A stretch of DNA of 62,585 nt, the filler included. It is 8 parts of 8 records of this genome, joined end to end, with 100 filler letters (N's around TTAATTAATTAA, not from the genome) between each part and the next. Parts side by side here need not be neighbours in the genome. Positions count along the whole stretch, not along the records: positions 1 to 12,465 come from SRR31147125_114613; 7 more parts are not named here. The stretch is one strand, 5' to 3'. A model generated the notes under the pieces. It was not told the DNA's origin. It searched no databases and saw only the letters and a list, made by a program, of their open reading frames with translations. Position numbers and translations under genes: made by a program. Shown here in pieces: positions 1 through 62,585 of this stretch (positions within the stretch are counted from its first letter, which is position 1; every line of letters starts with the position of its first letter).

Positions 1-1005
1 GGGGAGGCGCTGGCGGAGTGGCATCTGACCCAGTCCCACTTCTCCGGGGAGCCATTATCTGCAATATTCAAGGCCTTCATCGATCAGCTGTCGCGTATCG
101 TCGAGCACGCCGAATCGGCGCAGACCCGGGATGACTGGCAGATCGAGATCATGCCCCAGATGCAGCACGCGCTGCGCGACATGCTCATCAACGTTCAGCA
201 GCACCAGCGGTTGCTGGACCGGCAGCATGCCGAGATCCGGGAATTTATCCCGAAGCTGCTGACCGAGCAGAGCGAGGCGGCCATTCGCCAGTGCAGGGAC
301 AGGCTCGCGGAAGTGCTCAAGACCATACACGACCTGCAGGAGACGGTGCTCGGTTCTTCGAGCACGATAACCACCCTGATCAGCCGCATCTACGAACTCG
401 GCGAACCCCATGAGCTGCAGCGCTTCGAAATCGTCTACGACGATCTGGTGCGGAGGATCAATAGCATCAATAACTGGATAACTCAGCGTTTGACCGACTG
501 GACCGATCACTACGGGGTCGTTCACAACGTCCTTCGCACAATCGTGCGGGTCGACCGCTATAAACGGATCTCGGATGCGCTCAAGCGCAGTATCGCCCAT
601 CCTCCTTCGTGGTCGCTGTCGGTTGCGGATGAGCCGGCGTTTTACCGGATGAGAACCGACCTCGATGCCAAACGCCGGGTGCGGAGCGCACCGCGCATCA
701 AAAAGGAGGTGCACGACCGACAGCACGAGTTCGACGAGATTCTCCCCGATGAACTGCCGGATCTCCTGAAAAGCTATGCCCGTGAGGACTATGAGCGTTT
801 TGCCGAGGTTCGTGCATCGCGTGTCATCAGAAAGGCCGTACCGACGCTGCAGTCCGAGGAGATGAAAGTTGTGTCCTATGTCCCCGAATTTTATGCGTGG
901 CTCGTGAGCGTCGGCGTGATCGATGAGGACCAGCGCGGCTGGGAGGATGTGAGTGGTGCAATACAAATCGAAGATCTCAAGGTGAGAGGCGATGATCTTT
1001 CTTGA
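1..1005 (+). CDS. mukF: MukF-family kleisin (5' truncated by window start)
   Basis: Frame is open from base 1 (GEALAEWHLTQSHFS...). Segments such as QRLLDRQH..IREFIPKLL...AAIRQC..RLAEVLKTIHDLQETV and VHNVLRTIVRVDRYKRISDALKRSI...W align by eye with E. coli MukF (QRLMDEQQ..VKDDIAQLL...[47 protein letters not shown]). Stop overlaps the mukE start. Confidence 0.85.
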   Translation, partial: GEALAEWHLTQSHFSGEPLSAIFKAFIDQLSRIVEHAESAQTRDDWQIEIMPQMQHALRDMLINVQQHQRLLDRQHAEIREFIPKLLTEQSEAAIRQCRDRLAEVLKTIHDLQETVLGSSSTITTLISRIYELGEPHELQRFEIVYDDLVRRINSINNWITQRLTDWTDHYGVVHNVLRTIVRVDRYKRISDALKRSIAHPPSWSLSVADEPAFYRMRTDLDAKRRVRSAPRIKKEVHDRQHEFDEILPDELPDLLKSYAREDYERFAEVRASRVIRKAVPTLQSEEMKVVSYVPEFYAWLVSVGVIDEDQRGWEDVSGAIQIEDLKVRGDDLS

Positions 1006-1636
1006 CGAAAAGTTTGTTGATGTGGACCTCGCGCTGCGCCGGGGCGGGCATGTCAACCGGGACAATTTCACCCTGTACAACTGGGTGCAGGACAATTTCG
1101 ATGTGCTGAGCGGCTATTACACGAACTTCGGCTGCACGCTCAGGCAGCACCCGGACGGCTTCTTTTTCCTCGTTATTTCCGGACATAAACTGAAATCGCG
1201 GGTGCTGCCGATGTCCTGCGTGCACCTGGGGATTTTCCTGGCGCTCAAAGCCCGTGACCCCGAGATCACGAAAACCTCGGGCAGGATCGCCGTCGATCAG
1301 CTGCTGCAGGACATCGAGACCACCGTGCCGGCGGAAACACTGCAGAAGGTGTATGCGCCACGGGCCCGGGAGAGCCAGGTCGGGAGCCGGATTCATGATG
1401 AAATCGCAAATGGGCTCAAGATACTTGCCGATCTGAAATTTATCGAGATGCAGAACGACTCCATCAAGCCGCTGGAGTCCATCGCCCGGTTTGCGGAGTT
1501 TGCCCGGCACGACAACGAGCCGGACGAGACGGCACTGGTCCTCCTCGAAGACCGTGAAGGAGTGGTCATTGCTGCACGTGACGAGGAGGACACCGAAAAC
1601 CCTGATACCAGCGGAGAGAACCATGAAGAGGAGTAA
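992..1636 (+). CDS. mukE: MukE-family KITE subunit
   Basis: FVDVDLALRRGGHV...YYTNFGCTLRQHPDGFFFL matches MukE (FPALDSALRSGRHI...FYARYNVELIRAPEGFFYL); ESIARFA matches ESVFRFG; acidic tail ends in EEE as in MukE. Confidence 0.9.
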   Translation: MIFLDEKFVDVDLALRRGGHVNRDNFTLYNWVQDNFDVLSGYYTNFGCTLRQHPDGFFFLVISGHKLKSRVLPMSCVHLGIFLALKARDPEITKTSGRIAVDQLLQDIETTVPAETLQKVYAPRARESQVGSRIHDEIANGLKILADLKFIEMQNDSIKPLESIARFAEFARHDNEPDETALVLLEDREGVVIAARDEEDTENPDTSGENHEEE

Positions 1637-4600
1637 CGCGCACATCAAGAGGGTCGCCTACTTCGGCTGGCGCGGGATGGTCGGCTGCGAGGTCCTGGAA
1701 TTGGGAGACGGGCCGATGACCGGTCTGCTGGGGGCGTCCGGGGCTGGTAAGACGACGCTCGCGCTGTGCCTGGCCAACGCGCTGCTGCCGGATCGCCAGG
1801 TGCTCGATATCCAGCCGATTTCAGAGGTCCGGGACAACCAGTCGGCCGGAACGGACGTGCTCGCCGGGAAGATCGATCCGGAGTCGGACTACGCCTATGT
1901 CGTACTCGACATAAAATCGCGGCACAACACCCGGCTCCTGGCCGGCATCTACGCGGTCAAGGCGGACGGCAGGGCCCAGCTGACCCGCTGGCTCGTGCGC
2001 AACGCACCCGATGACTTGAACCTCAAGGACCTGCTGGCTGAAGAAGATGATGAAGGGTACGTGACGTATCCGGAATTTCCACGGCTCAAACAGATTCTCG
2101 CTGCGCGCGGGATCGATGTCGAAACCTGTCAGCTCATCGGCGATTACGGAGAGGCACTCTATGAGGCCGGTGTCCTGCCCTCCAGCATGCGAACGAGGAG
2201 TGATCGGACGCTGTATGCAAACCTGCTGAAAACAACCTTTCGGGGCGGCCTGTCCAATGAGGTCGCCTTGCGTCTCAAGGATTACCTGCTCACCGCACAG
2301 ACCCAGGTACCTGACATCGTGCGGGGGCTCCAGGAGTGTGCCGATGAGATTTTCAAGACGAGAAGCGCGATATCGGACGCCGATCGGGAATTGACGCTCC
2401 TCAAATCAACCTATGGTGCCGGCAGGGATATCGTCGCCCGGTCGATCCGCTGGATCAGTGAAGAAAAAGCGATTTTCGAGGAACAGGAAAAAGACCAGAG
2501 GGAAAGACGGGACGAATTGACCAATCGCAGTCATGAGTTGAATGGATTGGTTGCAAGCGTCACCGGTCGTATCGCGGAAACCGAACGGAGAAAGACCGAG
2601 GCGGTCGAGAGCGCATGGTCGGATCTCGAAAGGCTGAAGGAAGAGCTTGAGGGGCTCCGCGGGCAACGGGATGGTGTCAGGGAAAAGCTCGCCTCTGCGC
2701 GCACGGATAACGAGTGCTATCAAAAGGGCAAGGATATATGGTTAGCCGTGTCGAAACTGACCATCGCCGATACGTACGACGGGGCTCGGGAATGGTTCAG
2801 AAAGCATATCGGTGAGTTGCGCAAGAAAGAGTCGAGGCTGGACGGTGACATCGAACGGCTCCTCGAAGCAATCCAGCGCATCGAGCTCAACCGCCCCTCC
2901 GCCGGGTCGGAATCGCTGCAGGGCGCGCTGGGCGGGGAGACGCTCGAAAACGTGTTCGGCAGCCTGGACGAAGAGAGGGCACTGGCTGCAGACCTGTCGC
3001 TCTCCGGTGTTACCGACGGACTTGTGGGCGTGGGTCCGGATGAGCTTGACGGGATAGCGTTCTCACCTGACTTTCCGGATAATTTCTGGGTTGGCCCGGA
3101 AAAACCTGCTGTTGCGGCTGTAGAGGAGAAGGGCGACTGGCTCATCATTCCGTCACGGGGTGGGCATGTCGTCACCCGCAAAGGACGGACAACGGTGTTC
3201 GGGGCGCAGGCTAAGGCTCGGCTGCGGGATGAACACCTTGTGCAGCTGAAAAAACTGCAGGATGAAATAGCAACATACAGAAAAGAGGCAGCATACCTGA
3301 CGGACGATGAGGACGGCCTGGAGACCCTGTTCAACCGCCGTAAAGAAGAAATCCTGTTCTACCTGGACAACAGGGAACACTTCGAGGTGGCGCGGCTCCA
3401 TGAAACCCTGGAACAGGAGTTCAATGCGTTGTATGCGGAATTCAGGAAAAAGGAAAACGAGATCGGCACCGCGGAAAAAGCCTGCAGGATGACGGGCAAA
3501 CCGTTCGATGACGAGCTTTCCGCTCTGAATAGACAGCAAAGCGATGCACAGGTCGAACTCGAGAAAATCAAACTGAATCTGGCAGGGGCCCGGGAGCTTA
3601 TCGAGGAATATACCGAGCGGCTCGAATCGATTTATCAGGAGGAAGTGGAAGCACAATCCGTTCTCGGGGACGAATTTTCCGTTATCTCCGGGTATGCGGC
3701 ATCCGATCTGCTCAGTGATTTCGATGTTGACGAAGTCCTCGACGATCTTGCCGGGAAGATCGCGGATCTCAAGATGGTATTCACCGAGCTGATACCGGAG
3801 CGGTCAGATTTTTTCGACCGGCTTCGCGCCCGGAACCGGGTGCTCACCGTCTCCCTGTGGCCGGTGCTCACCGACCTGGTGCGCGAGCGGATCAACATCG
3901 ATCTGGCCGACAGCGACGGCCTGGATCTGATCCAGGACGCGCAGGATCGTCGGTCCGAGCTTGGCGACGAACTCGAGCGGCACGAACAGAATGCGCGGGT
4001 GAAGGCCCGGAGCATCGCGAACACGATCAAGACGACGATCAATTCGGCCAAGCTGCGGATCAGGAAACTGAGCCGGCTCGGACACGACATCCGCTTCGGA
4101 AATATCGTGGGTGTCCAGCTGCGGCTCGTCGAGAAAACCCAGATGATCGAGTTGCTCGACAACATAACCGGCCAGCTCGCGATGTTCTCGGCGCACAAGC
4201 CCATCGATGTGGCGATCAAGGAGTGGTTCGACAAGGGGCTTGGCGAGGAGAAGGCCCGCCATCTCTCCGGCGAGGACCTGCTTGACTATCGCAACTATGT
4301 CGACTTTGCCGTGGAGGCAAGATGGAAGGGCGGCAGCTGGGAGCCGGTAACCTCGTCGTCGCTGTCCGGCGGCGAGTCGATCGGCTGTGGTCTCGCGCTC
4401 GCACTGATGCTGATGCGCTCCATTGCCGGCAGGGGCGAGTCGAAGCCGGAGACGATAACCCCTCTTTTCGCAATGGATGAGATTCACCGCCTGGACGCTG
4501 CCGGCGTGGCGATGATCGTGAACCTCGCGCGAAGAGAGAATTTCCAGGTCGTCGTCACCGCCCAGAAAATCGAACCGAGCTATGACTGCACCCTCTACAA

Positions 4601-4676
4601 CCTGACCCGCATCCCGGATCCGGACAGGCTGGTTATCCGCGGAATCAGGATAAAGAACCAGGAAGCGGCTGCATGA
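1623..4676 (+). CDS. mukB: MukB-family SMC ATPase, short form (1017 aa)
   Basis: ATG 1623 follows GGAG and overlaps the mukE stop. Walker A GASGAGKTT; MukB-like LKTTFRGGLS...LKDYLL; MukB-type hinge (GETLENVF...FPDNFWV...VFGAQAKARL); LLDYRNY; signature SLSGGES; Walker B FAMDEIHRLD; long coiled coils. Confidence 0.9.
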   Translation: MKRSNAHIKRVAYFGWRGMVGCEVLELGDGPMTGLLGASGAGKTTLALCLANALLPDRQVLDIQPISEVRDNQSAGTDVLAGKIDPESDYAYVVLDIKSRHNTRLLAGIYAVKADGRAQLTRWLVRNAPDDLNLKDLLAEEDDEGYVTYPEFPRLKQILAARGIDVETCQLIGDYGEALYEAGVLPSSMRTRSDRTLYANLLKTTFRGGLSNEVALRLKDYLLTAQTQVPDIVRGLQECADEIFKTRSAISDADRELTLLKSTYGAGRDIVARSIRWISEEKAIFEEQEKDQRERRDELTNRSHELNGLVASVTGRIAETERRKTEAVESAWSDLERLKEELEGLRGQRDGVREKLASARTDNECYQKGKDIWLAVSKLTIADTYDGAREWFRKHIGELRKKESRLDGDIERLLEAIQRIELNRPSAGSESLQGALGGETLENVFGSLDEERALAADLSLSGVTDGLVGVGPDELDGIAFSPDFPDNFWVGPEKPAVAAVEEKGDWLIIPSRGGHVVTRKGRTTVFGAQAKARLRDEHLVQLKKLQDEIATYRKEAAYLTDDEDGLETLFNRRKEEILFYLDNREHFEVARLHETLEQEFNALYAEFRKKENEIGTAEKACRMTGKPFDDELSALNRQQSDAQVELEKIKLNLAGARELIEEYTERLESIYQEEVEAQSVLGDEFSVISGYAASDLLSDFDVDEVLDDLAGKIADLKMVFTELIPERSDFFDRLRARNRVLTVSLWPVLTDLVRERINIDLADSDGLDLIQDAQDRRSELGDELERHEQNARVKARSIANTIKTTINSAKLRIRKLSRLGHDIRFGNIVGVQLRLVEKTQMIELLDNITGQLAMFSAHKPIDVAIKEWFDKGLGEEKARHLSGEDLLDYRNYVDFAVEARWKGGSWEPVTSSSLSGGESIGCGLALALMLMRSIAGRGESKPETITPLFAMDEIHRLDAAGVAMIVNLARRENFQVVVTAQKIEPSYDCTLYNLTRIPDPDRLVIRGIRIKNQEAAA

Positions 4677-5623
4677 GCAGATTTGTGGAAGCGGCATCTC
4701 TCGCCCGGCTGATCGAAACGGGCATCATTCGGGAGTCCAAGAGAAACCTGCCGATCATCAAGCGGTTCGAGACTGCCCAGTGGCTGGAGAGATCGACAAG
4801 GAAGGCGGAGTGGCGCGTCCGCGAGGGGTGCGGAAGCCGACTTGAGCAGCGCTTGTATGAGCTCGTCCCCTCCTGGAAGGAGGAGTGCGCGTTTCTCCGG
4901 TCCCTCCACCTGAATCCATACAATCCCGATGACATCCGCAGCCTGCCGGTCCTCAAGCAGAAACGCAGTGTGCCGGGAGTGGTCAACCGGCGCAACTGGA
5001 AAGCGGCGACCGGGGCAGGCCCGAAACGCACGGCGAAACTGCAGAGCGAATCCGTCACGACTGCTGACTGGGTCATGCGTGTGCGCCCCAATCGGGGACT
5101 CTCCTGCCGTGCGGGCGGCCGCGAGATCGATCTCTACCGGGACAGCCTCATATACACGGAATGCATCATCCCCGAGCGGATGTGGCACAGGTTGGAAACG
5201 TTCACCGGAATACAACCCGCTGCCCTGGTGAGCTGCGAAAACCTCGGGGCTTACATCGACCTGCCAATCCCGCCGAACACCGCGGCAGTCTATTCTCCGG
5301 GCACGGATACCGTGGCGGTCATCGAGCTGCTGAGTAAATTTCCGGGTGTTCCGTGGGTCCACTTCGGCGACCTGGACCCCGCCGGTTTCAGGATTGCCCG
5401 GACCATTGGTGATGCCGCCCGGCGGGACCTGAAATTCTATATCCCGTCTTTTGCTGCAGACTATCTGCCGGGGGCAAGCCTCAAGAAGGGGTGGGAGGAT
5501 TTCGATGGTCCTCACCTGCCCGTCGTGGCCGAGCTGATCAAGACCCGCCGCAGGATGTTCCAGGAGGTGTTCATGCTGGATCCGCGCCTTGCAGGGGATG
5601 TGGAGGCTTTTCTGGGCCAGTAG
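4673..5623 (+). CDS. jetD: JetD/MksG-like Toprim nuclease (DUF2220-like)
   Basis: ATGA overlap with the mukB stop. Toprim motifs LVSCENLGAY (catalytic Glu), AVYSPG, HFGDLDPAGFRIA (DxD) and C-terminal FQE, typical of Wadjet JetD. Confidence 0.8.
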   Translation: MSRFVEAASLARLIETGIIRESKRNLPIIKRFETAQWLERSTRKAEWRVREGCGSRLEQRLYELVPSWKEECAFLRSLHLNPYNPDDIRSLPVLKQKRSVPGVVNRRNWKAATGAGPKRTAKLQSESVTTADWVMRVRPNRGLSCRAGGREIDLYRDSLIYTECIIPERMWHRLETFTGIQPAALVSCENLGAYIDLPIPPNTAAVYSPGTDTVAVIELLSKFPGVPWVHFGDLDPAGFRIARTIGDAARRDLKFYIPSFAADYLPGASLKKGWEDFDGPHLPVVAELIKTRRRMFQEVFMLDPRLAGDVEAFLGQ

Positions 5624-5840
5624 ACGGTGGGATTGGGGAAACTGCTTTCTTTTATTGTGCTTCCAGCTCAGGGACAGAATGATTTTCAGACAAAATGCGA
5701 AAAAATTCAGTCCCCTGGGCTTGTATTGATGTAAGGATTTGTCGGTTTGGTTTATTTTTTGCCCATCATCGCTATAACTATTCCTATGACTCTTCCGGTC
5801 AATCAAACGTGAGCCGCACAACCAATAAACGGAGGAAGTA

Positions 5841-7521
5841 ATGGAAGACATGGGTCTCTTCATGCGCCTGATCGAGCTGATGCGCCAGCAGCATGTCCTG
5901 ATGCTTTTTCTGATTCTGGGGCTTGGTTATTTGATCGGCAATATCCGCATCGGCAGTTTTTCTCTGGGGCCTGTTGCCGGTGTGTTGTTTGCGGGGCTGT
6001 TTTTTGGCTATTTCGATTTTCGGATTACCCCGGGGGCTCAGTCGGTTGGCTTCGCGCTCTTTATCTTCTCCGTGGGGTATCAGGCGGGGCCGCGGTTTTT
6101 TGATGTATTGCGCACAGACGGGCTGAAATACTTCACCCTTGCCGCGGTGATTGCGATATCGGGGTTTGCGGTGGCGGTGCTCGCGACAAAGCTGCTTTCG
6201 CTCGCTCCCGGAACCTCGGCCGGGCTGCTGGCCGGCGGGTTGACGAGTTCCCCCACGCTGGCAGCCGCCCAGGAGGCGATCAGAGCGGGCAGGTCGCCCC
6301 GCCTGCCGGAATCACTGCTGATGAAATGATCGGCAACGTCGCGACCGGCTACGCGATAACCTATATCTTCGGGCTTGCCGGGTTGATCGCTATCATCAAG
6401 TTGCTGCCGGGCATGCTCGGAATTGATTTGAGGAAAGAGTCTGCGGAGTTGGAGAGCCAGAGCGCAGACGGCGAGGCGGTCGATCGTAATTTCTCCACCC
6501 GGGCATTCAGGGTGGTTGATGAACGGGCGACCGGTTTCCAGGCGGATGGATTGAAGGAGAAATTCCTGGACAAGACGGCGGTGGTGCGGGTCGTCAGGGA
6601 AGGGAACGTGCTTTCCAGGGGGAAGCTGATCATCTGGAACTCGGTGATGAGATCTATGTGCTGGCCGGCACTCACTACTTTACCGAGGTCGTACCCGAGT
6701 TTGCAATCTATTGCGAGGAGTTCGCTCCTGCGGTGGATCTGGGGAAATTCACCGAAGGAGCCCAGATTGTCGTAATCAACAAGGGAGTGATCGGGATGTC
6801 GCCGAAAGACCTCGATATCGCCCAGTCCTATGGCGTACTGATCACCAGCGTGGTGCGGATGCGCATGGAGATGCCGCAGTCGCCGGACCTGAAAATACGC
6901 AAGGGCGATATCCTCAACGTGGTCGGTCCCGGTGACAACATCGAGCGATTGGGCGCGGAGCTCGGTCATGTCGAAAAAGAGATCGCCGAGACCGATATGG
7001 TGACCTTCTGCTTCGGGATCTGCCTCGGTGTCATCATCGGGTTGTTCGCGATCTCCGTCGGTCAGCTCTCCATTGGCCTCGGCTCGGCCGGCGGCCTGCT
7101 CGCCGCAGGGTTGACCATCGGCTACCTGCGCAGCGTGCACCCGACCTTTGGCAGGCTGCCCGATGCGGCCCGCTGGATCCTGATGGAGCTGGGTCTGCTG
7201 CTCTTCATGGCCGGGGTGGGACTCAGGGCGGGAGGAGACATCATCGAGACATTTCTCAGCGCCGGTCCTCTCCTGATCATTGCCGGGGTCATGGTGACGA
7301 CGGTTCCCATTCTGATCGGCTATTTTTTTGGTAGAAAGGTTTTGAAGATCCATCCGGTTCTGCTCTTCGGGGGGATCTGCGGTTCCATGACCAGCGGGGC
7401 CTCACTCAGTGTGGTGACAAAAGAGGCCGACAGTGCGATGCCATCCCTTGGCTATACCGGTGCCTACGCGTTTGCCAACGTGTTGCTCACGGTAGCCGGC
7501 AGCGTAATTCTTTTCTTTTAA
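5841..7521 (+). pseudogene. AspT/YidE/YbjL-family antiporter with TrkA-C domains, split by two frameshifts (probably sequencing indels)
   Basis: Three consecutive ORFs (5841, 6326, 6658) join into one transporter: GFALFIFSVGYQAGPRFF, AGGLTSSPTL, GLLLFMAGVGLRAG, GSMTSGA, GYTGAYAFANVLL. Shifts fall in G runs at about 6287-6289 and 6618-6622. Confidence 0.75.
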
Positions 7522-7537
7522 CAGTGGAGATCAGGAT

Positions 7538-7786
7538 ATGTTCATGACTGCCAACAGATTAAAGATAGAGGGCAGGCCGGTGTTGAAGCTGAATATCCAT
7601 GAGTTTGGTGAGGAAGATATCCCGTTTCTGGACAGTCTCGGAATCACCGAGGTTGATACCAGATTTGCGGACTGCAGATGTATTCACATTCACAGCCAGG
7701 AGGATTTCCTCAGCACCCGTGCTTTAATCTTCGAGAAATACGATGTGGAAGAGAAGGGGGCCCGGGCATATCTGGTGCCAAAGTAG
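7538..7786 (+). CDS. hypothetical protein (82 aa)
   Basis: ORF with upstream GGAG/AGGA, directly after the antiporter; no recognisable motif. Confidence 0.5.
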   Translation: MFMTANRLKIEGRPVLKLNIHEFGEEDIPFLDSLGITEVDTRFADCRCIHIHSQEDFLSTRALIFEKYDVEEKGARAYLVPK

Positions 7787-7789
7787 GCA

Positions 7790-8075
7790 TCGATCCCTCT
7801 TCCCTGACTTCTTGCATCCATTCATCTCCGGCACAACGACATCCGTCAGGAGAAGGTCTATCTGCGCAGGGGCGATCTTTACCGGTCGTATATTCGAACC
7901 GGGCACCCACGCGAGATCTATCTCTTCACCGATCAGTCTTCGAAGCATCTTGAGCATGCCTTCGATACTGTCGTTTAAATCGAGCACCTGAGGGGCAGTC
8001 GTCTGACGGCGCGCAAAAGCCAGTAACTGCCGGGTAATGTCTGCCGAACGTTTGCCGGCCTCCAGAATTATTTCT
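7790..8075 (-). pseudogene. Internally deleted hybrid sensor histidine kinase remnant
   Basis: RSADITRQLLAFARRQTTAPQVLDLNDSIEGMLKMLRRLIGE...AQID is joined directly to receiver-domain LLLTDVVVPEMNG; the HATPase domain is missing. Confidence 0.75.
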
Positions 8076-8095
8076 GTTTTTCCATGAACGCCAGG

Positions 8096-9376
8096 CTAAC
8101 GGTATATCAATGTGGGTAGCCACATCGAGAAGGTCGGGACAAAGGTGATGAGGGCCAACACCACCAACAGCGGAAAGAGAAATGGTAGTGTGGCGGCCGA
8201 GCAGCGCTCGAAACTGATTCCGGCGACACGGGACAGCACATAGAGAACCATGCCGACCGGCGGCGTGAGGAGGCCGATCATCAGGTTCAGGACCATAATG
8301 ACGCCGAAGTGAACCGGGTCGATGCCGACACCAACGGCGATTGGAAGCAGCACCGGCACGAGGATCGTGATGGCGGCAACCGTTTCCATAAAGCATCCGA
8401 CTACGAATAATACGAGGTTCAGCATCAGCAGGATGAGGATCGGATTATCGGTCATCCCCATGAGGATGGCGGCAAAATGCTCGGTAACCCGGTTGGTGGT
8501 GAGAATCCACGCGAAAATCGAGGCTGCCGCAACGATGAAAAGAATGATCGCCGATGTTTCAATCGTGTCCATACTGACATGGAAAAGCCGTTTCCAGGTC
8601 AGGGTCCGGTAGACGATAACCCCAAGAAAAAGGGCGTAAACACAGGCAGAAATGGCCGCTTCGGTGGGGGTGAACGCGCCGGTCAGGATGCCGCCGACGA
8701 TGATAACCGGCGTCAGCAGCGAAAGAAAGGCGCGTTTCAACGTGAGGCCCAGCAACTTGATGGAGAAGCGGTTGTCCCGAGGGTAGTTTCTCTTCTTTGC
8801 GTACCAGGCAACCAGCAGCATCAGGGCAACAGCCATGAGAACGCCGGGTATGAAGCCGGCTGTAAATAACTGGCCCACCGACGCTGAAGCCATGACCCCA
8901 TATACAACCATCGGGAGGCTCGGAGGAATAATCGGTCCGATGGTCGAGGATGCGGCGGTAACGGCAACGGCAAAATCGTCATCATAACCGGCGTCGCGCA
9001 TGGCCTTGATCTCGATTGTCCCCAGGCCGCCGGCATCTGCGACAGCAGCTCCCGACATACCGGCGAAGAGCACTGAGGCGATGATATTGACGTGACCGAG
9101 TCCACCGCGCAGCCAGCCGATGCAGGCGGTAGCGAAAGCGAAAATCCGGTTGGTAATACCGGCTGAGTTCATCAGGTTTCCGGCCAGGATGAAAAAGGGA
9201 ATGGCTAACAGCGGAAAACTATCGACCCCGTTTACCATGCGGTGGATAACCACGAAGTCCGGAACGGAACCGGACATCAGAACCCAGACCATGGAACTTC
9301 CTGCCAGGGCGATACCAACCGGTACACCGATAATCAGGAGCGAGAAGAGAACGACCAGCATTATTGCAATCAGCAT
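8096..9376 (-). CDS. dctM: TRAP transporter large permease
   Basis: SFPLLAIPFFILAGNLM, GPIIPPS, GIDPVHFG, GLLTPPVG motifs; 426 aa hydrophobic protein. Confidence 0.95.
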   Translation of the reverse strand: MLIAIMLVVLFSLLIIGVPVGIALAGSSMVWVLMSGSVPDFVVIHRMVNGVDSFPLLAIPFFILAGNLMNSAGITNRIFAFATACIGWLRGGLGHVNIIASVLFAGMSGAAVADAGGLGTIEIKAMRDAGYDDDFAVAVTAASSTIGPIIPPSLPMVVYGVMASASVGQLFTAGFIPGVLMAVALMLLVAWYAKKRNYPRDNRFSIKLLGLTLKRAFLSLLTPVIIVGGILTGAFTPTEAAISACVYALFLGVIVYRTLTWKRLFHVSMDTIETSAIILFIVAAASIFAWILTTNRVTEHFAAILMGMTDNPILILLMLNLVLFVVGCFMETVAAITILVPVLLPIAVGVGIDPVHFGVIMVLNLMIGLLTPPVGMVLYVLSRVAGISFERCSAATLPFLFPLLVVLALITFVPTFSMWLPTLIYR

Positions 9377-9426
9377 AATAAAAGGCTCGAGAAAGATTTA
9401 ATGAAAGGGCATCTGAAAATGCCGGC

Positions 9427-9993
9427 TCATTTCAGGGTGGTGTCTTCCGGTTTATGGTCCAGTGAACTGTATCCCTGTTTCCAGTGTTTGACGGCGACCT
9501 GAACGGCACGAAAGGTCATGAGCAGGAAACCGGCGAAGACCAGGCTGTAAATCCAGGCCATGGATACGTTAAGCGCGACCATGTACTGGTTCTTCATCAG
9601 TTTCAGGATCTTCCACGCGGTCCAGGAGCCGTAAGCGAAAAATATGATTCTGATCAGATCGACCAGAATTGACAGGAAGCGCCCGAGACGGCGGTTTATA
9701 AAACGGTAAAAGAATTCCACATGGATGTGGGTGTTTTTCCTGACTGCAATCGGTGCCCCGGCGAAGGCGACCGCGATGAGCAGGTAGCGGGCGATTTCTT
9801 CCGTCCAGGCAATCGAGTCGTTCAGAACATAACGGCTGAAAAACTGGACGAAAACGACTGCACCGAGAACCCAGAAGATAACGAAGGAGACATAGTCTTC
9901 GACATGGTAGTCTTTCCAGTTGACCTCGACATCTTCTATGAAGCCGCTCGAGGTGTCCAGGTCTGCTGCTTCCGGGGGATTCTGCTCAGTCAT
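9427..9993 (-). CDS. dctQ: TRAP transporter small permease
   Basis: WTEEIARY...HIHVE motif, four TM segments, lies between dctP and dctM. Confidence 0.92.
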   Translation of the reverse strand: MTEQNPPEAADLDTSSGFIEDVEVNWKDYHVEDYVSFVIFWVLGAVVFVQFFSRYVLNDSIAWTEEIARYLLIAVAFAGAPIAVRKNTHIHVEFFYRFINRRLGRFLSILVDLIRIIFFAYGSWTAWKILKLMKNQYMVALNVSMAWIYSLVFAGFLLMTFRAVQVAVKHWKQGYSSLDHKPEDTTLK

Positions 9994-10033
9994 TTTCGCC
10001 CTTGTTGGTTAACGGTTATTCTCTGATTCGACG

Positions 10034-11011
10034 CTACTGGATAGCCTGCAGGCGGTCATAGATCTCCTGACTCCAGGTCGCATCCGGACCGTTATGAAGT
10101 TTCATTGTCGCTTCACGGAACGAGGAAATATCCACTTTATTGACGGTGACTCCCTGGGACTCGAACCATGCGGCCAGAGATTTTTCGGACTCGAGGATGT
10201 CATCACTCGCCTTCTGGGCGGCATCTTTCATTACCTCGATAAAAATCTGTTTATCGGCGTCGGAGAGTTTATTCCAGAAAGGCCCGCCGATAATGGTCAG
10301 GAGGCTGTCGGAAATGTGGCCGGTCAGGTTGATGTACTTCTGCACTTCGTAGAATTTTTTGGCCTTGATGGTTGGCAGTGGGTTCTCCTGGGCGTCGACG
10401 ACACCCTGCTGCAGGGCGAGATAGACTTCGGCGAAGGCGATGGGCGTCGGGTTGGCGCCGCATGCCTTCGGGAACATCATGTACAGCGGGGCATTAGGCA
10501 CCCTTATCTTCAGTTTCTCCATATCCGCACAACTGTTCAGCGGCTTGTTGGAGGTGGCATGGCGCTGGCCGTAGTAGGTGTGGGCGACGATATGGTTGCC
10601 GGTTGCCTTGGTGTAGCCTGCGGAAAGTTCGGTAAACAGATCACTCTCAGTGTACTTGCGCCAGTGGTCCAGATCGCGGAACATGTATGGTGATCCGGCA
10701 ATGGCTAGGGGACCGAAGGACCTGCCGGCAAACAGGTTGCCGGAGATGATGATGTCGACGGTACCCAGAGTCAGTCCCTGGTTGATGTCGGCCTCTTTGC
10801 CGAGAGAAGAAGCGGGGAATACTTCCATTTCATAACGACCATCGGTCTTCTCCTTGAGAACCTCGGCGGCTTCGACCGCCCTGATATGATACGGCTCGCT
10901 CGTTTCATATACATGGGCGAACTTGACTTTGGTCGCCGCCATCGCAAAACCGGCGTTGACGATTGTCAGGACAACAGCACAGGCAAGTAACAGCATGAAA
11001 CGGTTTTTCAT
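10034..11011 (-). CDS. dctP: TRAP transporter substrate-binding protein (DctP/SiaP family)
   Basis: Signal peptide; KLKIRVP, EVYLALQQGVVDAQENP, KFYEVQKY motifs; GGAG RBS. Confidence 0.93.
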   Translation of the reverse strand: MKNRFMLLLACAVVLTIVNAGFAMAATKVKFAHVYETSEPYHIRAVEAAEVLKEKTDGRYEMEVFPASSLGKEADINQGLTLGTVDIIISGNLFAGRSFGPLAIAGSPYMFRDLDHWRKYTESDLFTELSAGYTKATGNHIVAHTYYGQRHATSNKPLNSCADMEKLKIRVPNAPLYMMFPKACGANPTPIAFAEVYLALQQGVVDAQENPLPTIKAKKFYEVQKYINLTGHISDSLLTIIGGPFWNKLSDADKQIFIEVMKDAAQKASDDILESEKSLAAWFESQGVTVNKVDISSFREATMKLHNGPDATWSQEIYDRLQAIQ

Positions 11012-11249
11012 TGTAGACTCCTCCAGATTTGTGGACTATGCCTTCCGATCCGCGGCGGTTCGAGTACGTCTCGTCACGTCAGGCCGGTCGGGTTTGCCCG
11101 TTTTAAAAGACGAATGTCTTTTTCGAGGGTGATCAATAGATAGCCTAACACCCCTGTCATGTCAATGTGTAAACTGGTTTGAGGTGTTGATAACATCACA
11201 ATATTAGTTATTTATTGAGCCCCGGGGCGGCCGCTTATAAGACCTGAAT

Positions 11250-11940
11250 TCAGCCGCGCAGTTCAGTGTATTCCTGGAGCATTACCCGAAATTCGTCCGG
11301 GTTCAAAACTGCTCCTTCTTCGCTTGTCTTGAAAAATGTTTTCGGCAATGTATCAGTGCTCCCGTCAAGACCTTCGCGGCGGTTGAATTCACGTGTCAGG
11401 CTGGTTGTTTTCCCGGCGGCCGCTGCCAGGTCTTCCGTGCTTATTTTCCTGCCTGTGGTTGCCTCCAACAGTTCCTGCAGTTCATCCCCCATGACAAAGT
11501 CCCGGAAGAACCGGCACAGGATCATGCAATCGATCAGCGCTCTGGCTTTTCCGGCAATCTGGTCGCGGTCGAATTCTCCCGATAATTCAGCTTTGTAAAA
11601 GGTCGTTCTGAGGTGACCAGATTTTCGCCGACGGGCCCGATGACCAGCGCGCCTGCGCCCTTGGGCGAGTGCTTGAGCCTGTGGGTTTCTGCCTTGTCGG
11701 TCTCGCCCCCCTTGATCGGGCCGGCATCGTTGAACTCCACCGAGTTCTCGGTAATGGCCAGCCAGGTCAGGCTGTCCCCTTTTTCTTTAATAATCAGGAA
11801 GTCGAACCCGCAACCTTTGATCTTCGGTGCCAGGGTTCCGCCACAATAGGATTCCCTGAACCCTCCGGTTGCCGGGCTCTTGGTGAAGACCCCGAAACGA
11901 GACTGTCCCCACATCCGTGTGCCGGTTGCCGGGAAAAAGT
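11250..11940 (-). pseudogene. Aldehyde:ferredoxin oxidoreductase (AOR family) remnant
   Basis: N-domain piece (SRFGVFTKSPATGGFRESYCGG...IGPVGENLV) is joined out of frame near 11614 to the C-domain piece (HLRTTFYKAELSG...DCMILCRFFRD...FNRREG...DTLP...EYTELRG). The 5' end and most of the middle are missing. Confidence 0.8.
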
Positions 11941-12422
11941 TCAGAGTATCTGAACTGACGCTGACTGATATCATTGAAATCCATCAAATCAGGGAAATGA
12001 TCGAGCTCTATGCCGTCAAAATGGTCGCCGGCAATAGAGAACAGGCATGGATTGATACGTTAAGCGGATATACCGAGTTGATGAAAGTTTCTTCAGATGC
12101 AAACGACCATGTTGCATTCTTCAGGAGTGATATGGCATTTCACATGCAGTTCATTATCTACTGCAACAACAGGACTTTTGAAACTCTCGTTGCCCAGCTC
12201 AACGAAAAAATACAGAGAATCAGGTACCTGACAACATTTGTCTATCGCCGCCTGGAAGACACGCTGGAAGAGCATGACGCCATACTGCTCGCCATAAAAA
12301 ACAGTGATCCAGATGGTGCTTCCACGGCGATGAAGTATCACCTGGATCAGGTAAAATACGGTGTTGTCAAACTCTTCGAGGACGGTACAATCAATTTCTT
12401 CGGTGGGGTGAGTGTCGGGTAA
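11925..12422 (+). pseudogene. GntR-family regulator, FCD domain only (HTH lost)
   Basis: FRVSELT..DIIEIHQIREMIE, DMAFH, EEHDAILLAI...AMKYHL are FCD motifs; upstream sequence is the antisense strand of the AOR remnant. Confidence 0.7.
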
Positions 12423-12465
12423 TCCTGCCTTCGTTCAACGCTGTCGATAGTTGCAGGTCGATTAC

Positions 12466-12565
12466 NNNNNNNNNNNNNNNNNNNNNNNNNNNNNNNNNNN
12501 NNNNNNNNNTTAATTAATTAANNNNNNNNNNNNNNNNNNNNNNNNNNNNNNNNNNNNNNNNNNNN
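12466..12565. other. Artificial contig spacer (also at 20933-21032, 26048-26147, 35277-35376, 43940-44039, 51297-51396, 56846-56945)
   Basis: N44 + TTAATTAATTAA (stop codons in all six frames) + N44, repeated identically seven times. Confidence 0.99.
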
Positions 12566-12566
12566 G

Positions 12567-13079
12567 CTTCCCATGGTGCTGATCGGACACTCCATGGGCG
12601 GTATGATTGCAGCGCGATATGCCCAGCACCACGGCAAGGAACTGAACGCTCTGGTACTGTCCGGCCCCATGTTCGGTGCCCGGGAGGTACTCAAGCAGCT
12701 GGTGGCCATGGACCCCATACCGGAGATCCCCCTGGATCCCGGTGTCCTTTCCCGAGATCCGTCAGTGGGGGTAGCCTATGCGGAAGATCCACTGGTTTGG
12801 CATGGCCCATTTCATCGTCCAACGGTTGAGGCCATGCTTGCGACCATTGCGGCGGTGGAGGCAGGTCCCTCACTGGGCGATCTGCCCATGTTCTGGATCC
12901 ACGGCGAATCGGATATGCTGGTTCCCTTGGCCGAGACGCGGCCTGTGATTGCGCATTTACAGAGCTCCGTCTATGAGGAGAAGATCTATCCGGGCGCCAT
13001 GCACGAAGTCTTCAATGAAACCAACAAGGATGAAGTGATCGGTGACGTGATCCGTTTCTTGAAGCGCTTTGTAAAATAG
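12567..13079 (+). CDS. Alpha/beta hydrolase, lysophospholipase/monoglyceride lipase-like (5' partial)
   Basis: GHSMGG nucleophile elbow, HGESD and GAMHEVFNE catalytic motifs. Confidence 0.9.
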   Translation, partial: LPMVLIGHSMGGMIAARYAQHHGKELNALVLSGPMFGAREVLKQLVAMDPIPEIPLDPGVLSRDPSVGVAYAEDPLVWHGPFHRPTVEAMLATIAAVEAGPSLGDLPMFWIHGESDMLVPLAETRPVIAHLQSSVYEEKIYPGAMHEVFNETNKDEVIGDVIRFLKRFVK

Positions 13080-13106
13080 CCATACGGGTCGGTAATGAAA
13101 CGCCGT

Positions 13107-13550
13107 TCAGGTCAAACACTCGTTAAGACCTTCGAACAGAATCATCTGGGAGCATCGGAAATGGGCGATTGTCTTTCCCGTTTCCAAGTGGGTGACCCGG
13201 GAATCCCACACCTGGGTCATCCGGCCACCGTGGACCGCTTTGGCATCACAAACCAGCGTCCCATCCCGAGCCGTACCCGTAAAATTGCTTTTCAACTCTA
13301 TGGTCGTAAAGGCTTTGGCCCCCTCAGGCAGATTGCCTACCGTACCGTAACCTGCGGCTGTATCGGCCAGGGCAATGACCGATGCGGCGTGTAAAAAACC
13401 GTTGGGTGCCAGCATGTCGCGTCGAATGGTCATTCGCATCCTTGCCGTTCCCGGTTCGACCGATATCACCTCGATGCCAAACATCCCGGGCAACAAGCCG
13501 TCTCCAAGGCGTGTCAATTTCTCATCGATTCTCTCTGCAGCAATATCCAT
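13107..13550 (-). CDS. PaaI-family hotdog thioesterase
   Basis: APNGFLHAASVIALADT, FTTIELKSNF, HGGRMTQVWD motifs. Confidence 0.9.
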   Translation of the reverse strand: MDIAAERIDEKLTRLGDGLLPGMFGIEVISVEPGTARMRMTIRRDMLAPNGFLHAASVIALADTAAGYGTVGNLPEGAKAFTTIELKSNFTGTARDGTLVCDAKAVHGGRMTQVWDSRVTHLETGKTIAHFRCSQMILFEGLNECLT

Positions 13551-13780
13551 TTTTTCATCCTTTCATCGCCGATCCAGGTAAGTGACCGGATTGCCTCTTT
13601 TCCAGATAGGGCTGATCTTGTTGGAAATGGACAAAATAAGCACAGTTCGGGCGCATGCAATTTAACAGGTCGCCACGCCGTGCTGCGTTGGCATCTCTCT
13701 GTTTCGAAGGCCTTTACGCTCACAGAATCGAACTTACATTGCGTTACTAATGCGTCAACCGGTCCTTTGAGGGTGTCATA

Positions 13781-14041
13781 ATGAATATCAACCGCATTCT
13801 GTTAATCACGGTGTGTACGTTTATCGCCTTGGCGCCAACGGCTGGTGCCCAGGATGATTTGAAAGGGCGTGCGCTGGTAGAGGCGCTTCGCCAGGGCGGC
13901 TACAATATGTACTTTCGCCACGCCGTCACGGACTGGTCTCGGGATGATCATGTCGCTAATGAAGGGGACTGGACCAGCTGCGATCCGGAACGCATGCGGC
14001 AGCTATCGGATCAGGGCAGGGTTGAGGCGCTTATTTTTTAG
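13781..14041 (+). pseudogene. Truncated secreted histidine-phosphatase-family protein
   Basis: Signal peptide, ALRQGGY..YFRHA.TD and RQLSDQGR motifs, then an abrupt stop at 86 aa. Confidence 0.6.
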
Positions 14042-14108
14042 TTTTGATGCAGTTGGAATTTTCATGAGCGAAGTTGAGATAGCTTGAAGTGCTTAGAGGC
14101 TTTAAGAT

Positions 14109-15116
14109 ATGGATTCAATAACTCAAATAACACTCGGGGCCGCCGTAGGAGAGGCTGTCCTGGGAAAGCATATCGGTAATCGGGCAATCTTATGGGGCGG
14201 CGTTTTTGGCCTCCTTCCCGATCTTGACGTGCTGATTCCGTTCGGCGATGCGGTAAAAGACTTTACCTATCACCGGGGATTCAGCCATTCTCTATTTGTG
14301 CTCACCGCGCTGACGCCAATTTTTGTTTGGCTTGTGATGAAAGTGCACCCTTCAACGGCTCAATATCGAAACCGATGGTTCTCTCTCGTTTTTCTGGCGC
14401 TGATTACGCACGTATTATTAGATTGTCTGACGGTCTATGGAACCCAGATTCTGTGGCCGCTGGCGACACCACCGGTCATGTGGTCCACCATATTCATCAT
14501 CGATCCGATCTATTCGCTCCCTTTAATCGGCGGTGTGCTCGCGGCGCTCATCTATTCAAGGAAGCGCTCACGAGGCCACATGGTCAATGCCATCTGTTTG
14601 GCATTGACAACCCTTTACCTCGCATGGAGCGTCGGCGCCAAGCTGCATGTCAACAGTATCGTAAAGCAATCTCTATCTGGGCAAGACATCGCATACGAAA
14701 GTTTTCTGACGGTTCCGGCACCATTCAATACCTTGCTGTGGCGTGTCGTGGTCATGGATGATGAAGGATATTATGAAGGGTTCTACTCCCTGTTGGATCG
14801 TAATAAGACCATTGGCTTTACCCACTATCCCAGCAAAGCGAAACTGTTGGAAACGATTGAGGATCATTGGCCGGTCAAGCGCTTGCAGTGGTTTACGCAT
14901 GGATTTTACTCCGTGCGGGAATTAAATGAAGCTGTTGTTATTTCAGATCTGAGAATGGGGTTGGAGCCCTATTATGTCTTTCAGTTTAGAGTCGGGGCTA
15001 TTGGAAATCCACATCCCGTTCCGATCCCAAATAGTCGAATTCGCACTGAGCGTGGGATAGAAATGCTATATTGGGTCTGGAAGCGAATGTGGGGCCACCA
15101 TTTCAGAGATGGGTAA
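14109..15116 (+). CDS. Inner-membrane metal-dependent hydrolase (YdjM-like)
   Basis: MDSITQ..LGAA, LPDLD, HRGFSHS, HVLLDCLTVYGT, FIIDP motifs. Confidence 0.88.
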   Translation: MDSITQITLGAAVGEAVLGKHIGNRAILWGGVFGLLPDLDVLIPFGDAVKDFTYHRGFSHSLFVLTALTPIFVWLVMKVHPSTAQYRNRWFSLVFLALITHVLLDCLTVYGTQILWPLATPPVMWSTIFIIDPIYSLPLIGGVLAALIYSRKRSRGHMVNAICLALTTLYLAWSVGAKLHVNSIVKQSLSGQDIAYESFLTVPAPFNTLLWRVVVMDDEGYYEGFYSLLDRNKTIGFTHYPSKAKLLETIEDHWPVKRLQWFTHGFYSVRELNEAVVISDLRMGLEPYYVFQFRVGAIGNPHPVPIPNSRIRTERGIEMLYWVWKRMWGHHFRDG

Positions 15117-15245
15117 TTCATAACGAAGAGAATAGTCGGTAACAGCAAAGACACCGCGTCTTTATTAATATCGTTCTGCTTTTCTATAATCGAGGCTAGA
15201 CAGGTGATGCATTCATAACCAACGGGACGCGAGGGAGTTAAGGGC

Positions 15246-16031
15246 ATGGGATCGGGCAAACGTTTCTACACCAAGGTGCTGATGCTGCTTAGCGCAATCG
15301 GTGTTCTATCGTGCACGCTCGCAATCACTTTCATTTGGTACATCACACCGTCTTTCGTGCAATCCATTTCCGGGACAATAGAAAAGATCGAGGCACTGGT
15401 CACTACCGGGCAAAAGAATGTGGGAAGAATCGATGATGCGTTGGTTCAGATAGGGAATCGAGTCGATGGCCTTCAGCGCAATGCGGAACTCAATGCCAAA
15501 TCATCTGACCCCAGTGCATCAATAGAAACAATGACTGAGATGATTAAAGAAGAGGCGCTGTCACGTAGCGTACAGGCAGCAAAGGATGCCGTAGCAAATC
15601 TTAAAAACATGATCCAATCGATGGACGCATTGATTGAATCGGTGACAGGCGTTTACCCTATTCATCTTCCACGTATTTCGGCAGACCGCCTTGAAAATGT
15701 TGAAACGCAGATGAGCGATATCGTTGCGGGCATGAAAGACCTGGAGTCGATGCCAATCGATGTGTCGCAAACTTCACTCCAGGCATTCACCAGCAAGCTG
15801 GGAAACATTCAGGGACTACTAAAGACGATACGTCTGCCACTGGATGAGGCTCAATATAGCCTTAAGCTTCCGGCGATGGCGCTTGCCAAATTAAAAACAC
15901 GCATATTTTTCTATATCTATTCTGCAGGAGTGGTACTGACCCTCCTTTTAGGCTGGTTGGCCTTCGCACAGGGGTGGGTTTTTTACTACAACTATTTTCC
16001 TGAACGGTCTTTCACCGACGGCAGAAGATAG
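15246..16031 (+). CDS. Hypothetical membrane protein (two TMs flanking a helical domain)
   Basis: 261-aa ORF with N- and C-terminal hydrophobic helices. Confidence 0.6.
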   Translation: MGSGKRFYTKVLMLLSAIGVLSCTLAITFIWYITPSFVQSISGTIEKIEALVTTGQKNVGRIDDALVQIGNRVDGLQRNAELNAKSSDPSASIETMTEMIKEEALSRSVQAAKDAVANLKNMIQSMDALIESVTGVYPIHLPRISADRLENVETQMSDIVAGMKDLESMPIDVSQTSLQAFTSKLGNIQGLLKTIRLPLDEAQYSLKLPAMALAKLKTRIFFYIYSAGVVLTLLLGWLAFAQGWVFYYNYFPERSFTDGRR

Positions 16032-16071
16032 ATAATCGGCATTCTAACCTACGCTTTACCTCTAATGAAAC

Positions 16072-16971
16072 CTATAGGGCGAGCGGGTAGCCCTTTTGTT
16101 GAAGGTGTTGGACAATCCTAAAAAGCTGATCGATGGTTTTAGAATCGGCCTCAGACCCGGGATGCCTCACTTTGGCAGTAGAAAAGATCCCAAGTCGTTT
16201 CAAAAGCTGTTTGCGAAGCGACACACCGATACCCGGTTGGAATTCCCAGCGGTTCAGGGGGACGAAATCATAGAACAGGTTGGCGGCCTCTTCTATTTGC
16301 CGGTTTCGCACAAGGTTGAACAACTGGACCAGCAATTCGGCATAGACAAATCCGGTCATTACCCCAACTGCTCCGAGCTCCAACTCCTCCAATGCATACA
16401 TACCGCCCAACGCTCCGAATACTTTCAATTCGGGGCCAACGGTTTTGGCCAGCGACTGCATCTTCATTCCCGTCGGCGGATCTTCAAGTTTGATGTAGTG
16501 GATGTTTTCCGACGCCTCGAAGATGCGGGCAATCAGTTCAACCGACATGGTGATCCCAGTGGCGGCCGGGTAGTCGTGGATGACGCAGGGGATCCCGGCG
16601 ACATCGGATACACGCCGATAATACTCTGCCAGCGCCGGGTCTTTCTGAACGTTGTGGGGGCCGAGCAAAATGGCATCTGCTCCGAGATCGCGAGCATTGC
16701 ATGCCATTTCTAAGGCCGGGTCCGTTGCCGGCGCGCGCACCCCCACGACCAGTGCCATCTCTTCCGGAATGATTTTTCGGTACCTTGAAATCACTTCCTG
16801 TCGTTCCCGGCCCGTCAGTTTATGCCCTTCGCCCAAGGCACCCAGGATGGCCAGGCCGTGGACTTTTTTGTTTGCCATAAATTCAACCAGCCGATCAATG
16901 CTGGCAAGATCGATATCGCCGTTATCCAGAAAGGGCGTTGGGACGATCGGATATATTCCTTCGAGACGCAT
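16072..16971 (-). CDS. Dihydrodipicolinate synthase-family lyase
   Basis: GIYPIVPTPF, LGALGEG, DYP..TG, YIKLED (Schiff-base Lys). Confidence 0.88.
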   Translation of the reverse strand: MRLEGIYPIVPTPFLDNGDIDLASIDRLVEFMANKKVHGLAILGALGEGHKLTGRERQEVISRYRKIIPEEMALVVGVRAPATDPALEMACNARDLGADAILLGPHNVQKDPALAEYYRRVSDVAGIPCVIHDYPAATGITMSVELIARIFEASENIHYIKLEDPPTGMKMQSLAKTVGPELKVFGALGGMYALEELELGAVGVMTGFVYAELLVQLFNLVRNRQIEEAANLFYDFVPLNRWEFQPGIGVSLRKQLLKRLGIFSTAKVRHPGSEADSKTIDQLFRIVQHLQQKGYPLAL

Positions 16972-16997
16972 CGTATTGTTCCTCTCTTGCAGGGAGT

Positions 16998-17798
16998 TTA
17001 AAGAGACCTGGTTTCGCCCCCATCGATGAGCAGCGAGACGCCATTGATGTGTCCGGCGAGGTCCGAAGCCAGAAATGCTACTGCAGCTGCCTGCTCCTCG
17101 GGGGTTGCCAGTTTGCCGCGGGGAATTCCGGCTGCCGTATTTGCCAATTCAGCATCGACGCTGATGCCTTTCTTTTTAGCTCTCGCCGCCGCCAACTCTA
17201 CAGCGCGATCGGTGAGGGTAGGGCCGGGGCCTACATTGTTGACTGTGATGCCGAAGGAGGCCACCTCTGCGGCCAGGGTTTTGGCCATTCCGGCCACAGC
17301 CAGCCGCATTCCGTTGGAAATCATAAGATTGTCTATGGGCTCTCTCAGCGCTCGGCTGGCAAAGTTGACAATTCGGCCCCATCGAGCGGCTTTCATGCCC
17401 GGCAAAACCTGGCGGATCAAGCGTACGGCGCTGAGAAATGTCATCTCGTAGCCCAAATGCCATTTTTCATCCGTAGCGTCTATAAAGGTCCCCGGCGGAG
17501 GCCCGCCGGAATTGGTCACCAGGATATCCACCGTACCTAAATCGGCGTTCACATATTCTACGAGTTTTTTAATTGAATCCGCCTGTGTCAGATCGGCCGG
17601 GTATGCTCCGGTCGGGCCGTTCAGACGGACAGCTTGAACCTGCTCCAATGCTTGGCCGAGCCTGGCTTCATCTTTGTCGCAGATGGCCACATGACACCCC
17701 TCCATTGCCAGCCGCTTTGCAGTCGCCAATCCAAGGCCGCCGGCCGAAGCTCCGACCAAGGCTACCTTCCCAGCAATGCCTAAATCCATTGTTCCCAT
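16998..17798 (-). CDS. SDR-family oxidoreductase
   Basis: ALVGASAGGLG, ILVTNSGGPPPG, GITVNNVGPG, IDGG motifs. Confidence 0.9.
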   Translation of the reverse strand: MGTMDLGIAGKVALVGASAGGLGLATAKRLAMEGCHVAICDKDEARLGQALEQVQAVRLNGPTGAYPADLTQADSIKKLVEYVNADLGTVDILVTNSGGPPPGTFIDATDEKWHLGYEMTFLSAVRLIRQVLPGMKAARWGRIVNFASRALREPIDNLMISNGMRLAVAGMAKTLAAEVASFGITVNNVGPGPTLTDRAVELAAARAKKKGISVDAELANTAAGIPRGKLATPEEQAAAVAFLASDLAGHINGVSLLIDGGETRSL

Positions 17799-17983
17799 CC
17801 TTTCCTTCTTTGTGGAAATCCAGAGTTCAAGAGGACCGATATCCCACTATTAAACCGGCAAATTAATAGCGCAAGCCCTTAATTTTAATTCGATTACAAA
17901 AGGCCTTGTTTTTCTTAAAACTACTAAGCTACCATTAAAAACCATGGTGAGTTTTTAAGATCCCTTTATCGGTGGTGTCGACA

Positions 17984-20932
17984 ATGGGTAATGAAGCAAA
18001 AGCCGCATACCCCAAATGGCATTTGGCAGCATTTGCGGCCGCTATTTCTGTGCTTTTGGTTGTTGGTTCATGGTTTTTTAGAGATCAGTATATCCTTCAA
18101 CAGGAAACGGTGGAATCGCATCTTCGGTCCATCGCCACGCTAAAGGCCAGGCAGATAGAAAATTGGCGAATGGAAAAAATCGCCGATGCCGCTGTGCTCA
18201 TGGAGCGGATCCATCTCATCACCTCTGTAGATCGGTTTTTGGCATCGAATGATCCCCATGAAGCCGCCGAAATCTTGAGGCGTCTTCGCACCATGAGAAC
18301 GTTCCACCATTACGAGGACATACTTCTGGTGGACCTGGATATGAAGCCGAGGTTAAGCTTGCGTCCAGGTCCTTTTAAGGTGCCTACACAATACATCTCA
18401 TCGATAAGAGACGCTTTTAACCGACAGGCTCCCGTATGGACACCGATTATCGTCGAGCCCGATTACCCCGATCCTCACCTGGCGGTTGCCGTCCCGCTCT
18501 TCATCAACAATGGCAAGGAAAAAGCTGTCGGCGCACTTATCATGATCAACAATGCGGCCCAGTATCTTTATCCGATCATTCAATCGTGGCCCACCCCAAG
18601 CACAACGGCGGAAACGCTTCTGGTACGAAAAAGCGGTGATGAGGTTCTTTTTCTGAATGAGCTGCGCCATGCGAATGATACGGCCTTAAAGCTGCGCATC
18701 CCCATGAGTCAGGGCGATCTTCCCGCTGCGATGGTCGTATCGGGGCAGGAGGGGTTTGTCATCGGGAGAGACTATCGCGGCGTAGCGGTTGCTTCGGTCA
18801 TTATGCCCATTTCCCAATCGCCTTGGTTCATGGTGGCCAAAGTGGATCGGGCGGAGGCTTTTTCCGAGTGGCGGGCACGATCGTTGCTGATGGTTTGCTT
18901 GATGCTGGTAGCTGGGGGGCTCGTTGTTGTTTTGGCGATTTTTTTCCGACAGCGGTATCAGAAGGTCTGGTATCGAAAATTGTATCAAACAGAAACGGCC
19001 CTGAACAGAGCTATGGAACGCCATAGCATTACGTTGAGGTCCATCGGCGATGCCGTGATCGCCTCGGATTCAGAAGGACGGGTGGAGTTGATGAATCCGG
19101 TGGCTGAAAGATTGACCGGATGGCGGTTTGAAGAGGCGGCGGGTAAAGAGGTTAAAGAAGTATTTAACATTATCAGTGAGGGCACACGTGAGAAGGCAGA
19201 AGATCCGGTAATGCTTGTATTGGCGTCCGGAAGGGTACAGGGGTTGGCCAATCACACACTGTTGATCTCTAAAAATGGAGATGAGATTCCCATTGCCGAC
19301 AGCTGCGCACCGATTAAAAATAATAAGGGCGAATCGATCGGCATCGTTCTGGTATTCAAGGACCAAACCAATGAACGGAGGCAGCAGAGTGCCCTGGCAG
19401 AGAGCGAACAGAAATTTCGGCTGCTGTCTGAAAACAGCCTTGATGTCATCTGGACCATGAATTTTGAACTGGCGTTTACCTATGTGAATCCGGCCGTGGA
19501 GGCGATGACAGGGCACACACCGGAGGAGTGGATCGGTAGTCGCCTGCCTGAGCACTGTGATGAGGAGCATTTTTCGAAAATGACACAGGTCATTGCCGAG
19601 GAGATGGCCAAGGGTACTGAAGCCACTGGGGTGGTATTCGAAACGGTCATGTTGAAAAAGAGCGGCGATCCGGTTCCGGTCGAAATCCGGGGCAAAATTA
19701 TATACGACGAGAACGGCCAGCCGAACAGTCTCCAAGGGGCCACCCGGGATATCACGGAGAGAAAGCATGCTGAGGAGATGCAAAAGGAGTTGCAGGAACA
19801 GCTGCATCAGGCACAGAAAATGGAATCCATCGGTCGATTGGCCGGCGGTGTGGCTCACGACTACAATAACATCCTCAGTGTGATCATCGGTTACACAGAG
19901 TTGTCACTGGATGATGCCGCGCCGGGAGAACTGTTGTATGATAATTTGCAGGAGGTGCTCAAAGCCGCCTTTCGCTCCAGGGATGTGACCCGTCAGCTAC
20001 TGGCCTTTGCGCGCAGAGAGACCGTCGCGCCCAAAGTGCTGGATCTGAATCATACCCTGGAGGGCATGCTCAAAATGATTCGGCGGCTTATCGGAGAGAA
20101 TATTCAACTGGCCTGGCTCCCGGGGGAATTGCTGTGGCCGGTTAAGATGGATCCGTCTCAGATCGACCAGATATTGGCCAACTTATGCATAAATGCACGA
20201 GACGCGATTTCGGAATTGGGCACCATTTCCATTGAAACGGGCATCGTCACCTTGGATGAGATTTACTGCAAACAGCACCGGGGTTTCATCCCTGGGGATT
20301 TCGTGACGCTATCCGTCAGTGACGATGGATCCGGCATGGATAGAGAGACGCTCGACATGATATTCGAGCCCTTTTTCACAACCAAAGAACTCGGGGCCGG
20401 TACCGGATTGGGACTCTCCACTGTCTACGGTATTGTAAAACAAAACAATGGTTTTATTAATGTATACAGTGAATTGGGTAAAGGGACCACTGTCCGGATC
20501 TATTTCCCCAGACATGCGGGGGCTATCGAAGATAAGCAACAACAAGCGAAGGTTCAGGCCCTGAAGGGCAGGGGAGAGACGATTCTGGTGGTAGAGGACG
20601 AGGCTTCAATCTTGCGATTGACCGGTATTATCCTTAGACGCATAGGTTACAATGTATTGCCGGCGAACTCTCCGGAAGAGGCCATGCGAATTGCAAAGGC
20701 TCATGACGGCGATATCGCTCTTTTAATCACCGATGTGATAATGCCGGAAATGAACGGCAGGGAACTGACGGAACAGCTGCAGACCATCTTCCCGACGATA
20801 AAATATCTGTTCATGTCAGGTTACACGGCTGACGTGATCGCCCGCAGCGGCGTATTGGAACGCGGGGTTCATTTTATCCAAAAACCATTCGCACAAAACG
20901 ATTTGGCTGTTAAAATCCGAGAGGTGCTGGAC
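17984..20932 (+). CDS. Hybrid sensor histidine kinase (periplasmic sensor, two PAS, HisKA, HATPase, receiver); 3' end cut at contig edge
   Basis: QAQKMESIGRLAGGVAHDYNN H-box, NLCINARDA, FEPFFTTK, GTGLGLS, LVVEDE/TDVIMP receiver. Confidence 0.95.
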
Positions 20933-21032
20933 NNNNNNNNNNNNNNNNNNNNNNNNNNNNNNNNNNNNNNNNNNNNTTAATTAATTAANNNNNNNNNNNN
21001 NNNNNNNNNNNNNNNNNNNNNNNNNNNNNNNN

Positions 21033-21058
21033 ACACACACACACACACACACACACAC
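21033..21058. repeat. (CA)n microsatellite at contig end
   Basis: acacacac... run lying within an intron. Confidence 0.95.
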
Positions 21059-21064
21059 AATTAC

Positions 21065-24000
21065 GCACGCAGACGATTCCGAAATTCATCCCCAACGGGG
21101 CTGAGACATAATACAATATGCAAATTGTCACGGACGCGCTCATTAAACGTAGCGAGGGCTTGCACAGGCGTCTCGGGAAGCCCTTGTTGACGTGCAATGG
21201 GAATCATCGCCTAGACAAGCAACTCTCAGCACTGGCCGGTATCCTTCTACCCACCTGTAAGATGGCCTCCACATCTTCCTTTTCCCAGAGACAAGGAACT
21301 TCACCCGTATTGAGCAGAGAGTTAATGTCCTTTGGTGTGCGGTCAGTCAGCAACAAGCTAGGCAACACAGCACATCAAACCATCACAAACCTCCAAAAAC
21401 GAATCTGAGATAATCTGAGCCTCATTCAAGAGAAAGACAATGGGTTGTCCCTCCATCCCGGTCATCCGTAGCACCTTTCGCACGTCCTCCTTCCACTCCA
21501 CGAGCCCGTAACCCTTGACAATTTCCACCGTGCACAGACGATACCCCGCAATGTAAGAGGCGAGACGTGTCAAACTCTGCCGCCCGCTCCCACCAAGGCC
21601 GACAAGCTGTGCACGAAGAAGACATGAAATACTGGTGAATGCAAGGATGAAAACCCACCATAGCACTTCCACGTGGTTGCCGGAGGACACGATTGATCCT
21701 TGATATGTGTTCCACGGCACTCGTAAAGGTTACCAAATCCATCGGTGTGTCCATTTCCTGGTTGTAATCCTCCAGGAATCCCTTAACCTTAGCCTTGAGC
21801 ATATCGAGTTGTTGGACTTCACCGTATCTGTCCTCTGCTATTAGACACAGGGACATAATAAGGGAACACAATGGACCTACTCGTTCTTAGAAGAGAGGTA
21901 GCCATTCCAAAGCGGTATAGTAGTGTGCAAGACCTTTGTCCGCACACACCGTGTCACCTCAGCAACCCCATCAAACAAACCCTACCTCCGCTTCGGGCAC
22001 CGGAAAGTGCTTGGTAACCACCTGTACGAGTTGAGACGCAAACCAGCCACGATCTTCCAAATTCACAAGACGATCCGCAAAGACACGCTGACACTCGTGC
22101 ATCCACAATCGGCAAAGGGCCAACTTGTTCCCCACAGAGGACGAAGGTGCCATCATCACCCCCTGAAACACCTTAGACAGATCACGCATGTTGAACAGGT
22201 AGTGGGCCTGGAATACAATGAGCAAAACCGGTAGGAGGGTACGTACACCTTGCGTGCCTTGGACGGTGTGGGCAAAAGCTGGGATATGATCGTGGAATAC
22301 AATTCAATGGTTGCATGCACGGTAGCACGTGCCAAACTACTGACTTCCTTGGAAAAGTGCCCCGCCTCAAAGTGTGCCTCAAGGATGGAGGTGAAGATGA
22401 AGTTTCTGTGCGGTCGTATTACACTCACATCGAGAGGAAAGCTCACGTGACGTACAGGCTGTCACTTGCAGGCTCCGTAATGTGAATAACGTTAAAATGT
22501 CGTAGAAGACGCCGTGAAACTTCATTGCGTCCTCCGCCGGGTGGACCCATGGCAGCCACAAACTGAACATCCTGAATTTCACTTTTTTTTCCGAGACACA
22601 CGTGCACATGAGCCATGAAGATGATAGACGAAAAAAGGAAAGCGGCACACGCACTTGAAGCTTCGTGCTTTGCGATCATACCAGCCTCCCTGAAGAAGCG
22701 TCCTGTGTAAGTCATACACAAAAGGGGAATGCAATCATACCTGATCGATGCACTGTCGTAGAAGTTCAAGAGGTGGTTGAGCGCCATACTTCTCCTTGGC
22801 GGGCATGTTTAGGTCGTCAATGAAGATCACCATCTTCGTGTTAATGGGTGGTCCAAACACCCCCTTACGCCGTTTGATCATCTTGGCATCCAGAATATCC
22901 TGAGAGAGAGGTGTGAGGGGGGCGGGGTGGGTGGGGTGGGTGGGTGGAAGGATAAGAATGCATGTATACCTGGGTCTGATTGGCAGAGGTCCGAGCGGAG
23001 AAGCTGAAGGATGTAGTGCTGAAGACAAACAATGAGATAATAGGAAGGACTCATCAATCCGAGCAAAGCACCTGAACGTCTCCGAAAGGTCTTGAGTAAG
23101 CACCTTGTTGAGAATCACAGTCTTTCCCACGCCAGTGGGGCCAATAAACAGGACAGGCTTCCCTAGAGTGATGAGTTGATGGGCAAGGAACGAGTAACGA
23201 ATCGTATCGACAGTGGGAACGATGACACGGTGGAACGGAAGGGCCGGATTCACACGAAACGGAGGAACCTAGGTAGAGGGGTCACAGATGTCAAGCGGGC
23301 GGGGAAGGAATGCACAAAGCCCACCGTCTCCTCCCATGGCTTGAACCGATCCTCGGCAAAGTTATACGAGAGATCAAACAGCATCTTGCCCGTTGAAGGG
23401 AGTGAAATGTCTTCCACATTCTGCTCAGCGTGTTGACGGAGGAACACATCCAGGCGTTGACGATCATCGTGTTCGACGAGAGCTCCAAACGACCAAACCA
23501 GACAAAACATGAACAGGGAAAAGAAGCGATGCTCCATGTCCCCGTTCACTTGTACCGTCCGTCCGTCGTGTTCTTGTGGGGTCTGTGGCGTATGGAATGA
23601 GTGGAGGAAGGTAGGGATCGTCCGTACACCCATACCTTGTACGGCAGCAAAAAGGAATCCATTAAGTTCAACATACTCTGCACAAGCGTGGACTCCGATG
23701 CAGCAAGAACTAGCTTGCATTCTTTCTTGAGGAACTGCATGACAGGATTGACAAAGGAGTTGAACCATCCCCGGATCTCCCCCGAAAGTTCCTGGAGAGA
23801 GGAGATGACGCAGTGCCCTACCGTGTGAAGTGATGAGAACGCACATCACTGGAGATCAGAGAGGAAGGAAGTCCTTGAATCCATGAGTCCATAAGTGGTC
23901 CCCAACCTAATCCGCGAGCCTCCACATACACCATACTACACCGCGACACAGTCGCTGGGGATGCCACAGCAAGATCTTCCACCTCAAAGATGAGATTCAC

Positions 24001-25992
24001 CTTGAATGTTCGTAAGGACAGAGGACAGAGGACAGAGGACAGAGAGAAGGAGCATGTACCGAATGGGGGAGACTAATACGTTCACCATTGTCCAGACAGA
24101 GGAGGCGGTTATCATCCAGAACTGAGTTCATGCTCTCAATCTTGTGGCCAATGATCAGAACAGAACAGAACAACAACAAGAAGAAAACGCCCCGAGAGGC
24201 AACCCACCCAAATCGCATCCACGGGGCCATCAAAGATCAACCACTTCTTTTGCTGTGTGTCATCGGCTACAACATGGCGTACATTGGTTGCCAATATGCC
24301 ATCGGTCCACTCACGCGTGACGACATCAAACTGCGTGTGGGGTGGGTGTGGGTGTGGGTGTGATTGGGGCAGGCCTACACACACCACCATCACATACCTG
24401 TCCATACAATTGCCCATACGTAATAGACTTGGGATTCATAATCCATGTCTTCACCTTTCGAAAACGTGGATCGTCCCGACTGCCAAGTTTGTTCAGAGCC
24501 GCTTTGAGAACATTGTAGCACGTTGTCTTGCCACCACCAGCTCCTCCAACAATCATGCACCCGTGCCGGAACTACGCAAGTCAGCAACAACAAAGAACAA
24601 CAAGGAACAACAAGGAACAACAGCAACAATACCTCCAGAGTATCATAGAGTTGCAAGACCTTGGTGAGGAAGGAATCAACGGGCTGCAAGGCATTGGATC
24701 GACACACATCCACCACCGTATCGACAAGAGTGGTGTCGGTGCTCTGAGGATCGTCCAAACCTGTTGTGGACAGAGGTGAACGTCTCGCCCTCCCACTACA
24801 GGTCGCACAAACCAGGGAAGAGATCTCTGACAATTCCTGTGAAGAGGGACACGTCCTCCTTCACAAACTTCGGAACGTTACAATCACGAAGAGCACGCAG
24901 AACGAGCCCATCCTCAGGGGCATCAGGATACTGCAACCAGCAGACACACTGAGCCGTGTCATACGAGGATCACACAACCCACCTGACGTTTCAGAGAGGC
25001 TGCATAGCTCAACATCGTCTTGAGGGCTCGCATGCCAAAGTCATAGCTGAGCGCGAGAGGGTAAGTCGCCGACACAAAAACGGCACAACAACATACTGAT
25101 CCTGAGAAGATAGCTGTTCACTGGAGAGTTTGTTAAGATTCACCATCTTCTGGGCCAGTGTGCGAGCACGCGAGAATCCGGCTGAGAACAGAATGATCTC
25201 GGAAATCAGTGCATAATCCGGAATCATCATGGCAACCGGTCGGAACAGAACCTACACACAACGTTGACGACGGACCAAAGAAGAAGAAGGGAAAAGGGCG
25301 TACTTTCAGATTATCGGGAAGCTCTGTTCGCCCTGCATAGCCCGGGTTCATGGTAATGAAAATTGCAACGGTGGACTTCAGCGCAATTTGTGAACCTATT
25401 GAAATATTAAAAGGACGCGTGGGTCCTCGCGCCTCCAGGGAACAAGTACAAACCCTCGAAGGTGAAGGTCTGGACCTTCTGAAGAATGGCTCGTTGAATC
25501 GTGAGAATCTGCTGTGCGATAACCGACAACACTTCCAAATCAATTCGATTGAACTCATCAAAGCAGGCCCAGGCGCCTGATGTCACAAGGCCTTTGAAGA
25601 ATTTCCCTATTGAATTCGAGCAAGGTCACGGAGGCGCTCGCACCACCCCACGTCGTACCCATGGAAATGTAGTCCAGTCCATCAGAACAATTGAAGACAA
25701 CACATTGCATCGCCAGAGCCTGCCAAACATAACCACATCATTTCGCACATGGAAGAAAAACGCTTCCCACCTTGGCGAGATCCTTAACTGTCTCGGTTTT
25801 TCCTGTACCGGCAGGCCCTGCGGGGGCTCCGCCAAGATGTTGATGGAGGGCACCCATAAGCGTGATATAGCAGCGATCCGTCAGGGGGGTGATAACCAGA
25901 CGCTCCTGGTTCCCGAGATACTCGTAACCATAGTCGAGAACCGCTTGTACCTGTTGCACTGTGCAGCCCCCATCCTCCCAGTAATATCGCAT
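21065..25992 (-). CDS. Eukaryotic axonemal dynein heavy chain, AAA1-AAA4 region, multi-exon, partial at both ends
   Basis: Exons encode [114 protein letters not shown] and [14 protein letters not shown] introns checked by eye, e.g. 25720-25770, 25607-25658, 24331-24397. Confidence 0.95.
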
Positions 25993-26017
25993 CTAGGCAA
26001 GGACGTTGGGCCAGGAA

Positions 26018-26047
26018 TCCTTCCTTCCTTCCTTCCTTCCTTCCTTC
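26018..26047. repeat. (TTCC)n microsatellite at contig end
   Basis: tccttccttcc... run. Confidence 0.9.
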
Positions 26048-26438
26048 NNNNNNNNNNNNNNNNNNNNNNNNNNNNNNNNNNNNNNNNNNNNTTAATTAAT
26101 TAANNNNNNNNNNNNNNNNNNNNNNNNNNNNNNNNNNNNNNNNNNNNTGTCGAGTAGTCAGGTTACTCCTTAGTAACCATATTCAAGGGTTCGAAAGTTT
26201 GAGTTCCAGGGCCATTTCATGATGGGAATGGGGCCTATATGACCCCAAAAATCGAACTTGCAGTGATTTAATCTGGTACGAACGAAAAGTCACTGTAAGA
26301 TTCTATCAAGTAGCGAAGAGACTTTGCTCTGAGTTCAATCCCAAGTTCTAGGGGTTGTATTAAAGGAGGCTGAAGTACTATTCTGGAGCTATCCATGAAA
26401 AGTGGACACACTCTTTCGTTAGGTTATCATCGCCAATC

Positions 26439-27083
26439 ATGCAGGAACTTATAGATCAATATCAGACCCTGCTTCAGGATGTCGACCGCTGGTTTGCTGC
26501 TTGTATAGAGCAGGCCGGTGATGAGATCGCCTGTCGGATGGGTTGTTCCGCCTGCTGTCGGGGCCTTTTCGAAATCAGTTTTTTGGATGCGTGGCTGCTG
26601 CAGGCTGGTTTTGTCCAACTTGATGCAGAAACCAGAGACCAAGTTTTAACCAAAGTCCGGAGTCGCGTCGGCGAACTCCAGTCCATCTGGCCCGAGTTTC
26701 AACATCCCTACACCCTCAACCGACTTCCCCATGATGACTGGCAAGAAATGCCGGAGGATGACCTGACCCCTTGCCCGCTGCTTTCCGACGATGGCCGTTG
26801 TCTGGTCTATGATCATCGCCCGATGACCTGTCGTTTGCACGGGCTGCCGAACATCGACAGTTCAGGGGAATCCTTTTCCGACGATTGCTGCACTCTCAAC
26901 TTTACCACCAGTGACCCATTACTAATGACTAAGCTATGCCATCCCTTTCGCGAGACTTTCTCCAAAGAGTTTGACCTGCTGGGACTCTTTGCCGAACAAA
27001 TACTCGGCAGTCACCAACTGGAACTAGATACCTTCATCCCCAGTGCCCTACTGATCGATTTTTCGGACGACAGATGGCAATGA
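26439..27083 (+). CDS. YkgJ-family cysteine-cluster (Zn/Fe-S) protein
   Basis: CRMGCSACC, CPLL...CLVYDHRPMTCRLHG. Confidence 0.88.
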   Translation: MQELIDQYQTLLQDVDRWFAACIEQAGDEIACRMGCSACCRGLFEISFLDAWLLQAGFVQLDAETRDQVLTKVRSRVGELQSIWPEFQHPYTLNRLPHDDWQEMPEDDLTPCPLLSDDGRCLVYDHRPMTCRLHGLPNIDSSGESFSDDCCTLNFTTSDPLLMTKLCHPFRETFSKEFDLLGLFAEQILGSHQLELDTFIPSALLIDFSDDRWQ

Positions 27084-27213
27084 TTCCAGCACCCTGATTT
27101 GGTTGAAATAAAACAGAAATAGTGACTGTTTTTGGTGGTAGCCAACTTTACAATTGTGTCGTAGGCAGTACGCGTCAGGTAGGATCTATCTTTGTTACCC
27201 TTTCTCAGACGCT

Positions 27214-27255
27214 AAAAAGGCCTGCCAAAAACCCTAGGCAGGCCTTTTCGTTTTT
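27214..27255. terminator. Probable bidirectional intrinsic terminator
   Basis: aaaaggcctgcc...ggcaggcctttt hairpin with A/T tails between convergent genes. Confidence 0.75.
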
Positions 27256-27291
27256 GGAAGGTTTGAAAAAATTTTTATTCTTTATTTTTAG

Positions 27292-28359
27292 TCAGTCTCC
27301 ATTGCGCTCTTTGCGCCGTGTCGCCATAACGTTCTTGCAGAATTTGCTAAAATTCCGCTCACGACTACGCCTCTCAGCAATGGTCTCTGTGTTGCGCTCC
27401 TGCTCGGCCATGAGCTTCTGGTAGTTGGCAAGGCGCCTGGGGCTGAGATCCCCCCTGGCGACAGCTGACTTGACGGCGCAGCCCTTTTCACTCTGGTGTA
27501 AACAATCGTTGAAGCGACAGCTTTGCGCTAACTCCTCGATATCATCAAAAAGGGAAGAAACCCCACCCTGGCACTCACTCAGTTGAAGTTCACGCAAACC
27601 GGGACTATCGATGAGCAGACCACCCTCTGGGAGGAAGTGAATAGTTCGGGATGTCGTGGTATGGCGCCCCTTGGCGTCTTCCTGGCGGATCGCTCCAGTC
27701 TCCTGCTTGGGATCACCAGAAAGGGTATTTATCAGAGTTGACTTACCTACCCCTGACGATCCAACCAAAGCGACCGTCTGGCCGTTGCCGCACCAGGAGA
27801 ACAGAGATTCTGCCGAGGATAAATCCAATGCGTTGACCGTTTCGACAGCCAGATCAGGAATCAGACTCATAGCCTGTTGTTGGTAATCAGAAATGTCATC
27901 CACCAGATCGGCCTTGGTTATTACCAATACCGGCTCAACCTGTGACTCCAAAGCCAGAGCCAGATAACGTTCAAGCCGAGACAGATTGAAATCCTGGTTG
28001 CATGAGGTGACGACAAACAAGGTATCGACATTGGCCGCCATCAACTGCACTTTGGATTCACTCCCTGCAGCTTTACGACGAAAAAGGCTCTTACGGTCCA
28101 GCATCCTCAGCGCTTGGCCGGTGGAGGAGTCAAGAAGTAGCCAGTCGCCAACGGTAGGTAGATCTTCCGAATCTCGTAAATGCCAATGTCCCGGCAGTGT
28201 AATTGTCCGGCGACCATGCTCACTCGCAACGTCAATAGTATTGCGGTGAACGGCGAAGACGCGGGCGGGGACTGTTGACTCCCACTCTTCAAGACTCAGT
28301 TGTTGTTGAAAAAAGTGACTCCAGCCCAATATGGGCAAAGAAAGAGATACATTGGACAT
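27292..28359 (-). CDS. rsgA: Ribosome small subunit-dependent GTPase A
   Basis: Circularly permuted GTPase: TKADL, GSSGVGKSTL, GRHTTT, DSPG, Zn finger CRFNDCLH..E.GC. Confidence 0.95.
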   Translation of the reverse strand: MSNVSLSLPILGWSHFFQQQLSLEEWESTVPARVFAVHRNTIDVASEHGRRTITLPGHWHLRDSEDLPTVGDWLLLDSSTGQALRMLDRKSLFRRKAAGSESKVQLMAANVDTLFVVTSCNQDFNLSRLERYLALALESQVEPVLVITKADLVDDISDYQQQAMSLIPDLAVETVNALDLSSAESLFSWCGNGQTVALVGSSGVGKSTLINTLSGDPKQETGAIRQEDAKGRHTTTSRTIHFLPEGGLLIDSPGLRELQLSECQGGVSSLFDDIEELAQSCRFNDCLHQSEKGCAVKSAVARGDLSPRRLANYQKLMAEQERNTETIAERRSRERNFSKFCKNVMATRRKERNGD

Positions 28360-28426
28360 AGAAACCCCCTTCGGATCAGAGATCCGAAAAGAAAATACTT
28401 TGGCGAACAAGTGCCAAATCGGTTTA

Positions 28427-28603
28427 GCCCGGTTTATTCATGATGCTTTGTCGCGAAATCGTCAAGTATGCGCCAGATCAAGCCAAGCACAGCGATTTGC
28501 TTTGCAGGCGTACTTGCAGTACGTCGAAAAGCAAAGAGCGAGTACGGTTTGAGATGGTGCGCAATCGGCTGTTGCAGCAAAAGTTTTCGTGAATAATCCG
28601 GGT
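28427..28603. mobile_element. TA-flanked palindromic MITE/REP-like element
   Basis: Terminal inverted repeats gcccggtttattca / tgaataatccgggt, TA on both sides, central core gcaggcgtac-ttgca-gtacgtcga. Confidence 0.6.
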
Positions 28604-28682
28604 TAAATGGGTTTCTTGATTGGTGAAGAAACCCGGCATCAATACCGGGCAAAGAAAAGATTTGGGAAGAGAAAAACTCAGG

Positions 28683-28733
28683 TTAAGCTCTCAGCCCCTC
28701 CTTTGCCTTAATGCACTTGATTACATGCTCCAT
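28683..28733 (-). promoter_or_regulatory. Putative leader peptide MEHVIKCIKAKEGLRA upstream of rsgA
   Basis: AAGGAGG RBS a few nt before the ATG; 16-codon ORF followed by overlapping hairpins at 28609-28650. Confidence 0.55.
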
Positions 28734-28835
28734 TACGTCCTCCTTTCTTTTAGGTTAAAGCGCAACTAATCTATCAATATTGGAGTACACATGTCAATGG
28801 GGGTTAAAAGACCCGAAAAGCTAAGGTGGCAAACA

Positions 28836-28881
28836 CAGTCTGAGATCAAAAAAACCACCAGTCTGAGATCAAAAAAACCAC
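28836..28881. repeat. Perfect 23-nt tandem duplication
   Basis: cagtctgagatcaaaaaaaccac twice, adjacent. Confidence 0.9.
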
Positions 28882-29087
28882 GCTTAACAAAACGTTAATA
28901 AGCCCGTCTGGGCCAGTTGGGCGTTTCTTTTTCTCGGCGCTTGCTGAACTGAAGTTGAACATTCAACAAAGTGGTTTCCAACAAATCGTTCTATAATTGA
29001 TGCCTGCATATCCTAGTAGTAGACTGGTCGCGTACTGTCAAATTAAAACGATAAGAACTGCTTCACCCCCATCTAATCAAATCGCAG

Positions 29088-29121
29088 ACAAAGAAGCCCC
29101 GGACAAAAACACCCGGGGCTC
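29088..29121 (-). terminator. Intrinsic terminator after the oxidoreductase operon
   Basis: agccccgg...ccggggct stem followed on the minus strand by TCTTTGT. Confidence 0.65.
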
Positions 29122-29163
29122 CAGTTTCACTTCATTCTAAGATATCAATAAGGATCAAAAAAT

Positions 29164-29616
29164 TTAATCTTCAGTCAACAAATCGTCATACTCGATCTCA
29201 AAACGCAGTTTATGTTTGGCTTCTTCCTGAGCGAGAGCCAGGAAGACGGTTTTTACCCTCTCATCCTGAACAGCGGCAGCCAAGTCCTGGTAAAGTTTGA
29301 AGGCCGCTTTTTCTTTCTTCATCGCCACGATCAGAGCATCCTGATAGCTCATGTCAGGGCTCGCCTTGATATCCACCAGGTAATCACCGATTTTCAGGTC
29401 GAGCACTTCATCTTTGGCGCCAACCACGATTTTTCCGGCCTTAACGGCCAGAAGCTTTTCCTTGTGCCCCTGTTCCTCCTGCGCAAAGCCTTCAAAGACC
29501 GCGCGCATTGAAGGGTGGTCGGCCCGTTCGGCAAGGCCGGAATAGAATTCCGCGGCCGCCTCTTCTTCGCTTATGGCAAAATCAAGTACTTCGTCAACTT
29601 TATTCCAATGGGTCAT
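29164..29616 (-). CDS. Ferritin-like/rubrerythrin-family di-iron protein
   Basis: AISEEEAAAEFY...EEQGH and AMKKEKAAFKLY...EEAKH paired ExxH motifs. Confidence 0.9.
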   Translation of the reverse strand: MTHWNKVDEVLDFAISEEEAAAEFYSGLAERADHPSMRAVFEGFAQEEQGHKEKLLAVKAGKIVVGAKDEVLDLKIGDYLVDIKASPDMSYQDALIVAMKKEKAAFKLYQDLAAAVQDERVKTVFLALAQEEAKHKLRFEIEYDDLLTED

Positions 29617-29636
29617 TATCGCCTCCTGATTTCGAT

Positions 29637-31736
29637 TTACTTCAACTCGGGCGGGGCTGGGCGTTTGAAACAGGGTTCCAGCGTTGCAACTTCGTCGTCC
29701 TGGAGAGTGAGTGCGCCGACCGGACAGTTCTCGACCAGCTTATCCATGCCCTGGTCGGTTACTTCTTTCAGCTTCCGATCCATGGCCGGCTTGACCCTGG
29801 CGCTGATGCCACGGCCGGTGAAGCCCATGGCCGAGGTACCCAGAACCTCTTCCGTCAAACGGACGCAATTGCCACACTGGATACACTTGTGCGAGTCATA
29901 AACCGCTTCGGAGTGGCTATCGTCACGCTCGAAAAGCCTCTTGACTCCCGAGTAGCGGTGCTGGTCGGCCTCAAAAGCGGTGGCATAATCGCGCAGCTTG
30001 CATTCGTGGGCGTCGCGGCAGCCGCACTCCATACAGCGTTTGGCTTCCTCACGCACATCGGCTTCCGAAAAACCTGTTTCCACCTCGTCAAAAGTTTGGA
30101 TACGCTCCAACGGCTCGAGTTCGGGCATGGGAATACGTTCGGTTTTTTCGAACCCGGCAACCACGCTTTCGTCGACCTCGTCGATTTTACCCATGGTATG
30201 GTTGTAAACCTTCGGATCCCCGAGAACCGGCTGTCCCTGCAAATACTGGTCGATGGAAATGGCGCCACGGCGTCCGGCGGCCACGGCGGTCACAGCAATG
30301 TCCGCACCGGTGACACAATCACCGCCGGCAAAGACGTTTTCCAGGTTGGTGGTAGTTTTGTGGATATCGGCATCGATCGACTGCCAGCGGGTCAGATCAA
30401 GCCCACCACAATCGGCGGGATCAACATCCTGGCCAATAGCGGAAATCACATTGTCGACTACACGGACGTGCTCACTCCCCTCCTGTGGGACTGGACGCCG
30501 ACGGCCGGAATCATCCGGTGCTCCCAGCTCCATACGGATACAGGTCACGTTCAGGGTCCCGTCCGCCGCTCTTTCAACCCCGGTGGGCGCAGCAAGGATG
30601 TCAAGGCGGACCCCTTCCTCCTCAGCCGCATCGATCTCAATATCCCAAGCCGGCATTTCGGCGCGGGTGCGGCGGTAAAGAATGGAAACCTCTCCGGCCC
30701 CTAGGCGCAGAGCAGTCCGCGCGGCATCGATTGCGGTGTTGCCGCCGCCCACGACCATGACCCGGTTGCCAATCTTCATCGATTCATCGCGGGAGGAAGC
30801 CCCCAGAAATCCAATACCGGAAAGGACCCCTTCGGTGTCTTCCCCTTCAATACGCATCGGTTTGGCCAGCTGCGCTCCGAGACCGAGGAAAACCGCATCG
30901 TAATCGCTGCGAAGCTGGTCAAGAGTGATCTCCCGCCCCATTTTGGTGTTGTAGCGGAATTCGGCGCCCAGCTTTTCGACCACATCGACCTCTGATTGAA
31001 TGACATCGCGAGGTAAACGGTAACTGGGGATGCCGTAGCGGGTCATGCCGCCCGCTTTTTCCTGCATATCGAAGATCGTACACTGATGGCCGAGAATCTG
31101 GAGGTAATAGGCCGCCGAAAGCCCGGCAGGACCGGCCCCCACCACCGCCACCTTTTTCCCGGTAGCAGGGGCGGTTTCAGGGATATATTCGTCACCGCTG
31201 ACCGTGACCTGATCCGCCGCGAAACGCTTGAGATGGCAAACGGCAACCGATGTTTCCACCATCTGCCGCCTGCAGCCGTCCTCGCAGGGCCTGGTGCAGA
31301 CCCGCCCGAGAATAGCGGGCAGCGGCATATTTGTCTTGATCAGCTCCAGAGCCGCACGATCGTTGCCATCGGCCATATGCTTGATGAATCCGGGGATATC
31401 GATACCGGCCGGACATTCGCTCATGCACGGACCGAGGCAATCCCCTTCATGGTCGGAAAGAAGCAACTCGACGCAAGTTCTCCGTGCCCGGTGCACACGT
31501 TCCGACTCGGTAGTGACGACCATACCGACAGTCACCGGTGTGGAGCAGGACGGCAGGAGATTATTGCGTCCCTCTACTTCGACGACACAGATAAAACAGG
31601 AGGCAAAGGGCTTCAGATCCTCATTGTGACAGAAGGTGGGAATGAACTTCCCTTCCGCCCTGGCAGCTTCGAGAATGGTGGTCCCTTTTTCCACCTCAAC
31701 TTTTTTTCCATCTAATGTGAATATAATTTTTTCCAC
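29637..31736 (-). CDS. Fe-S/FAD NADP(H) oxidoreductase: NuoG/HydA-like N-terminus plus GltD-like domain (StnC/Nfn-like)
   Basis: [2Fe-2S] IPTFCH..CFICVVE..PSC; GPC..ECPAG, GRVC..PCE..CRR; VVGAGPAG (FAD); GGGNTAID..YRRTR (NADP type); EAKRCMECGC; no H-cluster or molybdopterin domain. Confidence 0.85.
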   Translation of the reverse strand: MEKIIFTLDGKKVEVEKGTTILEAARAEGKFIPTFCHNEDLKPFASCFICVVEVEGRNNLLPSCSTPVTVGMVVTTESERVHRARRTCVELLLSDHEGDCLGPCMSECPAGIDIPGFIKHMADGNDRAALELIKTNMPLPAILGRVCTRPCEDGCRRQMVETSVAVCHLKRFAADQVTVSGDEYIPETAPATGKKVAVVGAGPAGLSAAYYLQILGHQCTIFDMQEKAGGMTRYGIPSYRLPRDVIQSEVDVVEKLGAEFRYNTKMGREITLDQLRSDYDAVFLGLGAQLAKPMRIEGEDTEGVLSGIGFLGASSRDESMKIGNRVMVVGGGNTAIDAARTALRLGAGEVSILYRRTRAEMPAWDIEIDAAEEEGVRLDILAAPTGVERAADGTLNVTCIRMELGAPDDSGRRRPVPQEGSEHVRVVDNVISAIGQDVDPADCGGLDLTRWQSIDADIHKTTTNLENVFAGGDCVTGADIAVTAVAAGRRGAISIDQYLQGQPVLGDPKVYNHTMGKIDEVDESVVAGFEKTERIPMPELEPLERIQTFDEVETGFSEADVREEAKRCMECGCRDAHECKLRDYATAFEADQHRYSGVKRLFERDDSHSEAVYDSHKCIQCGNCVRLTEEVLGTSAMGFTGRGISARVKPAMDRKLKEVTDQGMDKLVENCPVGALTLQDDEVATLEPCFKRPAPPELK

Positions 31737-31750
31737 TGGTGTTCCCTCGC

Positions 31751-33505
31751 TTATTTGACAATGACGGCGTCAAACTTACAGACATCGCGGCAGACACCGC
31801 AGCGAATGCACTTATCCTGCTCAATGATGTGCAGCTCTTTGCTCTTGCCGGCAATACAGTCCAGCGGACAATTGCGTGCACACAGGGTACAACCGACGCA
31901 TTTATCATTGATTTCAAACGTACACAGGTCGCGGCATTTCCCGGCCCGGCATTTTTTATCGAAAATATGCTCTTCATATTCCTTGCGGAAATAGCGCAGG
32001 GTGGTCAGGACCGGGTTTGGCGCGGTCTGGCCGAGGCCGCAGAGGCTGGTATTCTTGATCTGATCGGCCAGGTCCTCCAGGATGTCAATATCTTCGGCCA
32101 CCCCTTTGCCGTCGCAGATGCGGGTCAGGATCTCCAGCATGCGCGTCGTCCCAATGCGGCAGAAAGTGCATTTCCCGCAAGATTCAAGCTGGGTAAAATC
32201 AAGGAAGTATCGGGCCACATCGACCATGCAGGTGGTTTCATCCATGACCACCATGCCGCCGGACCCCATGATGGCGCCGGTTTTAGTGACCTCGTCGTAG
32301 TCAATGCGGGTTTTGAAAAGTTCGCGGGGAACGCATCCTCCGGATGGCCCGCCCAGTTGCACCGCCTTGACCTGGCGACTGGTGCCGGTGCCGCCACCAA
32401 TATCGTGGATGATTTCATCGAGAGTAATCCCCATCGGCACTTCGACCAGGCCGCCATGCTTGATCTTGCCGGCCAGGGCAAAGACCTTGCTCCCCTTCGA
32501 TTTTTCCGTACCATACTGAGCGAAAGCCTGAGCGCCGTGGCGGATGATCCAAGGAACGTTGGCCCAGGTTTCGACGTTGTTGATGGTAGTCGGCTTGCCA
32601 AACAGGCCGGATTCAGCTGGGAACGGCGGACGGATGTTGGGCATCCCCCGCTTCCCCTCGATGGAACCGAGCAGCGCCGTCTCCTCGCCGCAGACAAAGG
32701 CGCCGGCCCCTTCCTTGACATGGACCTCGAAATTGAAGGAAGTGCCAAGGATATTGTTGCCGAGAAAGCCTTTTTCCTCGGCTTGGGCAATGGCCAGATT
32801 CAGGCGTTTGATGGCGAGGGGATATTCGGCGCGACAGTAGACGTAGGCTTCATCCGCCCCGGTAGCAAAAGCACCGATGGCCATCCCTTCGAGAACCGCG
32901 TGAGGATCGCTTTCCAAAGTGGTTCTGTCCATGAACGCGCCAGGGTCGCCTTCATCGGCGTTGCAGACCACATACTTTTTTTCGGCCTTATGGTTATAGG
33001 CAAAGTTCCATTTGAGTCCGGTGGAGAAACCTCCTCCGCCCCGCCCCCTGAGGCCCGAATCGGTTACCTCTTCAATGATCGTTGGTGGATCATTCTCCTG
33101 CAGCACCTTCTCGAGAGCTTTGTAACCGTCTCTGGCCAGGTAATCATCTATCTTTTCAGGGTCGATTATGCCGCAGTTGGCAAGTACTATACGACGCTGT
33201 TTTCCGGCCGCCTGATCAAAATCAAGGGTCCATTCAGATTTCGGTTCTCCGCCCTGCACATGCCCGGAAAGGATCTTTTCCATCCGCCCGGCATCAACCT
33301 GAATATAGAGATGCTCGCGACCGTCTTCATCGATCACCTTGACCTGCGGCTCGCAGTAGCACATGCCAAGACATCCGGTGATGGAGAGGTTCACATCCAG
33401 CCCCGTGTCTATTTTGGTTTTTATAATATCCAGGACGTCATCGGCACCGGCGGCGACGTTGCAGGTGCTCATCCCAACCACTATCGATTTTTTATTGTCA
33501 CTCAC
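31751..33505 (-). CDS. NuoF/HydB-like NADH-binding flavoprotein subunit
   Basis: SGLRGRGGGGF, CNADEGDPGAFMDR, GAFVCGEETAL, ESCGKCTFCRIG; N-terminal thioredoxin-like [2Fe-2S] and C-terminal 2x[4Fe-4S]. Confidence 0.93.
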   Translation of the reverse strand: MSDNKKSIVVGMSTCNVAAGADDVLDIIKTKIDTGLDVNLSITGCLGMCYCEPQVKVIDEDGREHLYIQVDAGRMEKILSGHVQGGEPKSEWTLDFDQAAGKQRRIVLANCGIIDPEKIDDYLARDGYKALEKVLQENDPPTIIEEVTDSGLRGRGGGGFSTGLKWNFAYNHKAEKKYVVCNADEGDPGAFMDRTTLESDPHAVLEGMAIGAFATGADEAYVYCRAEYPLAIKRLNLAIAQAEEKGFLGNNILGTSFNFEVHVKEGAGAFVCGEETALLGSIEGKRGMPNIRPPFPAESGLFGKPTTINNVETWANVPWIIRHGAQAFAQYGTEKSKGSKVFALAGKIKHGGLVEVPMGITLDEIIHDIGGGTGTSRQVKAVQLGGPSGGCVPRELFKTRIDYDEVTKTGAIMGSGGMVVMDETTCMVDVARYFLDFTQLESCGKCTFCRIGTTRMLEILTRICDGKGVAEDIDILEDLADQIKNTSLCGLGQTAPNPVLTTLRYFRKEYEEHIFDKKCRAGKCRDLCTFEINDKCVGCTLCARNCPLDCIAGKSKELHIIEQDKCIRCGVCRDVCKFDAVIVK

Positions 33506-33984
33506 CCGGTTTCTCCTGATTTTTCCAAATCGTCTATTATTTTCGCGGCTTTTTTCCTGTCGAGGCTGCCATAGGTTTTTTCATCCACCATCACTACAGG
33601 CGCCAGGGAACAGCACCCGACACAAGCCACCGATTCGAGGGTGTACTTCATATCCGGGGTATTCTCACCGTCCTTGATCCCGAGTCTGGCTTCGAGAGCC
33701 TCGGTCAGCCCTTCGGCTCCCCCGACATGGCAGGCGGTGCCGTGGCAGACCTTGATGATTTTCTCTCCCACCTGCGCAAGCCTGAACTGGGTGTAGAAAG
33801 TGGCAACGCCATACAACTGGGATTCCGTCATTTCTGTCGTTTCCGCGATTCTCTCGATAGCTTCAAGCGGTACAAAACGGAACTCCTTCTGAACGGCCTG
33901 AAGAACCGGGATCGCCTTGGTCGGATCCTTGCCGACCTCCTCGACAATGGCATCGACCTTTTTGAGATCGCTACAGTTACACAT
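33502..33984 (-). CDS. NuoE/HydC-like [2Fe-2S] subunit
   Basis: GVATFYTQF, VCHGTACHV, VACVGCCSLAP; start after GAAGGAG. Confidence 0.92.
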   Translation of the reverse strand: MCNCSDLKKVDAIVEEVGKDPTKAIPVLQAVQKEFRFVPLEAIERIAETTEMTESQLYGVATFYTQFRLAQVGEKIIKVCHGTACHVGGAEGLTEALEARLGIKDGENTPDMKYTLESVACVGCCSLAPVVMVDEKTYGSLDRKKAAKIIDDLEKSGETG

Positions 33985-34332
33985 TGTGACTCCTTCTTCT
34001 TGAAATACTTGCCGGAGATATTGCGACGTATCAAACTCCCGAAAGCCCATCGAAATACAAAAACCAGCTTTCAGGGAAAAGCCAAACAATAATAAAACAT
34101 TGTTTTATTATTGTAAATAAATTTATTCCCAATGTGCGCTTTTATTTCAACACGCTGATTTTAAATGGATTTTAAGCCAAAGAAACTTAAAACAGAGTAT
34201 TCTGAAAGAAGAGTGGCCTTTGACGAAAAAACAAGCCAAGCGCTTCTTGCCGCTCTTGACCGGCAAGGCGAGGTTTACAGCTTCGAGGATTTCCAGGCGG
34301 CCCATTCACATGGACAGGTCGCCTTCAGGCAA

Positions 34333-34764
34333 TCATGGAAATTCAGGGAACGGCGTGGTGATCTGCCAACCTTTCGGCTTCAGGGAAGAGGGATCGAGGA
34401 CCAGAATCCAAGTCTGGCTGAGATCCTTTTTTTGGACGGTGTTGGAGGGCAGCATAAAGTACTCCATCCGTATGAGGGTCTGATACTCGTTGGGATTGGC
34501 GGTTGGCTCAAATTTAAGAAGCGTCAGGTCAACAATGTTAAGAGCTTCATTCCCGGTAACATCCTCCAGAAACGCTGCTTGATTCTCCTCAACCATAAAA
34601 GAGGCGGCGCCGTAAAAATCCTGCCAGCGGAGACTCTGCATATATTTCTTCAAATCACTTTCAAGTACGGTTTTCTGGTCTACCTGCTGAAAGGCCAGGC
34701 AGCCTGAGCAAACAAGGGCCAGCAAAAGAACCGTCGTTCTAAAGGCATTAGCAAATGCTTTCAA
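34333..34764 (-). CDS. Hypothetical lipoprotein
   Basis: Lipobox-like VCSGC after a hydrophobic stretch; GGAG RBS before TTG. Confidence 0.6.
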   Translation of the reverse strand: MKAFANAFRTTVLLLALVCSGCLAFQQVDQKTVLESDLKKYMQSLRWQDFYGAASFMVEENQAAFLEDVTGNEALNIVDLTLLKFEPTANPNEYQTLIRMEYFMLPSNTVQKKDLSQTWILVLDPSSLKPKGWQITTPFPEFP

Positions 34765-34812
34765 AATAGTCTCCTTTTTTAAGTCTTTATTTCCAACCGG
34801 GTAAACACTTTT

Positions 34813-35276
34813 TTAACCACGGCGACGAATATAGTCGATCAGCTCAAGCGCCAACTCGACTTTGCCAAAGGGCGGTATCAGGTAAAACCCGCTGGCTACC
34901 TCTCCGGCCGCAGCAATCAGATCCCTGGCAATGGCAAGCCCCTCATGGACCCCTTCCTCTCCACTTTTGCCTCGCATGCGCATGCGAACATCCTCAGGGA
35001 TAACAATGCCCGGCACCTCGTTGTGCAAAAACTCGGCATTGCGTTCGCTGACCAGGGGCATGATACCAACAAGTACCGGCACCTTCAAGGAACGCGTCCG
35101 TTTAAGGAGCTCGGCGAGAATTTTTGCACAGAACAGCGGCTGAGTCTGAACAAAGCGGGCACCGGCGGCAAGCTTTTTCCTGAGGCGGCTGAGCTGGTCC
35201 CCCATATCGGTTTCATTGGGGTTGAAAGCTGCTCCGGCCACGAATGATGTCGCAGCCCCGAGATCCGCCCCGTGCA
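34813..35276 (-). CDS. Methylenetetrahydrofolate reductase domain, probably bifunctional homocysteine methyltransferase/MTHFR (YitJ type), 5' partial
   Basis: AAFNPN, KKLAAGARFVQTQP, GIMPLVSERNAEFLHNEVPGI, GFYLIPPF. Confidence 0.85.
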
Positions 35277-35424
35277 NNNNNNNNNNNNNNNNNNNNNNNN
35301 NNNNNNNNNNNNNNNNNNNNTTAATTAATTAANNNNNNNNNNNNNNNNNNNNNNNNNNNNNNNNNNNNNNNNNNNNATCTAATGGATACATCTGGTATAG
35401 GAGTTGACAAGGGTACCTTTGTTC

Positions 35425-35463
35425 AAAAAACACCCCCTTCTATACCATCATAAAAGGGGGTAG
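35425..35463 (-). terminator. Intrinsic terminator
   Basis: accccctt...aagggggt stem with a T tract on the minus strand. Confidence 0.6.
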
Positions 35464-35484
35464 AAACATATACATCAGATCAGA

Positions 35485-36417
35485 TTAAAACTGGCTGATA
35501 AAGAAATCAGTAAAAGCATTTGCCACTTCCAGGGAAAGGTCCTTGCGATCACTGTAAAAACCATAACCGTGAGTTGCCTCCTCAACTATGTATAGCTCTG
35601 CTGAAGCAGCAGACTCGGTATTATCTATTAACTCCTCGACAAGAACTCGTGGAATAGTTGTATCAGCCGTTCCCACAACTGCAAAAACAGGACCTTTATA
35701 GACTTTAATCAAGTTCATCGGGTCCGAAGCTTTCATGTCTTCGTAAAATTGTAAGCCGAGAATCTGCTGTTGTCCCCATGGAGTTGTAAATACATAGGAA
35801 CCTTCAGCTTCGGCAATAGACATCCTTTCATGAAAAACATCATATCCACCTAAAAAGTTTGCATAATCTCCTTTATCGGCGGATGGAGCCAGCAGGGCCA
35901 TTGCACCCCACATTCCCTGGTTTAAATATGATGAGTGAATTGCCAGCCTACCTCCCATACTGTAGCCTAAGATCCCTATTCTGCTTTCATCAATCATATC
36001 ATAATTCTCGATAGCAAATGCCCTAGCAGCATGAATATCTGACAGCATATTGGTAAGGTTATTCTGTATAAAGGACTCTGTACTATCGCCGCAGCCAGGG
36101 AAATCCATACGGATAGAGACGATTCCGGCAGAAGCTAATCGCTCAGCTATCAGCCCAAAACCTCCATTTTCCTGACGGCCGCCCCCATGTCCATGCACGA
36201 CTACTACAAGCGGGAAATTTTCATTCACGTTACTTTCCGGATATACTACAGTGGCCGGAATCATAACTCCACGTGATTCATACATAACATCAGTAGAAAC
36301 AGCAGAATAGAGGTTTTGTCCCAGTTTACCTGCAGATTGTGAAACCTCTGCTACTCCTGCAGCAAAGAGTAGACTTGCGCACACCAGAATTACTAAAAAA
36401 CAGAATCCTTTTTTCAT
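35485..36417 (-). CDS. Secreted alpha/beta hydrolase
   Basis: Spirochaete-style signal (SLLFAAGVAE), HGHGGGR, DFPGCGDS, GYSMGG, GTAD, THG. Confidence 0.85.
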   Translation of the reverse strand: MKKGFCFLVILVCASLLFAAGVAEVSQSAGKLGQNLYSAVSTDVMYESRGVMIPATVVYPESNVNENFPLVVVVHGHGGGRQENGGFGLIAERLASAGIVSIRMDFPGCGDSTESFIQNNLTNMLSDIHAARAFAIENYDMIDESRIGILGYSMGGRLAIHSSYLNQGMWGAMALLAPSADKGDYANFLGGYDVFHERMSIAEAEGSYVFTTPWGQQQILGLQFYEDMKASDPMNLIKVYKGPVFAVVGTADTTIPRVLVEELIDNTESAASAELYIVEEATHGYGFYSDRKDLSLEVANAFTDFFISQF

Positions 36418-36590
36418 TGCTTACACTCCCATAAAATAATTTAATATCAGTTAAATTATAGCATACTTTCATCTATATACAGATCAAATCTGGTGTAGTT
36501 CTCCTCACATTAAATCAATGAGAATTATTAAGTTGTACTTTTTCAAAACAGAAAGTGCACGATCCAAAAAAATATGACTATATTCTCACT

Positions 36591-37334
36591 ATGAGAAATA
36601 TCAGTGGAAAAACAGTACTGGTAACCGGCGGAGCTAAACGACTGGGGAAAGCCTGTGCGCTGGCGCTGGCCGAACAGGGAGCACGCATCATCCTGCACTA
36701 TAACCAGTCGCGAAAAGAAGCCGATGAAACCGCAAAACTCATTGAAAAAAGCGGCTCAACATGCCGTATCGTCCAGTTTGATCTGGCACAAAGTGAAAAC
36801 GTAAACGAGTTTGCCAAAGAAATTTACGGCACACACGGAAATATCGACATTATCATCAACTCGGCATCGATCTTTCCCAGCGATACCATTCATGATGTTA
36901 CGTTAGACAATCTGCACCAAAACCTGGCAGTAAATGCCTTAAGTCCTTTCTTACTGGCCAAAACACTTGCGGAATTAGGCACAGTAAGCGATATCATCAA
37001 CTTTCTCGACACTAAGATCACCGGACCTGACAGCACCCACATTTCGTATCATACCAGCAAACTTATGTTGGCTTCCATGACAAAGCAGCTGGCCAACGAA
37101 CTGGCGCCTGAAACGTGTGTAAATGCCATCGCTCCCGGTCCCGTTCTGGCTCCGGTCAACAAAGATACGACCTACTTGAACGGGCTGAAAAAGTCGGTTC
37201 CCCTGCAGAAAACAGGATCACCGGAAGATATCACCCATGCCCTGCTCTTTCTGCTTACCAACAGCTTTATAACCGGTCAGATACTGTTTATCGATGGAGG
37301 CATGCACCTGCAAGGAGGCGGATATGGGTTCTGA
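36591..37334 (+). CDS. Pteridine reductase-like SDR (FolM/PTR1 family)
   Basis: TGGAKRLG, HYNQS, INSASIF, YHTSK, NAIAPG; heads a pterin operon. Confidence 0.8.
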   Translation: MRNISGKTVLVTGGAKRLGKACALALAEQGARIILHYNQSRKEADETAKLIEKSGSTCRIVQFDLAQSENVNEFAKEIYGTHGNIDIIINSASIFPSDTIHDVTLDNLHQNLAVNALSPFLLAKTLAELGTVSDIINFLDTKITGPDSTHISYHTSKLMLASMTKQLANELAPETCVNAIAPGPVLAPVNKDTTYLNGLKKSVPLQKTGSPEDITHALLFLLTNSFITGQILFIDGGMHLQGGGYGF

Positions 37335-37758
37335 TATCCAAAGGAAAGGCACAACAAGCAAGCGCGGCATCCCCTGGGACTGCATTCAAATCAATGGCCT
37401 GCAGGTACAATGCATTATCGGATTCAATCCCGAAGAGCGCGTTAACAAGCAAATCGTAGAAATTGATATAAAACTCTATACCGATATCTCGGAAGCTGCC
37501 AGAACAGATTCCGTTGAGGATGCCGTCGATTATAAAGCTATCAAAAAACAGGTGCTTGCTATGGTGAAAGCCTCTTCTTTCAACCTGCTGGAGACCCTTA
37601 CCGAACAGGTGGCCGCCATCTGCCTGCAGGACCGGAAAGTAGAGCATGTCACGGTGAAAGTCGCCAAACCGGGAGCTCTGAGCTACGCGCGCAGCCCGGC
37701 CGTCGAAATTACAAGATTGCAAAACAGCACCCGAAAAATCAACACCACCCTGGAATAG
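37324..37758 (+). CDS. folB: Dihydroneopterin aldolase (FolB/FolX family)
   Basis: IIG..PEER..KQ, VDY, FNLLE, KPGAL motifs. Confidence 0.85.
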   Translation: MGSDIQRKGTTSKRGIPWDCIQINGLQVQCIIGFNPEERVNKQIVEIDIKLYTDISEAARTDSVEDAVDYKAIKKQVLAMVKASSFNLLETLTEQVAAICLQDRKVEHVTVKVAKPGALSYARSPAVEITRLQNSTRKINTTLE

Positions 37759-37761
37759 CCT

Positions 37762-38292
37762 ATGAAGTTCTTCATTTCCGTCGGATCAAACATCAAACCA
37801 ATTGAAACCATCAAGCGGTCTGTCGGAACCCTGGCACAGCGACTTCGCATTGACAACACATCAACCTTCTATAAAACCGATCCCGTCGGCATGGTTCCCG
37901 GTTCACCACCATTCGTAAACGGTATGCTGCAGGGAGACACCGAACTGATCCCAATCAACATCTGGAGACTGCTGCGTTCAATCGAGAAGAAGTACGGCCG
38001 CAAACGGGGGGCCGATAAATATGTATCCCGCACGCTGGACCTGGACCTTATTCTCTACGGTGACTGGACCATGCATACACATGAACTTACCATCCCGGAC
38101 AGGCATATTACCGAACGGGATTTTTTAGCGATACCACTTAAGGAGCTGGACCCGAAATTTGTCTTACCGGGCGATTGCCGTAGCATCAGTGATCTGGCTC
38201 CGCATGCGCATACTATGGTTCCTATGCCGGGTTTAACGACCCACATCAGGAGTCAGATTGATATTTACAGGAGACTACATGAATATAGATAG
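37762..38292 (+). CDS. folK: 6-hydroxymethyl-7,8-dihydropterin pyrophosphokinase
   Basis: [35 protein letters not shown]. Confidence 0.9.
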
Positions 38293-38836
38293 AGTAAGCA
38301 CCCTCGTTGAGGAGCTGTTAATTGAAATTGGGGAAGATCCGAAAAGAGAAGGTTTGGAGAAGACTCCCCAGCGGGTTGCCAAAGCCTATGAGTTTCTGAC
38401 CCGTGGCTACGAACAGAATCTGCACACCGTTATCAACGATGCCGTATTCGAGTCGGAAAGCAATAACATGGTGATTGTCAAGGATATCGAGGTCTACAGC
38501 ATGTGTGAGCACCATATGCTGCCCTTCTACGGCAAGTGCCATATTGGATATATATCCAACGGGAAAGTGATCGGAGTCAGTAAACTGGCCCGCATAGCCG
38601 ACATGTTTGCCCGCAGGCTGCAGATACAGGAGCGTTTGACGAAGCAAATAGCCCGGGCCGTGATGGATGAACTGCAGCCCGAGGGAGTCGGCGTGGTCAT
38701 GGAGTGCAAGCACATGTGCATGATGATGCGCGGGGTCGAGAAGCAGAATTCGGTCATGACGACATCATCCGTTCTCGGATCGTTTCATGATGATCCCGCG
38801 ACCCGCATCGAGTTTCTGAAACTGGCCGGCAGTTGA
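38279..38836 (+). CDS. folE: GTP cyclohydrolase I
   Basis: [48 protein letters not shown]. Confidence 0.96.
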
Positions 38837-38872
38837 TCTACCGACCAGTACAACGCTATAGAAACAAAAAGA

Positions 38873-40801
38873 TTACTCTGAGTAGCCGAACAGCTCCTTA
38901 ACAGCAGCGATATTGCGTTCGTTGAAGAAATCGTTGTCGGCGTACATGCTGTCGATGCGGTCCTTGTAGAACTCGGCCACCTTGTAGCGCACCAGCTTCA
39001 TGGTGGAGTTGATCAGTCCATCATCTTCCGAGAACTCCTTGGGAATAATCTCGAAGGTGGAGGGAATCCACTGCGATGGGATATGATCCTTGATTTTCGG
39101 TTCAAAGACATACAGCGCGGTTTTAATCGCTTCCAGCGCCTGTTTAGCATTAGTGACTCCGGCAGCCTCCAGCATTTTACGGGTCGGCTCTGTCTGCAGG
39201 GTCAGCAGTCCGGTTGTGAAATTTTTATGGTCGTTGTAGACCATTACCTGGCTGACAAAATCACAGTTGTTGATAACAGCTTCCTCTATCTCCTCCGGTG
39301 AGTATTTTTCTCCATCCGGTGAAATCAGCAAGGCTTTGGCACGTCCGGTAACAATCAGGAAGCCGTCATTGTCATAGTAGCCAAGGTCTCCGGTCCACAA
39401 CCAGCCGTCTCTCAGCACCTCATCGCTGGCCTTCTTGTTCTTGAAATAACCCTTCATGACATTATCGCCTTTTATGACTATTTCACCCCGTTCGCCAACT
39501 TTGGCCTCGGTAGTATCATCCGCCATAATGCGGCACTCCACATTGGGTGCAACCATACCGCTGGACCCGAACTTGTGTTTGGCCGGAGCGTTTGAACAGA
39601 TAACGGGAGCCGCTTCAGTCAGACCATATCCCTGGTAGATAGGCATGCCGATGGCGGAGAAGAAATCCTGTTGTCGTACTTCCAGCAGGGCGCCACCGCC
39701 GACGCAGAACTCTATTCTGCTGCCGAATACCTCTTTCAGCTTGGGAAACACAAGGGCGGATGCCAGTTTATAGGGGCAGGCGGTTGCCAGCTTTTTGCCG
39801 AATGAAGGTTCTTTCGATCCATCGCCGATACGCTTTATACCGGCCGCAAGACCTCGTGAAAAAATTCCTTCCACAAAGCTGCCCTTCTCCTTGATGCCGG
39901 CAACCATCTTCTTCATGAAATTTCCCGATATTGCGGGAACCGTCAGCATGAAGTGCGGATTGACCTCTTTCAGGTTCTTGGGCAGGTTGCGGATAATATT
40001 CATGTTGCCGCCGCGCGCGTCCACAAAGTGCATGGTAATACCACGCAGCAGGGAGGCATAGAGTCCGACGGTATGGGCAAATGAGTGGTCCAGGGGCAGT
40101 ACGATCAGTGTTTCGTATATGGCATCTGGCAGACCAAACAGTTCAACAGCGCCGACCGCATTGGCATAGTAGTTCAGATGGGTAAGCATAATCCCTTTCG
40201 GATTACCGGTGGTGCCGGAGGTGTAGCAGATATTGACGGTGTCATTTTCATCAATTGCGTCCTCCACTTTGGCAACCAGCTTCTTGCTGCGTTTCAGGGC
40301 TTTCTCCCCCTCTTGCAGCAGAGTTCCATAGAGGACGATATCCTTGCCACGCTCAAGTTTAAGCTGTTCCTCTATCTCTTTCAGGTTTTTATCTTCATCA
40401 TCCAGGTAGATCAGCAGCGGTTTTTCGGCAAATTCGGGATAGGCCTGGGCAATCTTCTTGATAGTATTGCTGGAGGCGATAAATCCGACCGATTCGGAGT
40501 GATTCACACGAAACGCGATCTCTTCGGGAGTCAGCTTTATTGACATAGGAACCGATATACAGGCCGCTTTGACTACACCGAACTCACTGGCAACCCAGCG
40601 GTGCCTGCCTTCTGCCAGCAAACCGACGGTGTTTTCCTTCTTGAAACCCCTTTTGATCAGGGCGGCAGCTATCAGATCGGACTCCTTATCGACTTCCGCG
40701 AAAGTCCACGGTTTCCATCCATTATCTGTTTTCATGCTGGTATAGGCACGTTCCGGGTAGCGTTCTCCGGCCTCATGCAGCATTTTAATAATTGTTCTCA
40801 T
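38873..40801 (-). CDS. Long-chain fatty acid-CoA ligase (AMP-binding)
   Basis: YTSGTTGNPKG, QGYGLTE, GWLWTGDLG, TGRAK. Confidence 0.92.
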   Translation of the reverse strand: MRTIIKMLHEAGERYPERAYTSMKTDNGWKPWTFAEVDKESDLIAAALIKRGFKKENTVGLLAEGRHRWVASEFGVVKAACISVPMSIKLTPEEIAFRVNHSESVGFIASSNTIKKIAQAYPEFAEKPLLIYLDDEDKNLKEIEEQLKLERGKDIVLYGTLLQEGEKALKRSKKLVAKVEDAIDENDTVNICYTSGTTGNPKGIMLTHLNYYANAVGAVELFGLPDAIYETLIVLPLDHSFAHTVGLYASLLRGITMHFVDARGGNMNIIRNLPKNLKEVNPHFMLTVPAISGNFMKKMVAGIKEKGSFVEGIFSRGLAAGIKRIGDGSKEPSFGKKLATACPYKLASALVFPKLKEVFGSRIEFCVGGGALLEVRQQDFFSAIGMPIYQGYGLTEAAPVICSNAPAKHKFGSSGMVAPNVECRIMADDTTEAKVGERGEIVIKGDNVMKGYFKNKKASDEVLRDGWLWTGDLGYYDNDGFLIVTGRAKALLISPDGEKYSPEEIEEAVINNCDFVSQVMVYNDHKNFTTGLLTLQTEPTRKMLEAAGVTNAKQALEAIKTALYVFEPKIKDHIPSQWIPSTFEIIPKEFSEDDGLINSTMKLVRYKVAEFYKDRIDSMYADNDFFNERNIAAVKELFGYSE

Positions 40802-40820
40802 AACAGCCTCCTTAATGCTT

Positions 40821-41567
40821 TTACTTCTGTAAAGTCAGACTCCAAAGTGTCTGTAATACCGGTTCAAGACGCTCTTTCAGGACCGCCCCGCCTGGTGTGG
40901 TAACATCATCCTCATTCTCCATGATCGCGTAGGGCACTTTGATCCCGTCTATATCCAGCCATCCTGAAGTATCTGGGGCAAGATCAGACCAGTCACTGCC
41001 GCGATAGAGCTTCTCAAGCTTTTCATCGGGCAGGCCATGTTCCAGAATACTGTCGGGTTTGTCGGGATTGAACCTGCCGCGGTTTTTGCGCAGGGACTCT
41101 TCCCACGAGACATTGATATAGAGCACGGCAGCCCGCTGCAGCATCTCCGGGGTCAGGTAGTCGAATGCCCGCTGGAATCCCCCATGCTGAGTACCGCGTG
41201 AGAACTCAACCAGAGTGGTATATCCATTTGCAGCAGTAATTCCATCACGAACCGCTTTCTGTCCATCCAGTCCTATGCGACGGATCAGCAGATCCCAGAG
41301 ATGGATATCGAGAAAATAGCCCTGCGAGTCGGTATAGAGACGGGGCTGACCCATCTCTTCCAGAATCGCGTCCTCCTCGAACCAGGTCCAGAGCATCGGG
41401 AAGTCATCAATCTCATGCAGTTTCCCCACATGCAGACTGCTCTTCCGGATTGTTTCATCCTGCTCTTTCAGAAAGCGAATCACCTCGCTCTTACCCGCTC
41501 CCGGACGTGCCAGAAGCAGGAGTACATCAAAAATTGAATTGCGTTGCATCGAATCGTTTGCCATCAA
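40821..41567 (-). CDS. Uncharacterised P-loop NTPase/kinase-like protein
   Basis: LLLARPGAGKSE Walker A at the N-terminus; co-oriented between phnE and the CoA ligase. Confidence 0.7.
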   Translation of the reverse strand: MMANDSMQRNSIFDVLLLLARPGAGKSEVIRFLKEQDETIRKSSLHVGKLHEIDDFPMLWTWFEEDAILEEMGQPRLYTDSQGYFLDIHLWDLLIRRIGLDGQKAVRDGITAANGYTTLVEFSRGTQHGGFQRAFDYLTPEMLQRAAVLYINVSWEESLRKNRGRFNPDKPDSILEHGLPDEKLEKLYRGSDWSDLAPDTSGWLDIDGIKVPYAIMENEDDVTTPGGAVLKERLEPVLQTLWSLTLQK

Positions 41568-41578
41568 CCTGAACCCTT

Positions 41579-43087
41579 CTAGATAAATTTCTGGCGGATT
41601 TCAGCGCTGACGTAGTCAAGAATCGATACCGTAATCGCGATAAACCAAACCGCAATTCCCGCTGCCTTGTAGTCGAGCAGCCGGATGTACTGAACGAGCA
41701 GAAATCCGATTCCACCGCCGCCGACCATACCGATAACGGTAGACATACGCACATTGATGTCCCAGCGATAGATGGTAAAAGAGACAAAGGGCGGTATCAT
41801 CTGCGGTACAACGGCGTAGAGAATTGTCTGCAGCCTGGTTGCCCCGGTGGCCTGAATGGCCTCAATCGGGCCCGGATCGATGTTCTCAATCGCTTCCGAA
41901 TAGAGTTTTCCAAGCGCCGCGATGGTATGGATTGTCAAAGCCAGAATTCCGGCAAAAGGACCCAGCCCTACCCAGACCACGGCTATCAGGGCCCAGATCA
42001 TAGGCTCTATCGACCTCACAATATTCAGGATAGTCCTGACGATATAGTAGATGATTTTCGTCAATACTGAACCGAACATCAGGTTTCGGGCTGCCAGGAA
42101 GCTGATGGGAACCGAGATAATGATTCCGAACAGGGTGGCCATCATCCCCATGAAGATGGTTTCGATCATCAGTTCGATGGTCAGCCGCAGGGGTTCACTG
42201 GCAATCGGTCCGCCAACCTGGAAGGTCTGCCGGGCCTCAACGGTATGCACTTGCTGTCCTGCGGCACTTGGCGGGGTCAGTCTGTAGGGAATAATCAGAT
42301 CAAAGGTGAAGTTTCCATCGGCATCGGTTACCAACGAGACATATTCACGGTTCTGGCGCGGCCGGAACTCATTTCCTCCGGCATCCTTCCACCATAGCTC
42401 CGTATAAGTATTGGATTCAAACCCGCTACCGACAATAACAATGGTATCACCCGCCACCATGTCATTATTGCTGTCCAGCGTGGTCATGCGGCCGAAGTTG
42501 GGAGTTGCCGTAATATAGGGTTCGCCCGCGACAGGAGCTTCCGGAATCGGCGGATTCTCCGTATCATCCACCAGAATCTCGGCATGCGCGGTCACAAAGC
42601 GCTCATTGTAGGTGTAGGAAGCTTCCCAGGGCCATAAAATCTTTGAAAGCGGCGGCCAGGCATCAGGAAATTCCCGTGCCATTTTCACCAGATTGATTTC
42701 GCTTATCTGCCATCCGACTGCAAAGAAGAGGATAAGGATAGTTACGAAGAGCATGGTGCTGGCCCGCTGTTTGGGATGGTTGAGCAGCCAGGCGTCACGT
42801 ATATTCCACAGCCATACCAGCAGCAGTCCCGCGCAGATCAGGATCACAAAGGCAGGTGACCGCGAAAAGGCTTTGCTGAATTTTGCCATATAGGTAGTCT
42901 GCAGATGTGCCAGAAGATGTATTCTCCAGGCAATCAGCCCAATCAGGGTAATGAACGAGAGAAACAACAGAATTCCTCTACGAACTTTGCCTGCGACAAT
43001 CTGACCGAGACCGGGGATGAGCAATGAGAGGATTAAGCCAAGCACGGGATTATTACCACGTTTTTCGGAGATATAGACCGTTGTCAT
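41579..43087 (-). CDS. phnE: Phosphonate/phosphite ABC permease with extra N-terminal TMs and an extracytoplasmic domain
   Basis: RSIEP, GLGPFAGILAL, GKLYSEAIE, EAIQATGA, YRWDINVRMS, VGGGGIG. Confidence 0.85.
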   Translation of the reverse strand: MTTVYISEKRGNNPVLGLILSLLIPGLGQIVAGKVRRGILLFLSFITLIGLIAWRIHLLAHLQTTYMAKFSKAFSRSPAFVILICAGLLLVWLWNIRDAWLLNHPKQRASTMLFVTILILFFAVGWQISEINLVKMAREFPDAWPPLSKILWPWEASYTYNERFVTAHAEILVDDTENPPIPEAPVAGEPYITATPNFGRMTTLDSNNDMVAGDTIVIVGSGFESNTYTELWWKDAGGNEFRPRQNREYVSLVTDADGNFTFDLIIPYRLTPPSAAGQQVHTVEARQTFQVGGPIASEPLRLTIELMIETIFMGMMATLFGIIISVPISFLAARNLMFGSVLTKIIYYIVRTILNIVRSIEPMIWALIAVVWVGLGPFAGILALTIHTIAALGKLYSEAIENIDPGPIEAIQATGATRLQTILYAVVPQMIPPFVSFTIYRWDINVRMSTVIGMVGGGGIGFLLVQYIRLLDYKAAGIAVWFIAITVSILDYVSAEIRQKFI

Positions 43088-43875
43088 GCTTCACCTCCAC
43101 CCGTAATTGAGGCTGCGCCCACGCGTTCGGCCTCTTCACCGTATATTTCCTTGAATTCGGCATCGGTCATTTTGCGGATATCTTCTCCGGTTCCACGGTA
43201 GACAATCTCACCATCTTTCAGGCCGATTACCCTGGTGGCATAACGCTGCACCAAGTCGAGGTAGTGCAGGCTGCACATGATGGTAATTCCCCGTTCCTTA
43301 TTCAGTTTTTCAAGATACCCGAGAATGGAGTGGGCAAGAACCGGGTCCAGACTTGCTACCGGTTCATCAGCCAGAATCAGTTTTGGATCCTGCATCAGCG
43401 CCCGCGCGATACCTACACGCTGCTGCTGACCGCCGGATAGCTGATCAGCTCGTTTTCCGGCCTGGTCGGTAATTCCCACCATCTCCATGGCTTCAAGCGC
43501 TTTCCTGCGGTCATTCTCAGGAAAGCGGTACATCAAGCTGGATGCCGGATTTACATAGCCCAATCTGCCTGAGAGCACATTGGTCATGACACTGGAGCGT
43601 TTTACCAGATTGAAGTGCTGGAAAATCATGCCGATATTGCGACGTATGTAACGCAGCTCTTTGGCCTGGGCCTGACAGATATCCGAACCATCCCACAGAA
43701 TCTGGCCTTCGGTTGAATCAATCAGTCGATTGATACAGCGGAGAAGCGTGGATTTCCCGGATCCCGATAGTCCGATGACAACGAGAAATTCACCCTGCTC
43801 TACCGTAAAGTTGACCCCTTTCAGGGCCTCTGTCCCGTTCGGGTAGGTTTTTCTGAGATTTTTAAATTCCAGCAT
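43084..43875 (-). CDS. phnC: Phosphonate ABC ATP-binding protein
   Basis: GLSGSGKSTLLRCINRL, NVLSGRLG, LSGGQQQRV, ADEPVASLDP. Confidence 0.92.
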   Translation of the reverse strand: MLEFKNLRKTYPNGTEALKGVNFTVEQGEFLVVIGLSGSGKSTLLRCINRLIDSTEGQILWDGSDICQAQAKELRYIRRNIGMIFQHFNLVKRSSVMTNVLSGRLGYVNPASSLMYRFPENDRRKALEAMEMVGITDQAGKRADQLSGGQQQRVGIARALMQDPKLILADEPVASLDPVLAHSILGYLEKLNKERGITIMCSLHYLDLVQRYATRVIGLKDGEIVYRGTGEDIRKMTDAEFKEIYGEEAERVGAASITGGGEA

Positions 43876-44040
43876 GGAAGCCCCTTTTTACGAAGCGATT
43901 GTGCGCGGAAAAAGAACAATCCGCGGGTTTGGAAATATCNNNNNNNNNNNNNNNNNNNNNNNNNNNNNNNNNNNNNNNNNNNNTTAATTAATTAANNNNN
44001 NNNNNNNNNNNNNNNNNNNNNNNNNNNNNNNNNNNNNNNC

Positions 44041-44865
44041 ATGATCGTCTACGCCATCCTGGCCGAAGTCTCCATCGGCAAGATGTTCATCGCCGGAATT
44101 TTACCGGGTATTCTGCTCTCCGGGGTCTATTCGACCTATATCGTCTATCGCGGTCTGCGCAATCCCGAAATCGCTCCTCGTATGCAGGAGCGTTACAGTT
44201 GGGGTGAGCGTATCGTGGCGATGAAAGACCTGCTGCCCACATTCATCCTAATACTTATGGTGCTGGGCAGCATCTACGCCGGGGTGGCCACGCCCACAGA
44301 AGCCGCAGCGCTTGGCGTACTGGGAGCGACGATCTTTGCCTTCATCAATCGGCAGATGACGCCTGCGATCATGCTCGAATGCCTGGTGGGGGCGATCAAG
44401 ACCAATGCCATGATCATGCTCATCGTCGTCGGGGCCGGGTTCCTATCCCGGGTCATGGGGTTCCTCGGCATTCCGGCCGCATTGACCCAGGCGATTCTCG
44501 ATATGCAGCTCTCCCCCTATCTTCTCATGCTGCTGCTGGGGTTGGTTTATGTGGTGTTGGGGTGTCTGCTCGACGGCTTCTCCATTGTAGTGATGACGCT
44601 GCCCATCGCATTGCCCATGGTGACGGCGGCCGGGTTCGATCCCATTTGGTTCGGCGTCTACCTGATTCTCATGGTCGAGGTGAGCCAGATTACGCCGCCG
44701 GTCGGATTCAACCTTTTCGTGATCCAGGGCCTGACCGGGGAGCCGATTATGCGTGTTGCCGTCTACGCGCTGCCGTTCTTCTTTCTGATGCTGCTTACGA
44801 CTGTGATCTTGACCGTCTTTCCGGAGATTGTGCTGTATTTGCCGCAGCTCATGACCGTCAAGTAG
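44041..44865 (+). CDS. dctM: TRAP large permease (5' partial)
   Basis: ATPTEAAA, GFDPIWFG, ITPPVGFNLFV. Confidence 0.92.
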   Translation: MIVYAILAEVSIGKMFIAGILPGILLSGVYSTYIVYRGLRNPEIAPRMQERYSWGERIVAMKDLLPTFILILMVLGSIYAGVATPTEAAALGVLGATIFAFINRQMTPAIMLECLVGAIKTNAMIMLIVVGAGFLSRVMGFLGIPAALTQAILDMQLSPYLLMLLLGLVYVVLGCLLDGFSIVVMTLPIALPMVTAAGFDPIWFGVYLILMVEVSQITPPVGFNLFVIQGLTGEPIMRVAVYALPFFFLMLLTTVILTVFPEIVLYLPQLMTVK

Positions 44866-45007
44866 TGACCGCACACAGGCGGCATCTTGCGCTCCAGCTC
44901 GGCGTTTTCACATTTTTCCAATCCTCGACGTAGCGTCGCTACGCCTCCGGTTGGAAAAATGCTGCGGCCTTGATCTGGATCGCAAGATGCCGCCTGTGTG
45001 CGGCCAC
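44865..45007. mobile_element. TA-flanked palindromic MITE/REP-like element
   Basis: Arms gtgaccgcacacaggcggcatcttgcg / cgcaagatgccgcctgtgtgcggccac, TA on both sides, core ctcgacgtagc-gtc-gctacgcctc. Confidence 0.7.
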
Positions 45008-45082
45008 TATCCCGTGGTATAGAGCGGAGCCCATTTGGTTCTCGCGTGACCAATGTAAATAAGATGACGAGATAAGAATACG

Positions 45083-48000
45083 ATGAGCGATATCGATAAG
45101 TTCAGATTTTCCATCGATCGGGGTGGCACCTTTACCGATATTTATGCCGAGGTGCCGGGGAAACCCGGTTATCGGGTAGTCAAGTTGCTTTCTGAAGATC
45201 CTCAAAACTACGATGATGCACCCCGTGAAGGCATTCGAAGAGTTCTGGCGGAGGCGACCGGTCGCGAAATTTCTCCGGAAGATGTGGATGCCGCCCGGAT
45301 CGAATGGATCCGCATGGGCACTACCGTGGCCACCAACGCTTTGCTCGAGCGCAAGGGGGCTCGCTGCGCCCTGCTGATTACCAAAGGCTTTGGCGATATT
45401 CTTCAGATCGGCAATCAGGACCGTCCCAATATCTTCGACCTGGAGATACGCAAGCCCGATCTGCTCTTCGAAGCTGTGGTCGAGGTGGACGAGCGGCTGC
45501 GGATACTGCGCCCGGAGGAGACTGCGCCGGACGGCGAGGTGGTTAAAGGGATTACCGGCGATCATTTTGTCGTACTCGAGTCGCTGGATATCGATGCCAT
45601 GCGACCCGGCCTTCAGGAGATCTACGATAACGGCATTCGCAGCCTGGCCGTGGTATTGATGCATGCCTACGCCTGGCCCGATCACGAACTTGCCATCGGT
45701 CGACTGGCCGAAGAGATCGGATTTACCCAGGTGTCGCTCTCTTCCCAGGTGATGCCGCGTGTCAAGCTGGTGGCCAGGGGGGACACCACCATGGTCGACG
45801 CCTATCTTAACCCCCATATCCGAAGCTACCTTGAGAGTTTCCGAAAAGGATTCCGGAAAGACCTGGCCGGGACACGGTTGCTCTTTATGCAGTCGGACGG
45901 CGGTCTGGCCCAGGCCGGTGCTTTCACCGGCAGCCGGGCAATCCTCTCAGGTCCGGCCGGCGGCGTGGTGGGGTATGCCATGACCACGTTCGAATACACC
46001 CAGGGCAAGCCGGCTATCGGTTTCGACATGGGCGGAACGTCCACTGATGTCTCCCGTTTCGGCGGCGATTACGAACTGGTTTTCGAAACTGAAACCGCCG
46101 GGGTGCGCATTCAGGCGCCGCAGCTCCATATCAAGACCGTGGCGGCCGGCGGCGGCAGCCGCCTCTTCTTCGAAAACAACATGTTCATGGTGGGGCCGGA
46201 GTCTGCCGGTGCACATCCGGGGCCGGTCTGCTACCGGAAAGGCGGTCCCCTGGCGGTTACCGATGCCAATCTGGTGCTGGGGCGATTGCAGCCCAAATAC
46301 TTCCCTCATATTTTCGGCTCCACCGAAGACCTCTCACTGGATTTCGAGGAAAGCCAGACGGCCATGCAAAAGATGGCCGAGCGCATTAACGCTTATTACC
46401 AATCCAAGGGATTGCCTGAACTAACCGTGGAACAGGTGGCGCTGGGATTCGTACAGGTGGCCAACGAAGTGATGGCACGTGCTATTCGCGAAATTTCGGT
46501 GATGCGCGGGTTCGACATCAAAGAGCACGTTTTGGCAACCTTCGGGGGAGCCGGTCCTCAACATGCCTGTTCGATTGCCCGTGCCCTGGGTATCAGGGAA
46601 ATATTTATCCATCGCTATGCCGGTATCCTTTCAGCATACGGCATGGGGCTTGCCGATGTGGTGGTCGATCGTCAGAAACCGTCGTCCGCAGTATATGGAC
46701 CTCAGGTTCTCGACGATGTCGAAAGTGAGTTTGGTCAATTGCGCAGGCAAGCTTACGCAGATCTACTCGACCAGGGGTTCGACCGGGAGAGTGTTGAGAG
46801 CACCTGTTTTTTGAATCTACGTTACGACGGCACCGACACGGCCATGATGATTGCACAGCCGCCTGACAACGACTATGCCCGGGTGCTTCGGGATACCTAT
46901 CTGAGAGAGTTCGGGTTCGACCTGAGCGGCCGCGATATTCTCATCGACGATATCCGTGTAAGGGCTATGGGCAAAAGTGCCGGTTTGCGAAAAATCGCCA
47001 TTGTCGAGGCCCAGGGAGAGGTGGAGCCGTTGGAAATGGTATCATGCTATTTTGAAGAAGGGTTGCTGCCAACGGCGGTTTACGATCTCAAATGGTTGGG
47101 CGCAGGTCAGCGTATTCAGGGGCCGGCTCTGATCATCCATGATACGGCGACCATTTTGGTGGAACCCAACTGCTCGGCGGAGATCACCACCTATGGCGAC
47201 GTGGCCGTGCAGGTCGGCAGCCGCAATGCCCTGGACGTGGGAACAGAGGTCGACCCGATTCAGCTCTCCATCTTCAGCAATCTCTTCATGTCCATTGCCG
47301 AGCAGATGGGGCGCATGCTGCAGAAAACGGCTATCTCAACCAACATCAAAGAGCGCCTCGATTTCTCCTGCGCCCTGTTCGGTCCCCAGGGCGAACTGGT
47401 GGCCAACGCCCCGCATGTGCCGGTCCACCTGGGCGCAATGAGTGAGGCGGTCAAGGAGCAGATCCGTCGCAGGGCGGGAGATCTCCATCCGGGCGACGTG
47501 CTGGTCTCCAACCATCCGGCGGCGGGCGGCAGCCATTTGCCGGACATCACTGTGATTACGCCGGTATTTAAAGAGAAGGAGATTATCTTCTGGGTGGCCG
47601 CACGCGGCCATCATGCCGACATCGGCGGGATTTCTCCCGGTTCGATGCCGCCGAACTCCAGGCGGATCGAAGAGGAGGGCGCCTGCATCTTCTCTTTTAA
47701 ACTGGTGGAGAACGGGCGTTTCCAGGAAGAGGGGATTCGCGAACTGCTGCTGGCGCCGGGAGATATTACACCCGCACCGGGCCGTCCCAAAATTGGCGGC
47801 AGCCGCCGGCTCGAAGACAACATTTCAGACCTCAAGGCCCAGGTGGCTGCCAACCAGAAGGGCATCGAACTGGTGCAGGAGATGGTGGACCACTACGGTC
47901 TGGAGGTGGTGCAGGCATATATGAGGCACGTTCAGGACGCCGCCGAAGATGCGGTGCGGTCACGGCTGCGGGAGCTCTCCCAGGCCAACGGCATGGCCGA

Positions 48001-48838
48001 GGTCGATACGGTTTGTGCCGTGGACTACCTGGATGACGGAAGCACCATTGCATTGGCCTTGACCATTGATCGCCCCAACGGCAGTGCGGTGCTCGATTTT
48101 ACCGGCACCGGGCCGGAAATCTGGGGCAACTGCAATGCGCCCAAGGCGGTAACCACCTCGGCCGTGCTCTACTGTCTGCGTTGTCTGATCGAAAAGGAGC
48201 TGCCCCTCAACCATGGCTGCCTGATTCCGATCCGAATCAACGTCCCCAAAGGCTCGCTGCTCGATCCATCGCCGGATGCGGCCGTGGTGGGCGGCAACGT
48301 GCTCACCTCCCAGCGGGTGGTGGATGTGATTCTCAAAGCCTTTGGCGTGGCAGCCGCTTCCCAGGGGTGCATGAACAATTTCACGTTTGGCAACGATCGC
48401 TTCGGGTACTACGAAACCATTGGCGGCGGTGCCGGCGCAGGACCTACATGGCACGGCCAGAGCGGTGTGCACACCCACATGACCAACACGCGTATCACTG
48501 ATCCCGAGATCCTGGAGCGTCGCTATCCGATCATGCTGCGCGAGTTCGCCCTGCGACGGGACTCCGGGGGCAAGGGGCGTTTCAACGGCGGAGAGGGGCT
48601 TGCCCGTGAAGTGGAGTTTCTGGACCAGCTCAATGTGGCCATCCTTTCCGAACGGCGGGTCTTTGCCCCATACGGCCTGGAGGGAGGGGCGCCAGGCGGT
48701 CGTGGGGTCAATCTCTTCCACCGCAACGACGGCCGGGTGATCAACCTGGGGGCCAAAAACGAGATCCTGGCCCAGCCCGGAGAACGGCTGCAGATCCTGA
48801 CGCCGGGCGGCGGCGGGTACGGCAAGCCCGAGGAGTGA
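45083..48838 (+). CDS. oplA: 5-oxoprolinase (ATP-hydrolysing), fused hydantoinase A/B type
   Basis: [80 protein letters not shown]. Confidence 0.93.
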
Positions 48839-48895
48839 TTCGGCACCTGGGATGCCTCGTTTGTTTCCTGTACGTATCGGTGGTATGCTCGTCCA

Positions 48896-49261
48896 ATGAA
48901 CAACAGTCGGCTGGTATATTCCACGGAGAGCGGGCGCATCTGCCCGCAATGCAATCGGCAGGCCGCCGAATGCAGGTGTAAGAAGAAAAAGGCAACCCCC
49001 TCTACGTCCCCCTTTCCCGATGATGGCAATGTGCGCATTCGTCGCGAGAAACAGGGCCGCAAAGGTAAAACCGTGACGGCCGTTTATGGTTTGACGTCTG
49101 CCGGAGGGGACTTGGCCGATACCGCTCGATCCTTGAAACGCATGTGCGGCACCGGCGGTTCGACGAAGGAGGGCGCTATTTTTATCCAGGGCGATCATCG
49201 GAACGCCATACAGGACGAGCTCCGGAAACAGGGATACAACGTCAAGATAGCTGGTGGTTGA
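48896..49261 (+). CDS. yciH: Translation initiation factor SUI1-family protein
   Basis: LVYSTE, GRKGKTVT, LK..CGTGGS.K, IQGDHR, AGG. Confidence 0.92.
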   Translation: MNNSRLVYSTESGRICPQCNRQAAECRCKKKKATPSTSPFPDDGNVRIRREKQGRKGKTVTAVYGLTSAGGDLADTARSLKRMCGTGGSTKEGAIFIQGDHRNAIQDELRKQGYNVKIAGG

Positions 49262-49286
49262 GCATCACTTGAAAAGGGGAGGGATC

Positions 49287-49556
49287 ATGTCACTGTTCGA
49301 AATCGCCTTGGTCATATCCGCAATTTTCGCCATGTACAACCTGCAGCAAGTCAAGATCACTTTGAAACAGAAGGGATATGATGTGGAGATGCTTTCAGGC
49401 TGGTTGAAAGACCACCGGCAGTTCAAATCCCTGATCCAATCTGAGAAGGATGATAAGACGAAGATAAAATATCAGCAAACCCTGAATGGCCTTTACTTCT
49501 CTCTATTCGGAATCGTTCTATTTGGTTTCCTGGTGATACAAGACAGGATGGCATAG
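49287..49556 (+). CDS. Hypothetical small membrane protein
   Basis: GGGAGG RBS; two hydrophobic helices. Confidence 0.6.
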   Translation: MSLFEIALVISAIFAMYNLQQVKITLKQKGYDVEMLSGWLKDHRQFKSLIQSEKDDKTKIKYQQTLNGLYFSLFGIVLFGFLVIQDRMA

Positions 49557-49559
49557 GTT

Positions 49560-49943
49560 CTATCCTTTTCGAATCAGACCTATTGCAAGAAGCAGCCAAG
49601 CCGCAATCAGTGCGGTACCCCCAAACGGCGTAATGATGCCCAGCCAACGTATGCCGGTTATGGCCAACAGATAGAGCGAGCCTGAGAAAATTGTCATGCC
49701 GCCAATCATCATCCAGCCGGCTGTTCGAACTGTTGCAGCCTTTGGTCTGAAGAAAGTGGCCTGCACGACTGCGAAAAGGCCGATCGAATGCACGAGGTGG
49801 TAGAGCACCGCCGTTTGATAGACCGCAAACATGTTTGGAGCCAATCCCCCACGCAGTGCGTGCGCGCCGAAGGCGCCCAGGCCGATGGCCAGGGCCATGC
49901 TGATGGCGCCGGTTACGGCAAAGGTTTTAGGTATTTGGTCCAT
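49560..49943 (-). CDS. DUF423 (YgdD/TMEM256) membrane protein
   Basis: LGAFGAH, TAVLYHLVHS, IFSGSLY, ITPFGG. Confidence 0.92.
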   Translation of the reverse strand: MDQIPKTFAVTGAISMALAIGLGAFGAHALRGGLAPNMFAVYQTAVLYHLVHSIGLFAVVQATFFRPKAATVRTAGWMMIGGMTIFSGSLYLLAITGIRWLGIITPFGGTALIAAWLLLAIGLIRKG

Positions 49944-50139
49944 AGCTTGTTTGTAGTCTAGCGGCGGAAAATAAACGGAAAAAAGGTCGTCGGCGGGGCG
50001 TTAAACCACCATTGCCCCTGGCAAACGTTATATTGCACTTGAAGAGGTGTGTGCTTAGGTTTATGTTCAGCTTTCTGGGAAGAGGTGATCGGTTCCTATT
50101 CAGCGACAACGGACCATTAAAAGTAAGGACCTTCAGGTT

Positions 50140-50877
50140 ATGTTTCCTCATGGACATCGGACAATATCGGGATTTGGCGCACCGCTGACCCCCATCGGCA
50201 AGAATATGCTGATCGCTTACGCATCCATTTATGTCGTGCAGTTGATCTGCGAACACTGGCTCGGCATTCCCCTCTATCGATGGTTGGCGTTGTGGCCATT
50301 CGGCAGCGGGAATTTTAACATTATCCAGTTGCTCACCCATCCGCTGCTTCACAATCCAGGTGCTCCCATCGGCTTTTTACTCAACTGTCTGATCTTCTAT
50401 TTCTTTGCCGGGACCATCGAAAATGCCCTGGGCACCCGGCGGTTTATCACCTTGTATGCGATTGCCGCATATGGCGGTGCTTTGATTGGCCTGTTGTTCA
50501 GCTCCATCGCAGCCTTTGGGGTGCCCTTTTCCGGTATGATGCCCAGTCTGCTGACCCTGATCGTCGTTTTTGGACTGCTGCGGCCTGAGGCCACGGTCCT
50601 GCTCATGTTCGTCATTCCGATCAAAGCCAAATACATCAGCTACGGAACCGTTATCGTCACCTTCCTGACCTTTCTGGCCAAGGCCAATGTGCACGGGGCT
50701 TACCACTTGGGCGGCATTCTTCTGGGATATCTCTACTTCCGGTCTCCCGGCCAATGGCTCAGTGTCAACTACTGGCAGTGGAAGTATTTTAACCTGAAAC
50801 AGAAACGGCGCCGTTCGCGTTTCACTGTTGTCGATAAAAAAGACAACGACGATGACGACCGCCCCACCATCCATTAA
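50140..50877 (+). CDS. Rhomboid-family membrane protein
   Basis: QLLTHPLLH, IENALG.RRF..LY, PIKAKY, AYHLGG; the GxSG motif is altered (FSGMMP). Confidence 0.75.
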   Translation: MFPHGHRTISGFGAPLTPIGKNMLIAYASIYVVQLICEHWLGIPLYRWLALWPFGSGNFNIIQLLTHPLLHNPGAPIGFLLNCLIFYFFAGTIENALGTRRFITLYAIAAYGGALIGLLFSSIAAFGVPFSGMMPSLLTLIVVFGLLRPEATVLLMFVIPIKAKYISYGTVIVTFLTFLAKANVHGAYHLGGILLGYLYFRSPGQWLSVNYWQWKYFNLKQKRRRSRFTVVDKKDNDDDDRPTIH

Positions 50878-50884
50878 CGATCCA

Positions 50885-51296
50885 ATGACTGGTGATATCA
50901 GGACGCGGGCTTTTATCGGGCACGACGATGTCGTCGGCCTTAACTTCATCAAAAGCGATGCCCCCTACCACTTCAGGCGCCACTTCCGTCAGGGGTTGCG
51001 CTCCCATGTGATGGAGGTGCTGCGCCCTGCCGATATCGATGTGGAGAAATTCGGGATCAGCAGCGATGGCATCAGGCGCTTCCCGAGGGCCAGGCCGATC
51101 CGCATCTTCAGGCTGTTTCGCACCCGGCTGTCGAACGTGGCAGAGGCCCTCGCAGAGATTGGCCGGGTTAAACTGGTCGAACGTTACCTGGCCCCGGGCT
51201 ATCTGGCGCGTTCCAATGAGTTCATCGTTGACTATGAGGCGCCCGAAGGGAGTGCGCCGCTGCTTTGCGGTCTTCAGGAGTATGTGGAGGGAGAGA
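50885..51296 (+). CDS. Hypothetical protein (3' partial)
   Basis: Open frame from ATG 50885 to the contig edge. Confidence 0.55.
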
Positions 51297-51396
51297 NNNN
51301 NNNNNNNNNNNNNNNNNNNNNNNNNNNNNNNNNNNNNNNNTTAATTAATTAANNNNNNNNNNNNNNNNNNNNNNNNNNNNNNNNNNNNNNNNNNNN

Positions 51397-52388
51397 TTTC
51401 GGGTAAATGTAACCTGGGCTGTAGAATAATCGATGATATAATCATTGGATTCACCTCGTACCATTCTGGTACCATCAATGTACACTCGCTCTGTTCCGGC
51501 CAGCAAAATAATGTCAATCTGACCGAGATCACCCTTTAATTGATAGGGGCCCTGATTACCTTCCTGGCCCATAAACTGCATGGATCGATACTTACCCCGT
51601 GACACAGCTCCGGAAACAACGATCTCAAAATTTTCCCTTTCCGCTTTTCCCATTGCTCCTTGCAATTTCCGATTGTACCTGGCAAACTGAGAATCACCAA
51701 AATCCAGATAATAATCTCCCATGGTTGCAGATAAATTAGGAGCTTTAATCTGAACATAGACCTTGTCAATTTCATTCAGGTTCTGAGTCGTGCCTTCAGG
51801 CTGAATTGGCGTTGTTTGATCGGTCAGCGCTGCGATCACTTCCACATTTTCGGCGACTTTGCCGCTCACATTGAGATTTAAACTGGAATTGACCTTTAAG
51901 CCTCGATTGGAACCGACTGTAACACCGCGTGTAATACTACCACTTTTGCTCAGCCGGGCAGCATAGTCCTGCCCTGGTTCTGTTTCACCTGCCTGAATAG
52001 TTGACTCTGTTCTTTCAGATGGTTCTCCAAACAGATGACGTACCAGTGGTCTATGAGCGTATACTTTTTCTACCTGATAGGGTAATATTTTGTAAATAAT
52101 TCGGATTGGAGCCCCCATGGGCACAGATTCGCTAAATCGAATTTCACCATCAATATAGTTCATCTGATAGGAAGATTTTGGCTGACTTTTCCCGTTTATA
52201 AATATCTGTTCGGAATCTTTAATGAGGATGCTATCTGGAAGGAAATAGGGACCTTTTTCTCCTTCACCAAGAATGAGTAAATCTTTCTCATATAAACTAA
52301 TTGATTCAATTTTGCCGCTCGATTGAGCAAAAAGAGGATAGCTTAATAGCAAAAGATAAAATACAATGAAGCGTCGTCTCTTAATCAA
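51397..52388 (-). CDS. Large secreted/outer-membrane hypothetical protein, FCB-group type (3' partial)
   Basis: Signal peptide; GSITRGVTVG, LNLNVSGK, PIQPEGTTQ, GQEGNQGPY, YIIDY motifs. Confidence 0.7.
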
Positions 52389-52416
52389 ACATATTCTTCC
52401 TGAAATTTTCGCGATT

Positions 52417-53382
52417 CTATTCCTTACGTAAATGGCTTAATTCAAATACCTGTATGCGATGGTTATCCGTGTCAGCCACATAAAGGACATTATTATATAT
52501 GGCAATATCTCTGGGATTTTGAAAAGCACCGAATTTTTCACCCTGCGATCCAAACTGCGAAATTAAACGTCCTTCTCTTCCAAACACAAAAATTTGATGT
52601 TTCTCTGCATCCGACACGAAAACGAACCTTCCATCCGGACTTGTTGTTACACCAAATGGCATTTTTAATATATTTTCACCAATACTATATAAATAATTTC
52701 CATAGTAATCGAACACAACGATGCGTCCTTCTTTCGGATCTGAGACAAAAACATAATCATTCCGTGAAACAAAAACACGTGCCGGGCCACCAAGGGCTCC
52801 TTCACCCCAATCAAAATCTCCAAAACTGACCTCAGGCTCAAACTCGGCGTTCAGTTTTAACACCCGCTTGTTTTCGTCATCTACAAGAAACAGATCACCA
52901 TGAAGACTGGTGCTAACGGAATTTACAAATCCAAATTCAAGACGTTCTTTTGCTGCCGGATCCGTATAAAAGGAATTTATCCAATTTAAATCCTTGTCAT
53001 ACCTTTCAATGCGTCGATTTTCATAATCCGCAACATAGACATCCAGACCGTTTCTGGCACTCAACCCAAGTGGCTGCTGAAACTGTCCACTATCCCAGCC
53101 AAAACCACCATAAAACAACAACAACTTTCCCTTGCTGTTAAATTTCTGAATGCGATTATTACCAGTATCAGCAACATATACGTTACCGTTGGGATCGGTT
53201 GATACGCCGGCAGGAAATCGAAACTGTCCGGGTTCTTCCCCTTCTGTGCCAAAACTATACAGAAACCTGGCCTGCAATACAGGGGTTTTTTCTTCAGCCA
53301 TTCCTCTATCTGCATTCATATAATCTGCAACGAGGAAAAGCGTAACGAAAAAACAGTATATATATAAATGTCTATATCGCAT
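52417..53382 (-). CDS. NHL-repeat beta-propeller protein
   Basis: Repeated GQF.FP.G....G.VYVADTGNNRIQKF-type motifs. Confidence 0.9.
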   Translation of the reverse strand: MRYRHLYIYCFFVTLFLVADYMNADRGMAEEKTPVLQARFLYSFGTEGEEPGQFRFPAGVSTDPNGNVYVADTGNNRIQKFNSKGKLLLFYGGFGWDSGQFQQPLGLSARNGLDVYVADYENRRIERYDKDLNWINSFYTDPAAKERLEFGFVNSVSTSLHGDLFLVDDENKRVLKLNAEFEPEVSFGDFDWGEGALGGPARVFVSRNDYVFVSDPKEGRIVVFDYYGNYLYSIGENILKMPFGVTTSPDGRFVFVSDAEKHQIFVFGREGRLISQFGSQGEKFGAFQNPRDIAIYNNVLYVADTDNHRIQVFELSHLRKE

Positions 53383-53514
53383 AAAAATCGATTCTGTTAC
53401 ATTTTGAATAAAATATAATGAATATGAAAAACCCCGACATAATCGGGATTCCTCTAAAAGTGATAGCTCTTTATTTTTATAATCGGCAAAAACCTCATTT
53501 AATTAAGGAAAATA

Positions 53515-53907
53515 TTAACGTGATGGGCGCCGTTTCCGTTCGCTGGGGTATATTACATGGTGGTTCGATCGCATCATGTCCTTACACTTGCGCCAACGCT
53601 GGTAAGCATCAACAAGTCCTCTATCATTTTTTGCCAGAGCATCCAGTTCAACCATGGGCAGACGTAGGCCGCATTTCTCACGTTCTATTTCTAAGATAGC
53701 GTCTAAAGCCTTTAATTGATGCTCCTCTAACTGACCTTGGATAAACTCATCATTATCAGGATCCGTATCATATATAAAATATTTAGGTGGAATATCGTCT
53801 CTATTTTTATCAATTAGCTTCGGACGAACAAATACAAACAGAAAGATAATTGAAACGATTACCGCAGTCCAAACAGCAAATGTTTCCGTTTGTTTTGCCA
53901 TTGGCAT
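53515..53907 (-). CDS. Hypothetical membrane-anchored protein
   Basis: N-terminal TM; no recognised motif. Confidence 0.5.
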   Translation of the reverse strand: MPMAKQTETFAVWTAVIVSIIFLFVFVRPKLIDKNRDDIPPKYFIYDTDPDNDEFIQGQLEEHQLKALDAILEIEREKCGLRLPMVELDALAKNDRGLVDAYQRWRKCKDMMRSNHHVIYPSERKRRPSR

Positions 53908-54224
53908 TTACCCTTCTTTTATTTCGTTCACCTTTATTAGAAACTCTTCCTGTTATTTAAACACACCAATATCTTTAATTATTTTCAATTTAACGCCCAT
54001 CAGCCCAAAAGTCAAGAAAAATTAGTTGTTAGCATTTCTAATTCCAGGGTAATCTCACCAGATCCTCAATAATATCATTTTAACTAAAATACTATTAAAA
54101 GTGTTTCATATTATTCAGGATACAGTCTTTTGTTGCTATGGTTATTAAACTGCTTGATACTTTGCTGCTTTTCAGTTATTTTACATGAATTAAGATATGG
54201 ACATTATGAAAAGGGACCAGAGGC

Positions 54225-54803
54225 ATGCGAAACTATTTCCTTGTTTTAGCAATTATTGGATTCATGGTTTTCCAGGGGTGCGCTATTCGTCCTGACGCCC
54301 GTTATTACAATGAACCTTTGGAAGAAGAGACAGTGGAATCGTCTGATATGGAGCTTGAATCACCTGCAATCCCACCTACTGTCAAAAATCATACAAATAG
54401 TGTTCCAGATCGACTTTCAATCAGTGAGAAGCAATTTGCTAAATTCCGGCAGGAAATACAACAATTCTGGGGTGCGCCATACAGATGGGGTGGTGCCTCA
54501 CCGTCTGGCACCGATTGTTCCGGGTTGGTATCTGCTGTTTATAATAAAACCTTTAATATTAACTTGCCACATAGTTCAAAATTATTATTTAACAAGGGCA
54601 AACCGGTATCCGCGACAAACCTTGTCTTTGGAGATCTGGTGTTTTTTGCTTTATCAAAAACCCAATTACCATCCCATGTTGGCATTTATATCGATTCTGG
54701 TATGTTTTTACACGCCTCCGAGAGTGAAGGTGTCACCCTTGGGAAATTAAGAAAATCGCCCTGGTATGAATCCTATTGGGGTGCACGTAGAATTATACAG
54801 TAA
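54225..54803 (+). CDS. NlpC/P60 lipoprotein endopeptidase
   Basis: Lipobox FQGC; PYRWGG, DCSGL, GDLVFF, HVGIY, FLHAS. Confidence 0.93.
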   Translation: MRNYFLVLAIIGFMVFQGCAIRPDARYYNEPLEEETVESSDMELESPAIPPTVKNHTNSVPDRLSISEKQFAKFRQEIQQFWGAPYRWGGASPSGTDCSGLVSAVYNKTFNINLPHSSKLLFNKGKPVSATNLVFGDLVFFALSKTQLPSHVGIYIDSGMFLHASESEGVTLGKLRKSPWYESYWGARRIIQ

Positions 54804-54818
54804 GGATTTCAGTAAAAT

Positions 54819-56257
54819 ATGACAATGGATTTAAACACAAAATCCTTAAAAAAAGGTCAGGAACTCCAGCTCGTTATCGAGAAACTTGCATTTGGCGGTA
54901 AAGGTATTGCCAGATATGGAGATTTTGTTGTTTTCGTTAATCAGACAATACCCGGTCAAACAGTGCAGGCTCGAATAATCAAAAAAAGAAAAAACACGCC
55001 GAAGCCAGATTATTACAGGTGATAGAGCAATCGCCTCTTTACAGTGAGCCACCGTGTTCCCATTTTGGTGCCTGTGGTGGTTGCGTGACACAACATTTAT
55101 TATATGATGAACAGTTGAAGGCTAAAGAAGAACAAGCCTCTGATTCGTTAAAGAGACTGGGTGGTTTGTCCGGATTTGAAATAAAGCCTGCTTTGCCCTC
55201 ACCACATATTTACCATTATCGCAACAAAATGGAATATTCCTTCTCAAGACAGCGCTGGTTAACACTCGAGGAAATAGAATCAGATGTGGTCCTTGACAAA
55301 GAGGGACTTTTTATTGGCATGCATGCGAGGGGCTTTTTTGACAAAGTTGTCGATATTTACAACTGCCATTTAATGGATCCTATTGCCAATGACATCCTGA
55401 ATACTGTTCGTTCTTTTGCAAAAGCAAAAAATCTGCCGTCCTATAGCACTTATGATCATGACGGATTCTGGCGCTTTTTAATCATACGTCTCTGCAAAAA
55501 CACACAAGACCTGATGGTAAATTTAGTGACTTCTGAATATAATGAAGACATTGCCAATGAATTCAAACAGATCATGATGACGAAATTCCCCCGGATCACG
55601 AGCCTGCTGTTCAGCATTTCAACAAGCAAAGCAAGTGTGGCTTTTAGTGAAAAAGAATATCTGTTGGCTGGTGAGAAATCCATCACAGAAAAATTAGGCC
55701 ATTACTCATTCGATATATCCAGCAATTCGTTTTTTCAAACCAATACAAAAGGGGCCGAACAACTTTTCGATGTCGTTAATGAATTTGCTGAATTTACCGG
55801 TTCGGAAAACGTTTACGACCTCTATTGCGGCGCTGGCGCCATTTCGCTTTATATCAGCGATCACGTCCGTAATGTTGTCGGTTTCGAAGCTGTACCATCC
55901 GCCATTGAAGATGCCCATCGTAACGCAGAGCGAAACAATGTAACAAACTGCCAGTTTGAACTTTGCGATTTAAAAGATTCACTTAACGATACCGAACAGG
56001 TGCTCTCAAAGTATGGCACTCCGGATATGATGATTATTGATCCACCCCGGGGCGGCATGCATCCCAAAACGGTCAAAGCGATATTGAATTTGAAACCGGA
56101 TCGAATCGTGCATGTTTCCTGCAACCCGACCACCCTGGCGCGGGATTTAAAAGAATTATGCGAACAGGATTATAAATTAACCAAAATCCAGGCTGTTGAT
56201 ATGTTCCCACATACGGCGCATATCGAAGTTGTGGCTCAATTGATTCGAAAAAAATAA
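54819..56257 (+). CDS. rlmD: 23S rRNA m5U1939 methyltransferase, frameshifted in an A-run near 54981-54994
   Basis: TRAM domain (54819-) and C..FGACGGC, YRNK, FFQTN, DLYCGAG, DPPRGG, VSCNPTTLARD, DMFPHT are in frames that differ by one base. Confidence 0.88.
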
Positions 56258-56316
56258 TTTATTCTAATACATAATCCGTATTGCTCCGTTCCATATCTTT
56301 TTGATATGCCAGAGCT

Positions 56317-56845
56317 TTATTTTCTTTGATAAACAATCTTGCCATCAAACACCGTCATTTCAACAACCGTGTTCAGTATCTCTTCTGCCGGGATTGAAAA
56401 AAGATCCTGTGACAAAAGAACGAGATCAGCATATTTACCTACTGAGATGCTGCCTTTTACATTCTCCTGGAATTCCGCATAGGCGGGCTCGAGAGTATAC
56501 GACCGTATGGCGTCTGCAATAGTTATCCGTTGCTCCGGGAACCAACCACCCTCAGGTATGCCACTTTCTATTTGTTGGCGTGTAACAGCTGAATAAAGTC
56601 CTCTCATCGGATCCAGGGGCTCCACCGGCCAGTCAGTGCCAAATGCTAAATGAGCATTCTTTTCCAGCAGACTTTTCCAGGCATAAGCGCCTTTACATCT
56701 TTCATGACCTATGCGATCTTCAGCCCAGCGCAGGTCTGAGGTACAGTGTGTTGGCTGCATTGAGGCAATAACACCCAGTTCAGCAAACCTCTGCATATCC
56801 TGAGGACGAATGACTTGCGCGTGTTCCACACGGTGTCGGCTATCC
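56317..56845 (-). CDS. Amidohydrolase_3 family (YtcJ-like), 5' partial
   Basis: RHRVEHAQ, ASMQPTH, FGTDWPV, GSISVGKYAD. Confidence 0.88.
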
Positions 56846-57046
56846 NNNNNNNNNNNNNNNNNNNNNNNNNNNNNNNNNNNNNNNNNNNNTTAATTAATTA
56901 ANNNNNNNNNNNNNNNNNNNNNNNNNNNNNNNNNNNNNNNNNNNNGATAAGTTATTTCGGACTCATTCCTTAAAAAATTTCTGCATTATTTGGGCAAGAA
57001 ATTATTTCCTTAAGGGACTTATCCAGCTCGACTGGGTTAGGCATGT

Positions 57047-58294
57047 TTAACTTTTCGGAGCGACCGGATTTTGAATATATTTGGTACCGGGTTGCCAAAA
57101 TTTCTGAGATTCGGCACGATTTCTGACATCTTTCTCAAGGGCAATGATTTTATCGTAATCGCCGTTTTTCTTGACCATGGCTTCCAGCTTCCCATAGAGG
57201 TCATCCAGTCCACCGGGGTTTCTTCCGAACATGAAGGGGGCCTGCATGGATCGCCAGCTGGAGAAGTCTTTTAGATATTTGGTCATTGAAAATGCCACTT
57301 TGGCGAAATCCGGGTTTTTCTCTGCGTCGGCCAGCAGATAATCGAAGGAGAGCTTTTGCAATTTCGTCAATGCCTCTTGATCCAATTTGGATATTTCCGT
57401 TCCCGCTTCCAAAAATTTATTGGCATATGTGGCGGAACTATATTCGAAATAGGTCCAAGCCCACATCATTGTCGCCATACACGCCTCTTTGAATTTAAAC
57501 TTGGTGATATCGTCAAGCTTGTTCCATGAACGCTTATTGATCATGACACCCGAGACCGGACCTGGTTGATGCCATCCCGGCAGAATCCAATATTTGGTCA
57601 CTTCCTGGAATCCCATGGACCAATCACACTCCGGTACCGAGAATTCACCGGCGTCGATGGTACCGCGCTGCAGTGCCATATATATCTCCGCACCCGGCAT
57701 AAAAATGGGAGCGCCCCCCATATCCTGGAGAATTTTCGCCTGATTCTTACCACATTGCCTCATCTTGACGTTTTTATATTCGTCTGTCTTTGTAATTTTT
57801 ACATTGGAGCGCTGGCCACATTCCGGACTTGTGACCGAATGGGGAAACCAGACGATATTGTGTTTACCATAAAGTTCCTGAGCCAGCTCCAAGCCGCCGC
57901 CCTGCCAGTACCACAACAGATAATCCGCAGGTGTGAAAAACATCGGCACGGATGTCAACAGGCTGAATGCCGTGTTTTTTCCCTCCCAGTAACTGGGCCA
58001 ATCCGTACCCATATCGATAATGCCGTTGCGAACGGCGTCGAACATCTCCTTGGAACTTGTTACCAGGGTGCCGCCCTCACTATATTTAATGGAGAGTTCA
58101 TCTTTGGCCAGAACATTCAAGAGATCGACAAGATATTTGTCGCCTCGCCACAGCGTAATGGAAGGGACCCACAGCGTCTGCATCCTCCATTTTTTTGGTC
58201 CTTTGGCTTCTGCTGTATCAGGCATACCCATTCCAAACAAAACCCCACAGGTGACAACGACGGCTAACAGGCTGGACAAGCACTTTCTTTGCAT
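57047..58294 (-). CDS. TRAP substrate-binding protein (TakP-like monocarboxylate/2-oxoacid family)
   Basis: KWRMQT, FDAV..G.IDMG..WPSYW.GK, EIYMALQRGTIDAGEF, PGWHQPG. Confidence 0.85.
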   Translation of the reverse strand: MQRKCLSSLLAVVVTCGVLFGMGMPDTAEAKGPKKWRMQTLWVPSITLWRGDKYLVDLLNVLAKDELSIKYSEGGTLVTSSKEMFDAVRNGIIDMGTDWPSYWEGKNTAFSLLTSVPMFFTPADYLLWYWQGGGLELAQELYGKHNIVWFPHSVTSPECGQRSNVKITKTDEYKNVKMRQCGKNQAKILQDMGGAPIFMPGAEIYMALQRGTIDAGEFSVPECDWSMGFQEVTKYWILPGWHQPGPVSGVMINKRSWNKLDDITKFKFKEACMATMMWAWTYFEYSSATYANKFLEAGTEISKLDQEALTKLQKLSFDYLLADAEKNPDFAKVAFSMTKYLKDFSSWRSMQAPFMFGRNPGGLDDLYGKLEAMVKKNGDYDKIIALEKDVRNRAESQKFWQPGTKYIQNPVAPKS

Positions 58295-58405
58295 TTTTTT
58301 CTCCCTTATTACATTCTGTTTAATCGCATGATGCCCCGGATAGCAATTTTTGTTATGCCAAGGCGACATGCTTTGATTCAGGTGAATCCCACTGCCATTC
58401 AACGA

Positions 58406-59686
58406 TTACCAATACCGCATGGCATCCTTAAAAATTTCGGTCAGTTCTTCGGCACCGGCAGGACGAGGAGAGAGTTTGGTCACTCGATGTTGAGGAAGGG
58501 TCCCCTCCACAAGTTTGGGAATATCGGCTTCAGAGTATCCAACATCGTGTAGGCCGTTGGGCAGGTTAAATCGTTTAAAGTACTTGATGATCGTATCAGC
58601 GATAATTTCTCCGGCATCCTCTGGTTTTGCACCGTCTACATCCGCGCCAAGGGCCTTGGCCGCTTGAATGTGACGTTCGGGGTTTGATTTTGCCGTGAAC
58701 CGAAAGACAGCCGGTGCATTCAAAGCAACGGAAATGCCGTGGGGAATGATGGGATGGTCGGACTTGTAATCCGGCGCAGTATAATCTCTGACCATTCCGG
58801 ATACGGGATAGGACATCCCATGGGGAAGTGTAACGCCTGCATTTCCGAAGCCAACCCCGGCGAAAGCGGCTGCCAGCATCATCCATCCCCGGGCTTCCCG
58901 GTCATCCGGATTTTCCACGGCTCTTACAAAATACTTTGACATGACATCCAACGCAGTCAATGACCAGATATCACTGATGGGATTGGATCCTTGGTAGGCA
59001 GGACGATAAATCGGGCGCTCCGGTCTTTCCCGATCACTGTAGGGGATTGCCGTAAAGGACTCAATGGCATGGGTAAAGACGTCCAATCCCGTGGATGCGG
59101 TAATCATAGGCGGCATGGTCATTGTATTGTCCGGATCCACGATCCCCAGACTCGGTTTTAAATGACGATTGGCGATACCTGTTTTGACGTGCATCTCTTC
59201 AAGATCAAAAATCGCCACACCCGTTGTTTCGCTTCCGGTTCCTGCTGTGGTGGGAATGGCAAACAAGGGTTTTAACGGACCCGGAACCGGTTTGCCTTTA
59301 CCAATGGGGGCATTGACATAGAGCAAAAAATCATCTGTCGGATAGGTTGAATAGAGGTTTGCCGCTTTGGCCGTATCAATGACCGATCCCCCTCCCACAG
59401 GGACAAATGCATCGAATTTATCTGCATTTGCAAAGGCGATGGCTTCTTTGAATGATTTATCCGTCGGTTCCACACGAACCTGATCGTAAAGGGAATATTC
59501 AACCCCTTCCTTTTCCAAAGAGTCGATGACCGTTTTGACGCAAGGCAATTTTGCTACATTCGCATCCGTCAACACCATCGCTTTTTTAACTCCCAAGTCC
59601 TTTAAATCCATACCGATTTCCGCGGTAACTCCGGGACCGTAGCGAAGATTGGATGCAGCCATTTCAAAACCGATTTCTTTCGTCAT
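58406..59686 (-). CDS. Hydroxyacid-oxoacid transhydrogenase (Fe-ADH family, HOT/ADHFE1-like)
   Basis: FEMAASNLRYGPG, VEPTD.SF, GGGSVIDTAKAANLY, RPAYQGSNPISD, HGMSYPVSG, GTLPQHRVTKLSP. Confidence 0.9.
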   Translation of the reverse strand: MTKEIGFEMAASNLRYGPGVTAEIGMDLKDLGVKKAMVLTDANVAKLPCVKTVIDSLEKEGVEYSLYDQVRVEPTDKSFKEAIAFANADKFDAFVPVGGGSVIDTAKAANLYSTYPTDDFLLYVNAPIGKGKPVPGPLKPLFAIPTTAGTGSETTGVAIFDLEEMHVKTGIANRHLKPSLGIVDPDNTMTMPPMITASTGLDVFTHAIESFTAIPYSDRERPERPIYRPAYQGSNPISDIWSLTALDVMSKYFVRAVENPDDREARGWMMLAAAFAGVGFGNAGVTLPHGMSYPVSGMVRDYTAPDYKSDHPIIPHGISVALNAPAVFRFTAKSNPERHIQAAKALGADVDGAKPEDAGEIIADTIIKYFKRFNLPNGLHDVGYSEADIPKLVEGTLPQHRVTKLSPRPAGAEELTEIFKDAMRYW

Positions 59687-59792
59687 GATACAATACCTCC
59701 ATAATGGTGAGTGTGAATTGCGGGATATGCCTTATCACCGCTTTACTAAATGTCATGAAAATCTAAATACAATTAAGATACTGAATAGGAGC

Positions 59793-59804
59793 GACCGGTT
59801 GGTC
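59793..59804. promoter_or_regulatory. Putative TetR-family operator 1
   Basis: GACCGGTTGGTC pseudo-palindrome with an identical copy at 60060. Confidence 0.6.
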
Positions 59805-60059
59805 TTGAGTTCGAGAAGTATTCTATATTTTTTTAAAAGTCAAGCTTTATTTTAAAATTTTTTTTGCACAAAATGAATCTTATTTTGTGTAACACATGAA
59901 AGCATTCAAACCCAGTCTCTCCCGGAAAACGTAAGATAACCCTTTAATTAGACAGATATTTGAAAAATTGGTAAGATCGCCATCCTGAAGAAAAAATATT
60001 TTATTTATTTTTTTCTTGACTTTAAAAATCAAAACAAATATTGAAAATACAAACAGGGA

Positions 60060-60071
60060 GACCGGTTGGTC
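60060..60071. promoter_or_regulatory. Putative TetR-family operator 2
   Basis: GACCGGTTGGTC, identical to 59793-59804, in the divergent promoter region. Confidence 0.6.
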
Positions 60072-60234
60072 GCTTTTTAGTTTCATTGACCCATTTTGAT
60101 ACTTGGATTACCGTTTCCCCTTCACCCTTCGGATTGATAAAGAATAAAAACCGTGTCATAGACTCAACGCCACTTTCCGAACTATGACACTGCATTGACC
60201 ACCGATAAGACTGACAAAATCATGGAGACCAATT

Positions 60235-60663
60235 ATGCTTGGAAAAACCGTTGACCAACTGAAAATAGGCGATTTCGAAGAGTTTACGAAAACCGTATCC
60301 GAGTCGGATATTTATCTTTTTGCAGGGCTCAGCGGAGATATGAACCCTGCGCATATCGATGAGCAATTCGCATCGGAAACCTTTTTCAAACAACGAATTG
60401 CCCATGGCATCCTGATCGGCAGTTTCATTTCAACGATCATCGGGATGAAATTACCGGGGCCCGGTTCAATTTACATGGAGCAAAGCTATAAATTCCTCGT
60501 ACCCGTACATATTGGAGATACCATTACCGCCCGTGGAGAAATTGTGGAGATCCTTGAGAAAGGAAATGTGCGACTCAAGACGACATGCACCAATCAAAAC
60601 GGAAAAACAGTCATCGACGGCACCGCCGTGGTCAGTCCTCCAAGAGTAAAAAAACATATATAA
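60235..60663 (+). CDS. MaoC-family (R)-specific enoyl-CoA hydratase
   Basis: FAGLSGDMNPAHID, RIAHG, LPGPGSIY, PVHIGDT. Confidence 0.92.
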   Translation: MLGKTVDQLKIGDFEEFTKTVSESDIYLFAGLSGDMNPAHIDEQFASETFFKQRIAHGILIGSFISTIIGMKLPGPGSIYMEQSYKFLVPVHIGDTITARGEIVEILEKGNVRLKTTCTNQNGKTVIDGTAVVSPPRVKKHI

Positions 60664-60707
60664 ATGAGATCAATATTGCCATTTAGTTATGAACCATCGC
60701 TTTTATC

Positions 60708-60736
60708 TTGACAGATCAAAATCTACTTTCTATGTT
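60708..60736 (+). promoter_or_regulatory. Sigma70-like promoter of the tetR gene
   Basis: TTGACA-N17-TATGTT. Confidence 0.5.
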
Positions 60737-60791
60737 TCCATATTACCGGTTTTACAGTTTAATCGGTCTTTTTTACAACATAGGAGTACAT

Positions 60792-61376
60792 ATGACATTA
60801 AAAGATAAAATTATCGTTGAAGCTTTAAAAATGTTTGCTACCAAAGGATTTAATGCAACTTCCACGTCAGATATCATTAAAGCAGCAGGGACATCGAAAG
60901 GCGGACTCTATAACCATTTCAAAAGTAAAGAAGAGCTATTCCTGGAAGCGCTGAGTATGGCCCGTAAAATCTGGAGGGAACGAAACCTGCACGAACTCAA
61001 TAATGACGTCCCTCCCATTGAAAAAGTAAAAAAAATCCTAACAAACTACAGAGATCGCTACATTGTAAACAGTGAGAATCTTCCCGGCGGCTGCATCTTC
61101 ATCAATCTGACTGTAGAACTTGCCGATCAAAATCCCAACCTGGCCGAAGAGGTGAGCGAGGGATTTAAAAGACTCAAGGGGATGTTAAGACGTTATCTGA
61201 ATGAAGAGCGGGACGCCGGGACATTGAAAGATAACGTGGACACGGATAAAGTTGTGGAATTGATTTTTTCCGGCCTGCTGGGCGCTTGTGTCCTCTATAC
61301 CTCGGACAAGTCAAAACCGCACCTGGATATGACCATCGATTCGTTGTTGGACTATTTGGACCAGATCCGGAAATAG
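60792..61376 (+). CDS. TetR/AcrR-family regulator
   Basis: AGGAG RBS; F..KGF.ATS..DI...AGTSKGGLYNHFKSKEEL HTH; GGCIF C-domain. Confidence 0.93.
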   Translation: MTLKDKIIVEALKMFATKGFNATSTSDIIKAAGTSKGGLYNHFKSKEELFLEALSMARKIWRERNLHELNNDVPPIEKVKKILTNYRDRYIVNSENLPGGCIFINLTVELADQNPNLAEEVSEGFKRLKGMLRRYLNEERDAGTLKDNVDTDKVVELIFSGLLGACVLYTSDKSKPHLDMTIDSLLDYLDQIRK

Positions 61377-61435
61377 CATCCCTTCCCCATGCCGTATTCC
61401 CATATAGCCAACCCATTAACAATGGAGATTTGACC

Positions 61436-62446
61436 ATGCAAGACAAATCGTTCAAAGCATTCGTCGTCACCGAGAGCAGTGAAGGACAATATGTTCGTGA
61501 AATCCAGGACAAAAAGAGAGATGACCTTCCCCCCGGGGACGTTATGGTGGAAGTTCACTATTCCTCACTGAATTATAAGGATGCGTTATCTGCCAGCGGA
61601 AACAGAGGGGTTACACGCAATTACCCCCACACTCCCGGTATCGACGCCGCCGGAGTGGTGGTTGAAAGTGCAGATAAAGACATCACCATCGGCGACGAAG
61701 TCATTGTTACAAGCTACGATTTGGGAATGAACACCGCCGGAGGCTTCGGGCAGTATATCCGGGTCCCTTCCGGCTGGGTGGTTCCATTACCCCAGGGACT
61801 GACCTTGAGAGAAGCGATGTGTTATGGAACCGCAGGGTTTACGGCAGGCCTATCCGTCTTTCAGTTGGTGGCGCACGGAATTATGCCGGAACATGGAGAC
61901 GTCTTGGTGTCCGGAGCGACAGGCGGTGTCGGAAGTATTGCCGTAGCGATTCTCACCAAACTCGGCTATAGGGTTACCGCCGTGAATGGAGTTGCCGATG
62001 AATCGGACTATCTCAAATCCATTGGTGCGCAAACCGTCATCAGTATCGATGACGCCATTGATCAAAGCGGCCGCCCGCTTCTCAAAAGCCGTTGGGCAGG
62101 CAGTATCGATACGGTAGGCGGTGATATCCTTGCCACATCCATCAAAACCGTCAATGCCAACGGTGTGGTGACCAGTTGCGGCAATGTGGCGTCACCGGAC
62201 CTGCCCATCACCGTATTTCCCTTTATTTTGCGTGGTGTCTCCCTGGTTGGTATTGATTCCCAGAATTGTCCCATGCCAAATCGAATGACCATCTGGAATA
62301 AGCTTGCCGATGAATGGAAAATTCCAGCCATGGAAACGGTGGTGGAAGAGATCGAAATGGCAGATCTAAACCAACAAATCGATCGTATGCTGCGGGGAGG
62401 ACATAAAGGGCGCGCCATTGTCAATATGAAGTGTGATTGCATGTGA
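61436..62446 (+). CDS. acuI: YhdH/AcuI-family NADPH oxidoreductase (acryloyl-CoA reductase-like)
   Basis: YSSLNYKDAL, PGIDAAG, GTAGFTA, GATGGVGS, PFILRGVSLVGIDS. Confidence 0.85.
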   Translation: MQDKSFKAFVVTESSEGQYVREIQDKKRDDLPPGDVMVEVHYSSLNYKDALSASGNRGVTRNYPHTPGIDAAGVVVESADKDITIGDEVIVTSYDLGMNTAGGFGQYIRVPSGWVVPLPQGLTLREAMCYGTAGFTAGLSVFQLVAHGIMPEHGDVLVSGATGGVGSIAVAILTKLGYRVTAVNGVADESDYLKSIGAQTVISIDDAIDQSGRPLLKSRWAGSIDTVGGDILATSIKTVNANGVVTSCGNVASPDLPITVFPFILRGVSLVGIDSQNCPMPNRMTIWNKLADEWKIPAMETVVEEIEMADLNQQIDRMLRGGHKGRAIVNMKCDCM

Positions 62447-62585
62447 GTTAGGAGTTGCGGGGGCGCTTGAACAGAAGCCCTATGGGTTCATCTACCGAAA
62501 TTTGACACGGATCAATATTTCACCGCAAAGCCGGTATTTTTCCCGTACTTTGCCCGCCCCCATCAAGTCCAGAGAATTTTTTCCC

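Follow-up and report, generated by a model that had tools for sequence, protein, structure and literature searches.

In its hosts, MukBEF replaces Smc-ScpAB. Characterised Wadjet systems are described as cleaving plasmids after DNA extrusion, and the Wadjet group as drawn by Bürmann et al. 2025 already includes MukBEF. According to Gruber and colleagues, it is unclear how MukBEF originated; a hypothesis they mention is that it is a Wadjet defence system domesticated by nuclease loss (PMC10586767; bioRxiv 10.1101/2025.03.10.642339). The descent of MukBEF from nuclease-bearing systems is an idea already published. The original prediction for the locus described here took the MukBEF lineage to be without nuclease partners, a view that is out of date going by the account of Bürmann et al. 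2025. We report an intact four-gene operon in which a half-length relative of MukBEF is joined by a DNA-cutting enzyme, at the start of a window of 62,585 nucleotides (the whole stretch of DNA that was analysed). Literature searches found no experiment on its short-arm clade or on any Muk-type nuclease-bearing operon.

Operon layout and protein families

The four genes are co-directional, in the order kleisin, KITE, SMC ATPase and nuclease (F-E-B-D), with all four frames open and coupled (Table 1). Their overlaps, recomputed from the + strand ORF calls, are 14, 14 and 4 nt, the same values as were first given. Part of the operon falls outside the window: the kleisin 5' end lies upstream of base 1, where ~105–130 N-terminal residues would be encoded, judging from the full-length F genes of relatives (436–472 aa). 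The SMC start was placed at the ATG at 1623; a TTG at 1491 would give the longest ORF, but the alignment with relatives begins at the ATG.

Table 1. Genes of the operon and motifs within them, in window coordinates
Feature	Position	Strand	Remarks
Kleisin gene, MukF-like	1..1005	+	Runs past the window's 5' edge; 334 of ~440–460 codons visible
KITE gene, MukE-like, 214 aa	992..1636	+	Acidic C-terminal tail
SMC ATPase gene, short MukB-like, 1017 aa	1623..4676	+	N-head, half-length arm, MukB-like hinge, C-head
Walker A GASGAGKTT	1731..1757	+	SMC residues 37–45; G37, G40, A41, G42, K43, T45 invariant in 22 family members
Predicted hinge, residues ~427–527	2901..3203	+	Model secondary structure and 3ibp profile match
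ABC signature LSGGES, residues 914–919	4362..4379	+	Invariant in 22 family members
Walker B LFAMDE, residues 948–953	4464..4481	+	D952, E953 invariant in 22 family members
Toprim nuclease gene, MksG/JetD-like, 316 aa	4673..5623	+	Predicted fold and motifs
Toprim glutamate motif C188-E189-N190	5234..5242	+	E189, N190 invariant in 63 relatives; aligns with VENL of MksG
Toprim DxD motif G232-D233-L234-D235	5366..5377	+	D233, D235 invariant in 63 relatives; aligns with GDLDLDG of MksG

The first three proteins were expected to be Muk-like rather than JetABC-like, and profile searches bear this out. The kleisin scored 59.6 bits against Pfam MukF_M (cut-off 25.2) and 107 bits against NCBIfam MukF, over profile positions 109–382 of 440, and it is 43–53% identical to the F genes of 12 genome loci. 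The KITE matched Pfam MksE (PF21980; 74.1 bits, cut-off 27), Pfam MukE (49.9 bits, cut-off 25) and NCBIfam MukE (43 bits), while the SMC gave 93.5 bits with the Pfam MukB N-terminal model (MukB_N, cut-off 23) and 245 bits with NCBIfam MukB. Searched against the PDB, which includes JetABC entries, the KITE family profile returned MukE chains only (E 3e-19 to 3e-15) and the SMC family profile MukB chains only, with full-length MukB at E 7.5e-68. The PADLOC JetA and JetB models had no match to the operon proteins at E ≤ 0.01, and the full-length kleisin of the closest relative (L014) likewise matched none. Against the SMC, JetC1 (17 bits) and JetC2 (27 bits) matched the coiled coil only, and the JetC3 models gave no match.

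The SMC family profile also matched the E. coli MukB hinge 3ibp (E 2.9e-5, query positions 333–602), and Pfam SbcC_Walker_B covered the Walker B region (25.8 bits, residues 885–968). In an AF2 model of moderate confidence (pLDDT 71.5, pTM 0.40), helices 228–421 and 528–733 flank the hinge, giving arm helices of ~195–205 residues per strand and an estimated arm length of ~29–30 nm. The top seven Foldseek chains for this model were MukB; MukB reached E 1.7e-33, far ahead of type I JetC, which did no better than E 4.5e-9.

By its predicted fold and its motifs, the fourth protein is a true MksG/JetD-fold Toprim protein. The AF2 model (pLDDT 97.0, pTM 0.86) had MksG 8b7f as its top Foldseek match (E 1.7e-6), and VIA-align gave Z 15.6 for 8b7f (rmsd 2.9 Å over 163 residues), 15.2–15.4 for Topo VI-A and 12.8 for JetD 7til; the family profile found MksG in the PDB at E 3.6e-5. 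The Toprim residues predicted to be intact, the glutamate of CEN and GDLD, are present in the translation. Scores against JetD models were low (20.8 bits with Pfam JetD_C, under the 22-bit cut-off, and 19 bits or less with PADLOC JetD1). The N-terminus is ~80–90 residues shorter than in type I JetD: the Toprim domain starts near residue 180, whereas PADLOC JetD1 models, 407 positions long, have it from ~265, so that docking of the type I kind may not hold here.

Proposed function and distribution

We read the operon, with a probability of roughly 0.7, as an accessory SMC-nuclease machine belonging to the Wadjet (MksBEFG/JetABCD) group, a short-arm sister branch of the MukB clade that would restrict plasmids. 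Seen directly are the gene order, overlaps, protein families, ATPase and Toprim motifs, predicted nuclease fold, conservation as a unit, patchy distribution and co-occurrence with Smc. Complex formation, loop extrusion, plasmid specificity and cleavage we infer by analogy. As in type I and II Wadjet, the kleisin, a KITE dimer and a dimer of the 1017-aa ATPase would form a DNA-loop-extruding ring complex. On a small circular DNA, extrusion would run to completion; the stalled complex would activate the Toprim protein, with E189 and D233/D235 as catalytic residues, and the DNA would be cut, restricting plasmids.

Complex prediction weakly suggests a contact between the KITE and the nuclease. The pair scored 0.49 against 0.01 for the best control, within a range (0.60 or less) that held only 5 of 78 solved complexes but all 4 mismatches that passed (of 180). 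Runs agreed in at least 89% of contacts, with a partner pLDDT of at least 82; of the 78 solved complexes, 51 reached the mark applied, compared with 2 of 108 mismatched pairs.

The short-arm clade is rare and conserved, with 13 loci among 185,579 species genomes and a further 24 in metagenomes. Hosts of the genome loci are Betaproteobacteria, a Thermodesulfovibrio MAG and a Methyloglobulus MAG. The nuclease gene was expected to be conserved beside a mukB homologue, and the F-E-B-D order was indeed found in 11 of the 13 genome loci; of the other two, one runs into a contig end and the other survives only as a remnant. Among metagenome loci found via the nuclease (n = 61), a Muk-type SMC gene directly precedes the nuclease in 48 of the 55 with room upstream. 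Relatives are 38–84% identical, and every catalytic motif is intact and invariant among them. A fifth gene, encoding a small winged-helix protein, accompanies 27/29 short loci and 0/16 long loci.

Within the window, no defence genes were found downstream of the operon, where the neighbours are transporters and metabolic genes. Several neighbouring genes look broken. One neighbour, a NuoF-like protein, has its best named relatives in Desulfuromonadaceae and 'Deltaproteobacteria' MAGs (73–79% identity), in line with the non-enterobacterial, anaerobic-looking host that had been proposed.

Such ordinary metabolic and transport neighbours would also suit a housekeeping or back-up chromosome condensin, comparable to E. 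coli MukBEF or Pseudomonas MksBEF, whose Toprim protein would work on chromosomal DNA, as in decatenation or repair. Core proteins nearer MukFEB than any JetABC model and a Toprim fold shared with Topo VI-A speak for this as well. We nevertheless consider it unlikely. A survey of Smc in carriers, another of the checks first proposed, found Smc above the TIGR02168 cut-off in 5/5 carrier genomes of the clade (all of them hosts of related operons), and the nuclease gene was found in just 2 of the 201 genomes from the family of one carrier; together these point to an accessory rather than a housekeeping system. The two closest relatives differ in their flanks, L014 sharing 80% nucleotide identity with the window over the operon only. 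Loss of the system does occur, as a remnant (L013) and a locus with a split SMC gene (L011) show. Six relative loci have WYL-domain regulators upstream, and defence-type neighbours are seen among relatives, with a long-arm example on a Burkholderia replicon adjoining a SAVED-domain gene and an IS21 element.

Family placement and the origin of MukBEF

SMC head-domain trees were built with IQ-TREE (LG+G4, 1000 UFBoot replicates), and FastTree gave a similar grouping. UFBoot values were 99 for the Muk-type union of short and long members, 100 for the short clade and 96 for the long clade, which holds canonical MukB and numerous long MukB genes that have the same nuclease gene behind them. In these trees, from which type II and III JetC are absent, the short clade appears as the sister of the long MukB clade, separate from JetC1 (UFBoot 98–100) and Pseudomonas-type MksB (100).

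The operon shares with the Wadjet/Mks group a kleisin-first order, a KITE, the SMC motifs and an adjacent MksG/JetD-fold nuclease. It differs from MukBEF proper in having a 1017-aa SMC as against the ~1480-aa elbowed-arm MukB, and in a nuclease gene that overlaps the SMC gene; nor is it the sole condensin in its clade, given the Smc of the carrier genomes. The MukBEF equivalogs NF003615, NF003602 and NF003422 were all missed, at 107/407 bits for MukF (a shortfall due in part to the window-cut protein), 43/250 for MukE and 245/699 for MukB. The best reading of the operon is probably a Wadjet-group, MukBEF-proximal, short-arm subtype.

It could instead belong to one of the defined Wadjet types (I, II or III) as an ordinary member and merely resemble Muk proteins, since the kleisin-KITE-SMC-nuclease order and the ~1000-aa SMC are type I traits and the modelled arm fits the 295 Å reported for E. 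coli JetC (bioRxiv 10.1101/2025.03.10.642339). This is less probable still: the PADLOC JetA, JetB and JetC results and the MukB- and MukE-only PDB matches argue against it, as does a tree that joins the clade to MukB and sets it apart from JetC1 and MksB, type II and III JetC being absent there. No one of types I, II and III in PADLOC-DB 2.0.0 matched across JetA–D, and PADLOC 2.0.0 would not call the short-arm system. That the operon is a decaying or inactive relic is very improbable despite the broken-looking neighbours and the two damaged relatives, given the open, coupled frames and catalytic motifs conserved across divergent relatives.

The original prediction also saw a possible intermediate between Wadjet and MukBEF. 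This has to be given up: the short clade is placed as a sister with half-length arms, and the long-arm nuclease-bearing operons lie nearer canonical MukB in the head-domain trees. We tentatively suggest, as a rather doubtful proposal, that the short-arm five-gene form (winged-helix protein, kleisin, KITE, 1000-aa SMC and 316-aa nuclease) might be a distinct, unnamed Wadjet type, keeping the state from which the long-arm MukB-type arose by an approximate doubling of the coiled-coil arm and then canonical MukBEF by nuclease loss. The winged-helix protein might then serve as an additional, dedicated subunit or regulator without counterpart in any described Wadjet type. In that case, comparison of short with long forms would amount to a natural experiment relating arm length to the size limit of recognised DNA circles.

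Muk-like kleisin, KITE and SMC together with a kept nuclease and Wadjet-length arms offer concrete, clonable material for the domestication hypothesis. The clade would bear on possible plasmid restriction by Muk-type motors, the effect of arm length and the role of the winged-helix gene. The PADLOC Wadjet models miss the long-arm relatives too, so the whole Muk-type group is passed over by these current defence-finder models, and annotation pipelines label the long members 'chromosome partition protein MukB'.

Comparison with known systems

Pseudomonas-type MksBEF, likewise in F-E-B order, is a small accessory condensin whose MksB has 923–959 aa and which mostly lacks a nuclease gene. Its MksE belongs to the same Pfam family, PF21980, as the KITE here, but MksB has a deviant Walker A (xNNxGKS) and forms its own clade; the short-family SMC profile had no match to five Pseudomonas-type MksB at E ≤ 0.01, while canonical MukB scored ~220 bits.

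Type I JetABCD/MksBEFG (E. coli GF4-3, P. aeruginosa PA14, Corynebacterium glutamicum) has the same architecture of kleisin, KITE, SMC and Toprim nuclease, and an SMC of similar length (1119–1198 aa in JetC1 loci). The Toprim domains superpose, although the short-arm nuclease is shorter N-terminally; JetA, JetB and the JetC heads are without a sequence-profile match to the short-arm core proteins, and in the SMC trees the short clade stands apart from JetC1.

All three core proteins find their best match in canonical MukBEF (E. coli, Photorhabdus thracensis, Haemophilus ducreyi), which has the same F-E-B order and overlapping genes. It carries no nuclease gene, ldtD following mukB in E. coli K-12, and the arm of the 1486-aa E. 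coli MukB is about twice that of the 1017-aa SMC. Its hosts are without Smc-ScpAB, whereas short-arm carriers have Smc.

Long-arm MukB-type operons with a 'DUF2220/JetD domain' gene have the same four roles in the same order, mukF-mukE-mukB-nuclease. Examples are found on the Burkholderia pyrrocinia replicon NZ_CP091309.1, in E. coli NZ_CP116100.1, as accessory copies in Citrobacter, Salmonella and Raoultella, in Massilia sp. PAMC28688 and in Myxococcales MAGs. Their nuclease belongs to the same 313–345-aa family (27–32% identity), kleisin and KITE can be aligned throughout between short and long types, and the acidic KITE tail is present in both. The two types differ in the SMC, which is 1466–1527 aa in the long type and 1004–1059 aa in the short, and in its signature motif, which is LSTGE in long and canonical MukB and LSGGE in the short type.

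The operon and its protein families

The operon consists of four overlapping genes, as the original prediction described, and the ORF coordinates confirm the overlaps of 14, 14, and 4 nt, with all four frames co-directional. The SMC ORF was called mechanically from a TTG at 1491, and all relatives align from the ATG taken as its start. G+C content is 56–61% over the operon and similar in the sequence beyond. No identical copies of seven window proteins were found in the protein collection.

Coordinates of the operon genes in the window and of winged-helix and WYL regulator genes found beside short-arm relatives (loci from genome and metagenome scans)
Feature	Sequence	Coordinates	Strand	Remark
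Kleisin gene	window	1..1005	+	open frame running past the window's 5' end
KITE gene	window	992..1636	+	open frame
SMC gene	window	1623..4676	+	start taken at ATG 1623
Nuclease gene	window	4673..5623	+	open frame
Winged-helix gene	L003	4745-5047		directly upstream of kleisin
Winged-helix gene	L008	4779-5072		directly upstream of kleisin
WYL regulator	L002	3726-4622		upstream of operon
WYL regulator	L011	2178-3038	-	upstream of operon
WYL regulator	L012	2850-3719	-	upstream of operon
WYL regulator	L018	1574-2641		upstream of operon
WYL regulator	L023	1730-2587		upstream of operon
WYL regulator	L044	1657-2595		upstream of operon

The family assignment of the operon proteins is sound. The kleisin matched Pfam MukF_M (59.6 bits), the KITE protein matched MksE (74.1 bits) and MukE (49.9 bits), and the SMC matched the MukB N-terminal domain (93.5 bits), with a weak match to the SbcC Walker B model. 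For these three genes the best NCBIfam matches were the MukF, MukE, and MukB equivalogs, at scores far below the equivalog cut-offs (107 vs 407, 43 vs 250, and 245 vs 699, respectively). The PADLOC 2.0.0 models cover JetA-D of Wadjet types I–III; the JetA and JetB models had no match to the operon proteins at E ≤ 0.01, and the SMC drew coiled-coil matches only (JetC2, 27 bits; JetC1, 17 bits). When searched against all PDB sequences, the SMC family profile matched MukB (9gm6, E 7.5e-68; 7nyw, 5.6e-67; the 3euj head, 1.2e-53; 1qhl, 8.2e-23) and the E. coli hinge 3ibp (E 2.9e-5), while the KITE family profile matched MukE (E 2.9e-19 to 3.1e-15). With these two profiles only Muk proteins passed the threshold, and none of the JetC and JetB chains did, though they are in the PDB. 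In a Foldseek search with the AF2 model of the SMC, the top seven chains were all MukB (E 1.7e-33 to 3.6e-20), followed by Neobacillus Wadjet-II JetC (2.7e-17), with type I JetC at 4.5e-9 or worse. Both the profile and the Foldseek rankings thus favor Muk over Jet, and the initial impression that the core proteins lie nearer to MukFEB than to generic JetABC was correct. Three motifs of the SMC are invariant across 22 aligned family members: Walker A (G37-T45), the LSGGES signature (914-919), and Walker B (D952, E953).

The nuclease scored 20.8 bits with Pfam JetD_C, slightly below the cut-off of 22, and at most 19 bits with the PADLOC JetD1 models. A full HMMER search across 1.84 billion representatives returned 201 relatives at E ≤ 1e-3, 148 at ≤ 1e-10, and 31 at ≤ 1e-30, nearly all of 313–345 aa. 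Eight residues are invariant in 63 aligned relatives (K118, E189, N190, G210, D233, D235, P258, and E298), among them E189 and D233-x-D235, the acidic Toprim residues that had been read as intact. In the PDB, the family profile matched MksG of C. glutamicum at E 3.6e-5, the alignment taking in VENL and GDLD; Topo VI-A was a weak match (E 0.076). The AF2 model is confident (pLDDT 97.0, pTM 0.86), and Foldseek placed it with MksG (8b7f, 1.7e-6), Topo VI-A (6.5e-6), and P. aeruginosa JetD (7til, 1.4e-5). VIA-align superposed model residues 130-316 on MksG (Z 15.6, rmsd 2.9 Å over 163 residues) and residues 97-316 on Topo VI-A (Z 15.2–15.4), with JetD at Z 12.8. Residues 1-66 resemble a winged helix, which is only a hint given the low Z of 6.5–6.7 (VIA-align).

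Several proteins related to the nuclease depart from this architecture. P0143 (419 aa) carries a serine-recombinase (Resolvase) N-terminal domain fused to a JetD-like domain, and in P0238 (975 aa), P0249 (1052 aa), and P0227 (461 aa), MukB head, hinge, or Walker-B parts are joined to the nuclease; these four may be true fusions, frameshifts, or gene-calling artefacts. Five related metagenome loci (L069-L073, e.g. L069:6256-6753) encode only a 165-aa protein that matches the nuclease in its C-terminal, Toprim half (48% identity across residues 175-313). They have no Muk-type genes nearby, and their neighbors are conserved among all five.

Relatives and gene neighborhoods

When the SMC was used in a word-indexed protein search, 227 of 8000 scored candidates passed E ≤ 1e-3. 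Among the 120 matches listed, 21 have 1008–1018 aa and align over at least 99% of the query at 38–84% identity, and 99 have 1439–1642 aa and align over just 22–41% of it. Many of the named long proteins among the matches listed are called 'MukB' and come from Myxococcota, Deferrisomatales, and Steroidobacteraceae.

A family-pattern scan of 185,579 species, with one genome each, identified 13 loci, all in MAGs, whose records include PHCS01000027.1 and JABFSI010000103.1. By title they belong to Rhodocyclaceae, Gallionella (2), Gallionellaceae, Sideroxydans, Nitrosomonadales, Oxalobacteraceae, a Betaproteobacterium, a Pseudomonadota bacterium, Thermodesulfovibrio, Methyloglobulus, Peribacteraceae, and a 'delta proteobacterium'. 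The kleisin-KITE-SMC-nuclease order is complete in 11 of the 13; L010 stops within the SMC gene, and L013 holds mere fragments of the SMC and nuclease genes. In L011 the SMC gene is split in two. A metagenome scan seeded by the nuclease alignment yielded 61 loci, whose types were counted by hand from gene maps. Short-arm loci numbered 24 (18 with a complete SMC of 1004–1059 aa and 6 cut by the contig end), 16 loci had a complete long SMC (1466–1527 aa), and 7 had a cut SMC whose low profile score is characteristic of the long type. Six loci had no upstream room, and seven had room but no SMC gene (L066, L067, and L069-L073). One metagenome locus, L039, has a fragmented SMC region of ~3.45 kb before the nuclease (4511-7962, with pieces of 420 and 281 aa); if once a single gene, this SMC would fall between the short and long forms. 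Overall, a Muk-type SMC gene lies directly 5' of the nuclease in 48/55 metagenome loci with room, although these counts are not independent events because many loci are near-duplicates. Conservation of the Toprim gene beside mukB homologues is borne out in both the genome and the metagenome loci.

The same nuclease family also follows full-length, MukB-sized SMC genes. Eleven such long-arm loci, with a 1527-aa SMC, belong to Enterobacterales. Members of their clusters come from Citrobacter, Salmonella, E. coli, E. albertii, Raoultella, Kosakonia, Tatumella, Klebsiella indica, and Phytobacter, and bear the names 'chromosome partition protein MukB', and 'Wadjet anti-phage system protein JetD domain-containing protein' or 'DUF2220 family protein'. 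This operon was observed in just 1/5426 complete E. coli genomes (NZ_CP116100.1). Further long-arm relatives occur in Myxococcales MAGs, in Massilia sp. PAMC28688, and on an 880-kb Burkholderia pyrrocinia replicon, where the operon adjoins a SAVED-domain gene and an IS21 element. Annotations for the long-arm relatives already exist. The PADLOC models fail to recognise them (SMC at most 20 bits to JetC3, from coiled coil; nuclease at most 25 bits). The short-arm subclade, observed here in MAGs and metagenomes only, likewise escapes defence finders, and our literature searches, aimed at a named fourth Wadjet type or a Muk-type nuclease system, found no paper describing this subclade. A separate case is an Aeromonas caviae record (L088, NZ_AP026896.1, 4.9 Mb, filed as 'plasmid'), which has an intact 344-aa nuclease-family member at 8767-9798 (profile score 178); ~7 kb before it, in the same orientation, lies a true mukB with 56% identity to E. 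coli MukB.

An additional gene of ~96 codons ends at or overlaps the kleisin start in 26/29 short-arm loci with a visible upstream side. Its winged-helix product weakly matches Pfam MarR (26.4 bits) and HTH_27 (22.9 bits). The gene sits just downstream of the nuclease gene instead in L011, is reduced to a weak remnant in L007, and is absent from L014, the closest relative of the window. It is absent from all 16 long-arm loci in which the kleisin gene is visible, and a six-frame search elsewhere in the window gave no match at E ≤ 10, the upstream side of the kleisin lying outside the window. WYL-domain regulators lie upstream of six short-arm operons (Pfam WYL 42–48 bits; PADLOC WYL models 49–71 bits). 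This regulator family is described as co-localising with defence systems (PMC9122601).

Phylogeny of the SMC heads

For phylogenetic analysis, separate alignments were made of the N-head (239 residues around Walker A) and of the C-head (the final 300 residues); each was trimmed at 30% gaps before the two were joined. We built a FastTree tree of 73 sequences and IQ-TREE trees (LG+G4, 1000 ultrafast bootstraps) of 34, 31, and 32 chosen sequences, subsampled for run time, all rooted on Smc of four or three carrier genomes. Left out were 14 near-duplicates and three sequences with no Walker A anchor (L065, L076, and P0082); five MksB rows absent from the 31-sequence tree were restored in the 32-sequence tree. 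Of JetC types I–III, the trees covered type I. The type II Wadjet model PDLC00553 had no match in 151 genomes, and no control matched it either.

The backbone was identical in all four trees. JetC1 forms a clade (UFBoot 98–99; FastTree SH-like support 0.95), and the MksB proteins of Pseudomonas type group on their own (100), as the sister (89) of a Muk-type clade (99). The latter comprises a short-arm clade (99–100), which holds the window's SMC, and a long-arm clade (89–96). Within the long-arm clade, canonical MukB (E. coli plus two or three more, 100) is nested among lineages that bear the nuclease. At least one of these lineages always diverges before it, namely L046 in the 34- and 31-sequence trees and L055 in the 32-sequence tree, while the internal nodes of the long-arm clade are weak (35–89). 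Independently of the trees, canonical MukB scores ~220 bits with the SMC profile of the short family, and five MksB proteins give no match to it at E ≤ 0.01. In a genome from a Pseudomonadota sample (G234, contigs C19 and C20), we observed three separate MksE-type matches (100.6, 81.1, and 45.8 bits); one of these operons, L094, encodes a 923-aa MksB and then a 293-aa protein that matches the nuclease profile weakly (30 bits).

The SMC-head phylogeny thus sets the short clade apart from JetC1 and joins it with the MukB clade, as judged from trees that hold type I JetC only. The original prediction had offered the operon as a possible intermediate toward MukBEF, and this does not hold, since the head trees put it in the sister lineage of the whole MukB clade. 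Given the distribution of the nuclease across both lineages, the simplest reading is that the short and long lineages inherited it from their common ancestor and that canonical MukBEF lost it. The general evolutionary idea is already published in outline by Bürmann et al. 2025 (PMC7617805), whose survey is described as covering 254,733 bacterial genomes at scaffold level or better, with MksB above 890 aa kept. Still of interest are the short SMC arm, the N-terminally reduced nuclease, and the additional winged-helix gene.

Host context, proposed mechanism, and comparison with known systems

Downstream of the operon lie an Asp-Al_Ex permease spread over three frames, a TRAP transporter, and a PAS histidine kinase, together with NuoF-like and GltD-like proteins of electron-bifurcation type, an acyl-CoA ligase, and other metabolic genes. 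The best named relatives of the NuoF-like protein are from MAGs labelled Desulfuromonadaceae (79%), 'Deltaproteobacteria', and Syntrophaceae (73–76%), which fits the anaerobic, non-enterobacterial host proposed earlier. The four operon genes are intact, unlike several neighbors. Broken or partial genes were observed at window positions 5841-7521 (the three-frame Asp-Al_Ex/TrkA_C permease), 11534-11974 (an AFOR N-terminal fragment), 11880-12419 (an FCD domain without HTH), and 12573-13076 (a Hydrolase_4 C-terminal part); these may be pseudogenes or assembly frameshifts. A 1.1-kb metagenome contig (L028), 91–93% identical to the window, joins position 5648, at the nuclease end, directly to 7507. 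Because it skips 5649-7506, the permease region is an insertion/deletion difference between close relatives.

Several observations bear on the accessory nature of the operon. Searching for Smc in carrier genomes of relatives, we found it above the TIGR02168 cut-off in 5/5. The nuclease gene was present in 2/201 genomes of the family of one carrier (G002), that genome included, and the absences are soft because genome completeness was not reported. The nearest relative, L014, shares 80% nucleotide identity over window bases 1-5604 only, with unrelated flanks. Among viral contigs, the nuclease alignment gave 32 pattern matches with no relative among them, and in a plasmid collection the nuclease search returned two records, both long-arm or chromosomal contexts, with no short-arm operon.

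Beyond gene content, motifs, and folds, we infer the whole of the mechanism. By analogy, the kleisin would bridge the heads of an SMC dimer and bind a KITE dimer, and the complex would extrude DNA loops with ATP. A small circle extruded to completion would then trigger a Toprim dimer to cut, as is described for Wadjet I and II (PMC10889018; bioRxiv 10.1101/2022.10.04.510915, 10.1101/2023.11.03.565488, 10.1101/2025.03.10.642339). Structure prediction of KITE with the nuclease scored 0.49 (best control 0.01), with runs agreeing in at least 89% of contacts and partner pLDDT of at least 82. The mark used was attained by 51/78 solved complexes and 2/108 mismatched pairs; at or below 0.60, just 5/78 solved complexes attained it, plus all 4 mismatches that passed (of 180). 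The prediction lends weak support to a putative contact between the two.

The SMC is shorter than E. coli MukB (1017 aa vs 1486 aa). Its AF2 model is of moderate quality and so only indicative (pLDDT 71.5, pTM 0.40). The model has an N-head to ~226, a helix at 228-421 with one break, a globular hinge at 427-527, helices at 528-733, and a C-head. The estimated arm of ~195–205 residues per strand corresponds to roughly 29–30 nm at 0.15 nm per residue, and quoted lengths are 295 Å for E. coli JetC, 410 Å for Neobacillus JetC, and 580 Å for MukB (bioRxiv 10.1101/2025.03.10.642339). The modeled SMC is thus a Muk-like head and hinge on an arm of Wadjet-I length. When the short-family profile is compared with E. 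coli MukB (L075), its arm segments at ~280-423 and 553-703 each match two to three successive stretches of the MukB arm, which may hint at lengthening by internal duplication or reflect mere coiled-coil composition. The ABC signature reads LSGGE in the window SMC, as in Smc, whereas canonical and long MukB proteins have LSTGE. In the nuclease, the Toprim domain starts at residue ~180, ~85 residues earlier than in the PADLOC JetD1 models (~265 of 407), so its N-terminal part is reduced. The operon is best filed as a Wadjet-group SMC-nuclease system of the MukB-type branch, in a short-arm subclade.
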